This document shows, piece after piece, positions 1 to 64,000 of a stretch of DNA of 64,000 nucleotides. Within the stretch, counting starts at the first letter, position 1; every line of letters begins with the position of its first letter. Location: NCBI GenBank assembly GCA_965248445.1, contig CBDFJG010000003.1, positions 32,001 to 96,000 on the forward strand, read 5' to 3'. The position numbers and the translations under genes are program-made. This stretch comes from Planctomycetota bacterium (GTDB lineage: Bacteria > Planctomycetota > JAJSAM01 > JAJVHW01). The notes under the pieces were generated by a model. The model was not told where the DNA came from and did not search any database. It saw only the letters and a list, made by a program, of their open reading frames with translations.

Positions 1-844
1 CCTCATCGAGCGCGTCTTCGACGTGTCGCTCAAGGCGCTCATTGCGCGCCATGCCCAGCAGGTAGAAGTGGCCGGCGGCCTCGCACCAGGCCATCAGCTC
101 CTCGCGGCAAAAGCCCGAGTCTGCGCGCACGAGCACCTTGGCCCGGGGCCAGCGGCGCCGCAGACGTAAGACCAGCGCACGGAGCTCGTCCACGACTCCG
201 CGCGCGGGATCTCTGTCAGCGGTCTGGAGCCGAGCGAGCAAGAGGTGCTCGCCGCAGAAGACGTACAGCGGCAGGTAGCAGTAGTGCCCGTAGTAGCCGT
301 GGAAGAAGCGGCCCTCCTGCCGGCCGTGCAGCCGCACGTCGGAGTGGTCCAGGTCCAGCACGAGCAGGCCCGGATCCTCCGGCCCCATGGCCTCGCAGAA
401 GACGTCGCTGAGCACGCTGTCCACGCGCTCCTGGTCCATCTCGATCTTGGCGTAGCGCGTCTGTGCCGTGGCGCCGAGCTGCGTGGTCTCGAGCCGCGAG
501 AGCGTCGGGTGCGTGGCCAGAGCACCCTCGCGCTTGCCGCACGCCGCGGCAAACAGCGGGTCCTTGCCGACATGGTCGTGGTCCACCAGATCCTCGTAGC
601 CCGCGCACAGCCCGAAGACCCGCTGACGCAGCATCTGGCCGACCGTGTGCTCGACCCGACGCGGGTCCCGGTGGTCCCCGAAGCAGCGCGCAAACCGCGA
701 GAGCAGATCGATGCGACGATCGACCCGCTCGAGCAGCAGCACGCCCCCGTCGCTCGTCACGGTACCGGCGTCGAAGCGCGTCACCGCGGTGCGTCCACAG
801 ATGCCCGCGAAGAGGGTCCCCTGCGGGCTACAGTCTGTCGTCAT
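1..844 (-). CDS. IS1380-family DDE transposase, 5' part only
   Basis: ATG at 844; same sequence as the start of 5152..6534. Confidence 0.92.
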   Translation of the reverse strand, partial: MTTDCSPQGTLFAGICGRTAVTRFDAGTVTSDGGVLLLERVDRRIDLLSRFARCFGDHRDPRRVEHTVGQMLRQRVFGLCAGYEDLVDHDHVGKDPLFAAACGKREGALATHPTLSRLETTQLGATAQTRYAKIEMDQERVDSVLSDVFCEAMGPEDPGLLVLDLDHSDVRLHGRQEGRFFHGYYGHYCYLPLYVFCGEHLLLARLQTADRDPARGVVDELRALVLRLRRRWPRAKVLVRADSGFCREELMAWCEAAGHFYLLGMARNERLERHVEDALDE

Positions 845-938
845 CGGGCCGGCGCTCCTGTCGGTGCAAGTACTAGCGAGTACGAGCACTTAGACAGACG
901 ACGGCCCGCTCAGATTCCCGGCTGGTGAACGATTCGGG
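1..938 (-). mobile_element. IS1380-family element (type B), partial, cut by window edge
   Basis: Reverse complement of 5058-5995; left IR CCCGAATCGTTCAC ends at 938 and abuts CTAG 939-942. Confidence 0.93.
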
Positions 939-941
939 CTA

Positions 942-957
942 GCACAAGATGTAGTGG
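942..957. promoter_or_regulatory. Putative NrdR box
   Basis: GCACAAGATGTAGTGG matches NrdR consensus acaCwAtATaTwGtgt at 12/16, including the conserved positions; no nrd gene adjacent. Confidence 0.5.
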
Positions 958-984
958 GCGCGGTCATTAACCGGATATGCATGC

Positions 985-1506
985 CTGAAGGCGGGCAACC
1001 AGGACGCCGCCTCGCGCTACGCGCTGCGCTTCCAGGAGGTTGCGGTGGACCTGGCCGAGACCAAGAAGCAGATGGTGGACGGCGAGCGCACCTACAAGGA
1101 CCTGACGCTCGCCCGTGACCAGGCCGTCAAGTCTGCGCGCGAGAAGATCCAGTCGCTGAAGACCTCGATCGACGACATGAAGATCAAGAAGGCGACCGCG
1201 GAGCTGAACGAGATGGCCGCCGGCATGATCGGCTCCCTCGGCGGGGCGGGCGACACCCTCAACCGCCTCGAGGAGATGGTCGAGGAAGAGCGGTCACAAG
1301 CCGCCGGCCGGGCCCGCGTGGCGCGCGATGCGCTCGACATCACGGACGTCAAGATGCGCGAGGTCGAGGACGACGCGTTGGCGCGCCAGGCGCTGGCGGA
1401 CTTCGCGGCGGCCGAGGGACTCTCGCTCACGGGCGACGCGCCGGCCGAGGCCGAGGCTGACGGCGGACGTCAGATGGGCGCCGGTCCGGTTGCGGAAACC
1501 GAATAG
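985..1506 (+). pseudogene. PspA/IM30-family coiled-coil protein, 5'-truncated
   Basis: LKAGNQDAASRYALRFQEV...TLNRLEEMVEEE...ARARVA resembles the PspA/IM30 C-terminal half; in-frame TAG at 952-954, N-terminus missing. Confidence 0.7.
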
Positions 1507-1517
1507 CGGGGCGGACC

Positions 1518-3173
1518 GTGAGTAGCGAGCAGAGCCTGCCCGCCTGGGCGGATGAACTGCGGGGACTGTACGAGAGCGGCGCCGCAGCGCAGTTCGTCCT
1601 GTACGGCAACGTGCACGATCGGCTGGTCGTCCCGGGTGACGACGGACCGGAGTTCGGGACGCTGCAGGAGTTCCTGCTCGCGACACTGCTCCCGCGCTTC
1701 GACGTCGTGCTCTCGTACGACGTCGGCAACGGCATCCGCGTCGAGCGGGGCCAGGCCGTGTACGACCGTTGGCCGACCGGCAAGGCGCAGCCGCTACCCA
1801 AGACGCCGCGCGGCGCAGTCGAGGTCCTGACGCACTTCCTGCGGTACTGCGCCAACCTGCGCGTGCTGGGGGACCGCGACCTGCACGTCGCGCTGATTCT
1901 CCGCGAGGCGCAGTTCATCACGCCTCGGGTGCAGGGCGCCGCCGCGAACGACCTCGCCGCGACCGCGCTCTTGGTGCGCGACTGGTCCGCGGACTCCACT
2001 CTCGAGGACCATCCGATCGCCACGTTCCTCGTCGCCGAAAACCTGAACGACCTGCACCCGGTCGTTGCCACCAACCCGCGCGCGGCGCAGGTCGAGGTGC
2101 CGTTGCCCGACGGCGCGGAGCTCGCGCGCGCTTTCGCACTGTGGGCCGACGAGTACCCCAAGGCGCTCGCGGGACACGAGGACCACGACACACTCGCCGG
2201 CCGCCTGGTGGGCGCGAGTGCGTCTGCGGTCGAGGGCCTGCTGCGCCGTCTCGAGCACCGCGGGGAGACGCTCGATGACGACGACCTCGTCGAGATGAAG
2301 CGCACTCTCATCGAACGGGAGGCGGGTGGCCTCATCTCGTTCGTCGAGAGCGACCGGACGCTCGACGACTTCGTCGGCGCCGACGGCGTGCGCGCGTGGC
2401 TGCGGCAGGACGTCGAACTCTGGCGTCAGGGCGACACCGAGGCGATCCCGATGGGCTACCTGCTCTGCGGTCCCGTCGGCACCGGCAAGACGTACCTCGT
2501 GAAGTGCCTGGCGGGGGAGGCGGGTGTCCCCGTCGTCCGCATCCGCAACTTCCGCGACAAGTGGATCGGCAGCACGGAGGGCAACCTCGAACGCATCTTC
2601 CGTCTTCTGCACGCGCTCGGCCGCTGCTTCGTGTTCATCGACGAAGCCGACCAGACGCTCGGTCAGCGCGGCGCGTCATCCGGCGACAGCGGCCTCTCCG
2701 GCCGCATCTACTCGATGGTCGCGCAGGAGATGAGCCGTCCCGAGAACCGCGGCCGCATCGTGTGGGTGCTCGCGTCCTCGCGCCCCGATCTGATCGAAGT
2801 CGATCTCAAGCGTCCCGGCCGCATCGACACGCGCATCCCGCTCTTCCCGTCCACCGAGCCCGAATCCTCCGGCCTGCTCCTGCGCGCACTCTGCAAGCGC
2901 CGCGGTCTCGTCCTCTCCGACGAGGACCTCGCGGCAGTACAAGACCGCCTCCCCGACCTGCTGACCCCTGGCGCCGCCGAAGCCCTCGCCGTCAAGGCGT
3001 ACCGCGCCACGCGCACCAAGGGCCTCACCGCGCGCGAGGCGATCGAGGACTGCCTCGACGGCTACCAGAGCCCCGTCGACACCGCCGTCCTCGCCCACCA
3101 GATCCGGCTTGCACTGGCCGAAGCCAGCGACCTCGACCTGGTACCCGACACGATCCGCAAGCGCTTCGCGTAG
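1518..3173 (+). CDS. AAA+ ATPase (degenerate N-terminal domain plus active C-terminal AAA domain)
   Basis: Walker A GPVGTGKT, pore loop KWIG, Walker B FVFIDEAD, SRH ASSRPD..DLKRPGRID. Confidence 0.92.
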   Translation: MSSEQSLPAWADELRGLYESGAAAQFVLYGNVHDRLVVPGDDGPEFGTLQEFLLATLLPRFDVVLSYDVGNGIRVERGQAVYDRWPTGKAQPLPKTPRGAVEVLTHFLRYCANLRVLGDRDLHVALILREAQFITPRVQGAAANDLAATALLVRDWSADSTLEDHPIATFLVAENLNDLHPVVATNPRAAQVEVPLPDGAELARAFALWADEYPKALAGHEDHDTLAGRLVGASASAVEGLLRRLEHRGETLDDDDLVEMKRTLIEREAGGLISFVESDRTLDDFVGADGVRAWLRQDVELWRQGDTEAIPMGYLLCGPVGTGKTYLVKCLAGEAGVPVVRIRNFRDKWIGSTEGNLERIFRLLHALGRCFVFIDEADQTLGQRGASSGDSGLSGRIYSMVAQEMSRPENRGRIVWVLASSRPDLIEVDLKRPGRIDTRIPLFPSTEPESSGLLLRALCKRRGLVLSDEDLAAVQDRLPDLLTPGAAEALAVKAYRATRTKGLTAREAIEDCLDGYQSPVDTAVLAHQIRLALAEASDLDLVPDTIRKRFA

Positions 3174-3177
3174 CGCC

Positions 3178-3312
3178 GCCACGCGCAAGGCCCTCGCGGT
3201 CGGGTGCTCGACGGAGGAGATCGAGCAGGTGGTCGCGCTCTCGGCGAGCACCCCCGGCATGCCCCGCTGCGTGGCCGCCTGGACCTGGGCGAACGACGTC
3301 CTGAACGCCTAG
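3178..3312 (+). pseudogene. 3' remnant of a carboxymuconolactone decarboxylase/AhpD-like gene
   Basis: ATRKALAVGCSTEEIEQVVALSASTPGMPRCVAAWTWANDVL* resembles the CMD-family C-terminus; no start of its own. Confidence 0.6.
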
Positions 3313-3357
3313 CGGGGGACCGCGCCCCGGCGCGGACGCTGCTTCCGTGAGTGCTAG

Positions 3358-5053
3358 CCTGCATAATTCATCACGCCACGCCCGGAACGTAGATTCGGGC
3401 GCACCGCGCATTGCATAAACTGTTGTTAGAGCAATAGTTACACAGATGCGAGAGGTACGCCCGAGTGACGAATTCTACCCCACACACTGTCCGGTTTCCC
3501 GATCTCTTCGGGAAGGTCACCACGGCCGTGTTCGACGGCGAAGCGCACACGTCCGAGGGAGGCGCGGGACTGCTGCGCGCGGTGGACCGTCGAATGGGAG
3601 TGACCGCAGGTCTGGCTGCGCTGTTGGTGGATCGTCGTGACCCGACGCGGGTGCAGCACTCGTTGGAGGAGCTCTTTCGGCAGCGCGTCTTCTCGATCGG
3701 CCTGGGCTACAGCGACCAGAACGACGCGGCTCGCGTGGGCACCGACCCGATGCTCAAGGGGGTCACGGGCCGCGCGCCGATCAAGGGCGCCGACCTGGCG
3801 TCTCAGGCGACGCTGTCGCGCTTCGAGAACGCGGTCACGGCGCACGAGCTCGTGGCCTTGTCGCGCAAGCTCGAGGAGGACGTGATCGAGCGTCTTTGCG
3901 CTCGCCACCGGGGGGCCCGGCGCATCACGATCGACATGGACCCGAGCTGTGACCCGACCCACGGTGCACAGCAGGGAGCGCTCTTCAACGGCTTCTACGA
4001 CACGTGGTGCTACCTGCCGGTTTTCGGCTTCCTCACGGTCGACGGCGATCCGGAGCAGTACCTTTTCTGTGCGCGGCTGCGGCCGGGCAACGCGAAGGAG
4101 GGCCGCACGTCGCTGCGGACGATCCGCCGGATGGTGAAGCGACTTCGGCGTGCGTTTCCGCGCACGCAGATCCTCGTGCGCCTGGACAGCGGCTTCGCCG
4201 GCTCGCGGCTCTTCGACGCGCTGGACGAACTCGGCGTGAAGTACGTGGTCGGGATGCCCAAGAACAAGCGGCTCCTGGATCTGTGCGACGCCGAGATGAC
4301 AGCGGCTGCGGTGCTGGCGGCGATGGAAGACAAGACGGCGCAGATCTACGGCGACTGCGAGTACCGGGCGAAGAGCTGGAGCAGGTCCCGCCGCGTGGTC
4401 TTCAAGGCGCAAGTGCTGGTCGCCACCGGGAAGGTGAACAAGGACAACGCGCGCTTCGTGGTCACCAACGTCTCGCGCAGCTACAAGCCCGAGACGACCT
4501 ACTGCAAGACCTACTGCGGTCGCGGCGACGCCGAGAACCGCATCAAGGAACTCAAGGGTGGCCTGGCGGTGGATCGCACGAGCAACTCGAGCTTCCTGGC
4601 GAACCAGTTCCGCGTGCTGATGACCGCGGCGGCCTACGTACTCTTCCAGGAGTTACGCTACCAGTTGCGCGGCACCACGGCCGCAGTCTGGCAGGTGCAC
4701 ACGATCCGCGAACGGCTGCTCAAGATCGGCGCCCGCGTCGTGGAATCGGTGCGCCGCGTCGTCGTGCATCTCGCGGCGGCCTGCCCATGGCGCGAGCTGT
4801 GGTGCCGCGTCGCGCGAAGGCTCGGCGCTGCGCCGGTCTGAGCGCAGCCGATGGCCAGAAGAACGACACGCTTCCGGCTACCGGTCCGTCCAGACCTCGT
4901 CCGCGCGGCGGCAAATGGACTTGAACGCCCCCTCGGAACGAAGATCCCGCCGTCCGAGACCCCGCCGACCTCGGTGAACGCCGCAAGTCGAGCGCCCGGG
5001 CGCTCGGACCGGCCGAGGGACGCCATCGCGAGCGTCGTCATGAATAGTGCGGG
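3358..5053 (+). mobile_element. IS1380-family element (type A), complete
   Basis: Imperfect IRs CCTGCATAATTCAT / CCCGCACTATTCAT (rc); flanked by CTAG at 3354-3357 and 5054-5057. Confidence 0.93.
3465..4841 (+). CDS. IS1380-family transposase (DDE_Tnp_1_4-like)
   Basis: FDGEAHTSEGG, ASQATLSRFEN, IDMDPS..THGAQQG, RLDSGF, YCGRGDAENRIKELK. Confidence 0.95.
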   Translation: MTNSTPHTVRFPDLFGKVTTAVFDGEAHTSEGGAGLLRAVDRRMGVTAGLAALLVDRRDPTRVQHSLEELFRQRVFSIGLGYSDQNDAARVGTDPMLKGVTGRAPIKGADLASQATLSRFENAVTAHELVALSRKLEEDVIERLCARHRGARRITIDMDPSCDPTHGAQQGALFNGFYDTWCYLPVFGFLTVDGDPEQYLFCARLRPGNAKEGRTSLRTIRRMVKRLRRAFPRTQILVRLDSGFAGSRLFDALDELGVKYVVGMPKNKRLLDLCDAEMTAAAVLAAMEDKTAQIYGDCEYRAKSWSRSRRVVFKAQVLVATGKVNKDNARFVVTNVSRSYKPETTYCKTYCGRGDAENRIKELKGGLAVDRTSNSSFLANQFRVLMTAAAYVLFQELRYQLRGTTAAVWQVHTIRERLLKIGARVVESVRRVVVHLAAACPWRELWCRVARRLGAAPV

Positions 5054-5057
5054 CTAG

Positions 5058-6726
5058 CCCGAATCGTTCACCAGCCGGGAATCTGAGCGGGCCGTCGTCT
5101 GTCTAAGTGCTCGTACTCGCTAGTACTTGCACCGACAGGAGCGCCGGCCCGATGACGACAGACTGTAGCCCGCAGGGGACCCTCTTCGCGGGCATCTGTG
5201 GACGCACCGCGGTGACGCGCTTCGACGCCGGTACCGTGACGAGCGACGGGGGCGTGCTGCTGCTCGAGCGGGTCGATCGTCGCATCGATCTGCTCTCGCG
5301 GTTTGCGCGCTGCTTCGGGGACCACCGGGACCCGCGTCGGGTCGAGCACACGGTCGGCCAGATGCTGCGTCAGCGGGTCTTCGGGCTGTGCGCGGGCTAC
5401 GAGGATCTGGTGGACCACGACCATGTCGGCAAGGACCCGCTGTTTGCCGCGGCGTGCGGCAAGCGCGAGGGTGCTCTGGCCACGCACCCGACGCTCTCGC
5501 GGCTCGAGACCACGCAGCTCGGCGCCACGGCACAGACGCGCTACGCCAAGATCGAGATGGACCAGGAGCGCGTGGACAGCGTGCTCAGCGACGTCTTCTG
5601 CGAGGCCATGGGGCCGGAGGATCCGGGCCTGCTCGTGCTGGACCTGGACCACTCCGACGTGCGGCTGCACGGCCGGCAGGAGGGCCGCTTCTTCCACGGC
5701 TACTACGGGCACTACTGCTACCTGCCGCTGTACGTCTTCTGCGGCGAGCACCTCTTGCTCGCTCGGCTCCAGACCGCTGACAGAGATCCCGCGCGCGGAG
5801 TCGTGGACGAGCTCCGTGCGCTGGTCTTACGTCTGCGGCGCCGCTGGCCCCGGGCCAAGGTGCTCGTGCGCGCAGACTCGGGCTTTTGCCGCGAGGAGCT
5901 GATGGCCTGGTGCGAGGCCGCCGGCCACTTCTACCTGCTGGGCATGGCGCGCAATGAGCGCCTTGAGCGACACGTCGAAGACGCGCTCGATGAGGCCGCA
6001 GCCCGTGCCGTGCAGACCGGCCGAGCAGCCCGGGTCTTTCGCGACTTTGCCTGGACCACGCTGGGGAGCTGGAGCCAGAGGCGTCGCGTGGTCGCCAAGG
6101 CCGAGCACCTGCCGGGCGGCAAGCGCAATCCCCGCTTCGTGGTGACCAATCTGCCGCCTCGTAGCTGGAGCAGCAAGCGTCTCTACGAGCAGCTCTACTG
6201 CGCCCGGGGCGAGGCGGAGAATCGCATCAAGGAGCAGCAGCTCGAGCTCTTCGGCACCCGTCTGTCGGTGCACACGATGCAGGGCAACGCCGTGCGGATG
6301 GCCATGTCGGCCATGGCCTACGTCCTGACCTGTGCGCTGCGACGCATCGGTCTCGCCGGCACCGAGATGGCGCGTGCGCAAGCCGGCACGATCCGCCTGC
6401 GGCTGCTCAAGATCGGCGCGCTCGTGCGGATCACGACGCGCCGGATCTGGGTCTCGATGTCCTCGTCGTGGCCCTGGCAGCACGTCTTCGAGCGCTGCGC
6501 GCAACGACTGCTGGCATCCCCGAAGCCGACCTGACGTCCCGCCGCGCCGTCCGCCACACCACCGCCCGGCCTACGGTCTGCCCACACCGCAGAATCCGCG
6601 CCGTTTCGGCCGCTCACTCGCGTTGCCCTTGTGGCAACGACGACAGCATCCGCCCTCGCCTGGCCAAGATCTGACCCTGTGGACTCCGAAAGCACCGTCA
6701 TCGCGACGTCTCGTGAACAGATGCGG
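5058..6726 (+). mobile_element. IS1380-family element (type B), complete
   Basis: IRs CCCGAATCGTTCAC / CCGCATCTGTTCAC (rc); CTAG at 5054-5057 and 6727-6730; second copy at 1-938. Confidence 0.93.
5152..6534 (+). CDS. IS1380-family transposase
   Basis: TSDGGVLLL, LDLD...LHGRQEGRFFHGYY, RADSGF, YCARGEAENRIKEQQ; AGGAG upstream of ATG 5152. Confidence 0.95.
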   Translation: MTTDCSPQGTLFAGICGRTAVTRFDAGTVTSDGGVLLLERVDRRIDLLSRFARCFGDHRDPRRVEHTVGQMLRQRVFGLCAGYEDLVDHDHVGKDPLFAAACGKREGALATHPTLSRLETTQLGATAQTRYAKIEMDQERVDSVLSDVFCEAMGPEDPGLLVLDLDHSDVRLHGRQEGRFFHGYYGHYCYLPLYVFCGEHLLLARLQTADRDPARGVVDELRALVLRLRRRWPRAKVLVRADSGFCREELMAWCEAAGHFYLLGMARNERLERHVEDALDEAAARAVQTGRAARVFRDFAWTTLGSWSQRRRVVAKAEHLPGGKRNPRFVVTNLPPRSWSSKRLYEQLYCARGEAENRIKEQQLELFGTRLSVHTMQGNAVRMAMSAMAYVLTCALRRIGLAGTEMARAQAGTIRLRLLKIGALVRITTRRIWVSMSSSWPWQHVFERCAQRLLASPKPT

Positions 6727-6834
6727 CTAGAGACGGCGATCAGCTACGCCACGAAGCTGGTGCAACTCGCGCCCGGCGAGCGCGGTCCGCGCCGGCTCCT
6801 CGAGTCGCTGCAAGACAGGCCCGAGGGTGAATAG
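6727..6834 (+). pseudogene. 3' remnant of a TPR-like protein gene cut by the IS
   Basis: LETAISYATKLVQLAPGERGPRRLLESL* resembles a terminal TPR helix pair; begins at the IS junction. Confidence 0.4.
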
Positions 6835-6888
6835 AGGTCACTTCGTGGCGGGAGCCGGGCCACTCGCCGTGTAGGCGCAATCCGCGCC

Positions 6889-8394
6889 CTACTTGCACGC
6901 TGGAGGGCGTTGGAGGCGCTTCGAGAGCTTGCGGATCTTCCGCTTCCGCAACTTTCCCTTGAGCGGGCGGTCGTCGCCGGTTTCGGTGCGCCAGCGCGCG
7001 AGTCGGTCACTCAACTGGTCACGGAGTGCGACATTGGCCTCGACCTCCAGCAAGTTCGTCAGCTCGTAGGGGTCGGCGTCGTGGTCGTAGAGCAGCCAAC
7101 CGCCGCGCCTCGTCTGGAAGTACGCGTGCTGCTTCGTGACCACGCCGCGCCATTCGGCGCCGAGCCCGTTGCGGCCCTTCCCGCTGTTCATCACGAACAC
7201 CGAGTCGGGCTCCTCGCCTCCCTCACCCCGCAGAAGGGGTGACAGGTCCACACCGTCCATGTCCGCTGGTCCTTCCACTCCGCACAGGCCGAGCACCGTC
7301 GGTGTGACATCGACCGTGGAGACCGGCACATCGAGCGGCGTTCCTCCCGGGACATCGCGTCCGAAACGTAGCAGCAACGGGACTTCCAGCGACTCGCGCC
7401 AGGGCTTCTGCTTCAGTTCGTGTCCGTGCGATCCGAGCATGTCCCCGTGGTCGGAGGTGAAGACCACGATCGTGTCCTCCGCCAGCCCCGCCGCGTCGAG
7501 CGCGTCGAGAAGGCGGCCCATCTGGTGGTCCAGACTGCTGACGAGCCCGTAGTACCGCGCAGTCGCCTTCCGCGTCCATCCGCGCAGCCGGTTCGGGACG
7601 TTGGGTCGCGGTTCGATCTGGCCCGGCGTGTACGTGTCCCACTCGGCGGGAGGGACGTAGGGGTCGTGGGGTGGTCCCCAGGCCATCACGAGGCAGAACG
7701 GCTGCTCGCGGTTGCGCTGGATGAAGTCGATCGCGAGGTCGGTCTCGACCTCCGGCGCATAGCGCTCCACTTCGATCGTCTCGGGCGTGTCCATGAAGTA
7801 CCGCGCGCGGCAGTACACGTGCCCCGTCTCCTTGGCGGCCCAGAAGTCGAAGCCCTGGCGAGAGTCGCCCAGCGGCACGAAGCCTCTGGCTTCGGGGCTG
7901 TTCTTACGGCCGCGGAACGACCGGGTCCCGCCATTGAGATGCCACTTGCCGATGAAACCGGTTGCGTATCCCTCGTCTCCGAGCACCTCGGCGATCGTGC
8001 GTGCCTCCGTAGGAAGCAGGTCGCCGTTGCGCTCGACCGTGGTGTTGTGAGGGAAGCGGCCGGTCAGCAGCGCCGCGCGGGAGGGCGTGCAGACGGGCTG
8101 CGTGCAGACCGAGCGGGTGAAGCGCACGCCCTCGTTGGCGAGTTCGTCGAGCCGCGGCGTGTGGACGACCGGATTGCCGGCGGAGCCGAGTGCCTGGGCG
8201 CGTAGCTGATCCGCGAAGACGATCACGACGTTCGGCCGGCACGTGACCGCCGCCTGCACGGGCGGAAACGGGCTGTCGAGGGCAGGCGCAACCAGCGCCG
8301 CCGCGCAGACGGCCATCCAGAACGCGGGGAGGAATCGCCGCCGCGCGGGCTTCGCCTCACGGGCCGCCTCTGTGTTTTCGAACTGTCCGGGCAA
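6889..8394 (-). CDS. Cys-type (formylglycine) sulfatase, probably exported; start uncertain (8316-8544)
   Basis: PNVVIVFADQ, CTPSRAALLTGR, GKWHL, FTSDHG; RRRFL plus hydrophobic stretch suggests a Tat-like signal. Confidence 0.92.
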   Translation of the reverse strand: MPGQFENTEAAREAKPARRRFLPAFWMAVCAAALVAPALDSPFPPVQAAVTCRPNVVIVFADQLRAQALGSAGNPVVHTPRLDELANEGVRFTRSVCTQPVCTPSRAALLTGRFPHNTTVERNGDLLPTEARTIAEVLGDEGYATGFIGKWHLNGGTRSFRGRKNSPEARGFVPLGDSRQGFDFWAAKETGHVYCRARYFMDTPETIEVERYAPEVETDLAIDFIQRNREQPFCLVMAWGPPHDPYVPPAEWDTYTPGQIEPRPNVPNRLRGWTRKATARYYGLVSSLDHQMGRLLDALDAAGLAEDTIVVFTSDHGDMLGSHGHELKQKPWRESLEVPLLLRFGRDVPGGTPLDVPVSTVDVTPTVLGLCGVEGPADMDGVDLSPLLRGEGGEEPDSVFVMNSGKGRNGLGAEWRGVVTKQHAYFQTRRGGWLLYDHDADPYELTNLLEVEANVALRDQLSDRLARWRTETGDDRPLKGKLRKRKIRKLSKRLQRPPACK

Positions 8395-8587
8395 GGTCGG
8401 GCCTCTTGATCTTCGGGGCGGGACGCGAACTCCGCCGAACTCCGGTGGCGGCGCCGTCAGTTGGTCCGCACCGCTCCCTCTGTCTACTCTCGGGATGCTA
8501 CCCAATCGTGTTACAGCCCCTGGTGAAGAGCGCCGAGAACGCAACGGGGCCAGTTCGGTTCACGGCCGGCGAGGGCTCGATCGCTCG

Positions 8588-9631
8588 CTAGCTCCCGAGT
8601 GGGTGTGGTTCGTCGTCGGCGTCCCCCCGTCCACGCAACGCGCGCTGCATCTGCGGGAGTCTCCGGAGCGCACGTTGAATGCGCAATTCGAGCATCTTGT
8701 CGCGGGCGGGGTTGCCCCACATCTGCGCGCCGGGCGGGACGTCCTTCCAGGCGACGGAGGTTCCGCCCATCACGACATCTTCGCCGATCGTGAGGTTGTC
8801 CGAACAGCCCGAGCGGCCGGCAAAGATGGAACGATCCCCGATCGTGACCGACCCAGAGATCGACACCGTCGGGAACAGCAACACGTGCTCGCCGATCTGG
8901 CAATTGTGGGCGACGTGCACGAGGTCGCCGATCTTCGTGCCGCGGCCGATTCGCGTGGTCTCCAGCGTCGCGCGGTCGATGGTCGTGAGCGATCCGATCT
9001 CGACGTCGTCGCCGACCACGACGTGGCCCACCTGCGGGATCTTGTGGTGGCGGCCTCCGTGCTGCAGATAGCCGTAGCCGTCGCTACCGATCACGCTGCT
9101 GCTGTGAATGACCACCCGGTCACCGAGTGTCACGTCCTCGAGGACCACGACGTTCGGATGTAGGACGCAGTCCCGCCCGACCGTCGAGCGCTCGCCGACG
9201 TAGCTGTTTGCGTAGAGCACCGTTCCAGCGCCGATCTTCGCCTCTTCGCGGACGATCGCCCCGGCTCCGATGGTCACTCCGTCACCGAGTGTGGCGCTTT
9301 GATCGACCACCGCCTGCGGATGGACACCGGCTGGCTGACGGCGCTTCTCGAATGCGATTTTGTGTAGGAGCGCACCGAACGCGGCGTACGGATTCTCGAC
9401 GATCAACTGATTGGCAGAGAGTCCGTCCATGACGACCGGCACCAACAGAGCCCCCGCCCGGCTCGCGCGGGCTCGCTCGAAGAAGCGCTGGTCTTTGACA
9501 AAGGACAGCTGGTCCTTTCCGGCGCCTTCGAGCGACGCGACCGAACGGCACAGAAAGCTGCCCGCCCCGACGATCTCGCCATCTCCGATGAACGCACGTA
9601 TCTCCTCCAGAGTCATCGCGAGGTGCGACAT
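8588..9631 (-). CDS. lpxD: UDP-3-O-(3-hydroxyacyl)glucosamine N-acyltransferase
   Basis: Hexapeptide repeats; IGSDGYGY, KIPQVG, TTIDRA, GTKIGDLVHVAHN. Confidence 0.93.
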   Translation of the reverse strand: MSHLAMTLEEIRAFIGDGEIVGAGSFLCRSVASLEGAGKDQLSFVKDQRFFERARASRAGALLVPVVMDGLSANQLIVENPYAAFGALLHKIAFEKRRQPAGVHPQAVVDQSATLGDGVTIGAGAIVREEAKIGAGTVLYANSYVGERSTVGRDCVLHPNVVVLEDVTLGDRVVIHSSSVIGSDGYGYLQHGGRHHKIPQVGHVVVGDDVEIGSLTTIDRATLETTRIGRGTKIGDLVHVAHNCQIGEHVLLFPTVSISGSVTIGDRSIFAGRSGCSDNLTIGEDVVMGGTSVAWKDVPPGAQMWGNPARDKMLELRIQRALRRLPQMQRALRGRGDADDEPHPLGS

Positions 9632-9829
9632 GGCGATCTCCCGTCCGGCCGGGAGCATACCCGACTGAAGCGCGCGACGACGCCGGGCGCATCGTCGCGA
9701 CACATCGTGCGTTGGTACCGCGTTGGTACGGAGACCGGTGAGGATTCAATCCCGATCAATCGGTGCGCTTCGCTCCCAGATACCAGTTACCAGATCCGTT
9801 CACCAGGCGCCGCGGGGGCGCGGCAGCGG

Positions 9830-9908
9830 GAGCAGAACTCGGCGAAGAACGCGAGGTACTTGAAGGTGCCCACGATGCCGAGATTGACGACCAGGAGTTG
9901 AACAGCAT
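9830..9908 (-). pseudogene. Remnant of an MBOAT (AlgI-like) O-acyltransferase gene
   Basis: ATG overlaps the wzx stop (TGATG) and encodes MLFNS; another frame immediately gives VVNLGIVGTFKYLAFF; both are AlgI-type motifs. Confidence 0.7.
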
Positions 9909-11431
9909 CAGGCCGTCTCGGACGGCCGGCGCTGGTCGTCACGCAGCGTGGTCCACGCGTTCCATGCCTCTCGCGTCGCCCCCGGTGCGAACAGGCGCGC
10001 GGCGACCAAGAACGCGACCGCGCCGATCGCGGCCTTCGCCGCGAGGGCGACGACGACGTGAGCTTGATCCAGCGAGAGGAGCGAGTCGGCGCCGGCGATC
10101 GCTCCGCACATGCACGCCGCCGCTGCGATCGGGCCGGCCACGGCCACCAACACCCGATCGATGCCGATCCCCACGGCACGTGCCGCGAACGCGGCGCGCG
10201 CTGGGAAGTCCACGAGGATCGTCGCGGCCGCGAAGCCCCACGCGGCGCCGAGCGGGCCGTACCATGCGGCCGGAAGTGCTCCGAGGAGCAGCGCGGTCGC
10301 TGAGATCGCACCCAAAGCCAGCCGCTCGCGGCCACGCCCGGTGGCGACGAGGACCCAGGCGAAGCTCTGGTTCACGAGGAGGAGCACGGCCGCTGGCGCG
10401 AGCACGCGGAGCACGGGCACGGCCGCGTCCCATTGATCACCGAGCGCGATGGCGACGACCTCATGCGTGGCGACGAACAGGAACGCCGCGAACGGCATGG
10501 AGACAAGCGCCACCACTCCGATCACGCGGAGGAAAGCGCGGTCGAGCCGCTCGCCGTCGTCGCTCACCCTCGCAAGTCCCGACACGACGACGTGCCGCAT
10601 GGGGGAGGCGATCGCGCCGGCGGACAGACGCGCCACGCCGAGGGACTTGGAGAACACCCCGAGCGCGGCCGCCCCGGCCCATCTCCCGAGCACGATGCGA
10701 TACGCGTTCGACGCTAGCGCGCTGAGCACGAGGTTCGTGGACAGGTAGCCGCTGAACGACGTCATGGCCCGCACGCCCGCGCCGCGCGTGACGGGGCCGG
10801 GCACCCAGCGCGTCGCGGTCCACACCAGGACGGCGAGCACTCCGGCCTCCGCCACGAATCGGCCGGCCAGCGAGAACACCCCCATGTGTGAGTAGGCCAT
10901 CGCGATGGCCGCAGCACCGCCCGCGATCACGGCGCCCAGGCGATAGGCCGACAGCTGGAGGAACTGCATTCGCCGCTGAAGGAGCGCCGCGTGCTGCGCG
11001 CCGAGTGCTCCGACGATCGGCCACGGCGCGCACGCCCTCGTTGTGTCGGCCAGGAGCGGATCCTCGAAGAACAGTGCGACGAGCGGTGCCACGGCGAAGA
11101 GGACCCCCGAGGCGAGGACTGACCCCGCAGTGTTCATCCAGAACATCGTCGAAATCTGTCCGTGCTCGAGGCCCTTGCGCTGCACGATCGCGCTCGGGAT
11201 CGCCACGGCGAGAGGCTGCTGCAGCACGCCGACCACGACCAGCGTCATCGCGAACGTCCCGAACTCCTCGGGCGTGAGCAGACGAGCGAGCCAAGCGGTC
11301 ATGCCGAACTGCACCAGGCGGTCCAGCACGCTGAAGGACGTCACCGCGGCACCGCCGCGCACGACCTGACCGCGAAGGCCCGTCTCGGCGGGCTCGAAGC
11401 CGTGCGGTCGCGTGTCTTTCCGTGCCGTCAC
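9908..11431 (-). CDS. wzx: Wzx-type polysaccharide flippase (PST family)
   Basis: LARLLTPEEFG, AIVQR..L...QISTMFW, many TM helices, LGDQWDAAVPVLRVL. Confidence 0.9.
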   Translation of the reverse strand: MTARKDTRPHGFEPAETGLRGQVVRGGAAVTSFSVLDRLVQFGMTAWLARLLTPEEFGTFAMTLVVVGVLQQPLAVAIPSAIVQRKGLEHGQISTMFWMNTAGSVLASGVLFAVAPLVALFFEDPLLADTTRACAPWPIVGALGAQHAALLQRRMQFLQLSAYRLGAVIAGGAAAIAMAYSHMGVFSLAGRFVAEAGVLAVLVWTATRWVPGPVTRGAGVRAMTSFSGYLSTNLVLSALASNAYRIVLGRWAGAAALGVFSKSLGVARLSAGAIASPMRHVVVSGLARVSDDGERLDRAFLRVIGVVALVSMPFAAFLFVATHEVVAIALGDQWDAAVPVLRVLAPAAVLLLVNQSFAWVLVATGRGRERLALGAISATALLLGALPAAWYGPLGAAWGFAAATILVDFPARAAFAARAVGIGIDRVLVAVAGPIAAAACMCGAIAGADSLLSLDQAHVVVALAAKAAIGAVAFLVAARLFAPGATREAWNAWTTLRDDQRRPSETA

Positions 11432-11514
11432 GCGAACCAGATCTCGACGACGCTGCGTGGGGAGGCGAGAAGTGACGGCGTGAACGGCAAGGGGCGCAGG
11501 GCGGGTACCGAGGG

Positions 11515-12399
11515 TTGAGGCGGCCGGACTTTTTCGTGATTGGGGCCCCGCGGTGCGGCACGACGTCGCTTAGCGAGTACCTCCGTGCCCACCGCGAGGT
11601 GTTCGTGTCCTCGCCGAAGGAGCCGAACCACTTCAACGACGACTACATCGGGTACCGCACCACCGACCGCGCCGACTATCTGCGGCTGTTCGAAGCCGCC
11701 GGTCCTCAGCATCGCGCCGTGGGGGAGGCGTCGCCGCGCTACCTGCACTCGACGACCGCCGTCTCGAACATCCTGGCGTTTGATCCCGATGCACGGCTCA
11801 TCGTGATGGTGCGCAGCCCGATCGAACTCGTCCCCTCGCTCCACGCGCTCGCCTTGCACGCTCACGGAGAGGACGTCGAGGACCTGGCCGAGGCGTGGCG
11901 ATTGCAGGGGCGAAGACGGGAAGGGCGCGACGTCCCGAGCGGGTGCCCGGACGTCAACTACCTGCTCTACGGAGACACCGCGCGACTCGGTGCGCAGGTG
12001 AGGCGCGTGCTCGACGTCGTGCCCCGAGATCAACTGCACGTCGTGGTGTTCGACGACTTCGTGCGTGACACAGCCGGCGCGTTCGCACGGGTCCTCGGCT
12101 TCCTCGGAGTGGCGCCGCAGCCGGGCCGGACGTTCGAGCGGCACAACGCGGGTCGAGACGTCCGCTCGCGTGCGCTCCTCGGGACACGTCGTGTCGCCGG
12201 AGCGATCAAGAGCGCGTTCGGCGTGAAGCGGAACTTCGGCCTCCTGCGTCATCTTCTCGCCCTCAACCTCCGCCAGACGCCGCGGGCCCCGCTCTCCGAT
12301 GCGCTCCGTCGCGAACTCGCGGAGGAGTTCCGGCAAGACGTCGAGCTGCTCTCGGATCTGCTGGCACGGGATCTGCGCCACTGGGTGGCCGGAGCATGA
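11515..12399 (+). CDS. PAPS-dependent sulfotransferase
   Basis: PDFFVIGAPRCGTTSL, KEPNHF, GEASPRY, MVRSPIE..PS. Confidence 0.92.
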   Translation: MRRPDFFVIGAPRCGTTSLSEYLRAHREVFVSSPKEPNHFNDDYIGYRTTDRADYLRLFEAAGPQHRAVGEASPRYLHSTTAVSNILAFDPDARLIVMVRSPIELVPSLHALALHAHGEDVEDLAEAWRLQGRRREGRDVPSGCPDVNYLLYGDTARLGAQVRRVLDVVPRDQLHVVVFDDFVRDTAGAFARVLGFLGVAPQPGRTFERHNAGRDVRSRALLGTRRVAGAIKSAFGVKRNFGLLRHLLALNLRQTPRAPLSDALRRELAEEFRQDVELLSDLLARDLRHWVAGA

Positions 12400-12616
12400 G
12401 GGCGTCGGCTTGCACGTCTCCTCCACGTTGGTCGATTCGGCCGGTCGACCTCCCCGCTTCGTGCGCGGCCCTCGATCCCGGAGCGTGCGCGAGGGTACCC
12501 GGCGACGATCGGCCCGCCCCACGACCGATCCGGTCGCTACCGATCGTGGGCGCCGATGACGCGGCGGACGACCAGACGATGGTCTGCAGAAGGTGTGGAG
12601 CAAGGGAGGAAGCACA

Positions 12617-14731
12617 ATGGTCGCCAAGGGTAGGAACGTGCGAAGGGTCAGAACGCTGGCCGGTGTGATGGTCGTGGCCGTCGGGGTGCTGGTCAACGCG
12701 GCAACCGTCAACGAGGATCAGAAGCTCACCGCGTCGGACGCCGCCGCGTTGGACCGTTTCGGGAACTCGTGCGCCATCGAAGGTGACACCGCCATCGTTG
12801 GAGCCGAACGCGAGAACGGCCGCCAGGGAGCGGCGTACGTGTTCGTGCGTGACCCCAACACCGGGGTCTGGTCCGAAGAGGACAAGCTCGTTGCCTCGGA
12901 CGGAGCCCCGAACGACGAGTTCGGCCACGCGGTGTCGATCTCCGGAAACTACGCCATCATCGGCGCTCCGAAGGACGGTGCCAGCACCACCGGCTCCGCG
13001 TACCTGTTCCGCCGCGTTTCCGGATCTTGGGCGCAGCAGGCGAGGATCGAAGCAGCCGACCAACAGACAGGCGACCGCTTCGGCTCATCGGTCTCTATCT
13101 ACGGCGGGACCGCTCTGATCGGAGCGCGTTTCGAGGATGGCGTTCTCGACGCGACACCGAACTCCGGTGCGGCGTGCCTCTTCTCGCGCACCGGCTCCTC
13201 GTGGACGCAGGACCAGAAGGTCACGGCTTCGGACGCCGCGACCGGCGATCTGTTCGGCGCGTCGGTCGCACTGCAGGGCCGTTTCGCGACGGTGGGTGCG
13301 GAGTTCGGCGGTGGCGGTACGGGCGCTGCATACGTGTACGCGCGGAGTCAGTTCGTGCTCGTGGAGGAGCAGAAGCTGACCGCCTCCGACGCTGCCGCCG
13401 GAGACAGTTTCGGGTTCTCGATGGCCACGGCAGGTGACACCGTCCTGATCGGGGCTCCCAACGCAGATATCGCTCTCGAGGCAAACGCCGGTGCGGCGTA
13501 CGTGTTCGTGCGCGACGACGCCATGGCCGTCGGTTCGAAGTGGTCGGAGCAGCAGAAGTTGACGCACTCGGACGGCGTCCTGAACGACGCGTTCGGTTTC
13601 TCGGTGGGTGTCTGGGACAACGTCGCGGTCGTCGGCGTCGACAAGGACGACGAGCCGGGCGCCTCGACGCAGGGCTCGGTCCGTGACTTCGAGCGCGACC
13701 CCTTCACCGGCGTCTGGACCGAGCGAGACAAACTGGAGGCCTCCGACATTGCCGCGGCGGATGCGCTCGGCATATCAGCCGGCGTCAACCAGGGCATCTG
13801 CATTGCCGGCGCGCACCGCGACGGCGACACGGGCGACGCCGACGAGGATTCCGGCTCCGCCTATATCTTCGAGGGCCTCGATCCCGCGCTCGTAGCCGGG
13901 CCCGCGGGCGCGAACGGGTTCATCCGTCCGCGTGTCGTCCGGGTCTCGTCGAGGCTCGTCGTCCACGCTGACCTCGACCTCGGCGACGACATGGTCGACT
14001 TCGCCCAGGCGAGCACGATCGAGTACGGCACGAAGACGCACGCGATCTCCGGCATGACCCAGAAGCGAAGGGGCCAGTGGAACTATCGCAGCGCGAACAG
14101 GAACATCAAGGTGCGAGTCCGCGAGTCGAGAAGGGACGACTCGAAGGCGCGCTTTACGATCAGCGTCCGCAGCTATTCGGACTCGCTGCCGAACGGTAAC
14201 GAGTTCCAGACCGGCTTCGAGCTGGGCACGTTCGACGTCGAGTCGCGCGTCGCCCTGACCGCCGGCAAGTACTCGAGGGCGGACGGCGAGGAGTTCGTGA
14301 CGCCGCTGACGCTCGTTCGCGCGATCGCCAAGATCACCGGCACGGGCAAGGACACGCTCTCGTTGCAGGCCGAATTCATGGGCGACAGCATCACCGTCCC
14401 GGGCGCCCCCCCCGTCGTCACGCTGCGTCTGGGTGACCCGACGGCCCCGCACGAGGTGCGTCTCTCGCAGGGTGTCCACACTGCCGGAAGCCGCTCGGAC
14501 GGCTGGGACTTCCGTCGCTGGGATCCAGGCGGAGGCCTTCGCGCCGAGGGCATCTGGTTCTGCCACATCAACTACGAGACGCGAATCATTCGTGTGTTCG
14601 CGCGCGATGTCGACCTGGGCCCGTTCGCGGGAGGCGCGGCGCAGCCCTTCCTGGTCAGCATTGGTTTCGGTGGCACCGAGAACGCGATCCAGGTGACCGC
14701 GTACAAGAGGGGTTCGAAGATCAGGTACTGA
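12617..14731 (+). CDS. Secreted FG-GAP repeat (integrin-alpha-like propeller) protein with an unassigned C-terminal region
   Basis: About 7 repeats of KLTASD...D.FG.SV.I.G...IGA...GAAYVF; signal peptide; GGAGG RBS. Confidence 0.88.
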   Translation: MVAKGRNVRRVRTLAGVMVVAVGVLVNAATVNEDQKLTASDAAALDRFGNSCAIEGDTAIVGAERENGRQGAAYVFVRDPNTGVWSEEDKLVASDGAPNDEFGHAVSISGNYAIIGAPKDGASTTGSAYLFRRVSGSWAQQARIEAADQQTGDRFGSSVSIYGGTALIGARFEDGVLDATPNSGAACLFSRTGSSWTQDQKVTASDAATGDLFGASVALQGRFATVGAEFGGGGTGAAYVYARSQFVLVEEQKLTASDAAAGDSFGFSMATAGDTVLIGAPNADIALEANAGAAYVFVRDDAMAVGSKWSEQQKLTHSDGVLNDAFGFSVGVWDNVAVVGVDKDDEPGASTQGSVRDFERDPFTGVWTERDKLEASDIAAADALGISAGVNQGICIAGAHRDGDTGDADEDSGSAYIFEGLDPALVAGPAGANGFIRPRVVRVSSRLVVHADLDLGDDMVDFAQASTIEYGTKTHAISGMTQKRRGQWNYRSANRNIKVRVRESRRDDSKARFTISVRSYSDSLPNGNEFQTGFELGTFDVESRVALTAGKYSRADGEEFVTPLTLVRAIAKITGTGKDTLSLQAEFMGDSITVPGAPPVVTLRLGDPTAPHEVRLSQGVHTAGSRSDGWDFRRWDPGGGLRAEGIWFCHINYETRIIRVFARDVDLGPFAGGAAQPFLVSIGFGGTENAIQVTAYKRGSKIRY

Positions 14732-14758
14732 CCTTCGGGGTCGTTCCAGGCGAGTCCA

Positions 14759-14790
14759 GCGCCCCCGTCGGCTCCGGCCGGCGGGGGCGC
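14759..14790. terminator. GC-rich hairpin after the FG-GAP gene
   Basis: GCGCCCCCGTCGGC-TCCG-GCCGGCGGGGGCGC; no U tract. Confidence 0.4.
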
Positions 14791-14819
14791 GTCCCGTTCG
14801 AGGCGTGGTGGAACGGCCG

Positions 14820-16268
14820 ATGAGCAGACCCTCAGATGATTCCGGCCAGATGACCCCGGTGCGAACCCGCGCGTCCCTCGCCCTCGTGCTCGGCGCCGTG
14901 GCGTTCGCGACCGCGATGCTCGGGGGGGGCGAGATCTGGGCGGTGGCGGTCCTCGGCGGAGTGACGCTGCTCGCGTTCGTCCTGCGATTCGTGCCTCCCT
15001 CGCTTCCGACGTCCGTCCCGACGGAGTCGTTGTGGCGGCGTCCGGAGACGTACCTGTTCGGGCTGCTCGGGCTCGCTACCCTGCAGCTCGTCCCGCTCCC
15101 GCCGACAGTGCTCGGGATCGTCTCCCCGGCCGCGCGTGCGTGGCGCGAGTCCGCGTTGCCTTCGGGCGAGACGCTCGGCTGGGCGCCCCTGTCGCTCGCG
15201 CCGTTTGCGACGCACGTCGAGCTCTATCGGCTCGCCACGCTGACGCTCGTGTTCGTGCTGCTCGCGAGGGGAACGACTCGGACGCACGAGGCGATCTGGT
15301 TCTTCCGGGGCGTCGTCACGATCGGCGGGCTGGTCGCGGTTCTCACGTTGGTCGAGCACGTCGGGGGCGTCGCGATCTTCGACTACCTGCCGCGTGAGAT
15401 CCGCTACCGGGATCGGGCGGCGGGACCGTTCGTCAACCCGAACCACCTCGCGGGTCTGCTGGCGGTGACCGCGCTGACCGGCGTCGGGCTGTTCCTCGCC
15501 CTCACGGAGGATCCCCGCCGCTCCGTAGGACGGACCCTGCGAGAGACGGCGGCACAGAGCGCCGCGGTCGCGCTGTCGCGGCCGGCAGCCCTCGGCGTGC
15601 TCCTTGCCGTCGGCGCCATGGTGGCGACGCTCTTTCTCACCGCCTCGCGCCTGGGGGTACTCGCGTTCCTGGTCGGGCTTGCGATCGCCGGGATCCTTCT
15701 GGCCCGCGGCCGTCGTGCCCGTGGGCCCCTCGTCCTGCTCGGAGCCGCGGTCGTCGTCACGGTGGGTTTGAGCGCGGTCCTGGCCGCGGACCCGGTCCTC
15801 GGGCGCATCGCCGTCGCCCTCGAGGGCGCGTCGCTCGGTGGGAATCGGCCCGCGGCGATCGTGGCGGCGCTCCGCCTGGGCCTCGACTTCCCCCTCTTCG
15901 GCGCCGGCCTGGGGACGTTCGAGCACGTCTTCCCGGCCTACCAGCCCATCGGCCTCCCGGGCTCGTGGCAACACGCCCACAACGACCTGGCGCAGGCGTT
16001 CGCCGGTGGAGGTCTCGTCGCCGTGGCACTCGGGGTATCATTCACCCTGTCGTGGGCCGTCCGCGTGGTGCGCGCCAGCCGCAGTGGGTCGTTGCGGCGA
16101 CGCGGAGTGATGATCGGCGCAACGTCTGCGGGGTTGGCGGTGCTGGTTCACGGCACCGGCGACTTCAACCTGCACGTTCCGGGGAACGCGTACCTCGTGA
16201 TGGCGGTCCTGGGCGCGGGTCTCGGTGCTGCGCGCCGCGGCGTTTCGCCCGGCTCGGAGGAACGATGA
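14820..16268 (+). CDS. O-antigen ligase/Wzy_C-family membrane protein
   Basis: GPFVNPNHLAG, TASRLG, FGAGLGTF, HAHND, DFNLHVPGN; start 14820 or 14850. Confidence 0.88.
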   Translation: MSRPSDDSGQMTPVRTRASLALVLGAVAFATAMLGGGEIWAVAVLGGVTLLAFVLRFVPPSLPTSVPTESLWRRPETYLFGLLGLATLQLVPLPPTVLGIVSPAARAWRESALPSGETLGWAPLSLAPFATHVELYRLATLTLVFVLLARGTTRTHEAIWFFRGVVTIGGLVAVLTLVEHVGGVAIFDYLPREIRYRDRAAGPFVNPNHLAGLLAVTALTGVGLFLALTEDPRRSVGRTLRETAAQSAAVALSRPAALGVLLAVGAMVATLFLTASRLGVLAFLVGLAIAGILLARGRRARGPLVLLGAAVVVTVGLSAVLAADPVLGRIAVALEGASLGGNRPAAIVAALRLGLDFPLFGAGLGTFEHVFPAYQPIGLPGSWQHAHNDLAQAFAGGGLVAVALGVSFTLSWAVRVVRASRSGSLRRRGVMIGATSAGLAVLVHGTGDFNLHVPGNAYLVMAVLGAGLGAARRGVSPGSEER

Positions 16269-16276
16269 AGGGGGAG

Positions 16277-17600
16277 TGGTGACGATCGGTCGCACGGTCC
16301 TCTGGATCGCACTGGGGCTGGCGTTCGCCGGCGAGGGGGCCACGTTGTTCGCGCAGGACCTCGCCGTACGGCCTGTGTTGCAGGCAGCGCGCGGCGCGTC
16401 CTGCTCGACGGGTGACGTCGCCCGGGCTCGGCTCGAGACGGCTCTGGCGTGGCGCGGCGACCGGCCCGACGTCCTGCTTGCCCTCGCGGAGAGCCTGTCT
16501 GCCGACGGAGCGGACGCGGGGTCGAGCGCGCGCGCGCAGGACCTCCTGCGCTCGGCCGCACGCTCACGTCCGACGTGGGCGGCCCCGCAGCTCCTCCTCG
16601 GGCGCGCAGCGCTCTCTGCCGGACGGGTCCCTGATGCGCAACGGCAGTTCGAACAGGTCGTCCGGCGTGCCGGGAGCCACACCGCACTCGTCGAGCGCGT
16701 CGGGGACTTGTTGCTCGCGCTGTGGACGGAGTCTGCGGATCCCGAGGTGCTGCGCGACGCCGTGGAGGCGTACCGCAACGTCGCGGAGCGCGACCTCCGT
16801 CGCCTCGACGAGATCCTCACGCGTCTCGCTCCCGAGCTCACCGACCCGGCGGACCTCGCGCGAGTCGCGCCGGCCTCCCCGCGCAGTCAGGTGGTGCTCG
16901 CCGAGCACTTCCTCGCCGCCGGCCGCCCGGTGGATGCGCTCGCCGCGCTCGATGCGGTGCCCTTGGACGCGTCGCAGGGCGCGCCGCGCCGGCACGCCCG
17001 CGCTCGGCGTGTCACGGCGCTGTCGCTGCTCGCCTCCGGTCGCGCCGCGGACGCGCTCGCGACGCTCGCCGATCTCGCGCGCACCGCGCCGGATCCCTCC
17101 GGCTACGTCGGCCGGCTCGAGCTCGACCTCCGTGACCGCAAGGCAGCGGAGCGCGCCGAGTTCTTCGCGGACCTTCGCGACATCGGCGCAGCGGCGCGGC
17201 TCGCGGAGGCGCGGGCGCGGATCGACTCCGGAGAGCGCGAGACGGCGCGCGGCCTACTCGACGAGATCCTCGCCGGCTACGACGACATCTCGCTGCCGAT
17301 CCGACGGATCACGGACGTCGAGATCCAGCTCGCTGCCCACGACCTGCGTGCGAGGGAGTGGCGTCGGCTCGCCGCTCCCGCGCGGGCGGCCGCAGACGCA
17401 GCCGCAGCGGCGCGGCTCCGACCGACGGTGGGGCGGTGGCGATCCGTAGGGCGGCTTCGTGCCGCCGCGGGTGACGAGAGCGGGACGCGCGCCGCCTACG
17501 CACGTGCGCTGGACGCTGCGCGGGCGGGGGGCAGCAGTACAGAGGAGCGGACTGCCATCAAGAACGAGCGCGCCGAGTCCCTTGCGCGCGCACGGAGGAG
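16277..17600 (+). CDS. Membrane-anchored TPR-like protein; 3' end unresolved (frame stays open to 18267)
   Basis: N-terminal TM helix then Ala/Leu-rich helical repeats; GGGGGA before GTG 16277. Confidence 0.65.
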
Positions 17601-17620
17601 AGCCCGTCGGCTGGCTGCCT

Positions 17621-19246
17621 GTGATCGCGTTCGGCGCGGCGGCGGTCGCGGCGTACTTCGTCACACCTGCCGTCACGTCGCTCAGCATGCGGTTCCGCCG
17701 CATGCGTCGGGGTTCTGTCCGTTCGCAGTCGGCTCACGGCGTCCCACGACTGGGCGGCGTCGCCCTCGCGGTGGGGCTCCTCGTCGGTGCGCTCGCGTAC
17801 AGCCTCGCTTTCGGCTGGGACGAGCTGCAGAGCATCGGGCGAAAGACCGAATTCCTGCTGTTGCTGGGACCCGCCGGCCTCGTGTTCCTGATCGGCGTCG
17901 TGGACGACGTGCGGGGTCTCGGCGCCGTGCCCCGGATCCTGGGCGAGATCGTGGCCGCGAGTTTCCTGATCCACGCGAACTACACGATCGACTCCATCAC
18001 GCTCCTGGGAAGCGATCCCATCGCGCTGGGACCGTTTGCGATCCCCTTGACGCTGCTCTGGTTCGTGGGGATCACGAACGCGTTCAACCTGGTCGATGGG
18101 CTCGACGGACTCATGTCCACGCTCGGCATCGTCGCCCTCGCGACCTGTGCCGCGCTGGCCTTCGTCGGTGGCGCGATGGGCACCGGGATCTTCGCTCTCG
18201 CGCTCGCGGGCTCCCTCGCGGGCTTCCTGCCGTGGAACTGGCCGCGGCCGCGGATCTTCCCGGGTGACTCCGGCAGCCTCCTCGTCGGTTTCGTCGTGGC
18301 TGCGCTCGCCGTCAAGGTGTCACGCGATCCCGCGGGCGCGACGAATCCGCACATCCTGCTGGCGCCGTGCGCGATCCCCGTCGCCGAGACGTTTCTCACG
18401 ATCGCGCGGCGCTACGTCAACCGGCGGCCGCTGTTCTCTGGCGACACGCATCACATGCACCACCTGCTGGTGAAGTCGGGCCTCACGTCAGGTCAGACGC
18501 TCGCCCTCCTGGGTGGAGCGGCCGTGATCTTCGCCGGAACGGGTGTGCTCGCGCTCTTCCCGGAAGACGTCTGGGTGCGCGTTCTGATCCCTGTGCTTCT
18601 CATCTTCTCGGTGCTCGGACTGCGCAGGCTTCACTACGTGGAGATCCGCGTGCTCCTCGATCGCATCCCGCAGATCCTCGTCCGGCGGCCGGGCAGCGGG
18701 CTCACGTCGCGCGTGCGCGCGGCGCGCGCCGGCGATTGTCTGCAGGGTGCGAAGACCGTCGCGGAACTCCGCGACAACCTGCGCTCCGCGGTGGTCGAGG
18801 GACGCTACTCGTTCCTCGCCCTCGAGTTCAGCGAGACGACCGCCCGTCGCCTCGGCGTACAGGAGTCGGTCGAGGAGTGTCGCAACGCAGCGGCGTGGGA
18901 GTACGTCGCGACACTGCGACGACAGCCGCGCTGGGTGTTCTCCACCGAAGCCGCCGAGCCGACGGGCGAGCCGCCGGATCGAGGCGGAACGACGATCACG
19001 ATCCTGCTACCGCTCCCGCCGTCGAACGTGGGCTACGGGCGCCTCGTCTGCCACGTGATATGCTCCGCCAACTCACCCGTTCCGCAGTTTCACGTGTTGA
19101 CGGAGTACCTGGCCCACCCTCTGGCGCAGACTCTTGAGGAGTTGATGTCGAGCTCCGCGTCGGGCGACACCGCTCGCACGGCCGCGGCGGCGGACGTTGG
19201 CGCCGACCTGCTCGGAACGGCCTCTCGGCTCGAAGGAGTTCCCTGA
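17621..19246 (+). CDS. WecA/TagO-like polyprenyl-phosphate GlcNAc-1-P transferase (MraY family) with a C-terminal extension
   Basis: VPRLGG, GVVDD, NAFNLVDGLDG, IFPGDSGS, HMHHLL; start uncertain. Confidence 0.88.
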   Translation: MIAFGAAAVAAYFVTPAVTSLSMRFRRMRRGSVRSQSAHGVPRLGGVALAVGLLVGALAYSLAFGWDELQSIGRKTEFLLLLGPAGLVFLIGVVDDVRGLGAVPRILGEIVAASFLIHANYTIDSITLLGSDPIALGPFAIPLTLLWFVGITNAFNLVDGLDGLMSTLGIVALATCAALAFVGGAMGTGIFALALAGSLAGFLPWNWPRPRIFPGDSGSLLVGFVVAALAVKVSRDPAGATNPHILLAPCAIPVAETFLTIARRYVNRRPLFSGDTHHMHHLLVKSGLTSGQTLALLGGAAVIFAGTGVLALFPEDVWVRVLIPVLLIFSVLGLRRLHYVEIRVLLDRIPQILVRRPGSGLTSRVRAARAGDCLQGAKTVAELRDNLRSAVVEGRYSFLALEFSETTARRLGVQESVEECRNAAAWEYVATLRRQPRWVFSTEAAEPTGEPPDRGGTTITILLPLPPSNVGYGRLVCHVICSANSPVPQFHVLTEYLAHPLAQTLEELMSSSASGDTARTAAAADVGADLLGTASRLEGVP

Positions 19247-20124
19247 TGCGTGGCATCTTGTCTCTGTGCGCGATGACGTTGCTCGTGGCGCTCTCCTTCG
19301 TCGCGACCGATCGGGGCAACGCGCAGGACAGGCAGCCCGCGGAATCCTCGTCGAGTCCCGCGGTGATCCAGGCGGGCGACCGGCTCGACGTTGCGGTCTT
19401 CGGGCACGCGGAGCTCTCCCGCAGCATCGACGTCCAGCCGGACGGCTCGATCTCGTATCCGTTCATCGGGCGGCTGGTGGTCACCGGCAAGACGGTCGAC
19501 AGCATCGCGCGCGCGATTGCCGGCGCCCTCGAGACGCAGTACAACGTGCGCGAGCCGAGGGTCTCGGTGGCGATCTCATCGTTCGGTGCCCGGACCGTCT
19601 TCATACTCGGCCGCGTGAGAAGCCCCGGGTCGCATCCGAGGCCTGTGTCGGGTTCGCTGCGGCTGCTGCAGCTGATCGCCCTTGCCGGTGGGCTCGCAGA
19701 AGGCGCCGATCCCAGCAACGTGACCGTGCGCAACTACCACGAGTCGATGCCGGTGGATCGCGTGCTCGACCTGTCGGAACTCGAACGGACCGGCTTCACG
19801 CAGAACGACGTGGTGCTCGAGGACGGGGACACCGTCTACGTGCAGACGCTTCCTCCGCCGGGGAGGATCTCCGTACTCGGTCAGGTCAACGCGCCCGGCA
19901 GCTACGAGCTGCCGCCTGACGTCCCGCCCTCTGTCGTGAACTCCATCGCACTGGCGCGCGGCTTCACGCGCCTGGCGGACCGTACCGAGGTGATCTGGAC
20001 TCGCGCAGCGCGGGGTGCGGAGGGCTCCGTCCAGCTGGACGTGGACGCGATCCTGAACGGCAAGGCGGAAGACCTGGTGGTCTCCCCGAACGACGTCCTC
20101 TACGTGACCGAGCGGACGTGGTGA
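19246..20124 (+). CDS. wza: Polysaccharide export protein (Wza-like, Poly_export plus SLBB domains)
   Basis: IQAGDRLDVAVF, DGSISYPFIG, GRVRSPG, GQVNAPGSY. Confidence 0.9.
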   Translation: MRGILSLCAMTLLVALSFVATDRGNAQDRQPAESSSSPAVIQAGDRLDVAVFGHAELSRSIDVQPDGSISYPFIGRLVVTGKTVDSIARAIAGALETQYNVREPRVSVAISSFGARTVFILGRVRSPGSHPRPVSGSLRLLQLIALAGGLAEGADPSNVTVRNYHESMPVDRVLDLSELERTGFTQNDVVLEDGDTVYVQTLPPPGRISVLGQVNAPGSYELPPDVPPSVVNSIALARGFTRLADRTEVIWTRAARGAEGSVQLDVDAILNGKAEDLVVSPNDVLYVTERTW

Positions 20125-20131
20125 TCGCCCG

Positions 20132-22270
20132 ATGAACGAGACCGGCCACCCGCCTGCGGAGCAGCGCCCCAACGTGGCGTTGCCTGCAGAGATCGACGAC
20201 GTCTCCGAGACGTTGTATGGCCCGGAGCCGAGTTTGTTCCGGGGTGTCCTCGCCGTCGTCCTGCGTCACCGCTGGTCGTCGCTGTTCGTGCTCGTGCTCG
20301 TGGCCGCGCTGGGCACGCTCTACACATTGCGTGCGACGCCGACCTACACGTGTCACCCCGCGCTGCTGCAGGTGGTGTCCGACAGCTACGGGATCTCCAC
20401 GATCAGCGACGCGTTCGAGCGACGCACCGTGACTGCGGAGCACTTCGAGACGCTCATGCTCGTCGTGAAGTCGGAGGCGGTGCTGCGGGCCGCGTACGAC
20501 GACGCTGCGCCCGTGGCCACGAAGATCGCGTACGAGGACTTTGTCGATGCGGTGAAGCCCACGCGCGTCGACCAGGCGTTCCTCATCCGCATCGCGTTCG
20601 AGAGCCCGCACGTGGAGCTGAACCCGGTTGCCGCCAACGCCGTCGCGCGCGCATTCGAGGAGACGTTGCGCTCGCAGCGGGCCGAGCGGACCAGCACCGC
20701 AGCGACGGAGTTCGCCAGCCGCCGCGATAGCGTGCGCGACGCGCTGGCGAAGGCCGAGACGTCCCTCGCAGCGTTTCGCACGCGGGAACAGGTCTCCGAT
20801 GTGCGCGCGGAGAAGAAGAAAGTGGATCGGCTGCTCGAGGACGCGGAGGAGCGCTTCGACCAGCAGCAGGTCGACTTCATCAGCGTCGAGAACGAGTACG
20901 GCGAGCTGCGGGCAGCGCAGGAAGCCGGGACGGTTGCGCGGATCACGGGGATCCAGGACGACCCCGCGTTTCGCGAGGTCGAGCGCACCCTTCGCAAGGT
21001 CGAGGACGACCGCTTCCTGCTCCTGCGCGAGTGGACCGAGAACGACCCGAAGATCCAGCTGCTCGACATGCAGGCCGGTGTACTGCGCCAGCGGCGCGAC
21101 GACATCATCCAGATCGGCAGCGGGAAGGTCGAACGTCGGTACGAGAATGCCGAGCGCGCGCTCTCTCGCCTCACCGAGCTGCGCAACGCACGACACGATC
21201 AACAGCGCGAGCTGGCGGGTCTCCTGATCGAACTCACCAACCTGGAGCAGGAGCGGGACCGCCTCCGGCGTGACCTCGACGACCTCGTCGCGCAGTCGAG
21301 CGACGTGCAGGGTGCGGAGGTCCTGGAGATCGCGCCGTTGTTCGTCTGGGAACAGGCGCGCGAGCTCCACGTGCCGGTCAGTCCGCGGCCGGTGCGCGAT
21401 CTCACGGCCATCGGCCTCCTCGCGCTCGTGATGTCGATGGGGACGGCGTTCCTGTTCGACCAGTTCCACGACGCGATCCTCTCGGCGGAGCAGGTCATGC
21501 GCGTCACGCGGCTCCCGGTGCTCGGGATCTTGCCGCGCGCGTCGAGCGCTGACGGCGTGCCCGCCCTGGCGAGCCTCGACAAGCCCCGATCGGAAATGGC
21601 GGAGGCGGTGCGCATCATCCGCACGGGTCTCCTGTTCGCGGCGGACGGTCGGTCGCCGACGCGCATCCTCGTGACCAGCGCCGAAGGGGGCGAGGGGAAG
21701 ACCGTGCTGTCCGCGAACCTGGCGGGCGCCCTGGCACGCTCGGGCGACCGCACACTCCTGCTCGACTGCGATCTGCGCAACCCACGGCAGCACAAGGTGT
21801 TCTCGCTGACGAACGAGACGGGCCTGAGCGACCTCCTCATGAACGCGAATGGCAACGGCAGGGTAGCGGGCACGCGGCCGCGCGAATCCGTGGCCGGTCT
21901 CGAGGTGCTCACGAGCGGTTCGCCCCCGCCGCATCCTGCGGAGCTCCTCGCGAGCGAGCGGATGCACGCGTTGCTCGACGACAGCGCCGACACGTTCGAC
22001 CGTATCGTCCTCGACTCGCCACCCGCCGGTCCCGTCTCGGACCCAGCGGTCCTCTCGCGCCATGTCGACGCGGTCGTGCTCGTCGTGGAACTCGGCACGA
22101 CGTCGCTGCGGGCGCTGCGTCGCGCACACGATCACCTCCGCCAAGTCCGCGCCCCGCTCATCGGCGTCGTGCTGAACGGCGTGCGCGGCACGAGCGGCTA
22201 CTACAGCTACTACAGCTCGCATCGCTACGAGTACGCGGGCCGCGGCGGCCGCGGCAGCGCCTCCGCGTAG
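20132..22270 (+). CDS. wzc: Polysaccharide co-polymerase/BY-kinase
   Basis: Two TM helices around a coiled coil; EGKT Walker A, DCDLRNP, IVLDSPP, Tyr cluster YYSYYSSHRYEY. Confidence 0.93.
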   Translation: MNETGHPPAEQRPNVALPAEIDDVSETLYGPEPSLFRGVLAVVLRHRWSSLFVLVLVAALGTLYTLRATPTYTCHPALLQVVSDSYGISTISDAFERRTVTAEHFETLMLVVKSEAVLRAAYDDAAPVATKIAYEDFVDAVKPTRVDQAFLIRIAFESPHVELNPVAANAVARAFEETLRSQRAERTSTAATEFASRRDSVRDALAKAETSLAAFRTREQVSDVRAEKKKVDRLLEDAEERFDQQQVDFISVENEYGELRAAQEAGTVARITGIQDDPAFREVERTLRKVEDDRFLLLREWTENDPKIQLLDMQAGVLRQRRDDIIQIGSGKVERRYENAERALSRLTELRNARHDQQRELAGLLIELTNLEQERDRLRRDLDDLVAQSSDVQGAEVLEIAPLFVWEQARELHVPVSPRPVRDLTAIGLLALVMSMGTAFLFDQFHDAILSAEQVMRVTRLPVLGILPRASSADGVPALASLDKPRSEMAEAVRIIRTGLLFAADGRSPTRILVTSAEGGEGKTVLSANLAGALARSGDRTLLLDCDLRNPRQHKVFSLTNETGLSDLLMNANGNGRVAGTRPRESVAGLEVLTSGSPPPHPAELLASERMHALLDDSADTFDRIVLDSPPAGPVSDPAVLSRHVDAVVLVVELGTTSLRALRRAHDHLRQVRAPLIGVVLNGVRGTSGYYSYYSSHRYEYAGRGGRGSASA

Positions 22271-22575
22271 TGGCGCGGCGCCCTCGGTCCTGCTCGGTGC
22301 CGTGGCCGCGTCGCGCATCCGGCACTCGCCGGGGTCGCGGCGGCGACGTCGCGACGTGCCAGCTCGAGGGTGGCGGAGCGAGGCCGCTCGCCTTCGAGCG
22401 ATCGACGACAGGGGCCGAGATCGCCGGTCTCGAGGTTCTCCGCCGGGTGGCCGAGGCCGCCGGCGCCGAACTTTCGGCGACGGCTCGTTCTGCGGGGCAG
22501 CCGCTCGATCCACCGGTAGTAGGATGTCCACGACGCGCGACTGCCGGGAGGTCGGCGGTGCAATGGGGGACTTGC

Positions 22576-24039
22576 ATGCACGATCGTGGACCGATCCGGC
22601 CGGCCTGTCGCCCCCGAGAGCGGCGGCGCAGCGCTGTCGTGAGCCTGGCCGTCGCGACCGCGCTCTGCGCCTGGGCGCCTCCTGCGTGGGCGAACAACGC
22701 CGACACGCGGCCGGAACCGATCGGCGGCGGACGCGTCTTCGGTTCCGGCGACGATCCTCGGGTTCGACCCAGCGGCGAAGCGCTCGGCGGCGGGCTCCCG
22801 ACGGATCTGGAGTCGGCGATCGACGTCGTGGCGGCGCCGCGGCCTTTCGGTGCGGTCGCGCCGGTCGGCGCCGTCCGTGTCTCCGGGATCTCCGACACGA
22901 TCGTGCTGCCGCTCCACACGCAGATCATCCCCATCCGCCATCCGGGTCACAAGCTGGGCGAGTGGACCCTCTGGGGCTTCGCGTCCGAGAAGGTGGTGCG
23001 CGACGACAACGTGTTCCTGGAGTCCCGCGACGAGGAGCGTGCGACGTTCTTCGACACGACACTGGGCGGTCGCATCGCGCGCGAGGGTGCCGAGTTTCAG
23101 GCCGATGTCGTGGCTGCCCTCACGGAGTCGTTCTCCGCGCGCGAGTCAGGCCTCGACCAGACGGCCTACTACGTCCGGGGCGGCGCGCGATGGGACGTCG
23201 GCGCAGCGACGCACGTACGGCTCACGCAGCTGGTGTCCCGACAGACGAGCGCACGCCAGCGATCGGCCGGTCGTGACGTCGACGAAGTGTTGATCGCGCA
23301 GCGGCGGGTGCGGCAGTTCGTCTCTGCCACCGGCCTCACACTCGGCCACGACTGGGAGAAGACCGGCGCCCAGCTGGAGTACCGGTTCCGCCTGGTCGAC
23401 CATTCTCGGAGGCTCGCCCAGCTGGACGGCCGCGAGCACCAGGTGACCGGAACCGTGCGCCACGAGCTATCCCCCAAGGTGACCGTGAACGCGCAGCTGC
23501 GGTATCGCGAAGACGAGTTCCGCCGCTCGATCAACAACGACTCGGACTCGCTCGGCGGATTCGCCGGTGGCGCGTGGGAGCCGACCCCGAAGCTGCGATT
23601 CAGCGGTCGCGTCGGCTACGTCTCCCAGCACATCAGCAGCACGGGGAGCGTCGCCGACCGTGACGAGTTCTCCGGGCCCGGCGGTCGGCTGACGGCCGCC
23701 TGGGAAGCGAGCAAGAAGACCACGTTCGATCTCGTCTTCGAGCGCGACTACTTTCCAGGGTCGCGTAGCAACTTCCAGGCGGTCACGCTGCTCGCCGGCG
23801 GCGTCAAGATCGCGATGTCCCCGCTCTGGACGGCGGGGGCCCGGCTCTCGCGGCAGACGAGCAACCCGTCGAATAGCGCACGGTTCGAGAGCACCTCGAT
23901 CGATCTCGTTCTGGCGTACGACGTCAACCCGACCACGCAGATCGAGCTCTCCTATCGCCACGACGACCGCGACACGGAAGGCGGCGGCAGGGACTTCGAC
24001 CAGAACCAATTCGCGCTCTCGCTCTCCTACCGTTTCTAG
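22576..24039 (+). CDS. EPS-associated outer-membrane beta-barrel protein
   Basis: Signal peptide (AWA), RDDNVF motif, amphipathic strands, C-terminal SLSYRF. Confidence 0.82.
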   Translation: MHDRGPIRPACRPRERRRSAVVSLAVATALCAWAPPAWANNADTRPEPIGGGRVFGSGDDPRVRPSGEALGGGLPTDLESAIDVVAAPRPFGAVAPVGAVRVSGISDTIVLPLHTQIIPIRHPGHKLGEWTLWGFASEKVVRDDNVFLESRDEERATFFDTTLGGRIAREGAEFQADVVAALTESFSARESGLDQTAYYVRGGARWDVGAATHVRLTQLVSRQTSARQRSAGRDVDEVLIAQRRVRQFVSATGLTLGHDWEKTGAQLEYRFRLVDHSRRLAQLDGREHQVTGTVRHELSPKVTVNAQLRYREDEFRRSINNDSDSLGGFAGGAWEPTPKLRFSGRVGYVSQHISSTGSVADRDEFSGPGGRLTAAWEASKKTTFDLVFERDYFPGSRSNFQAVTLLAGGVKIAMSPLWTAGARLSRQTSNPSNSARFESTSIDLVLAYDVNPTTQIELSYRHDDRDTEGGGRDFDQNQFALSLSYRF

Positions 24040-24060
24040 CGCGCGAGTGGAGACAGCGTG

Positions 24061-25053
24061 ATGGCGAACGATCTCATCCTCGTGACAGGCGCGGGCGGGT
24101 TCATCGGCGGGCATCTCGTCCGTGAGCTTCGCCGCCGCGGACAAACGCGCGTGCGGGGGGTCGACGTCAAGCCCCTTGACGAGTGGCACCTGGTCGACCC
24201 CGAGACCGAGAACCTGCGGCTCGACCTTCGTGAGATCGACGCGTGCCGCGCCGCGGCCGACGGCGCCGCCGAGGTCTACCAGCTCGCCGCGGACATGGGC
24301 GGCATGGGCTTCATCGAGAACCACAAGGCGCTCTGCATGCTGTCCGTGCTGATCAACACGCACATGCTGAGCGCGGCGCGGGATGCCGGGGCGACGCGCT
24401 ACTTCTACTCGTCGTCGGCGTGCGTCTACAACGCGGAGAAGCAGATGTCTCCGGACGTCGCGCCGCTCCGCGAGTGCGATGCCTACCCCGCGCTGCCGGA
24501 AGACGGCTACGGGTGGGAGAAACTGTTCTCCGAGCGCATGTGCCGCCACTTCATGGAGGACTTCGGGCTCGAGGTCCGCGTGGCGCGGTACCACAACGTC
24601 TACGGACCGGACGGCACCTGGGACGGCGGCCGCGAGAAGGCGCCTGCGGCGATCTGCCGGAAGGTCGCCATGGCGCGACGCAGCGGCCGCCACGAGATCG
24701 AGATCTGGGGCACCGGCGAGCAGACGCGGAGCTTCATGTACATCGACGACTGCCTCGAGGGGTCCATCCGACTGATGCGCTCCGACGTGCGCGAGCCGCT
24801 CAACGTCGGCTCCGCCGAGCTCGTGACGATCAACCAGCTCGTCTCGATCGTCGAGGAGATCGGGGGAGTCACGCTCGAGCGCAGCTACCTGCTCGACGCG
24901 CCGAAGGGCGTCAACGGCCGCTGCAGCGACAACACGCTCATCCAGGAGAGCCTGGGTTGGGAGCCGTCGATCCGGTTGCGCGACGGTCTCGCGAGGACGT
25001 TCGTCTGGATCGACGAGCAGATCGCGCGGCGCGCCAGCACGCTGTCGGGGTAA
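24061..25053 (+). CDS. NAD-dependent epimerase, GDP-mannose 3,5-epimerase-like
   Basis: GAGGFIG, LAADMGGMGFI, SSACVY, YGWEK, GGREKAPAA.CRK, WGTGEQTRSF. Confidence 0.9.
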   Translation: MANDLILVTGAGGFIGGHLVRELRRRGQTRVRGVDVKPLDEWHLVDPETENLRLDLREIDACRAAADGAAEVYQLAADMGGMGFIENHKALCMLSVLINTHMLSAARDAGATRYFYSSSACVYNAEKQMSPDVAPLRECDAYPALPEDGYGWEKLFSERMCRHFMEDFGLEVRVARYHNVYGPDGTWDGGREKAPAAICRKVAMARRSGRHEIEIWGTGEQTRSFMYIDDCLEGSIRLMRSDVREPLNVGSAELVTINQLVSIVEEIGGVTLERSYLLDAPKGVNGRCSDNTLIQESLGWEPSIRLRDGLARTFVWIDEQIARRASTLSG

Positions 25054-25124
25054 GTGTCCCGCTTGCTATCGTCGCGGCGGACGCCGGGAGGGCGGACGGG
25101 TCTCGCGAGGTGTCGCCAGCCTCG

Positions 25125-25269
25125 CGAGATCGGGGGATTCTCTCTCTCGGCCAAAGCGTTCGGCCTCTACTGGCACATCATCGGGACCATCATCGCCCCG
25201 GGGGCGCCGTTGCAGCCGGCCCTTGGCCTGCCGCTCGGAACGCCCTCACCGTCTGGGAGCGTGAGCTAG
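25125..25269 (+). pseudogene. Possible C-terminal remnant of a membrane (ligase/polymerase-like) gene
   Basis: IGGFSLSAKAFGLYWHIIGTIIA hydrophobic fragment whose stop is 3 nt before asnB. Confidence 0.3.
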
Positions 25270-25272
25270 CGA

Positions 25273-27168
25273 ATGTGCGGGATCGCCGGATACTTCGACG
25301 GGCCCCGGGCTCGCGCGACTGCGCCGACCGCGCCGGGCGTCCTCGTCGCGATGACCAACACCATCGCGCATCGCGGGCCTGATGGCGAGGGGCACCTCGA
25401 GGAAGACGGGGTCGGCCTCGGCCACCGGCGCCTGAGCATCGTAGATCTCGCGGGCGGCGCCCAGCCGATGGGCAACGAAGACGGCGCGGTCCAGGTCGTC
25501 TTCAACGGCGAGATCTACAACCACGCCGATTTGCGGCCGCGACTCGAGGCGAAGGGGCATCGGTTCCGGACGAACTCGGACACCGAGGTCCTCGTGCACC
25601 TGTGGGAAGAGCACGGACCCGCGATGGTCGAGCAGCTCAACGGGATGTTTGCGTTCGCGATCTGGGACAGCCGGAGCCAGACGCTGTTCCTCGCCCGCGA
25701 CCGGCTCGGCATCAAACCGCTCTACTACGCGTGGATCGGTGGCCGCCTCGTGTTCGGGTCCGAACTGAAGGCGATCCTCGCGCACCCCGCAGTGCCGCGT
25801 GAGCTGGACCCGACGTCGCTGAGCGACTACCTGAGCTTCCTCTACGTCCCGGCGCCGCGCTCGATCTTCAAGAACGTCTTCAAGCTCCCGCCCGCACACA
25901 CGCTCGTGCTGCGCCGCGGGGATGCGCCGCAGGTCCGGCGCTACTGGCAGCCGGTGTTCGACCGTGATCTGCACACCAGCAATCCGGATGCAATGGCCGA
26001 GGAACTGCGTGCGCTGCTGACGACGTGCGTCAAGCGGCGCCTGATGTCCGACGTGCCCCTGGGGGCTTTTCTCTCCGGGGGCGTCGACTCCTCGATCGTC
26101 GTCGCACTGATGACCGAGTCCGGTGTGCGCAGTCCGAAGACCACGACCATCGGTTTCGAGGTCGAGGGCTTCGACGAGCGCGACCGCGCACGGATGATCG
26201 CGGAGCGTTTCGGCGCGGACCACACAGAGCGTGTGGTGACCCCGGACGCGCTGTCGATCGTCGACCGGCTGTCGTACTTCTTCGATGAGCCGTTTGCTGA
26301 TGCATCCGCGGTCCCGACGTACTACCTCAGCGAGGCGACCCGGGCGCGCGTGACCGTGGCCCTCTCCGGTGACGGCGGAGACGAGACCCACGCGGGCTAT
26401 CGCCGCTACTGGTTCGACGGGTTCGAGCATCGGATGCGCGGGTTCATGTTCGGCGGCGTCGGCCGCGGCCTGGCCCGAGGTCTGTCGGCGGTGTACCCGA
26501 AGGCCGACTGGCTCCCGCGGCCGCTGCGGGCGAAGACGCTGCTCGCGAACCTCGGCGACGTCCCGGCGGGGGCGTACTACCGGACCATGACGCACGTGTC
26601 CGAGCGCACGAAGCGCGCGCTGCTCTCACCCGACCTGGTCTCTGCCCTCGACGGGTATGACCCCCGCGCCCGGTTCCGGGAGATCTACGAGAGTGTCGAG
26701 GCGTCCGATCCGATCTCCCGCGCCCAGGCAACCGATCTCGTGACGTATCTGCCCGACGACATCCTCACGAAGGTCGACCGTGCCAGCATGGCGCACTCGC
26801 TCGAGGTGCGCGTGCCGATCCTCGATCACACGGCGGTCGAGTTCGCGGCACGGGTGCCGCGCAGCGTGCGGCTGGACGACCGCGAGCACAAGCACCTGCT
26901 GAAGCGTGCGGTGCGCGGGACGATCCCGGACCACATCCTCGATGGAAAGAAGTCGGGCTTCGAGGTGCCACTGAAGACGTGGTTCCGCAACGAGCTGGCG
27001 CCGCTCGCGGCGGGACTCAGCGAGCGCAGCGCCATCCGCGATCACTTCCAGGGCGACGTCGTCGACCAGCTGGTGCGCGACCACTCGCGCGGACTCGCCG
27101 ATCACAGCGTGGCGCTGTGGACGCTGTTGATGTTCGATCGGTGGGCGGATAGGTACCTCGCGACATGA
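25273..27168 (+). CDS. asnB: Asparagine synthase-family glutamine amidotransferase (EPS-associated)
   Basis: MCGIAG, HRGPD, NGEIYN, LSGGVDSS, LSGDGGDE, KVDRASMAHSLEVRVP. Confidence 0.95.
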   Translation: MCGIAGYFDGPRARATAPTAPGVLVAMTNTIAHRGPDGEGHLEEDGVGLGHRRLSIVDLAGGAQPMGNEDGAVQVVFNGEIYNHADLRPRLEAKGHRFRTNSDTEVLVHLWEEHGPAMVEQLNGMFAFAIWDSRSQTLFLARDRLGIKPLYYAWIGGRLVFGSELKAILAHPAVPRELDPTSLSDYLSFLYVPAPRSIFKNVFKLPPAHTLVLRRGDAPQVRRYWQPVFDRDLHTSNPDAMAEELRALLTTCVKRRLMSDVPLGAFLSGGVDSSIVVALMTESGVRSPKTTTIGFEVEGFDERDRARMIAERFGADHTERVVTPDALSIVDRLSYFFDEPFADASAVPTYYLSEATRARVTVALSGDGGDETHAGYRRYWFDGFEHRMRGFMFGGVGRGLARGLSAVYPKADWLPRPLRAKTLLANLGDVPAGAYYRTMTHVSERTKRALLSPDLVSALDGYDPRARFREIYESVEASDPISRAQATDLVTYLPDDILTKVDRASMAHSLEVRVPILDHTAVEFAARVPRSVRLDDREHKHLLKRAVRGTIPDHILDGKKSGFEVPLKTWFRNELAPLAAGLSERSAIRDHFQGDVVDQLVRDHSRGLADHSVALWTLLMFDRWADRYLAT

Positions 27169-28400
27169 GGATCCTCCACGTCCTCGATCACTACCTGCCG
27201 TACCACAGCGGCTACACGTTCCGCTCCGGCAACATCCTGGCGCAGCAGCGCGCGATGGGGTGGGACCCCGTCGTCCTCACCTCGCCCAAGCAGGAGTACC
27301 CCGACGGCTCCGGCCCGGAGAAGCCGGACTGGCTCGAGGTGCACCGCGCGGAACTCGCGCGGGGAGCGGCCCGCGACATCATCAATCGCACGCCGTTCGT
27401 GGGGCAGACGGCGCTGATGGGCGACCTGCGCCGGGCGATCACGCGGACGCTCGGCGAGATCGGTGACGTGCACCTCGTGCACGCGCACAGCCCGGCGCTG
27501 AACGGAACGCCCTCGATCAAGGTGCGCGATGCCGGTGGCCCGCCTGTCGTGTACGAGGTCCGCGCGCTGTGGGAGGACGCTGCGGTCGACCTCGGCACGA
27601 CGACGCCGGGCTCGCTCCGCTATCGCGCGACGGCCGCGCTCGAGACGCGCCTGCTCCGCCGCGCGGATCAGGTCGTCGTCCTGTGTGAGTCGCTGCGCCG
27701 CGAGTTCATCGGCCGCGGCATCGAAGCGGACAAGATCACGGTGGTCGGCAACGGCGTCGATCCGGAGAAGTTCACTCCGATCGATCCCGACCCCGCGCTG
27801 CAGGAGCGGCTCGGGCTCGGTGCCGGTCCGGTGATCGGGTACGTCGGCTCGTTCTACGCGTACGAAGGCTTGCCGCTGCTCGTGGACGCGGTGGCGCCGA
27901 TCCTGAGTGATCGCCCTGACGTGCAACTGCTGCTCGTGGGCGGGGGACCGGACGAAGACGCCATTCGCGCGCGCGTCGAGGCGTCCGGGGTCGCCGACCA
28001 GATCGTCATGCCCGGCCGCGTTCCTCACGAGGCCGTGCCGGACCACTACGTGGTGACCGACCTACTCGTGTACCCGCGTTTGCGCAACCGCCTCACGGAG
28101 CTCACGACTCCGCTGAAACCGCTCGAGGCGATGGCGCTCGGACGCGCGGTTCTGGGGAGCGACGTCGGCGGGATCAAGGAACTGCTCGACCCGGCGGGCG
28201 ACGGTGCCGCGTCGTTCGTGGCCGGGGAGCGAGACGCGCTGACTCGAGCGATCCGCGAACTCGTGGACGCGCCGGAGCGGCGAGCCGAGATGGCCGCGCG
28301 CGGACGCGAGTACGTGCTTCGCGAGCGGTCCTGGGAAGTGCAGCTCGGCCGCTACCGCGACGTGTACGCGCGCGCTCTGGGGACCCACGTCGATGTATGA
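27165..28400 (+). CDS. GT4 glycosyltransferase resembling the PEP-CTERM/XrtA-associated family
   Basis: MRILHVLDH.LP.HSGYTFR, YEVRALWEDAAVD, GSFYAYEGL, TPLKPLEAMA. Confidence 0.9.
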   Translation: MRILHVLDHYLPYHSGYTFRSGNILAQQRAMGWDPVVLTSPKQEYPDGSGPEKPDWLEVHRAELARGAARDIINRTPFVGQTALMGDLRRAITRTLGEIGDVHLVHAHSPALNGTPSIKVRDAGGPPVVYEVRALWEDAAVDLGTTTPGSLRYRATAALETRLLRRADQVVVLCESLRREFIGRGIEADKITVVGNGVDPEKFTPIDPDPALQERLGLGAGPVIGYVGSFYAYEGLPLLVDAVAPILSDRPDVQLLLVGGGPDEDAIRARVEASGVADQIVMPGRVPHEAVPDHYVVTDLLVYPRLRNRLTELTTPLKPLEAMALGRAVLGSDVGGIKELLDPAGDGAASFVAGERDALTRAIRELVDAPERRAEMAARGREYVLRERSWEVQLGRYRDVYARALGTHVDV

Positions 28401-29747
28401 CGCCCTGGTCCGGTCCATCGTCTTCCCGATCCACGAGTGGCTCAAGGGCCACTCGACGGAAGCGGCGCTGCGCGAGGCCCGTGAATTCGACCGAATGTCG
28501 TCCGCGGATGTCGAGGCCGCGCAACTCACGAAGCTCCGGCGGATGATCGAGCACGCCGGCAGGCACACGGAGTACTACAGAGAAGCGTTCGGCGCGGCGG
28601 GTGTCGGTGCGGACGATCTGGCGACGACCGCGGATCTCCGGCGCTTCCCGCTGCTCGATCGCGACTGACCGCGTGCGCACCATGACGGCGATCGCGACCG
28701 GAGGGTCCACCGGCGAGCCGGTCGAGGTGCAGGTGGACCGTCGCAGGTTCTCCGTGAACATCGCTGCGCGGCTGCGGGCTCGCGAGTGGTGGGGGGTGCG
28801 CGTGGGCGAGCGGGAGGCCGTCCTGTGGGCGAGCCCGACCGAGATCGGCGCGCAGGACCTCGTGCGCTCGGTGCGCGACCGGTTGCTGAACACACGCCTC
28901 TACAGCGCGTTCGAGGGAACGGAGAGCGGGCTCGACGCGCTGGTGCAGGATCTCGCGAGCTACCGGCCGACGCATCTGTACGGCTACGCGTCCAGCATCC
29001 ACCTCGTGGCTCGCAGAGTGCTCCGAACCGATTCGAACGGGCGGGAATTCGGTCTGAAGGCGATCTTCGCGACGGCCGAGGGCATGTCGGACGAACAGCG
29101 GGCCGAGGTCGAGCGCGCCTTCCGCGCGCCCGTGGGCAGCGAGTACGGCGCCCGCGACGCCGGTCTGATCACGCATGCGTGTCCGAGCGGAGGCAATCAC
29201 GTCCTCGCTGAGGGGATGTTCGTCGAGATCCTTCGGCCGGACGGTTCGCCGGCCGCGCCGGGCGAGCGCGGGGAGATCGTGACCACTCATCTGGAGTCGT
29301 TCGGCTTCCCGCTCATCCGCTACCGCACCGGCGACGTCGGCGTGCCGGCCGCGGGCCGCGGCGGGACCGTGCTCGTGTGGTGTGGCACTCCCGCGGATCG
29401 AGCGGATCGAGGGACGGGCGACCGACTTCCTACTCGCGCCCGACGGCCGTTTGCTGCACGCGCTCGGAGCGATCTACATACTGCGCGTCATGCCCGGTGT
29501 GGGCCGCTTCCAGGTCGAACAGACGAGCCGGGACCGCTTCGTCGTCCGCATCGTTCGCGAGGCGGGGTTCCCCGACGACGGGGTGGCGCAGATCCGCGAC
29601 GGTCTGCAGAAGCTGATGCGCGCACCGGTCGACGTCGACGTCGCGTTCGTCGAGGAGATCGGAGTCAGCGGGTCCCGCAAGCGCCGCTACGTGATCTCGC
29701 CGATCGCGCAGGCGGCGGTCCGTGGAGAGACCGATGCCGGCGGCTGA
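28393..29747 (+). pseudogene. Phenylacetate-CoA ligase/CapK-like adenylating protein, two frameshifts
   Basis: Three frames: MYDAL...FPLLDRD*; TGGSTGEP...EYGARD...PLIRYRTGD; PCSCG..LPRIERIEGR. Breaks near 28665 and 29347-29360. Confidence 0.85.
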
Positions 29748-30780
29748 TCCGCGCGTCGCGCTGGTGGCGCCGTGGCCGCCGCCGGAAGGCGGAATGTCGG
29801 TGCAGGCGCGGGGCCTGAGCGAGGCTCTTCGCTCGGCCGGCACCGAGGTCCGCGTCGTGCCGACCAACGTCGGGCTTGGCCTGCTCGGACGGATCAAGGG
29901 CGTCCGCGGCGTGGTGAACCTGGCGATCTACCTGGTGCGGCTGGTCTGCACGGTGCCGCGCGTGGACGTGGTGCACGTGCTCGCGGCGAGCGGCCTCCTC
30001 CTTCTTCCTGTTCACGGCGCCCGCGGTCGTGGTGGGCCGGCTCCTGCGACGTCGCGTGATCGTCAACTACCGCGGCGGCCTGGCAGACGACTTCCTCGCG
30101 GCGCGCGGCAATTGGGTGCGGCCGTTCCTGCGCCGCGCGAGGGGGTTTTCACGAAGCACGGCTACGCGTCGGAGATCATCTCGAACTACGTCGACGTGGA
30201 TCGCTTCGACGTCACGGCAAATCCGGCGTCGGCGCCGGTCATCCTCGTCACCCGCAACCTGGAGCGGATCTACAATGTCGGTGCCGCGATCGAGGCGATC
30301 GCTCTGATCCGTGAGCAGCACGCGGACGCGGAGCTCTGGATTGCCGGCACGGGCAGCGAACGTGCATCGCTCGACGCACGCGCCACGGATCTGGGCGTGT
30401 TCGACGCCGTGCGGTTCCTGGGGCGGGTGCCGAACGAAGACATCCCCGCGCTCTACGCGGGTGCGGCGATCGCGCTCAACCCGACGAACGTGGACAACAT
30501 GCCGATATCGGTGCTCGAGGCGTTCGCCTCCGGGGTGCCCGTTGTGAGCACGCGAGCCGGGGGAGTCCCGTTCATCGTCGAGGACGGCGTGAGCGGGCTG
30601 CTCACGGACGTCGGCGATGCCCGGGGGCTGGCCGATGCCTGCGTGCGGATCCTGGAGTCCAGCGACCTCGCAGACGCACTTCGCGCGGAGGGGCGTTCGG
30701 CGGTCGAGCGGTTCGGCATCTCGGCAGTGGTCGGCGCTTGGCGCGCGTGCTATCGCGAGACGGCCTCGTCGGCCGATTAG
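29734..30780 (+). pseudogene. GT4 glycosyltransferase with compensating internal frameshifts
   Basis: PP.GGM and DNMPISVLEAFASG are in one frame; FLFTAPA...VIVNYRGG is in the +1 frame between about 30000 and 30140. Confidence 0.8.
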
Positions 30781-30971
30781 GCCTCACGGGGCCGCCGCAG
30801 CGCGGCCCCCCGGCTGGCTACAATTCCGTAGCCGCACGAGCCTGAGCAGTTGGACCGGCGCTTGCTTGCACCCCCCGAGGGCGCGACGTCCGCGTCCATC
30901 TGTCTCGACGGAGTTGAAGCCCTTCGCTTTCTGGCCTCCGCTTTCTGGCCTTCATGGGGAGCTGATCCCGC

Positions 30972-31934
30972 GTGCTGAACGTCCTCATCACGGTGGACAC
31001 CGAGTTCTGGGCGGATCAGCCGGGCTCCGGAGGCTCGGTGCGCGCCGAGGACATCGACCGCGACGTCTACGGCGTGACGCCCCACGGTGAGTTCGGGGTG
31101 CGGTACCAGGCCGACCTGCTCCAGGAGTGCGGCCTCAAGGGCGTGTTTCACATCGAGGCGCTCTCCGCCCTCGCGACCGGGATCGAGCCGCACACGCGCC
31201 TCGTCGAGGAACTCCAGCAGCGGGGACAGGACGTCCAGTTGCATGTCCACCCCGAGTGGCTGTCCCGCATGCCGGAGTCGCTGCTGCCCGGCCGCACCGG
31301 GCAGCACATGCATCAGTTCAGTCTCGACGAGCAGGAGGTGCTCCTCGCGAAGGGGCTGGAGATCCTGCGGCAGTGCGGGGCGCAGAACGTCTGCGCGTTC
31401 CGCGCCGGCAACTACGGCGCGAACTGGGACACGTTGCGCGCGCTCGCGCGTCTCGGGGTGCCGTACGACACGAGCCACAACACGTGCTACCTCGGTGACG
31501 CCACACAGATGGAGACCGAGTCCGCGTTGCTTCAACCGCGCGCGTTCCACGGTGTCCACGAGTTTCCCGTCGGCTACTTCCACGATCGGCCGGGACATCG
31601 CCGTCACCTGCAGATCACCGCGTGCTCCGCTCGTGAACTGATCCACGCCGTCGAGCAGGCGTTCGAGCGCGGCTGGGAGTACCTCGTTCTCGTCTCGCAC
31701 AGTTTCGAGCTGATCGATCGACGAAGCGTGCGGCCGGACAACATCGCGATCCGTCGCTTCGAGCGGTTCTGCCGGCACCTGTCCGGCAACCGCGACCGCT
31801 TCCGGACGATCGGATTCGATGACATCGAACAGGGCTCGCTGCGGGACGGCGGCGCGGATCGTCCCTTGCGCTCCAACTGGGTGCGGACCGCTCTGCGCTA
31901 CGCCGAACAAGCGATGCGCCGGTTCCAGAGATGA
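30972..31934 (+). CDS. Polysaccharide deacetylase-like protein
   Basis: LITVDTE, QLHVHPEW, FRAGNY, YDTS, SHSFE. Confidence 0.82.
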   Translation: MLNVLITVDTEFWADQPGSGGSVRAEDIDRDVYGVTPHGEFGVRYQADLLQECGLKGVFHIEALSALATGIEPHTRLVEELQQRGQDVQLHVHPEWLSRMPESLLPGRTGQHMHQFSLDEQEVLLAKGLEILRQCGAQNVCAFRAGNYGANWDTLRALARLGVPYDTSHNTCYLGDATQMETESALLQPRAFHGVHEFPVGYFHDRPGHRRHLQITACSARELIHAVEQAFERGWEYLVLVSHSFELIDRRSVRPDNIAIRRFERFCRHLSGNRDRFRTIGFDDIEQGSLRDGGADRPLRSNWVRTALRYAEQAMRRFQR

Positions 31935-32914
31935 CCGACACGATGCAGGTGACGAAGATCCCACTGCACTTCCAGTTCGGCGAGTTGCGGCTCTTCGCTG
32001 TGCGATCGCGGGTGGCCGTCCACGACACGGCGCTGGGTCGCGCGCTCACTGCGCTGGAGGACAACGCGCCGGAGGACAGCGGACCCCCGACGGACTGGCC
32101 GGAGGGCGTCCGCGGCGTTCTCGTGCGCTCCCAGGTGTTGCGCGACGAACCGCCGCGCATCAGCCGTGTCGAGGGCCGCATCCGGTACGTGGCCAGCCGC
32201 TACGAGCGGTACTTCGTCGATCTCGCGGGCACGTACGACGAGTACCTCGCCCAGTTCTCCGCGAAGTCGCGGTCCACGTTGCGCCGGAAGGGGCGAAAGC
32301 TCGAGAAGGCGAGCGGGGGGGCGCTCGACTGGCGCTCGTACCGGACCCCCGAGGAGATCAGCGAGTTCCACCGGATCGCGCGGGACGTGTCGCGCAAGAC
32401 GTACCAAGAGCGGCTCCTCGATGCGGGCCTTCCGGCGTCGACCGAGTTCCGCGACAGGATGCTGGCGGACGCCGCCGACGGGCGCGCCCGCGGCTGGCTC
32501 CTGTTCATCGCCGACGAACCGGTCGCGTACCTCTACTGCCCGCTGCGCGCCGACGTGCTGGTGTATGCGCACCTGGGATACGACCCCGCGTTCGCGAAGC
32601 TCTCGCCCGGAACGGTGCTGCAACTCAAGGTCCTCGAGGCTGCCTTCGACGACGAACAGTGCGGTTACTTCGACTTCACCCAGGGTGGGGGCGAGCACAA
32701 GCGGTACTTCTCGACCGGCAGCGTGCGTTGCGCCGACGTCTTCTACTTCGAGCCGTCGCTGCGCAACCGGCTACTGGTTCGCTCGCATTCGGCCGTGGAC
32801 GCGCTCTCCTCCCTGCTCGGACGCATCCTCGATCGCCTCGGCCTGAAGCCGCGGATCAAGCGGCTCCTTCGTCGCGGCGGCTCCCAGACCGCGCCGGCGG
32901 AGGCCGCAGGATGA
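31931..32914 (+). CDS. GNAT acyltransferase (CelD/BcsL/FemAB-like)
   Basis: TYDEYLAQFSAKSRSTLRRK, GYDPAFAKLSPGTVL, FDFTQG...HKR. Confidence 0.85.
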   Translation: MTDTMQVTKIPLHFQFGELRLFAVRSRVAVHDTALGRALTALEDNAPEDSGPPTDWPEGVRGVLVRSQVLRDEPPRISRVEGRIRYVASRYERYFVDLAGTYDEYLAQFSAKSRSTLRRKGRKLEKASGGALDWRSYRTPEEISEFHRIARDVSRKTYQERLLDAGLPASTEFRDRMLADAADGRARGWLLFIADEPVAYLYCPLRADVLVYAHLGYDPAFAKLSPGTVLQLKVLEAAFDDEQCGYFDFTQGGGEHKRYFSTGSVRCADVFYFEPSLRNRLLVRSHSAVDALSSLLGRILDRLGLKPRIKRLLRRGGSQTAPAEAAG

Positions 32915-33987
32915 GCCCGGGTCACGTCTGGTCGGCAGCACCCCCGGCGGGATGGAACGCGGGCCTGAACGAGTCCACGGGCACCAAGGCGTTCCTGCGT
33001 CCGGCCTGGTTCGCCGGGTGGTCCGCCGCGTTCGGTGGGGAGGGCAACTGGACGGGTTCGACGCAGTACCTGTCCGTTCTGTCCGGCGACCGCCTGGTGG
33101 GCGCACTGGCAGTTGCGTCGCAGACGGTGGGCAGGCTTCGCTTCGCCTCTCTCGGCGGCTACTACCAGCCGTTTCGCGGGATCGTCGCGTTCGACGACGT
33201 ACCGGGCACAACGGCACAGATGGTGGAGGGACTCGGCGAGCTCACCGGATTCCACGGCGTGCGCATGGGTCCCGTGCCGCAGGACGACGGGGATCTCGTT
33301 GCACTTGTTGCGTCCCTCCGAACTGCAGGATGGAGGGTGATCGAGCGGCGAGTCGCAACGGGTTTCGTGCTCGACGTTCCGGCGACGGTGGAAGAGTTCG
33401 ATGGCGGACTGTCCAAGAAGCGGAGGGCCAAACTTCGCAACTACTGGAACAAGATGTGCAAGGTCGCCGAGACCGAACTCGTTCACCACACGGGTGGGAA
33501 CGCGGATGACTGGGTGCGGGTGTTCGACGATCTCGGAACCGTCGAGATGGCATCGTGGGTGGCCGAGTCAGGCGACCCCCGGTTCGCCGGTGACCGCAAC
33601 AAGATCTTTTGGACGCATCTCGCCCACGACGCGTGGATGCGCGAGGCGATGCACGCGTGGGTCGTCTACCACGGCGGGACTCCGGTCAGCTTCTGCTTCG
33701 CGCTCGACGCGGGCGACACGAGATTTGTCATGGCCAACAGCTACGACGCCCGGGTCGCGGAGTTCCGCACCGGTACGAAGCTCTACCACGAGGTGATCCG
33801 CGACGCGGTCGCAAGGGGGCGTGCACGCGTGGACATCGGGATGGGGGACTCCGGCTACAAGGCGCAGTGGGGCGCTGAGGCCGGCAGCGAACTGATCGAT
33901 ATCGTCGCGTTCCCACCGACTCTGAAGGGGCGTCTCGTCCACCTCGCCGCGCGTGCGAGACTGGCGATCGACGCCCGCCGCAATTGA
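32911..33987 (+). CDS. GNAT acyltransferase (CelD/BcsL-like)
   Basis: LSKKRRAKLR, SYDARVAEFRTG, DIGMGDSGYKAQW; ATGA overlap with the upstream gene. Confidence 0.85.
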   Translation: MSPGHVWSAAPPAGWNAGLNESTGTKAFLRPAWFAGWSAAFGGEGNWTGSTQYLSVLSGDRLVGALAVASQTVGRLRFASLGGYYQPFRGIVAFDDVPGTTAQMVEGLGELTGFHGVRMGPVPQDDGDLVALVASLRTAGWRVIERRVATGFVLDVPATVEEFDGGLSKKRRAKLRNYWNKMCKVAETELVHHTGGNADDWVRVFDDLGTVEMASWVAESGDPRFAGDRNKIFWTHLAHDAWMREAMHAWVVYHGGTPVSFCFALDAGDTRFVMANSYDARVAEFRTGTKLYHEVIRDAVARGRARVDIGMGDSGYKAQWGAEAGSELIDIVAFPPTLKGRLVHLAARARLAIDARRN

Positions 33988-34049
33988 GCCGCCTCGAACC
34001 GGTCCGACCGGCTCGCCACGCGGCAGCTCGCCGGACTCATAGGAACTAC

Positions 34050-36071
34050 GTGCCCACGTCATCCCGAATCAGCCGGATCGCCGTCACTGTGTCGCTCGCC
34101 GTCGCCGTGTCCCTGACCGCGTGCTCCGAGCCCGCCGGGGCGCAGGGCAGTTTGTTTCCTGCCGTACAGCTTCCGAGCACGCCGTTGGCGCTGGAACCCG
34201 TCTCGGCCTGGCGGCGCCCGCGCCACGAGGTCATCGTCTGGACCTACACCGACGATGCGCGGCGGCCACGGCTCCCGCGCGTCATCGAGGAACTCGGCGC
34301 GCGCGGCCTGTCGATCGGCCTCGAAACCGATCCGGCGCCGTTCGCGAAGGCCGGGCTCTCATGGTATGCCGGCCACGCTGCGGGGAAGGGCTCCTTGGAT
34401 CTGAGAGAGCGGGACCTGCGCGGACCGTGGGAGCGATTCGCGGCGGACGTGGCAACGCCCTGGCCGGCCGAGGCGGCACGCGCGCGTCCCCACTGCCTGC
34501 GCAGCGAGGATGTTCGCGCGGGGATGATGCGAAGAACGCTCGAGAGCGCGAAGCGCGCGCGGGCCTCGGGCGCGGTGGCGATCTCGCTCGCGGACGAGCC
34601 CTCCATGTCGGTGCGTGCCAACCCGACCGACTGGTGCCTGTGTGACGACTGCGTGGTCGCCTTCCGCCGTGCGACGCGCGACCGACTCGACGGGGACCTG
34701 CAAGCGCTGAACGCACAGTGGGGCATGTCGTACTCGCGGTGGGACGACGTCCGGCCGTGGACGACGACTCAGATGCGCCGACGTTGTCTGCCTCGCGATC
34801 CGGAAGATTGGAATCTCGCTCCGTGGATGGCAACGCGCAGGTTCCAGGACGCGACGTTCGAAGAGACGCTGCGGGTTCTGACGGACGCCGCGCGCACGGC
34901 GGCGCCGGACGTTCCAGTGGGCGTGACGGGGACGCAGGCGCCGGGCGCGTTCGGCGGTTTCGACTACCGGAGGCTCACCGGCGTCTGCGACTTCCTGGAG
35001 CCGTACGACATCGGGCTCGCGCTGCCCGTCGCGCGCGATCTCGGCGGCGCCCGGACGCTGCTCGCACAGACCGTGTTCCCCGCCGACGAGAGCCGCGGAC
35101 TCGAAAAGCTCCGCCTGTGGCGCGGTGTCGCGCGCGGCGCGCGCATGTCGATCGTCTGGTCAAGCCAGGACGCGTTCGATTACCCCGACGGCGCGAGCCC
35201 GCGACTGTCCGCCTACGGCAAGCGCATCGCGCCGGAACTCCGGCTCCTCTCCGCGGATGGAGGGCTCGGCGCGCGTCTCGCGGCCGCGCGTCCGCTCGAC
35301 GGCGCCGTGCGCATCGTGGTCTCGCAGCCGTCGCTCGCGGTGCGGTGGATGCTCGACAGCCGCGTCGACAAGGACACGTGGCCGCGGCGCTTCGGGAGCT
35401 ATGAGGCGTCGAACAGCAGTGCCATCGCTTCTCGCGACGCGGCGTGGCGCGCCCTGGCTCAACGGGCGCCGCGCTTCGTCGATGCCCGCGACCTTTCGGA
35501 GCCCGGCGCGCTCGACGGCGTGCGGCTCGTGGTCCTGCCTGACGTGCTCTGTCTCTCCCCTGACGAAGTCCGCGCTCTTCGCACGTTCGCCGAGCAAGGC
35601 GGCAGCGTGGTTGCAGACATCTCCCCGGGCGGGTTCGACACGGAGGGACGCGCAAGCAAGCGCGCAACGGGCGAGTCGGTGGACGCAGTGCTCGACCCGC
35701 GCTTCGAGAGTCTCGCTGACCTGACGGAGAAGCTCCTCGGACCGCCTCTCCTGCGGGCGGAACCGGCCGGCGGGGGAGTCCCGCTCGAACTGGCGCTGTT
35801 CGAGAACGGTACCGAGCGCCTGGTGGTGGTCGTCCCGCTGCACGACGTCGAGATCGTCCCCGATGCATCGGCCGACGCGACTCTTCCGGCGGCCGGGGAA
35901 CTCGCACGGTTCTCGTTCGGTGACGGCAAGAGCCGGACGGTGCGTAACGAACGCCGGGGCGCCGTGGTCTGCTTCGCGGCCGGCTTCGAGTTCACCGTTC
36001 CGCCCGAGGGCGGCGTCGTCTTCAGCTGGAGAGAGAGCGACGCGAGCGACGCCCCGCCCGAAGAGCGCTGA
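34050..36071 (+). CDS. GH42-like glycoside hydrolase, probable lipoprotein
   Basis: Lipobox SLTAC; LADEP, CLCDDC, ALNAQWG, DFLEPYD; trimerisation-like domain (LVVLP...FAEQGG). Confidence 0.7.
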   Translation: MPTSSRISRIAVTVSLAVAVSLTACSEPAGAQGSLFPAVQLPSTPLALEPVSAWRRPRHEVIVWTYTDDARRPRLPRVIEELGARGLSIGLETDPAPFAKAGLSWYAGHAAGKGSLDLRERDLRGPWERFAADVATPWPAEAARARPHCLRSEDVRAGMMRRTLESAKRARASGAVAISLADEPSMSVRANPTDWCLCDDCVVAFRRATRDRLDGDLQALNAQWGMSYSRWDDVRPWTTTQMRRRCLPRDPEDWNLAPWMATRRFQDATFEETLRVLTDAARTAAPDVPVGVTGTQAPGAFGGFDYRRLTGVCDFLEPYDIGLALPVARDLGGARTLLAQTVFPADESRGLEKLRLWRGVARGARMSIVWSSQDAFDYPDGASPRLSAYGKRIAPELRLLSADGGLGARLAAARPLDGAVRIVVSQPSLAVRWMLDSRVDKDTWPRRFGSYEASNSSAIASRDAAWRALAQRAPRFVDARDLSEPGALDGVRLVVLPDVLCLSPDEVRALRTFAEQGGSVVADISPGGFDTEGRASKRATGESVDAVLDPRFESLADLTEKLLGPPLLRAEPAGGGVPLELALFENGTERLVVVVPLHDVEIVPDASADATLPAAGELARFSFGDGKSRTVRNERRGAVVCFAAGFEFTVPPEGGVVFSWRESDASDAPPEER

Positions 36072-36139
36072 CCGGGGCACGAGGCTCACGGGAACATGCG
36101 GCGGCTGTCGCCGGTTACGGCAGACTGAGGACGACGACC

Positions 36140-36328
36140 GTGACGATGAAGACCACCCTGACGCTCCTGGCAGCCGCCGCAGGCGGTGCGGCCTTCGGCT
36201 GGTACCAGTCCGCCTGCGGGACCTGAGGGATCGCCGCTGCCCTGGAGGGGTGGCAGGCGTCGGCGCTCTACGCGACTGTGTTCGCCGGCGTTGCCGGGAT
36301 CGCCTTCCGCGGGCCTTCTGCCGGCTGA
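36140..36328 (+). CDS. Candidate small two-helix membrane selenoprotein (CxxU; in-frame TGA at 36224-36226)
   Basis: GAGGA 8 nt before GTG; MTMKTTLTLLAAAAGGAAFGWYQSA-CGT(UGA)-GIAAALEGWQASALYATVFAGVAGIAFRGPSAG*; hairpin follows the UGA. Confidence 0.65.
36229..36261 (+). promoter_or_regulatory. Putative bacterial SECIS hairpin
   Basis: CGCC-GCTGCCC-TGGAG-GGGTGGC-A-GGCG; loop GG lies 17 nt after the UGA. Confidence 0.6.
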
Positions 36329-36348
36329 ATCGGCTGCCGGCTGATTCG

Positions 36349-36527
36349 TCAGTCGCCCACGAGGACCTTGAAGCCAGGTTGGCCCTCGACCACCCGGATG
36401 TGTCGGCCGACAGGGATGTCGGCGAGTTCCTGGACGACTCCCGACGGCCAGTGAATCGTGAGGCGGGTCACCATCGTTGCCTGTCCGAGACCGAAGCGCA
36501 CGACGCTCGCCTGCGTGACGCTGAAGT
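36349..36527 (-). pseudogene. 3' remnant of an ASPIC/UnbV (CRTAC1-like) gene cut by IS66
   Basis: FS.....VRFGLG...V..LTIHWPSG.VQEL...GRHIRVVEG. Confidence 0.8.
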
Positions 36528-38027
36528 GTAACCGTTCACCCCTTGACAGCGTGTGAGCCTCAGCGTGCGAGGGGCAGCGGGACCATGACGGGCGGGTCGG
36601 CGCCGGTGAGGTGCGCGGCGACCGAGTCGGCGAGGAAGTCGAAGACTTGGTCGCCACGGCGTCGCAGCGTGGCCGCGGCGGTCAACACGCGCTCGGCGAA
36701 GCGGAGTCCGCGAGCGGACTGGCTTCCGAAGGAGCCCTTGCGCCAGAGCACCGCTTTGCGGACCGCGCGCTCGGCGGCGTTGTTCGTCGGACTCACGTCC
36801 TGGGTCCGCGCATAGGTGAAGAGGGCGACCACGCGGGGGCGCAGATGGTTGGCCAGAGCCGAGTCGTCGTTCGCGATCAGTCGCTCGAGCCGTCCGCGCA
36901 GCACAGCGGCTTCGCCTTGCAGCCGGTCACGGTCGCCGTGCTCACCGAAGAGCCGGTAGCTGCGCATGACCGACTGCGCGATCATGACGCCCTTGTTGCC
37001 GAAGCGGCGATGTTCTCGCGGGCCTTCGGCCAGCGCACGGAAGGCGCGCTCGATGTGCGCCCAGCAGAGCTGGCGGCGGGCAAGTGGGTGTGACTCGTAG
37101 GCACCCATCCGGTCGCTGATCACCGTGCCACCGAAGCGCCGCCCGATCAGCCGCCCTTTCGCCTTGGCACTGCGGCGGCGATCGATCCCGAAGGCTGTGG
37201 CGTGCTCGCTCTCCGCCGCCCACAGCCAGCACACCCGGCCCCGTTCCTTCCACGACGTCTCGTCCACGTTGGCTCGCAGCGACGTGCGGACTGCCCCGAG
37301 GGCTTCGAGGTACGACGAGTGCAGAGCGTCACTGAGCCGACGCTCACAGTCGCTGATCTTGCCCAGCGACATCTTCACACCGAAGATCTCACCGAGCAGC
37401 CGCTGCGTCTCCCGCACGCTCACGCGGTACACGCCGCGCAGCGCGCCGGCAAGTGTGGTCAGCCGCGGACCGAAGGCCCCGGTCGGCACGCCATCGGGCA
37501 GGACCGCCGTCGTGACCGCACGACAGCGCCGGCACCGCGCCTTGTGCAGCCGGTGCTCCCGCACCGTGACGAGCACGCGCGGGAGCACCGTCACCTGGTG
37601 CCGGTACGGATCGCCGATGCCCTGCTCGAGATCGTCGTGTCCGCACGCGTCGCAGCGGTCGGGACGGTGCTCCTTGGTCTCATCGACGTTGGACGGATCC
37701 ACCAGCTCGCGCGCCGTGCCCTCATGGCCCGGCTGTCCGCCCTGCTTGCGACCGCTACGCGGCCTTCGGCCGCGACGGCGCTTGGACCACGCCGGGTCCG
37801 ACGACGGAGGCCTCGAGCTGTTGCGGGAGTCACGCTTCAGACGCGACTCGAGCTCGTCGATGCGGCGCAGATGCTTCGCTTCGCGACGCTCCAGCTCCTC
37901 GATCCAGGCCAGAAGGCCCTCGACCATCGCCCGCAGATCCTCGTCCTGCCGCTCGCCCACAACATCTTGATCGACCGATGGCCGAACGATCTGGATCCTG
38001 GCTCGCGACGAAGGGGTGAACGGTTAC
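36528..38027 (-). mobile_element. IS66-family element, single ORF (ISBst12-like), copy 1, 1500 bp
   Basis: Perfect 17-bp TIR GTAACCGTTCACCCCTT; no target duplication. Confidence 0.95.
36560..37960 (-). CDS. IS66-family transposase (TnpC)
   Basis: [15 protein letters not shown], zinc-finger Cys pairs, [26 protein letters not shown]. Confidence 0.95.
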   Translation of the reverse strand: MGERQDEDLRAMVEGLLAWIEELERREAKHLRRIDELESRLKRDSRNSSRPPSSDPAWSKRRRGRRPRSGRKQGGQPGHEGTARELVDPSNVDETKEHRPDRCDACGHDDLEQGIGDPYRHQVTVLPRVLVTVREHRLHKARCRRCRAVTTAVLPDGVPTGAFGPRLTTLAGALRGVYRVSVRETQRLLGEIFGVKMSLGKISDCERRLSDALHSSYLEALGAVRTSLRANVDETSWKERGRVCWLWAAESEHATAFGIDRRRSAKAKGRLIGRRFGGTVISDRMGAYESHPLARRQLCWAHIERAFRALAEGPREHRRFGNKGVMIAQSVMRSYRLFGEHGDRDRLQGEAAVLRGRLERLIANDDSALANHLRPRVVALFTYARTQDVSPTNNAAERAVRKAVLWRKGSFGSQSARGLRFAERVLTAAATLRRRGDQVFDFLADSVAAHLTGADPPVMVPLPLAR

Positions 38028-38936
38028 CCGTGCTCGGGGTTGCCACGGCAACGCCGTTCCAGGCGGACACGACGACGTCCCGCTTCGCCAGTGCGTCGAC
38101 CGCTCCCACGTTCACGGTGTTCGTGTCGGGATCGATCGAGGTGACGTAGCGCGGCACCCCGGTCGCGAGCCCCGACGGGCCGGCCGTCAGTCCCCGTCGC
38201 TGACCGATGGTGACCGTGCCGACGCCTCCGTGCTGCCCGATCACCGCTCCCGAGGCGTCATCCACGATGGGACCCGGGACCATCGACTCGGGTCTCCGGG
38301 CGCCCACGCGCCCACGACGGCGCGGTAGTCCCCGTCCGGCACGAAGCAGATCTCCATGCTCTCCGGCTTCTCGGCCACGGGCAGGCCGAACTGCTCCGCG
38401 TGGGCCCGTACTTCGGGCTTCGTCAGGTCCCCGAGAGGAAACAGGCTCCGCGCGATCTGGGCCTGGGACAGGGGAAACAGCACGTACGTCTGGTCCTTCG
38501 TCTCGTCCCGCGCCCGGGCGAGCGCGAACCGCTCTCCGACCCGCTCGCGGCGGGCGTAGTGCCCGGTGGCGACCGCGTCCGCGCCGAGTGCGTCGGCGAA
38601 CTCGAGGAGGCGGCCGAATTTGAGGTCCCGATTGCAGACGATGCACGGGTTCGGGGTCCGTCCGGCGGCGTACTCAGCTGCGAACCCATCGATCAGCCGG
38701 TCGAACTCAGCCTCGTGGTCGAGCGCGTAGAACGGGACGCCGAGAATCTTGGCCACGCGGGAGGCGTCGGCGGCGTCATCGATCCCGCAGCACCCCTGGC
38801 GAGCCCGCTTCGCGGCCGGGCCGGCAGCGATGCCGTTCCGCATGAACACACCCGTCACATCGTGCCCGTCGGCCCGCAGGAGGGCCGCCGCCACGGAGCT
38901 GTCCACCCCCCCGCTCATGGCCACCACGACGTGCAT
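38028..38936 (-). pseudogene. mnmA: tRNA 2-thiouridylase MnmA, frameshifted and 3'-truncated by IS66
   Basis: AMSGGVDSS, TPNPCIVCN, ATGHY, KDQTY, TIGQRRGL; 8-bp duplication at 38301-38316; C-terminal domain absent. Confidence 0.92.
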
Positions 38937-39094
38937 CCCGGGAGGGTACCGCCGAAGCCCGCGAGGCCGGTGTCAGGGCCGTCCGTCCGGCCGCTGTTTC
39001 TCCACCCTCGATGCGGTGCTCAGGCTGCCGGATTTCCCTTCCGGGGCACCCCGCTCGTTCTAACCTCCGTGGTTTTGCCCCGGAGATCCCCCGG

Positions 39095-39412
39095 ATGACG
39101 CTCCTACTGGCCGAAGAGGCCGCCCAAGACATCCCGTTCTTCATGAACCCGATGTTCCTCGTGGTCGGGTTGGTGTTGATCTGGTGGTTCTTGGTGATCA
39201 GCCCCCAGCGCAAGCAGGAGAAGCTGCGCAAGGGGAAGCTGGGCGCTATCAAGAAGGGCGACAAGGTGCTCACACGGGCCGGAATGATCGGGACCGTGTC
39301 GCGCGTGAAGGACGACGTCGTCATCGTGCGGATCGACACCGACGGGAAGGTGCATGTGCCCTTCCAGAAGGCGGCGATCGAGGACGTTCTGAGCGGCACG
39401 GACACCGAGTGA
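39095..39412 (+). CDS. yajC: Preprotein translocase subunit YajC
   Basis: TM helix, then PQRKQ, KKGDKVLTRAGMIGTV; upstream of secDF. Confidence 0.93.
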   Translation: MTLLLAEEAAQDIPFFMNPMFLVVGLVLIWWFLVISPQRKQEKLRKGKLGAIKKGDKVLTRAGMIGTVSRVKDDVVIVRIDTDGKVHVPFQKAAIEDVLSGTDTE

Positions 39413-39421
39413 CGATGAACC

Positions 39422-39487
39422 GCTCCGCTCAAGACTGCTCCGCTGAAGATTGGGCCTCTGTAGATCGGGCCTCTGTAGATCGGGCCT
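39422..39487. repeat. Degenerate 15-bp tandem repeat, about 4 units
   Basis: GCTCCGCTCAAGACT / GCTCCGCTGAAGATT / GGGCCTCTGTAGATC x2. Confidence 0.7.
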
Positions 39488-39503
39488 GGAGACGACTCGC
39501 ACG

Positions 39504-42596
<3,093 letters not shown>

Positions 42597-42676
42597 CCAC
42601 GGAGCGCGCAAGCCTGGTGTGAACGATGCGGGCTAGCCAGCCGGGCTCGGTGCCGTCTGCTACTCTGACCGAGCCG

Positions 42677-43156
42677 ATGAGCGAAGCACCGCAAGGCGAC
42701 AGGGGGACGGCAGACGCAGACCGTCGCTTGAAGGGTCACGGAGGCCGGCGCGTGGAGCGCTGGGCGCTCGTCGGCGTCGCAGCCGTCGTCATGCTGGCCA
42801 TCACCGTCGTGCTCAGCGCGCGGCCAGAGCAAGACGACGCCCTCGCTCCGACGGATGGCTCGACGGGCAAGGTGCGGATAGGTGGCGAGGCCGCGGCGGA
42901 CCCCGGTCCGCGAGTCCCCTCCCCGACCCCGCGGGACGATCCCGCCTGGACCCCCGAAGATGAACCGCCGGTGCAGCCGCCGCCCCAACCGGCCGCCACC
43001 CGCGAGTACGTCGTCCAGAAGGACGACACGCTCGGAGCGATCGCGCAGCGCGAACTGGGGAGCGTGAAGCGGGTCCACGAGATCGTACGGCTCAACGACC
43101 TCAGCAATCCGAACGCGATCCGCGCGGGTCAAGCGATCCTGCTACCCGCTCGCTGA
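42677..43156 (+). CDS. Membrane-anchored LysM-domain protein
   Basis: TM helix, Pro-rich linker, YVVQKDDTLGAIAQRELG...IRAGQAILLP. Confidence 0.9.
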   Translation: MSEAPQGDRGTADADRRLKGHGGRRVERWALVGVAAVVMLAITVVLSARPEQDDALAPTDGSTGKVRIGGEAAADPGPRVPSPTPRDDPAWTPEDEPPVQPPPQPAATREYVVQKDDTLGAIAQRELGSVKRVHEIVRLNDLSNPNAIRAGQAILLPAR

Positions 43157-43169
43157 GTCCGCCGCGACG

Positions 43170-44669
43170 GTAACCGTTCACCCCTTGACAGCGTGTGAGC
43201 CTCAGCGTGCGACGGGCAGCGGGACCATGACGGGCGGGTCGGCGCCGGTGAGGTGCGCGGCGACCGAGTCGGCGAGGAAGTCGAAGACTTGGTCGCCACG
43301 GCGTCGCAGCGTGGCCGCGGCGGTCAACACGCGCTCGGCGAAGCGGAGTCCGCGAGCGGACTGGCTTCCGAAGGAGCCCTTGCGCCAGAGCACCGCTTTG
43401 CGGACCGCGCGCTCGGCGGCGTTGTTCGTCGGACTCACGTCCTGGGTCCGCGCATAGGTGAAGAGGGCGACCACGCGGGGGCGCAGATGGTTGGCCAGAG
43501 CCGAGTCGTCGTTCGCGATCAGTCGCTCGAGCCGTCCGCGCAGCACAGCGGCTTCGCCTTGCAGCCGGTCACGGTCGCCGTGCTCACCGAAGAGCCGGTA
43601 GCTGCGCATGACCGACTGCGCGATCATGACGCCCTTGTTGCCGAAGCGGCGATGTCCTCGCGGGCCTTCGGCCAGCGCACGGAAGGCGCGCTCGATGTGC
43701 GCCCAGCAGAGCTGGCGGCGGGCAAGTGGGTGTGACTCGTAGGCACCCATCCGGTCGCTGATCACCGTGCCACCGAAGCGCCGCCCGATCAGCCGCCCTT
43801 TCGCCTTGGCACTGCGGCGGCGATCGATCCCGAAGGCTGTGGCGTGCTCGCTCTCCGCCGCCCACAGCCAGCACACCCGGCCCCGCTCCTTCCACGACGT
43901 CTCGTCCACGTTGGCTCGCAGCGACGTGCGGACTGCCCCGAGGGCTTCGAGGTACGACGAGTGCAGAGCGTCACTGAGCCGACGCTCACAGTCGCTGATC
44001 TTGCCCAGCGACATCTTCACACCGAAGATCTCACCGAGCAGCCGCTGCGTCTCCCGCACGCTCACGCGGTACACGCCGCGCAGCGCGCCGGCAAGTGTGG
44101 TCAGCCGCGGACCGAAGGCCCCGGTCGGCACGCCATCGGGCAGGACCGCCGTCGTGACCGCACGACAGCGCCGGCACCGCGCCTTGTGCAGCCGGTGCTC
44201 CCGCACCGTGACGAGCACGCGCGGGAGCACCGTCACCTGGTGCCGGTACGGATCGCCGATGCCCTGCTCGAGATCGTCGTGTCCGCACGCGTCGCAGAGG
44301 TCGGGACGGTGCTCCTTGGTCTCATCGACGTTGGACGGATCCACCAGCTCGCGCGCCGTGCCCTCATGGCCCGGCTGTCCGCCCTGCTGGCGACCGCTAC
44401 GCGGCCTTCGGCCGCGACGGCGCTTGGACCACGCCGGGTCCGACGACGGAGGCCTCGAGCTGTTGCGGGAGTCACGCTTCAGACGCGACTCGAGCTCGTC
44501 GATGCGGCGCAGATGCTTCGCTTCGCGACGCTCCAGCTCCTCGATCCAGGCCAGAAGGCCCTCGACCATCGCCCGCAGATCCTCGTCCTGCCGCTCGCCC
44601 ACAACCTCTTGATCGACCGATGGCCGAACGATCTGGATCCTGGCTCGCGACGAAGGGGTGAACGGTTAC
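43170..44669 (-). mobile_element. IS66-family element, copy 2, 1500 bp
   Basis: Same TIRs; a few SNPs relative to copy 1; no target duplication. Confidence 0.95.
43202..44602 (-). CDS. IS66-family transposase (TnpC)
   Basis: Near-identical to 36560..37960 (4 amino-acid differences seen). Confidence 0.95.
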
Positions 44670-44707
44670 GTTGGAGCGAGGACCGACAGGCGAGGAGAGG
44701 CGAGAGC

Positions 44708-45079
44708 ATGCCGACGATCAACCAGCTGGTACGCAAGGGCCGCAAGCGTCCGAGCAAGAAGTCGAAGAGCGCGGTGCTCGAGAGCTGCCCGTTCAAGCGC
44801 GGCGTCTGCGTCCAGGTCAAGACGATGACGCCGAAGAAGCCGAACTCGGCTCTTCGCAAGATCGCCCGCGTGCGACTCAGCAACGGCAAGGAGATCACCG
44901 CGTACATCCCCGGCGAGGGACACAACCTCCAGGAGCACTCGATCGTGCTCGTGCGCGGCGGCCGCGTGAAGGACCTGCCGGGCGTGCGATACCACATCGT
45001 GCGCGGCGTCCTTGACGCATCTGGTGTGGACGGCCGGCGGCGCAGCCGGTCCAAGTACGGAACGAAGCGGCCCAAGTAG
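44708..45079 (+). CDS. rpsL: 30S ribosomal protein S12
   Basis: [32 protein letters not shown]. Confidence 0.99.
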
Positions 45080-45097
45080 CCGCACGGAGAGTCTGGA

Positions 45098-45574
45098 ATG
45101 CCCCGCAAGTTCAAGTCCACCGAGTCTTACCTCAAGCCGGACCCGCAGTACGGAAACGTGCTCATCGCGAAGTTCGTCAACTGCGTGATGTCGCACGGCG
45201 AGAAGTCGACTGCGCGACGGATCGTGTACGACGCCCTCGACATCATCCAGAAGAAGCTGCCTGGCGAGGACTCCGTGAAGGTCTTCACCGACGCAATCAG
45301 CAACGTGAAGCCTCGCGTGGAAGTGCGGAGCAAGCGCGTCGGCGGTGCCACGTACCAGGTGCCGATCGAGGTCAGCAAGCGGCGCCAGCAGGCGTTGGCG
45401 TTCCGGTGGATCCTGGGCGTCGTCCGCAAGACGCGCCGTGGGCGGACGTTCGCGATGACGCTTGCCGAGGAACTCCTGGCGGCCTACCGCAAGGAAGGCG
45501 CTGCCTTCGCAAAGCGCGAGAACACCCACAAGATGGCCGAGGCGAACAAGGCGTTCAGCCACTTCGCTTGGTAG
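45098..45574 (+). CDS. rpsG: 30S ribosomal protein S7
   Basis: RVGGATYQVP, HKMAEANKAFSHF. Confidence 0.99.
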   Translation: MPRKFKSTESYLKPDPQYGNVLIAKFVNCVMSHGEKSTARRIVYDALDIIQKKLPGEDSVKVFTDAISNVKPRVEVRSKRVGGATYQVPIEVSKRRQQALAFRWILGVVRKTRRGRTFAMTLAEELLAAYRKEGAAFAKRENTHKMAEANKAFSHFAW

Positions 45575-45588
45575 TCGGATCGCATGTG

Positions 45589-45690
45589 AGGCCGCGTCGT
45601 CCGCACGGACGTCGCGGCCTTGCTGCGTGCTGGGTTGCTGGTTCGTCCGCTGACGCGGACCAGTGCTTATTGGTCCGTCCGCTGACGCGG
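45589..45690. repeat. Hairpin plus two 20-bp REP-like direct repeats
   Basis: Hairpin 45589-45620; TGGTYCGTCCGCTGACGCGG at 45639-45658 and 45671-45690. Confidence 0.7.
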
Positions 45691-45748
45691 GTCGAGACGA
45701 TTGGATCGCGGTAAGCGCGGTGCAGGGTGAGACTCCTGAGGATCTGAC

Positions 45749-47830
45749 GTGGCGAAGAAGAAGAAGACCTCCGCCCACGACCCGTCGCGCATCCGCAACA
45801 TCGGCATCATCGCGCACATCGATGCCGGGAAGACGACCGTCACCGAGCGCGTGCTCTTCTACACCGGCAAGGAGCACAAGATGGGTGAGGTCCACGAGGG
45901 CCTGGCCCGCATGGACTGGATGGCCCAGGAGCAGGAGCGCGGGATCACGATCACCAGCGCCTGCACCACGTTCGCGTGGCGTGACCACCGCATCAACCTG
46001 ATCGACACGCCGGGGCACGTGGACTTCACGGCCGAGGTCGAGCGGAGTCTGCGGGTCCTCGACGGCGCCGTCGTCGTGTTCGACGGCGTGGCGGGCGTCG
46101 AGGCGCAGTCCGAGACGGTCTGGCGGCAGGCCACGCGCCACGGCGTGCCGCGTATCTGTTTCGTGAACAAGCTCGACCGCATCGGCGCGAGCTTCGACCG
46201 CTCGGTCGAGAGCATCCGCCGGCGGCTGGACGGCAACCCGGTTCCCGTGACGCTGCCGAACATGCGCGATCAGGAGGTCCTCGGGATCATCGATCTCGTT
46301 CACCGGCAGTACGTGACGTTCGACGAGGCGACGCGCGGCAAGGAGTACACGCGCGCCGACATTCCGGAGGATCTGTTCGACGTGGCGGAGACGGCCCGCG
46401 CCGAGCTCGTGGAGGTTGCGGCCGAGCACGGTGGCGACGCGTTACTCGAGAAGTACCTCGAGGAGGGAGACCTCGGCCCGGAGGACCTGGTCGCGGCCCT
46501 TCGCGCGGCCACGATCTCCATGCAGCTGCAGCCAGTTCTCTGCGGCTCGGCGCTGCGCAACACCGGCGTTCAGTTGGTTCTCGACGCGGTCATCGACTAC
46601 CTGCCGTCGCCCGGAGACCTGCCTCCGGTGGTGGGTCTCGATCCCCGCTCCGAGAAGGAGATCCGTCGTGCGCTGGACCCTTCCGAGCCCCTTACCGCGC
46701 TGGTGTTCAAGACTCACGCCGACACACACGCCGACCTCGCGTACGTCCGCGTCTACTCGGGCGTGCTGAGGGCGAAGGACCAGGTCTGGAACCCCGGCCG
46801 CGACCGGGTGGAACGGGTGGGCGGCCTGGTCCAGATGCATGCCGAGTCGCGGGAGCCGGTCCAGGAGGTCGCCGCCGGCGACATCGCGGCAGTGGTCGGG
46901 CTGCGCTTCACCACGACCGGCGACACGCTCTGCACCAAGCAGAAGCCGATGATCCTCGGGAGCATGACGTTCGCCGAGCCGGTGATCGCGCTCGCCGTGG
47001 AGCCGAGGAGCTCCAAGGACCGGGACGATCTCGAGACCGCGCTCGAACGCCTCTCCCGCGACGACCCGACGTTCACGATCCACGTCGACGAGGACACGGG
47101 TCAGACGATCATCAGCGGGATGGGCGAACTGCACCTCGAGGTCCTCGTTCGCCGGCTCGCCGAGGAGTTCCGCGTCCCGGTCCAGACCGGCAAGCCGCGC
47201 GTCGCGTACCGCCAGACGGTTGCCGAGGGCGCCGAGGGCTCGTACGACTTCGAGCGCGTGGTGGGGGAGAAGACACAGTACGCACGGGTCAAGGTTCGCG
47301 TCGATCCGGTCCCGTCCCTCCCGCGCACCGAGTTCTTCCACTTCGGCGAGCTCGACTCGGCGAGCCGCAGGTTCCTGCCGAACGTCGAGTCCGGTGCGCT
47401 CTCCTCAGCTGAGGGCGGCGTCGGGGTCGGCTACCCGTGCGTGCAGCTTCGCGTCACCCTCTTGGAGGCGACGACCCGCGACGGTGAGGGCACCGAGGCC
47501 GCGTTCGAGGCCGCCGCGAATCGGGCCTTCCAGGAGGCCTTCGAAAAGGGCGGCTGCGTCGTCCTCGAGCCTGTGATGCGGTTCGAGGTCGGCACTCCGG
47601 AGGCATACATGGGCGACGTTCTGGCCGACCTGAACCGCCGCCGCGCCGAGATCAGCGAGCTTCTCGAGGAGGAGGGCATCCGCGTCATCCGTGGGATCGT
47701 CCCGATCAGCGAGATGTTCGGGTACTCGACGGCGCTGCGCAGCCTCAGCCAGGGCCGAGCGGGCTACTCGATGGAGCCGGAGAGCTACGCACCGCTGCCG
47801 CCGGACGTCGCGGCCCGGTTCGCGTTCTGA
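45749..47830 (+). CDS. fusA: Elongation factor G with a divergent domain IV
   Basis: [45 protein letters not shown]. Confidence 0.95.
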
Positions 47831-48179
47831 GCACGGTCCGGCGCTCTCGCCCAGGCCAGGCTCCAGAACCCACTCGGCCGCCCCTTTTTCTCCAAGCCTC
47901 CTCAGGCTCGGCGCTACTCTCGCCGGTTCGCCTCCGCGGGGAGGGCTTCCTGGGCAACCGGGACCCATTCGCAGAGGTCATCGAACGGCGATCGTGCAGA
48001 ACGCTTCTTGTCTTTCCAGTCCGCTCACGCGGGTGGCGCGACACGGGCGTAACACGCGACTTGTCGATCCGGGCTGTCTGCATGCGCAGACGGCGTTCAA
48101 CGAACCGGCTTCGTCCCGGATTCACGCGCTCGGCGTGTGTGAACGGACGGCGTGTCAGTGCGATGGATAGAGAACCAAC

Positions 48180-48488
<309 letters not shown>

Positions 48489-48583
48489 TCGACGGCCCCC
48501 GATGGGGGCTGTTTCTCATCGGGCACGGTCTCATCGAGTACGGCCGCGCGAACGACGCAACGGAACGCATTTAGAGGCAAGAA

Positions 48584-49246
48584 ATGGCAGTCACGGCACT
48601 GATCGGACGCAAAACGGGAATGACGTCGGTCTTCGACGAGGGCGGCGCCATGATCGGCGTCACCGTCATCGAGTTCCCGCAGAACCGTGTCGTCGGCCGG
48701 CGCACGACGGATCGCGACGGCTACGAGGCCGTCGTGCTCGGTGCCGGTGCACGTCGAGCGTCGCGCACGAGCAAGCCACAGCTGGGCGCGATGCAGAAAC
48801 TCGGCCTCGACACCGAGCCCGAGATCATGCGCGAAGTGCGTTGCGCCGCGGACATCGACCTCGAGATCGGCGCCGAAGTCCAGGTCGGCGACGTGTTCGA
48901 GGCCGGGCAGTGGATCGACGTCGTCGGCACCAGCCGCGGTCATGGTTTCCAGGGCGTGCGCAAGCGCCACCACTTCTCGTACGGACCCGCGTCGCACGGC
49001 TCGAAGAACTACAAGGAGCCGGGGTCGACGGGTCATTCGACCTATCCCGGCCGCGTGTTCAAGGGCAAGCGCATGCCCGGCCACCACGGCGCCAAGCGCC
49101 GCACGCAGCGCAACGTCCGCGTCGTGAGCGTCGACGCCGAGAACCGCCGTCTGCTCGTAGCAGGTTCGGTACCCGGTTGGGACACAGGCGTCGTTGTGGT
49201 CCGCCATGCGGTCGCGAAGCGCATCGCCCAGGGCCCGAAGAAGTAG
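48584..49246 (+). CDS. rplC: 50S ribosomal protein L3
   Basis: [28 protein letters not shown]. Confidence 0.99.
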
Positions 49247-49259
49247 CAGGAGCAGCCCC

Positions 49260-49898
49260 ATGAGTGACATCAAGCTCTACCGCGCGAAGGACGGCAGCGT
49301 CGGCACCACCGACGTGAACACCGCTGCGTTCGGTCGCCGCTCCCCGCGCCGTGTGCAGCGCGACGCGGTGCTCATGTACCAGGCGAACCGCCGGGCGGGC
49401 ACCCACTCGACCAAGACACGCGCGAACATCACGGGCACCACCAAGAAGCCGTGGAAGCAGAAGCACACGGGCAAGGCCCGCGCAGGTACCAAGAAGTCGC
49501 CGATCTGGCGTTCGGGCGGCGTCGCCCACGGCCCGCACCCGCGCGACTACTCGTACAACGTCCCGCGCAAGGCGCTCCGTGCCGCGTGCCGTGCCGCGAT
49601 CGCCGGGAAGTTCAACGACGGCGAGGTCGTCTTCGCGGATGCCGTGTCGTTCGCCGCGCCGAGCACCAAGGCCGCTCGCGGGATGCTCGCCGCGCTGGGC
49701 GTCGAGCGCTCGTGCCTGGTCGTGACGCACCGCCTCGACGTGGTCGTCCACAAGTCCATGCGCAACCTGCCCGGTGTCACGGTCATGCCGGCATCGGACG
49801 TGAACGCATACGAGGTGCTGTCGCACCGCAACCTGCTGCTCACCGAGGACTCCTTCGAGGCTCTCACCGGGCGGCTGTGTGAAGAGAGCGAGGACTAG
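49260..49898 (+). CDS. rplD: 50S ribosomal protein L4
   Basis: [25 protein letters not shown]. Confidence 0.99.
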
Positions 49899-49902
49899 CG
49901 CG

Positions 49903-50184
49903 ATGATGGACATCTATGACGTCGTCAAGCGCCCGTTGCTCACGGAGCGCACGATGAGCCGCCTCGACACCTCGAACACGTACGTGTTCGAGGTGAACCC
50001 GAAGGCCAACAAGGTGCAGATCCGGCGCGCCGTCGAGAAGCTGTTCGACGTGCGCGTACTCAGCGTGAACACCGCCAAGGTGCCCGGCAAGCCGCGGCGC
50101 TTCGGCCGGTTCTTCACACGTACTCCGTCATGGAAAAAGGCGTTCGTGACCCTGGCCGACGGCCAGGCGATCGAGCTGTTCTAG
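49903..50184 (+). CDS. rplW: 50S ribosomal protein L23
   Basis: [19 protein letters not shown]. Confidence 0.98.
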
Positions 50185-50195
50185 GAGAGGGTCGG

Positions 50196-51038
50196 ATGGG
50201 AATTCGCGTCTACAAGCCGACTTCGCCCGGGCGGCGGAACTCGTCGGTCTCCGACTTCAAGGAGATCACGCGTACCACCCCCGAGAGGTCGTTGCTACGC
50301 CCGATGGTGCGCCGCGCCGGCCGTAACTCGTACGGCCGCATCACGTCGCGCCGTCGCGGCGGCGGTCACAAGCGCCGTTACCGCATCATCGACTGGCGCC
50401 GTGACAAGGACGGCGTCCCGGCGAAGGTCTTCTCTATCGAGTACGACCCGAACCGCACCGCACGCATCGCGCTCCTGCACTACGCAGACGGTGAGAAGCG
50501 TTACATCTTGGCGCCCCGCGGCATCAAGGTGGGGCAGCCCATCATGTCCGGTGTGGACGCGGAGCCGCGCGTCGGCAACGCGAAGATGCTCAAGGACATC
50601 CCCCTCGGGCTGGCGATCCACAACGTCGAGATGGTGCCGGGCAAGGGCGGGCAGATGGCCCGTTCGGCCGGCGCTTCGATCCAGCTCGCGGCCCGGGACT
50701 CGGGCATGGCGATCCTGAACCTGCCGTCGGGCGAGACGCGGATGGTCCCCGAGACCTGCCGCGCCACGATCGGCCAGGTGGGGAACGTGGAGCACGCGCT
50801 GGTGCGTATCGGCAAGGCCGGGCGCAACCGCCACCGCGGCCGGCGTCCCAAGGTGCGCGGCGCCGCGATGAACCCGTACTGCCACCCGCTCGGTGGTGGT
50901 GAGGGCAAGACGGGAGCCGGTCGCCGCAAGGGTCCGTGCTCGCCCTGGGGCAAGCCGTCCAAGGGCGGCAAGACGAGGGCGCCCAAGAACCCGAGCAACA
51001 AACTGATCATCCGTCGCCGGAAGAAGAAGAAGAGGTAG
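50196..51038 (+). CDS. rplB: 50S ribosomal protein L2
   Basis: [33 protein letters not shown]. Confidence 0.99.
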
Positions 51039-51045
51039 CGCACAC

Positions 51046-51309
51046 ATGGGACGTTCCATCAAGAAGGGTCCGTGGGTGGATGAGCGCCTCTGGACGCGCG
51101 TGCGCGCGCAGAAGGACTCCGGAGCACGCGAGCCCCTCAAGACGTGGCGGCGTGAGTGCACCGTCATACCCGACTTCGTCGGGCACACGTTTGCCGTCCA
51201 CAACGGCAAGACGTTCATCCGCGTGTTCGTGACCGAGGACATGGTCGGTCACCGCCTTGGCGAGTTCTCGCCCACGCGCATGTTCCGCGGGCACACGGGC
51301 AAGAAGTAA
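51046..51309 (+). CDS. rpsS: 30S ribosomal protein S19
   Basis: [20 protein letters not shown]. Confidence 0.99.
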
Positions 51310-51332
51310 GGGCAGGAAGTAAGGACTGGGAC

Positions 51333-51848
51333 ATGGCACAGACCACATTGACCGGCGCCTCCTACAGGGCGGTTCACAGGCAGTCGCCGGTGACGCCGCG
51401 CAAGGCGCGCTACGTCGTCGACCTGATCCGCGGCAAGCCCGTGAATCAGGCACTGGACGTGCTGCGTTTCTGTCCCCGCCGCGCCGCGCCGCTGCTCTCG
51501 AAGGTGCTCATGAGCGCCCTCGCGAACGCGCAGCTCGATCCGGCGTGCGACACGTCGCGACTGCACGTCATCGACGCGCGGGCGGACGACGGACGCACCA
51601 TGAAGCGCTGGACGCCACGGTCGCGCGGCCAGATGTATCCGCTGCTGCTGCGGTACTCGCACCTGACGATCGTGCTCGGCGAGCAGGACGCGGCCCCGAG
51701 CAAGCGCAGGGGCGGCAAGAAGAAGAGCGACAAGAGTCGCGCCGCGCGCGTCGCCGCATCGAAGGCGGCCGAGACGGTCAAGCCGACCGCGCCTGCGGAT
51801 GCGGCGGCCGACACCGACACCACAGCCAGCTCTGAAGGGAGCGAGTAG
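51333..51848 (+). CDS. rplV: 50S ribosomal protein L22 with a C-terminal extension
   Basis: [25 protein letters not shown]. Confidence 0.97.
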
Positions 51849-51850
51849 CT

Positions 51851-52504
51851 ATGGGCCAGAAGATCCATCCGAACGGGTTCCGCGTCGGCATCACGCGCGA
51901 CTGGGACTCCCGCTGGTGCGCCCCCAAGGGCAAGTTCGGCGACCTCCTTGTCGAGGACGACAAGATCCGCCGGTTCATCAAGCAGGAGTACTACTTCGCC
52001 GGAATCCCGAAGGTTGAGATCGAGCGCAAGGGCGATCAGATCGTGATCCTCGTCCACTGCGCCCGGCCCGGCGTGCTGATCGGCCGCAAGGGTGTCAAGG
52101 TGGACAAACTCAAGGAGCAGCTCGAGAAGCTCTCCGGCAAGGGCATCACCCTGAACATCCACGAGATCACGCAGCCCGAGCTGAATGCGCAACTCGTCGC
52201 CGAGAGCGTGTCCGAGCAGCTCGAGCGGCGCGGCTCGTTCCGCCGCGCGCTCAAGCGCGCGATGCAGAACACGATGGAGCGCGGCGCCAAGGGCATCAAG
52301 ATCCGCATCGCCGGCCGCCTGGGCGGCTCCGAGATCGCGCGCGTCGAGACGCAGAACTCCGGTTCGGTCCCGCTGACGACGCTCACCGCGGACATCGACT
52401 ACGGCTTCTCCGAGGCACGCTGCACGTACGGACGCATCGGCGTGAAGTGCTGGATCTACAAGGGCCCCATCCGCAAGGGCGGCGGCCCCGTGAGGAGGAG
52501 GTAG
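51851..52504 (+). CDS. rpsC: 30S ribosomal protein S3
   Basis: [23 protein letters not shown]. Confidence 0.99.
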
Positions 52505-52508
52505 AGAC

Positions 52509-52928
52509 ATGGCGCTCATGCCGAAGCGCGTCAAGCGCCGCAAGCAGCACCGCGGGAAGATCAAGGGCCGCGCCACGCGCGGCAACACCGTGACGTTCGG
52601 TGAGTTCGGGCTCCAGTCAACGGAGCGCGGCTGGCTGAACGCGCGCCAGATCGAGGCGGGCCGCGTCGCGGCGAACCACTACCTCAAGGGCGAGGGTCGG
52701 ATCTGGATCCGCGCTTTCCCGCACAAGCCCGTCACGTCCAAGCCCGCCGAGGTGCGGATGGGCACGGGCAAGGGCGACGTCGACCGCTGGGTCGCGGTCG
52801 TCCGGCCGGGCACGATCGTCTACGAGGTCGGCGGCGTCAGCGAGGCGCAGGCCAAGGTCGCGCTCAACCGCATCGCACACAAGATGCCGTTCCGCTGCCG
52901 GATGTCGAAGAGGAGGCCCTCGCTGTGA
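52509..52928 (+). CDS. rplP: 50S ribosomal protein L16
   Basis: [21 protein letters not shown]. Confidence 0.99.
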
Positions 52929-53137
52929 GCAAGGCCAAGGTGAAGGAGATCCGCGACCGCGACGGCGACGACCTGCGCCGCGAGGTCGCTGCTCTCGAAC
53001 GGAAGATCTGGGAGTTGCGCTTTGAGCGCAACAGCGAGAAGGCAGGCAACCCGTCGCGCATCCGTCAGATGCGCCGCCAGGTGGCCCGCATGCTCACCGT
53101 TCTCCGCGAACGGGAGCTTTCGGAGGCGAAGCAGTGA
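52925..53137 (+). CDS. rpmC: 50S ribosomal protein L29
   Basis: [21 protein letters not shown]; operon position. Confidence 0.96.
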
Positions 53138-53436
53138 GCGACAACAACGACATCGGCAGCGGCGGCGGTGGCAACCGCAGTTCGCGGCCGGAGGTGACCG
53201 GCACGGTCATCAGCGACAAGATGGACAAGACAATCGTGGTGCGCCGCGACGTCAAGGTGAAGCACCCGCTCTACAAGAAGTACGTGCGGCGTTCGACCAA
53301 GTTTGTCGCTCACGACGAGAGCAACCAGGCGCGCTCAGGCGACGAGGTCGAGATCGTGCAGACGCGCCCGATCTCGAAGAACAAGCGCTGGCGTCTGGTG
53401 CGCATCGTGCGCGAGGCGCCCCGGGACAACGGCTAG
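53134..53436 (+). CDS. rpsQ: 30S ribosomal protein S17
   Basis: [26 protein letters not shown]. Confidence 0.98.
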
Positions 53437-53445
53437 GAAGCAACC

Positions 53446-53814
53446 ATGATCCAGCTCCAGACGATGCTCGATGTCGCGGACAACACTGGCGCCAAGCGCG
53501 CCCAGTGCATCCGCGTGCTCGGCTCGGGCAACCGCAAGACCGGGGGGGTAGGCGACGTGATCGTCTGCGCCGTCAAGAAGGCGTTGCCCAACGGTTCGGT
53601 GAAGAAGAGCGACGTGGTTCGCGCGGTCATCGTGCGGACGCGGCACGCGGTGCGCCGCGAGGACGGCTCGTATGTGCGCTTCGACCGCAATGCGTGCGTC
53701 ATCGTGGACAAGGACGGCAACCCCAAGGGCACGCGCATCTTCGGAGCCGTGGCCCGCGAACTCCGAGCGAAGAACTTCATGAAGATCATCTCGCTCGCGG
53801 CGGAGGTGGTCTAG
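53446..53814 (+). CDS. rplN: 50S ribosomal protein L14
   Basis: [20 protein letters not shown]. Confidence 0.99.
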
Positions 53815-53816
53815 CC

Positions 53817-54134
53817 ATGGGTTTCAACATCCGAGTCGGAGACACGGTGGAAGTCGCCCGCGGGCGACGGAACCGCAACCCCGAGCGTCCCGCGACGCGC
53901 GGGCGCGTCCTCAAGATCGACCGCGACAAGGGTCGCGTCGTGATCGAGGGCCACAACATGCGCATCAAGCACCTGCGCCGGTCGGAGAAGCACCCGCAGG
54001 GTGGCCGCCTCGAGCGTGAGTCGCCGGTGCAGATCAGCAACGTGCTCGTAGTGACGGAGGCCGGTACGGCCATCTCCGCGCGCAAGGCCCGGCGCACCGA
54101 CGACGGCAAGGTCGTCGGCCGGGAGGAGAAGTAG
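53817..54134 (+). CDS. rplX: 50S ribosomal protein L24
   Basis: IRVGDTVEV, PQGG..ERESPVQISNV. Confidence 0.96.
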   Translation: MGFNIRVGDTVEVARGRRNRNPERPATRGRVLKIDRDKGRVVIEGHNMRIKHLRRSEKHPQGGRLERESPVQISNVLVVTEAGTAISARKARRTDDGKVVGREEK

Positions 54135-54137
54135 ACG

Positions 54138-54695
54138 ATGATCCCGCGACTGTTCGAGCGCTACCGCGAGACGATCGTCCCGCACTTCATGAAGGAGCTG
54201 GGCTGTCCGAACGTCCACTCCGTGCCGCGACTCTCGAAGATCGTGCTGAGCATGGGGGTCGGCAAGGCCAACGAAAACAAGCGGCTGCTCGAGACGGCGG
54301 TCGACGACCTGACCAAGATCACGGGGCAGAAGGCCGTCATCACGCGAGCCAAGAAATCGGTCTCGAACTTCCGCCTGCGCGAGGGCCAGCAGATCGGCTG
54401 CATGGTCACCCTGCGCGGTCACCGCATGTTCGAGTTCCTGGATCGCCTGGTCAGCGTGGCGATCCCGCGTATCCGCGACTTCCGCGGACTCAAGTCGAAG
54501 TCGTTCGACAAGGCCGGCAACTACTCGCTCGGTCTCGCGGACCAGCTCGTCTTCCCGGAGATGCAGGCTGACAAGGTCGAGAACAACCAGGGCATGAACA
54601 TCACGTTGGTCATCCGCGGATCGGACGCCGAGAAGTCACTCGAGCTCCTGCGGATGTTCGGTGTGCCGTTCCGTGGCCAGAACGAACAGAAGTAA
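54138..54695 (+). CDS. rplE: 50S ribosomal protein L5
   Basis: [21 protein letters not shown]. Confidence 0.99.
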
Positions 54696-54706
54696 CGGAG
54701 ACGAAC

Positions 54707-54892
54707 GTGGCAAAGACCTCTCAGAGAGTGAAGTCGAGCCGGCCGCCGAAGTACACGGTCCAGCACCGCAATCGCTGCCGCCTCTGCGGGCGGCCGCGCG
54801 CCTACATGCGGAAATTCGGCATCTGCCGCATCTGCTTCCGTTCGAAGTCGCACAAGGGCGAGATCCCGGGTGTGAAAAAGGCGTCGTGGTAG
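54707..54892 (+). CDS. rpsN: 30S ribosomal protein S14, short zinc-binding type
   Basis: 61 aa; CRLCGR...CRICFR. Confidence 0.98.
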
Positions 54893-54972
54893 CCACTCGG
54901 GCTACAGGTATGAGCAAGTTGAATCGCACTTCCGCCTCGGTGGCGGCGGTGCTCCTGGAAAGGGCCTACTGA

Positions 54973-55371
54973 ATGAGCATGAACGATCCCATTGCGGACA
55001 TGCTGACGCGCATCCGCAACGCGAATTCGATCCGCCGTCAGTCTGTTGACGTGCCCCGCTCCAAGTTGAAGCGGGGGATCGCCGACGTGCTGAAACGGGA
55101 GGGCTACATCGACGACTTCCTCGACATCGAGGCAGGTCCGAAGAGCGTTCTGCGCCTGCAGCTCAAGTACGGCCCGGCGGGCCGCCGGATCATCCGCCGC
55201 ATCGAGCGCGTCTCGAAGCCCGGCCGCCGCATCTATCGCGGAGTGTCGGACCTCGAGTCACCGATCGGTGGACTCGGCGTCTACGTGGTCTCGACGGATC
55301 AAGGCGTGCTCTCTGACCGAGAGGCGCGGGATCGCAAGGCGGGGGGCGAAGTCCTCTGCCGCGTGGTGTGA
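54973..55371 (+). CDS. rpsH: 30S ribosomal protein S8
   Basis: [21 protein letters not shown]. Confidence 0.99.
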
Positions 55372-55383
55372 CGGAGCAGAACC

Positions 55384-55929
55384 ATGTCTCGACTCGGTAA
55401 GACCCCTGTTGCTCTCCCCTCCGGCGTCACCCTCACCGTGCAGCCAGGCCGCGCACTGGTGAAGGGACCGAAGGGCGAAGTCTCGATGCACATTCCCGTC
55501 GGCATCCAGGTGACCGTCGACGACGGCAAGGTGACGGTCGGCCGCAAGTCGAACTCGAAGTTCGACCGGGCGTGCCAGGGCACCGTGGTACGCGTCGTCG
55601 GCAACGGCGTGAAGGGCGTCATGGAGCCGTTCGTGAAGATGCTCGACATCGTGGGTGTCGGCTACACGGCGAACCTCCGTGGCCAGACGCTCGCGCTGAA
55701 GGTCGGGTACGCGAACGAGGTCGTGCTTCAGATCCCCCAGGGCATCGAAGTCACGACCCCGAGCGCTACACGCATCGTGGTCACCGGATGCAATCGCGAA
55801 GTGGTCGGCGAGTTCGCCGCCCGCACGCGTCGTGTCCGGCCCCCGGAGCCCTACAACGGCAAGGGCATCCGCTACACCGACGAACGTATCCAGAAGAAGG
55901 CCGGCAAGTCGTTCGCCTCAGGCGCCTAA
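55384..55929 (+). CDS. rplF: 50S ribosomal protein L6
   Basis: MSRLGK, KGPKG, RPPEPYNGKGIRY. Confidence 0.99.
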   Translation: MSRLGKTPVALPSGVTLTVQPGRALVKGPKGEVSMHIPVGIQVTVDDGKVTVGRKSNSKFDRACQGTVVRVVGNGVKGVMEPFVKMLDIVGVGYTANLRGQTLALKVGYANEVVLQIPQGIEVTTPSATRIVVTGCNREVVGEFAARTRRVRPPEPYNGKGIRYTDERIQKKAGKSFASGA

Positions 55930-55941
55930 CGGAGCAGATCG

Positions 55942-56316
55942 ATGAAGCGAAGCGTGAAGAAGACCCTGGCTCGCAAGCGGCGTCACCGCCGCGTGCGCGG
56001 CCGTGTGAGCGGGACGCCGGAGCGTCCGCGCCTCGTCGTGACCCGTTCGAGCAAGCAGATCGCTGCTCAGGTGATCGACGACGTCGCCGGCCGGACCATC
56101 TGCTCGATCTCGTCCTTGTCTCTCGGCCGCGCCAAGGCGCTGGGCGACGGCAAGGGCTGGAACGTGGCGGGAGCGAGCGTCGTCGGCACTGCGCTGGCGA
56201 AGGTGGCTCTCGACAAGGGTGTGAAGAAGGTCGCATTTGACCGTGCGGGCTATCGCTACCACGGCCGTGTCAAGGCGTTCGCCGACGCCGCGCGCGAAGC
56301 AGGACTGGAGTTCTAG
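55942..56316 (+). CDS. rplR: 50S ribosomal protein L18
   Basis: [20 protein letters not shown]. Confidence 0.99.
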
Positions 56317-56318
56317 CG

Positions 56319-56825
56319 ATGAAGGACTGGTACGAGAACCTGGAGTACGTGGAGCCGGTCGGGCTCGATCTCGACGACAACGTCGTCAAGATCAACCGCT
56401 GCGCGACCGTCGTGAAGGGCGGCCGCCGCTTCTCGTTCAGCGCGCTCGTCGTGGTGGGTGACAAGAAGGGCGTCTGCGGCTACGGCTTCGGCAAGGCGAA
56501 GGAAGTGCCCATGGCCGTCGAGAAGGCGGTCAAGGACGCGAAGAAGCGGCTCATCCGCATCCCGCTGCTCGGCTCGACGATCCCGCACCCGGTCGACGGC
56601 CTGTTCAGCGCGACGAAAGTGTTCCTCGGTCCGGCCTCGCCCGGTACCGGCGTCACTGCCGGCCCCGCCGTGCGGGCTCTGATCGAGGTCGTGGGCATCC
56701 ACGACATCCTGACCAAGAACTACGGCTCCTGCAACCCGGTCAACGTGGTGCGGGCGACGATGGACGGTCTCCTCCAACTGCGCCGTAAGGAGCAGGTCGC
56801 GGAGCTCCGGGGAGTGACTCTCTGA
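56319..56825 (+). CDS. rpsE: 30S ribosomal protein S5
   Basis: [24 protein letters not shown]. Confidence 0.99.
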
Positions 56826-57313
56826 TGGACATCGCAAAAGTAGTCGGAGTGGATGTCGGCCGCCGCCACAAGCGTCGCAAGGGACGCGGCACGGGTTCCG
56901 GCGCCGGCAAGACCTCGGGACGTGGCTCGAAGGGCGCAGCGGCGCGCAGCGGATTCGGCGGTCTTTTGCATCGCGAGGGCGGTCAGATGCCGCTCATCCG
57001 TCGTATACCGAAGCGTGGCTTCTCCAACTCCATGTTCCGCGTCGAGTACGAGGCGGTCAACGTCGCCCGGCTGTCCGCGTTCCAGGGTGAGAAGGTGACG
57101 CTCGATCTCCTGAAGTCGCGTGGTCTCTTGAAGAAGCGGACCAAGCGCTACAAGGTCCTCGGCGTGGGCGACCTCTCGGTCAAGCTCGACGTCGTCGCGG
57201 ACGCATTCAGCAAGACGGCGCGCGAGAAGATCGAAGCAGCCGGCGGCACGGTCACCGTGATCGCAGTGCCGAAGCGCCCCAAGCGGTTCCCCAAGCGGGG
57301 AGGCGAGGGCTAG
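56825..57313 (+). CDS. rplO: 50S ribosomal protein L15
   Basis: GRGTGSG.GKTSGRG, EGGQMPL.RRIPKRGF. Confidence 0.99.
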   Translation: MDIAKVVGVDVGRRHKRRKGRGTGSGAGKTSGRGSKGAAARSGFGGLLHREGGQMPLIRRIPKRGFSNSMFRVEYEAVNVARLSAFQGEKVTLDLLKSRGLLKKRTKRYKVLGVGDLSVKLDVVADAFSKTAREKIEAAGGTVTVIAVPKRPKRFPKRGGEG

Positions 57314-57349
57314 CCCGGCCCAGTCGGCCGAGGCGGCGAGCGACCAAAG

Positions 57350-58744
57350 ATGTTCGAGAAGTTCCTCAACCTGTTCCGCGTCGAAGACGTGCGGAAGAAG
57401 ATCGTCACGACGGTCATTCTCCTGCTCATCTACCGCATCGGATTCCAGGTGCCGGTCCCGGGCGTCTCCCAGGAACGGATCTTCCAGGTCATCGAGCAGC
57501 TCAAAGAGCAGGGCGGCCCGGGCGGCGGGCTGGGCAACTTCCTCGGCGTGTTCGGCATGCTCTCGGCCGGGGGACTACTGTCGTTCGGCATCTTCAGCCT
57601 CGGGATCATGCCGTACATCTCGAGCTCCATCATCTTCAGCATCCTGGGCAAGGTCGTGCCCTCGATCGAGAAGATGGTGAAGGAGGGCTCGCAGGGTCAG
57701 AAGCGGCTCAACCAGTGGATGCGGTGGGGCACGGTCCCCATCTGTCTCATCCAGGCGATCTTCGTGATCGAGGGCGTGCTGCTGAACCCGCAGTTCCTGG
57801 GCCAGCAGCTCGTCGATCCCGGCGACTACGCGGGCTTCCCCGGCTTCTACGTCGGCTTCTACATACCTGCCGTCATCGCGCTGATTGCCGGCTCACTCTT
57901 CCTCATGTGGCTTGGTGAGCAGATCACCGAGTACGGCATCGGCAACGGCATCTCGCTGCTCATCATGGCGGGCATCCTCTCGGGCGTCCCCGCGGCGATT
58001 CAGGAGTTGATGGATCCTCCCGGGGTGACCAGCGAAGAGGAACGGTTCGCGCAGGGCATCCTCAAGGGCGCGCTCTTGCTGGTCCTCTACCTGAGCGTGT
58101 CGCTTGCTGTCGTCTACGTAACGAAGGGGTCGCGGCGTATCCCGATTCAATACGCGCGGATGGTGCGCGGTCGCGGCGTGTACGGCGGTCAGAAGCACTA
58201 CATCCCGCTCAAGGTCAACCAGGCGAACGTGATGCCGGTGATCTTCGCGATGTCACTGCTCGTCTTCCCGAGCGTGCTGTTCAGCGAGGGCGTGCTCGAC
58301 TGGCCGTACTTCCGCGAGATCTTCAATGACCCGATCGGGTGGGTCTACAACGTCATCTACATCGCGATGATCTTCTTCTTCTCGTTCTTCTGGGTGCAGC
58401 TGATGTTCCAGCCGAGCGAGATGGCGAAGAACTTCAAGGAGTACGGCGCCTTCATCCCGGGCATCCGGCCGGGCAACGCGACGTCGGAGTTCCTCGACAA
58501 GGTGCTGGTGCGGCTGACCCTCGCGGGGTCGTTCTTCCTCGCGGCCATCAGCCTCCTGCCGAACCTCGTGTCGTCACAGCTGGGCATCTCCCAGATGACC
58601 GCGAGCTTCCTCGGCGGAACCTCGATCCTGATCGTCGTCGCCGTCGCACTGGACCTCGTTGACCGCCTCAACGCCCAGCTCCTCATGCGCAACTACGAGG
58701 GGTTCATGAAGGGCGGCACCGGCAAGGGATCCGGGGCCAAGTAG
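57350..58744 (+). CDS. secY: Preprotein translocase subunit SecY
   Basis: LGIMPYISSSII, GIGNGISLLI, IPGIRPG, GGTSILIVV. Confidence 0.99.
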   Translation: MFEKFLNLFRVEDVRKKIVTTVILLLIYRIGFQVPVPGVSQERIFQVIEQLKEQGGPGGGLGNFLGVFGMLSAGGLLSFGIFSLGIMPYISSSIIFSILGKVVPSIEKMVKEGSQGQKRLNQWMRWGTVPICLIQAIFVIEGVLLNPQFLGQQLVDPGDYAGFPGFYVGFYIPAVIALIAGSLFLMWLGEQITEYGIGNGISLLIMAGILSGVPAAIQELMDPPGVTSEEERFAQGILKGALLLVLYLSVSLAVVYVTKGSRRIPIQYARMVRGRGVYGGQKHYIPLKVNQANVMPVIFAMSLLVFPSVLFSEGVLDWPYFREIFNDPIGWVYNVIYIAMIFFFSFFWVQLMFQPSEMAKNFKEYGAFIPGIRPGNATSEFLDKVLVRLTLAGSFFLAAISLLPNLVSSQLGISQMTASFLGGTSILIVVAVALDLVDRLNAQLLMRNYEGFMKGGTGKGSGAK

Positions 58745-58750
58745 AGCGCC

Positions 58751-59362
58751 ATGATGAAGATCGTCTTCCTCGGACCACCCGGTGCCGGCAAGGGCACGCA
58801 GGCCGCGCGCCTGTGCGGCCGCATGGGCGTCCCGCACATCAGCACGGGCGACATGCTCCGCGGTGCGCTCGCGGCGGGCACGGAGATCGGTCTCGAAGCG
58901 AAGTCGTTCCTCGACCGGGGCGCGCTCGTTTCAGACGAGGTCATCGCCCGGATCGTGCGCGAGCGGCTGGGGCAGGACGACTGCAGCCGCGGGTTCGTGC
59001 TCGACGGGTTCCCCCGCACAATCCGCCAGGCCGAACTCCTCGACGAGGCCGTCGGATCACCCGCGCTCGACGTCGTCGTGCTGATCGACGTCCCGGAGGA
59101 GGAACTGGTGCGCCGGCTCACGTCGCGCGGTGAAGGCCGCTCCGACGACAAGCCGGAGGTGATAGAGCATCGTCTCTCCGTGTACGCGAACGAGACGGCC
59201 CCGCTGCGCGAGCACTACGACGCGCAGGGCCTCCTCGTCGTCGTGGACGGGAACGCCTCGATGGATGCCGTCACGCTGCGTGTCAGCGAGGCGGTCGAGC
59301 AGGCTGTGCTGGATCGCGGCGGCGTCTCGAACGGCGACTCGTGCGCGGGCGGTGCCGCGTGA
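58751..59362 (+). CDS. adk: Adenylate kinase, short-LID type
   Basis: GPPGAGKGT, STGDMLR, LDGFPRT, RSDD. Confidence 0.97.
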   Translation: MMKIVFLGPPGAGKGTQAARLCGRMGVPHISTGDMLRGALAAGTEIGLEAKSFLDRGALVSDEVIARIVRERLGQDDCSRGFVLDGFPRTIRQAELLDEAVGSPALDVVVLIDVPEEELVRRLTSRGEGRSDDKPEVIEHRLSVYANETAPLREHYDAQGLLVVVDGNASMDAVTLRVSEAVEQAVLDRGGVSNGDSCAGGAA

Positions 59363-60114
59363 TCTCCATCAAGTCCGACCGCGAGTTCGAGGCCATGCGC
59401 GAAGCCGGCCGCATCGTTGCGCTCGTGCACCAGTGGTGGCGGGACAACCTGCGTCCCGGCATCACGACGCAGGACATCGACAAGGCGGCGGAGGCGCTCA
59501 TCCGCGACAACGGAGCGACACCGGAGTTCAAGGGCTACCACGGGTTCCCGGCAACCGTTTGCGCGTCGGTGAATCACGAAGTTGTCCACGGCATACCGGG
59601 TCCACGGCGGCTGGAAGAGGGCGACATCGTCGGCCTCGACGTCGGCGCCCGCATTCACGGCTTCGTCGGCGACGCGGCCCTGACGCTGCCGGTCGGGCGG
59701 ATCAGCGACGACGCGACGCGCCTCCTTGAGACGACGAAGGAGTGCCTGGATCTGGCCATCGCGGTCTGCGGACCGGGTGTTCGGCTCTCGGCCATCGGCG
59801 CCGCCGTCCAGCGGCACGCCGAGAAACGGGGCTACACGCTCGTGCGGGAGTACGCCGGCCACGGCATCGGCCGGAAGATGCACGAGGAGCCCTCGGTCCC
59901 CAACTACGTGGACCCGAGCCTGAGGCACCGCGATGTGGTCCTCCGGCCGGGCATGGCGATTTGTATTGAGCCTATGGTGAATGTGGGACGCCCGGACGTC
60001 CGGGTGCTCGACGATGGATGGACGGTGGTCACCCGCGACGGTAGCCTCTCGGCCCATTTCGAGCACACGATCGGCATTCGAGAATCCGGTGCGGAGGTGA
60101 TGACGATCTTGTGA
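59359..60114 (+). CDS. map: Methionine aminopeptidase type I
   Basis: SVN.EVVHGIP, GHGIG..MHEEP, IEPM, SAHFEHT. Confidence 0.98.
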   Translation: MISIKSDREFEAMREAGRIVALVHQWWRDNLRPGITTQDIDKAAEALIRDNGATPEFKGYHGFPATVCASVNHEVVHGIPGPRRLEEGDIVGLDVGARIHGFVGDAALTLPVGRISDDATRLLETTKECLDLAIAVCGPGVRLSAIGAAVQRHAEKRGYTLVREYAGHGIGRKMHEEPSVPNYVDPSLRHRDVVLRPGMAICIEPMVNVGRPDVRVLDDGWTVVTRDGSLSAHFEHTIGIRESGAEVMTIL

Positions 60115-60341
60115 GCGAGCGTGATTCCCGGAGTGCCGCGATCGTGAAGGAGATCCTTCCGAACGCGATGTTCCGGGTCGAAGTACCGGGTGGCCGGGCC
60201 CTCGTCGCGCACCTCTCGGGGGACGCACGAGCGCGCCTCACGCGCCTCGTGCCCGGCGACGAAGTCCTGGTGGAGGTTTCTCCCTACGACATCGGCATCT
60301 GCCGGATCGTCGGGAGGCCGCGCGGCGCCCGCGGGCGCTGA
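60111..60341 (+). CDS. infA: Translation initiation factor IF-1, divergent
   Basis: LPNAMFRV, AHLSG, PGD.V.VE.SPYD; lies between map and rpmJ. Confidence 0.85.
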   Translation: MSERDSRSAAIVKEILPNAMFRVEVPGGRALVAHLSGDARARLTRLVPGDEVLVEVSPYDIGICRIVGRPRGARGR

Positions 60342-60393
60342 GCAGTTCCGACACCAGGTCACGCGACAGCGAGAGCGAGTCAGGAAGTGAACG

Positions 60394-60507
60394 ATGAAGG
60401 TACGAACGTCCGTCAAGCGGATCTGCAACAAGTGCAAGGTCATCCGTCGCAAGGGTGTCGTGCGCGTGATCTGCGAGAACAAGCGCCACAAGCAGAGGCA
60501 GGGGTAG
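60394..60507 (+). CDS. rpmJ: 50S ribosomal protein L36, zinc-binding type
   Basis: [37 protein letters not shown] (below the ORF-track length cutoff). Confidence 0.99.
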
Positions 60508-60511
60508 ACAT

Positions 60512-60892
60512 ATGCCACGAGTGAACGGTGTGGACATCCCTCCGAACAAGCGCCTGGAGATTGCGCTGACGTACATCTACGGCGTCGGTCCGCACGTCGC
60601 CGGTCGGCTCATCGACGAGGCGAAGCTGCGCCCCGAGATGCGCGCGCGTGAACTGTCCGACGAACAGGTCTCGCAGCTGAACCAGCTCATCGAGCGCAGC
60701 TTCGTGACCGAGGGACAGTTGCGGCGCCAGGTGATCCAGAACGTCCAGCGCCTCAAAGAGATCCGCTGCCACCGCGGCCTGCGCCACATCCGTGGCCTGC
60801 CGGTGCGCGGTCAGAGAACCAGAACGAATGCGCGTACGCGCAAGGGACCCAAGCGCACTGTGGCGCGCAAGCGGTCCGTGAAGGAGAGGTAG
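60512..60892 (+). CDS. rpsM: 30S ribosomal protein S13
   Basis: IALTYIYGVG, GLPVRGQRTRTNART. Confidence 0.99.
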   Translation: MPRVNGVDIPPNKRLEIALTYIYGVGPHVAGRLIDEAKLRPEMRARELSDEQVSQLNQLIERSFVTEGQLRRQVIQNVQRLKEIRCHRGLRHIRGLPVRGQRTRTNARTRKGPKRTVARKRSVKER

Positions 60893-60895
60893 GCA

Positions 60896-61273
60896 GTGGC
60901 CAAGGGCAAGAAGAAGATCAAGCGCAACGTGCCGCGGGCGATCGTGTACGTCCAAGCGACGTTCAACAACACGATCATCACGGTGACCGATCCGAACGGA
61001 GAGGTCATCTGCTGGGACAGCGCCGGCACGATTGGATACAAGGGCTCGCGCAAGAGCACCCCGTTCGCCGCGCAGAAGGCGGCCGAACGCGTCGCCGATA
61101 AGGCGATGAAGATGGGCGTGCGCGAGGCCGAAGTCCGCATCAAGGGACCCGGTGTCGGACGCGAGTCCGCCATCCGGTCGCTCGCAGCCAACGGTCTCAA
61201 GATCCGGGTCATCGAGGACCGCACGCCGATCCCTCACAACGGCTGCCGTCCCCGCAAGCGGAGGCGTGTCTAG
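60896..61273 (+). CDS. rpsK: 30S ribosomal protein S11
   Basis: [23 protein letters not shown]. Confidence 0.99.
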
Positions 61274-61304
61274 GCGCCCGCGCGCCGGACCGAAAGGGTG
61301 AAGC

Positions 61305-61922
61305 ATGGCTAGGATCACGGGCCCGAAAGACAGGATCTCGCGTCGCGAGGGTGTCGAGCTCTTCGGTAAGAAGAAGTCGGCTCTTCTGCGTCGCGAGACG
61401 CCGCCCGGCAAGGGGCTGCGCAGCCGGCGCGGCCGGAGGCTCTCGGCGTACGGCATCCGCCTGCGCGAGAAGCAGAAGGTCAAGCGTCTCTACGGCGTGC
61501 TGGAGAAGCAGTTCCGCCGCTTCTACGCGAACGCCAAGCGCCAGACGGGCAACACGGGCGAGAACCTCCTGGTTCTGCTCGAGCGGCGTCTGGACAACGC
61601 GGTGTTCGCGATGGGATTCGGCAACACGCGACCGATGGCGCGCCAGATGGTCGTGCACGGCCACGTCCTCCTGAACGGCAAGCGGGCTACGAGGCCGAGC
61701 ATGCTGGTCAAGGCGGGCGACCTCGTGTCGGTCCGCGAGAAGGAGAACTCGAAGACCCTCGGCGCGTCCGGGGTCGAGATGTCCCGCAGCCTGCGTTCGC
61801 CGCCCTCCTGGGTTGCGGTGGACGACGACAAGCTCTCGGGCACGGTCTCCGTGCTCCCGTCGCGGGACGACGTCCCGATCGAGGTCAACGAACTGTTCGT
61901 CGTCGAGGCCTGCTCACGCTAG
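61305..61922 (+). CDS. rpsD: 30S ribosomal protein S4
   Basis: LREKQK, LERRLDN, ARQMVVHGH. Confidence 0.99.
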   Translation: MARITGPKDRISRREGVELFGKKKSALLRRETPPGKGLRSRRGRRLSAYGIRLREKQKVKRLYGVLEKQFRRFYANAKRQTGNTGENLLVLLERRLDNAVFAMGFGNTRPMARQMVVHGHVLLNGKRATRPSMLVKAGDLVSVREKENSKTLGASGVEMSRSLRSPPSWVAVDDDKLSGTVSVLPSRDDVPIEVNELFVVEACSR

Positions 61923-62012
61923 CAGGCGCAGAGACGGCGCGAGTTTCAGAGTTGGTGCGAGCCGGTCAGTCCGGCGGAGGCGCTCCGGTGGGGGTGCCAG
62001 GAGGTTCAGACG

Positions 62013-63020
62013 ATGCGTATCCGTTGGCGTGAATTCGAGCTGCCGAACCGGGTCATCCAGGACGAGAGCGTCAGCGACGACTCGTACGGCATGTTCCTTG
62101 CCGAGCCCTTCGAGAAGGGCTTCGGGCACACGATCGGAAACGGCCTGCGCCGCGTGCTGCTCTCCTCGCTCGAGGGCGCCGCTCCGACGCACCTGAAGAT
62201 CGCGGGTGCGGACCACGAGTTCTCGACGCTCGACGGCGTCGTGGAAGACGTGACGCAGATCGTGCTCAACGTGAAGAAGCTCCTGGTCGACATGGACTCG
62301 GAGCAGCCCTGCGTGCTGCGCCTGCGCCACAAGGGCAAGGGCCGGGTCACCGCGGCGTCGATCCAGGAGGCGTCGAACTGCCAGGTGGTGAGCAAGGACC
62401 TGTACATCTGCACGACGTCCAAGGACGACGTGGAGCTGGACATGGAGATCACGATCCGCCGCGGCCGCGGGTACGTCACCGCCGACGAGAACTACGACGA
62501 GGACATGGAACTCGGCGTGGTCCCGCTCGACTCGATCTTCTCCCCGGTGCAGCGCGTGCGCTACTCGGTGCACGCCACGCGCGTCGGCAAGATGACGAAC
62601 TACGACAAGCTCGTCATGGAGGTCTGGACGGACGGCACGGTCTCGCCGGATCTCGCGCTGCTCGAGGCGGCCAAGATCTACCGCAAGCACTTGAACCCGT
62701 TCGTCCTCCCGGCGGACGGCGGCGGTGCGGCGCCGGCGGGCATCTTCTCGGGCCTCGCAGACGCGGACCAGGGCGGGGAGACGACGTCGCTCAAGGAGAT
62801 CCTGCTGCGGCCGATCGCCTCACTCGATCTGTCGGTGCGCGCTGCGAACTGCATGTCCGAGCAGGCGATCGAGACGGTCGGCGAGTTGGTGGGCCGCTCG
62901 AAGGACGAGATGCTCCTGGTGAAGAACTTCGGCAAGACGTCGCTCAAGGAGATCGAGAAGAAGCTCAATGAGCTGAACCTCAATCTCGGCATGGACGTGG
63001 ACGCGGTACTGAACGCCTAG
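62013..63020 (+). CDS. rpoA: RNA polymerase subunit alpha
   Basis: EPFEKGFGHTIGNGLRRVLLSSL, LSVRAANC, NFGKTSL.EI. Confidence 0.99.
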   Translation: MRIRWREFELPNRVIQDESVSDDSYGMFLAEPFEKGFGHTIGNGLRRVLLSSLEGAAPTHLKIAGADHEFSTLDGVVEDVTQIVLNVKKLLVDMDSEQPCVLRLRHKGKGRVTAASIQEASNCQVVSKDLYICTTSKDDVELDMEITIRRGRGYVTADENYDEDMELGVVPLDSIFSPVQRVRYSVHATRVGKMTNYDKLVMEVWTDGTVSPDLALLEAAKIYRKHLNPFVLPADGGGAAPAGIFSGLADADQGGETTSLKEILLRPIASLDLSVRAANCMSEQAIETVGELVGRSKDEMLLVKNFGKTSLKEIEKKLNELNLNLGMDVDAVLNA

Positions 63021-63046
63021 CGTTCGAGAGGGTACGGAGAACAACG

Positions 63047-63469
63047 ATGCGTCATCGCAAGAGCGGCCGGAAGTTCGGACGCAAGACTGCCCCGCGGCAT
63101 GCGCTGCGCAGGGACATCGTGAACTCGTTGTTCCGCCACGGCCGGATCACGACCACGCTGACCAAGGCGAAGGAGTTCCGTCCGTACGCCGAGAAGATGA
63201 TCACGATCGCCAAGCGCGGCGCGGCAGCTCGTGCGGCGGACGACGGCGCGACCGCGCTGACGGCGTTCCGCCGCCTGGTCGCCGAACTTCATGACGAGAC
63301 GATGGCTACCAAGCTGATCGGCGAGATCGCACCGGCGCTCGCCGACCGCCCCGGCGGTTACACACGAATCCTGCGCCACGCGAAGGGCCGGCTCGGCGAC
63401 AACGCGCTGACCGCGGTGTTCGAACTCGTGACACACCAGGTGGCGACGCCCGAGACGGCGGAGGCCTGA
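63047..63469 (+). CDS. rplQ: 50S ribosomal protein L17
   Basis: MRHRKSGRK, ITTTL.KAKE, RPGGYTRI. Confidence 0.99.
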   Translation: MRHRKSGRKFGRKTAPRHALRRDIVNSLFRHGRITTTLTKAKEFRPYAEKMITIAKRGAAARAADDGATALTAFRRLVAELHDETMATKLIGEIAPALADRPGGYTRILRHAKGRLGDNALTAVFELVTHQVATPETAEA

Positions 63470-63470
63470 G

Positions 63471-63491
63471 AGCGGGGCCGCGCGCCCCGCT
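63471..63491 (+). terminator. Short hairpin after rplQ
   Basis: AGCGGGGC-CGCGC-GCCCCGCT; weak U tract. Confidence 0.3.
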
Positions 63492-63503
63492 TCCGGCGCG
63501 AGC

Positions 63504-64000
63504 ATGCGCACAGGTGAACGGCGCTGGGCCCTGGTCCGGTCGTTCTACCGTTCGTATCGCGGCTTCCACGCCATCTACGAGCAGTACGAGCGCCGTGTCG
63601 AAGCACTTGCGACGCGCTACGGTAGGGACCGCAAGGACCTGAAGGTCTCGCCGGACGAACTGCTCTCGCTGTTCGATTCCGAGGCGCTTGCGTCACTGCA
63701 CGACCAGGGTCTGGAGACGCTTCGAGACGTGGCCCAGCAGCTGTTCCGGGGCATCTCAGCGCCCGACCCCTTCAACTCCCAGCTCACCAGCATCTACCAC
63801 GAGGTCTCTCTCCTGAAGGAGGAGCACTGGACCATCCGTGAGGACGTGATGCGACGGGATCGCAAGGCCTACGATCGCTACTACCGCGAGGTGAACGTCT
63901 ACTACCCGCGGCGCCTGCGCCACGTGCGCGATCTGTTCGGTCGGGCGCGGAAGCGCCTGGAGCACGACCTTCTGCCGCAGTTCGCACGAAGCAAAGTGGT
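63504..64000 (+). CDS. Hypothetical helical protein, runs off the window
   Basis: Open frame MRTGERRWALVRSFYRSY...IYHEVSLLKEEH... with GC-rich third positions and no stop before 64000. Confidence 0.75.
   Translation, partial: MRTGERRWALVRSFYRSYRGFHAIYEQYERRVEALATRYGRDRKDLKVSPDELLSLFDSEALASLHDQGLETLRDVAQQLFRGISAPDPFNSQLTSIYHEVSLLKEEHWTIREDVMRRDRKAYDRYYREVNVYYPRRLRHVRDLFGRARKRLEHDLLPQFARSKV

Follow-up and report, generated by a model that had tools for sequence, protein, structure and literature searches.

An unannotated candidate selenoprotein gene for a 60-residue, predicted two-helix CxxU protein in a Planctomycetota genome, probably a divergent relative of DUF6132

The window, that is, the whole stretch of 64,000 nucleotides of Planctomycetota DNA that was analysed (contig CBDFJG010000003.1), contains on its forward strand at 36146-36328 an ATG-initiated frame of 60 codons that has a TGA at codon 27 and ends at a second TGA (36326-36328), and judging from the sequence comparisons laid out below this is with high probability a real, unannotated selenoprotein gene. 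The internal TGA would be read as selenocysteine (Sec27), placing a Cys-Gly-Thr-Sec (CxxU) motif in the loop between two predicted helices. If so, the known bacterial selenoproteins, most of whose characterized representatives have a thioredoxin-like fold according to a 2026 review (PMC13188914), would gain a membrane protein of very small size. Genes of this type are invisible to standard annotation, as every genuine database match to this one stops at the TGA.

The gene, its internal TGA and its orthologues

All of the coordinates given in the earlier note hold on re-reading. A Shine-Dalgarno-like GAGGA (36127-36131) precedes a GTG at 36140 and the ATG at 36146, the motif TGC-GGG-ACC-TGA occupies 36215-36226, and 33 further codons lie between the internal and the terminal TGA; counted from the GTG, the frame comprises 62 codons. 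The predicted helix 1, which is Gly/Ala-rich and likely membrane-embedded, corresponds to residues 2-23 (36149-36214), and the predicted helix 2, which requires readthrough of the UGA, to residues 35-54 (36248-36307). A GH42-like gene (33984-36071) lies upstream on the same strand, 68 nt ahead of the GTG, and downstream is a convergent ASPIC/UnbV fragment adjoining an IS66 element. Neither a sigma-70 promoter nor an intrinsic terminator was found in 35900-36600. Positions 35900-36556 are also covered by two Logan contigs, both from a single sample that is possibly the source sample, and these agree with the window at every letter.

The Sec machinery, whose absence the earlier note held would speak against the proposal, is present in the genome, which carries selA (502 bits), selB (336 bits), selD (386 bits) and tRNA-Sec (68 bits), each above cut-off, and in which selD has an in-frame TGA of its own. 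TGA is also the main stop codon of this genome, terminating 1411 of the 2170 open frames of at least 500 codons, and among its 57 tRNAs the only one with a TCA anticodon is tRNA-Sec, a Trp tRNA with that anticodon being absent. Reassignment of TGA to Trp is therefore unlikely.

Orthologues were found in two of 60 relatives (G006 and G007, of one genus in the same family), at 43-45% identity and with TGA at the same codon (L022:1495-1683, plus strand, and L023:1426-1662, minus strand), and both genomes carry selA and selB. A ribosome-binding site lies upstream of all three genes (GAGGAG and GGGAGG 5' of the starts in the orthologues), and C-x-T-TGA and a Gly-Trp before helix 2 are likewise kept in all three. 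A lack of conservation downstream of the UGA, which would have counted against readthrough, is not what was seen. The half after the TGA aligns over 33 codons without a gap in the three genes; any two of them share 9-15 identical residues there, and their mismatches lie mostly at third codon positions (15/13/20, 14/13/19 and 13/11/20 at positions 1/2/3 in the three pairs).

A HMMER search of 1.84 billion proteins gave five matches, of which four are genuine, all of them peptides of 27-41 residues that end at C-x-T; one is the G007 gene itself and three are new, while the fifth match, a 2155-residue repeat protein, was dropped. The 40-residue P0003 matches the half after the TGA and agrees with P0006, one of the C-x-T peptides, in its source and in the number and length of its contigs, and the two are likely halves of one gene. 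The branch so far comprises three genes and three further truncated peptides. With the same-codon TGA in the orthologues and the database proteins cut at that point, the feature stands above chance. No full-length form of the CxxU branch with Cys or Trp at this position was found among the 1.84 billion proteins, and for lack of such a Cys form the classic pairing of Cys and Sec homologues rests on the wider DUF6132 family described below.

The gene is patchily distributed among Sec users, since selA occurs in all 16 genomes of the same order (G001-G016) and the CxxU gene in only two of these. In the same family it was not found in five of the seven genomes having selA. An alignment search of 401 genomes of the phylum (15 candidates scored per genome) gave no further CxxU orthologue, ten weak matches being rejected on inspection. 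Single-sequence searches with the window protein returned no Pfam or NCBIfam match of note and none in a word-indexed protein search, and its comparison with genome contigs yielded 599 stretches, none of them confirmed. A metagenome scan with A1 had a single match (L056), which is of the antisense type and was put down to chance. The regions next to DUF4388 in G001-G005 and the gap between pyk and DUF4388 in G000 showed no remnant of the gene, two of these loci ending close to the gene, and four pattern matches in these genomes were also judged to be chance.

The IS66-family element next to the locus (36528-38030, with a transposase ORF at 36560-37960 on the minus strand) abuts the ASPIC/UnbV gene fragment, and a second copy lies at 43170-44669. 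The genome holds 43 near-full-length copies at >99% identity, a number and identity that suggest recent expansion. On the minus strand at 37837-38936 there is an mnmA-like gene (tRNA_Me_trans match, 231 aa) with an apparent continuation in another frame near 38250-38300, a break that is possibly a frameshift or an assembly indel.

Relation to DUF6132 and Sec use in that family

The likeness to DUF6132 (PF19628) that the earlier note pointed to survives as a distant relationship, in that a comparison of profiles recovers it, while the scores fall short of the Pfam cut-off and the motif is CxxU in place of the C-x4-C/U of the family. When the three CxxU genes were compared by hhalign with 19 DUF6132 proteins of the phylum, a probability of 95.4, an E-value of 1.8e-8 and a score of ∼37.8-43 were obtained, above all of 201 decoys, namely the reversed profile at 11.3, 100 shuffles of columns that reached at most 19.4, and 100 shuffles of blocks that averaged 15.9 and peaked at 33.0. 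For two members, the G006 orthologue at 19.3 bits and the peptide P0005 at 16.0 bits, no Pfam family scores better than DUF6132, with both values below its gathering cut-off of 23.2 bits, and the window protein itself has no PF19628 match in Pfam. A profile built from 55 DUF6132 proteins scores the three CxxU proteins at only 5.0 (window), 12.6 and 20.5 bits, and in a six-frame scan with this profile the window gene is outside the top 10 of its own genome. NCBIfam release 20.0 holds no family for the three CxxU proteins and none above cut-off for five Sec-type DUF6132 proteins. Because the profile-profile match exceeds the decoys but the scores lie below the cut-off, the gene is called a probable offshoot of DUF6132 and is not filed as a member.

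DUF6132 proteins of the Cys type resemble the window protein in having ∼55-60 residues, two Gly-rich helices (predicted in the window protein) and, in the loop, a Cys pair ahead of a conserved Trp, but the window protein has CxxU with Sec at the second position and no Pro before the Trp. With the Sec type (C-x-G-S-T-U-G) it has in common a TGA at the second Cys, the T-U-G context and an RNA core of the form CCC-UGG-N2-3-GGG, although the CxxU branch has two residues fewer between Cys and Sec. In terms of spacing, all three genes combine CxxU with Gly-Trp, as opposed to C-x4-C/U with Pro-Trp in the family, where the aligned column at the TGA position is invariantly Cys or Sec. In a tree of 72 rows the three genes form a separate clade (100/98) on a long branch (1.23), placed at 86/92 beside a Sec-type DUF6132 that is fused to a thioredoxin domain (L064:1486-2001, plus strand, in G023), their nearest tree neighbour, weakly supported; as this placement has a support of 86/92 only, the tree does not fix the origin of the branch. 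A canonical DUF6132 gene was not found in G000, nor in G006 or G007 among the candidates scored. From these comparisons it is quite probable that the CxxU gene belongs to a branch that diverged within DUF6132 and shortened C-x4-U to CxxU.

Within DUF6132 itself, a PF19628 search gave 27 places in 23 of the 401 genomes of the phylum, eight of which were dropped as chance, and the 19 that were kept comprise 12 genes with C-x4-C and seven with a TGA at the second Cys. All six genomes with the TGA type have selA and selB, and in seven of the ten genomes with only the Cys type neither was seen. A DNA pattern scan of 185,579 genomes returned at least 120 matches, of which 80 were listed. Among the matches listed, 43 loci were dropped as chance and 37 are DUF6132 genes of the TGA type (36 of them new), whose sources include Desulfuromonadales, Dehalococcoidia, Nitrospiraceae, Latescibacterota, Victivallales and Kiritimatiellae, and selA is present in 31 of 35 of their genomes, the four misses being assemblies of 1.7-2.3 Mb. 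With L136, a duplicate of L080, counted once, the Sec type totals at least 43 genes (7 + 36) in several phyla, in genomes that are related, such that these counts are not independent events. The TGA of DUF6132 alternates with Cys codons and tracks selA. Trp at the site, another outcome that would have pointed to a plain nonsense mutation, occurs in none of the retained DUF6132-type genes, the homologues having TGA or Cys.

Two loci deserve separate mention. In L071:1489-1656 (plus strand, in G092) the TGA is at the second position and Arg stands where the first Cys would be; such a form, with Sec alone, suggests that Sec is the essential residue. Genome G032, an assembly with 6% contamination, holds four DUF6132 genes (L057, L080, L082 and L083), two with Sec, one with Cys and one a Cys-type thioredoxin fusion.

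DUF6132 does not appear in Table 1 of a 2026 compilation of 119 prokaryotic selenoprotein families (PMC13188914), a table that includes families from Haft and Tolstoy 2025, nor in the part of the new-family list of deep-Sep that was examined (PMC12013277), and a full-text literature search for DUF6132, PF19628 and related topics found no paper on the family. The CxxU branch probably descends from this family, a widespread user of Sec that the inventory of 119 families lacks.

The candidate SECIS hairpin

Taken alone, the hairpin that follows the internal UGA is weak evidence for Sec. The earlier note had pointed to a SECIS-like hairpin, and a fold at ∼36232-36259 with UGG at 36243-36245 and its GG 17 nt after the UGA was indeed obtained, but the argument from the single sequence is weaker than was stated there. 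The folding energy is unremarkable (z = −0.67, with 49 of 200 shuffles folding equally well), and a loose bSECIS filter, which is our own approximation of a published model (Fig. 2 legend of PMC13188914), is passed by the window TGA and also by 141 of 300 random TGAs (47%) of this genome of 69% GC. The filter accepts all three CxxU genes, and among the matches listed 40 of 44 Sec rows (the L136 duplicate being counted here) and nine of 12 Cys genes, and was set aside as a means of separating Sec from Cys genes.

What makes the hairpin informative is its core, CCC-UGG-AG-GGG at 36240-36250. Among the matches listed, a core of the type CCC-UGG-N2-3-GGG that begins 13-16 nt downstream of the UGA is present in 37 of 43 Sec-type and two of 12 Cys-type DUF6132 genes, a motif that was defined after the data had been seen; for 36 of the 43 Sec genes, its TGG had already been required by the pattern used to find them. 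Likewise among the matches listed, 33 of 43 Sec genes retain all five base pairs of the core vs none of 12 Cys genes; at the paired codons, CCC for Pro is used by 39 of 43 vs four of 12 and GGG for Gly by 38 of 43 vs four of 12, while GGG makes up 17% of other Gly codons. In the genome of the window, the core follows only four of 106,500 TGA triplets, including the one discussed here. It is present in the window and G007 genes and absent from that of G006, which has a first hairpin with another loop and a further candidate at +35. The concern of the earlier note that the hairpin might not be conserved is thus answered by the recurrence of the core in Sec-type relatives.

The core occupies a different codon frame in the two groups. 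In the family it is made up of the codons for Pro-Trp-x-Gly, while in the window gene it runs across Ala-Leu-Glu-Gly in another frame, 2 nt nearer to the UGA and with a loop that is 1 nt shorter. A compensated double frameshift, or convergence under selection by SelB, would explain this shift. The CxxU branch would illustrate that a gene can retain Sec through changes in its motif spacing and in the codon frame of the SECIS, a point that matters for the evolution of SelB signals within coding sequence. In the window gene, SelB carrying Sec-tRNA would very probably bind the hairpin 16-17 nt downstream of the UGA and insert Sec27.

Two other readings of the TGA have to be weighed against Sec insertion. 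It could be a true stop, which would leave a 26-residue peptide or a pseudogene, or a variant code could assign it to Trp or Cys. Gene callers do terminate the protein there, and both the unexceptional energy of the hairpin and the failure to find the gene in most selA-containing genomes of the family fit a stop, but retention of the same TGA in three genomes that have diverged to 43-45% identity, with the downstream half open and conserved, and the alternation of TGA with Cys codons in step with selA in the wider family make this very unlikely; a variant code is further opposed by the role of TGA as the main stop and the lack of a Trp tRNA with a TCA anticodon. Still less probable is a selenium-sensing leader ORF in which readthrough would control a downstream gene and the peptide would be incidental. 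The frame is very short, as a leader would be, and one Sec-type DUF6132 gene (L135, on CAMZLY010000034.1) precedes selA by 52 nt and has the same orientation, but in the window, G006 and G007 the next downstream gene is on the opposite strand, and the conservation of the protein sequence and the fusion of relatives to thioredoxin also speak against a leader. Sec insertion at codon 27 is hence the preferred reading.

Topology, neighbourhoods and possible function

An AlphaFold2 model computed from a 58-row alignment that included DUF6132 places helices at residues 2-23, 29-32 and 35-54 and Cys24 to Sec27 in a loop, although its confidence is weak (mean pLDDT 69.5, pTM 0.35; pLDDT ∼79 for residues 1-20), and Foldseek found no match for it in the PDB. 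The best 19-residue Kyte-Doolittle means of 1.0 and 1.3 are moderate for both helices, a marginal hydropathy that is expected of Gly/Ala-rich helices, and canonical members of DUF6132 have sub-threshold Gly-zipper matches. All three CxxU proteins have Lys/Arg at both termini and none in the loop, which is acidic, and an excess of Lys/Arg at the termini over the loop is seen in 33 of 42 Sec proteins among the matches listed and in 11 of 14 Bacteroidota proteins. The thioredoxin fusions have this excess in three of six, with a mean Lys/Arg count of 1.7 in the loop vs 0.7 and 0.8 in the flanks. The positive-inside rule is an established guide to membrane topology, and by this rule the window protein would rather likely have both termini in the cytoplasm and an outward-facing loop. 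The topology is not settled, however, because a C-terminal thioredoxin would lie opposite the loop if both helices span the membrane, and because of the excess of Lys/Arg in the loop of the fusions; these may differ from the window protein in loop orientation.

The indications of function are indirect and come from relatives. A thioredoxin domain is fused to six of the 19 DUF6132 genes of the phylum, one of them of the Sec type, the assignment being based on profile matches for two and on visible CxxC thioredoxin motifs for four. In Bacteroidota, 14 Cys-type DUF6132 genes were found in 13 of 61 genomes, and within 1.5 kb of them, in raw counts uncorrected for background, thioredoxin-fold genes occur at six of 14 loci and rhodanese genes at six of 14, and if YeeE/YedE and disulfide reductases are included, 10 of 14 loci have at least one such gene in this range. 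Several of the TlpA-like and rhodanese neighbours begin with a hydrophobic segment. No conserved neighbour of the Sec-type genes emerged, the genes adjoining them being mixed (one ORF on each side, 91 of 102 scanned), and the same one-ORF scan of the three CxxU genes showed no redox neighbours (GH42-like and ASPIC/UnbV; pyruvate kinase and DUF4388).

It is on the thioredoxin fusions and the rhodanese and thioredoxin neighbours of relatives that a role as a membrane thiol/persulfide relay is based, and the somewhat favored reading is that the 60-residue, predicted two-helix CxxU selenoprotein would be anchored in the membrane and serve there as a thiol/persulfide redox relay, its partners being thioredoxin-fold proteins and rhodaneses. 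In such a cycle the Sec selenolate would attack a disulfide, persulfide or oxidant, Cys24 would resolve the Sec27 adduct to give a selenenylsulfide, and a thioredoxin-fold protein would re-reduce it, a sequence of steps that is favored only slightly. CcdA, the DsbD beta-domain and DsbB are membrane thiol relays of 4-8 helices with a redox Cys pair and thioredoxin-fold partners. The window protein would have in common with them a membrane redox Cys pair (Cys/Sec here) and partners of this kind, but with their larger number of helices and no detectable homology they serve as an analogy only. Since the use of Sec marks a residue as catalytic or ligand-binding, it also provides a testable active site for the uncharacterized DUF6132.

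A more ambitious reading would combine all of this. DUF6132 proteins would be the smallest known membrane redox or sulfane-sulfur relays, oligomerizing as 60-residue Gly-zipper hairpins through which thioredoxins and rhodaneses exchange electrons or persulfide, either across the membrane or at it, and the CxxU branch would have arisen from the Sec type by a local double frameshift (loss of 2 nt, then of 1 nt) that rewrote the peptide and kept the SECIS core, such that the RNA signal would have outlived the stretch of protein encoded over it. As a whole this is doubtful.

Two alternatives to a DUF6132-type redox relay accept that the gene encodes a selenoprotein. According to one, the CxxU proteins are an independent family of small membrane selenoproteins whose likeness to DUF6132 merely reflects a shared Gly-rich helical hairpin, in which case the thioredoxin and rhodanese context would not apply. 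The scores of all three full-length members, under the PF19628 cut-off and at 5.0-20.5 bits against the family profile, are what this would predict, as are the other motif spacing, the missing Pro-Trp and the long branch, but it is made unlikely by an hhalign score above all 201 decoys, by two members, the G006 orthologue and P0005, matching DUF6132 better than any other Pfam family, by the T-U-G context and RNA core held in common with Sec-type DUF6132, and by the failure to find a canonical DUF6132 gene in G000, or in G006 and G007 among the candidates scored. The other alternative starts from the motif itself. CxxC and CxxU motifs bind soft metals, and isolated neighbours include an ArsR regulator, MntP and CorA. 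The protein could on this basis be a membrane peptide that binds or handles soft metals (Hg, Cu, Ag) with CxxU as the ligand site, as proposed for the putative mercuric transport selenoprotein, a MerT-like protein (PF02411) with C/SxxU (Table 1 of PMC13188914), which is likewise a bacterial membrane selenoprotein with a CxxU-type motif. However, the window protein matches neither PF02411 nor any other metal-transport family, no mercury-resistance context was seen for the CxxU genes, mer or cop genes are absent among the scanned neighbours, and the partners that recur are thioredoxin-fold and rhodanese proteins, all of which leaves metal handling an improbable role and the thiol/persulfide relay the preferred one.

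Some Sec-type DUF6132 genes have neighbours that recur locally. In four Desulfuromonadales-type loci (L095, L097, L098 and L117) a gene for a DUF1451 zinc-ribbon protein lies 3' of the Sec-type gene in all four scanned, and in two from Chloroflexota (L086 and L088) the Sec-type gene directly follows a gene for a CCG-domain protein resembling heterodisulfide reductase.
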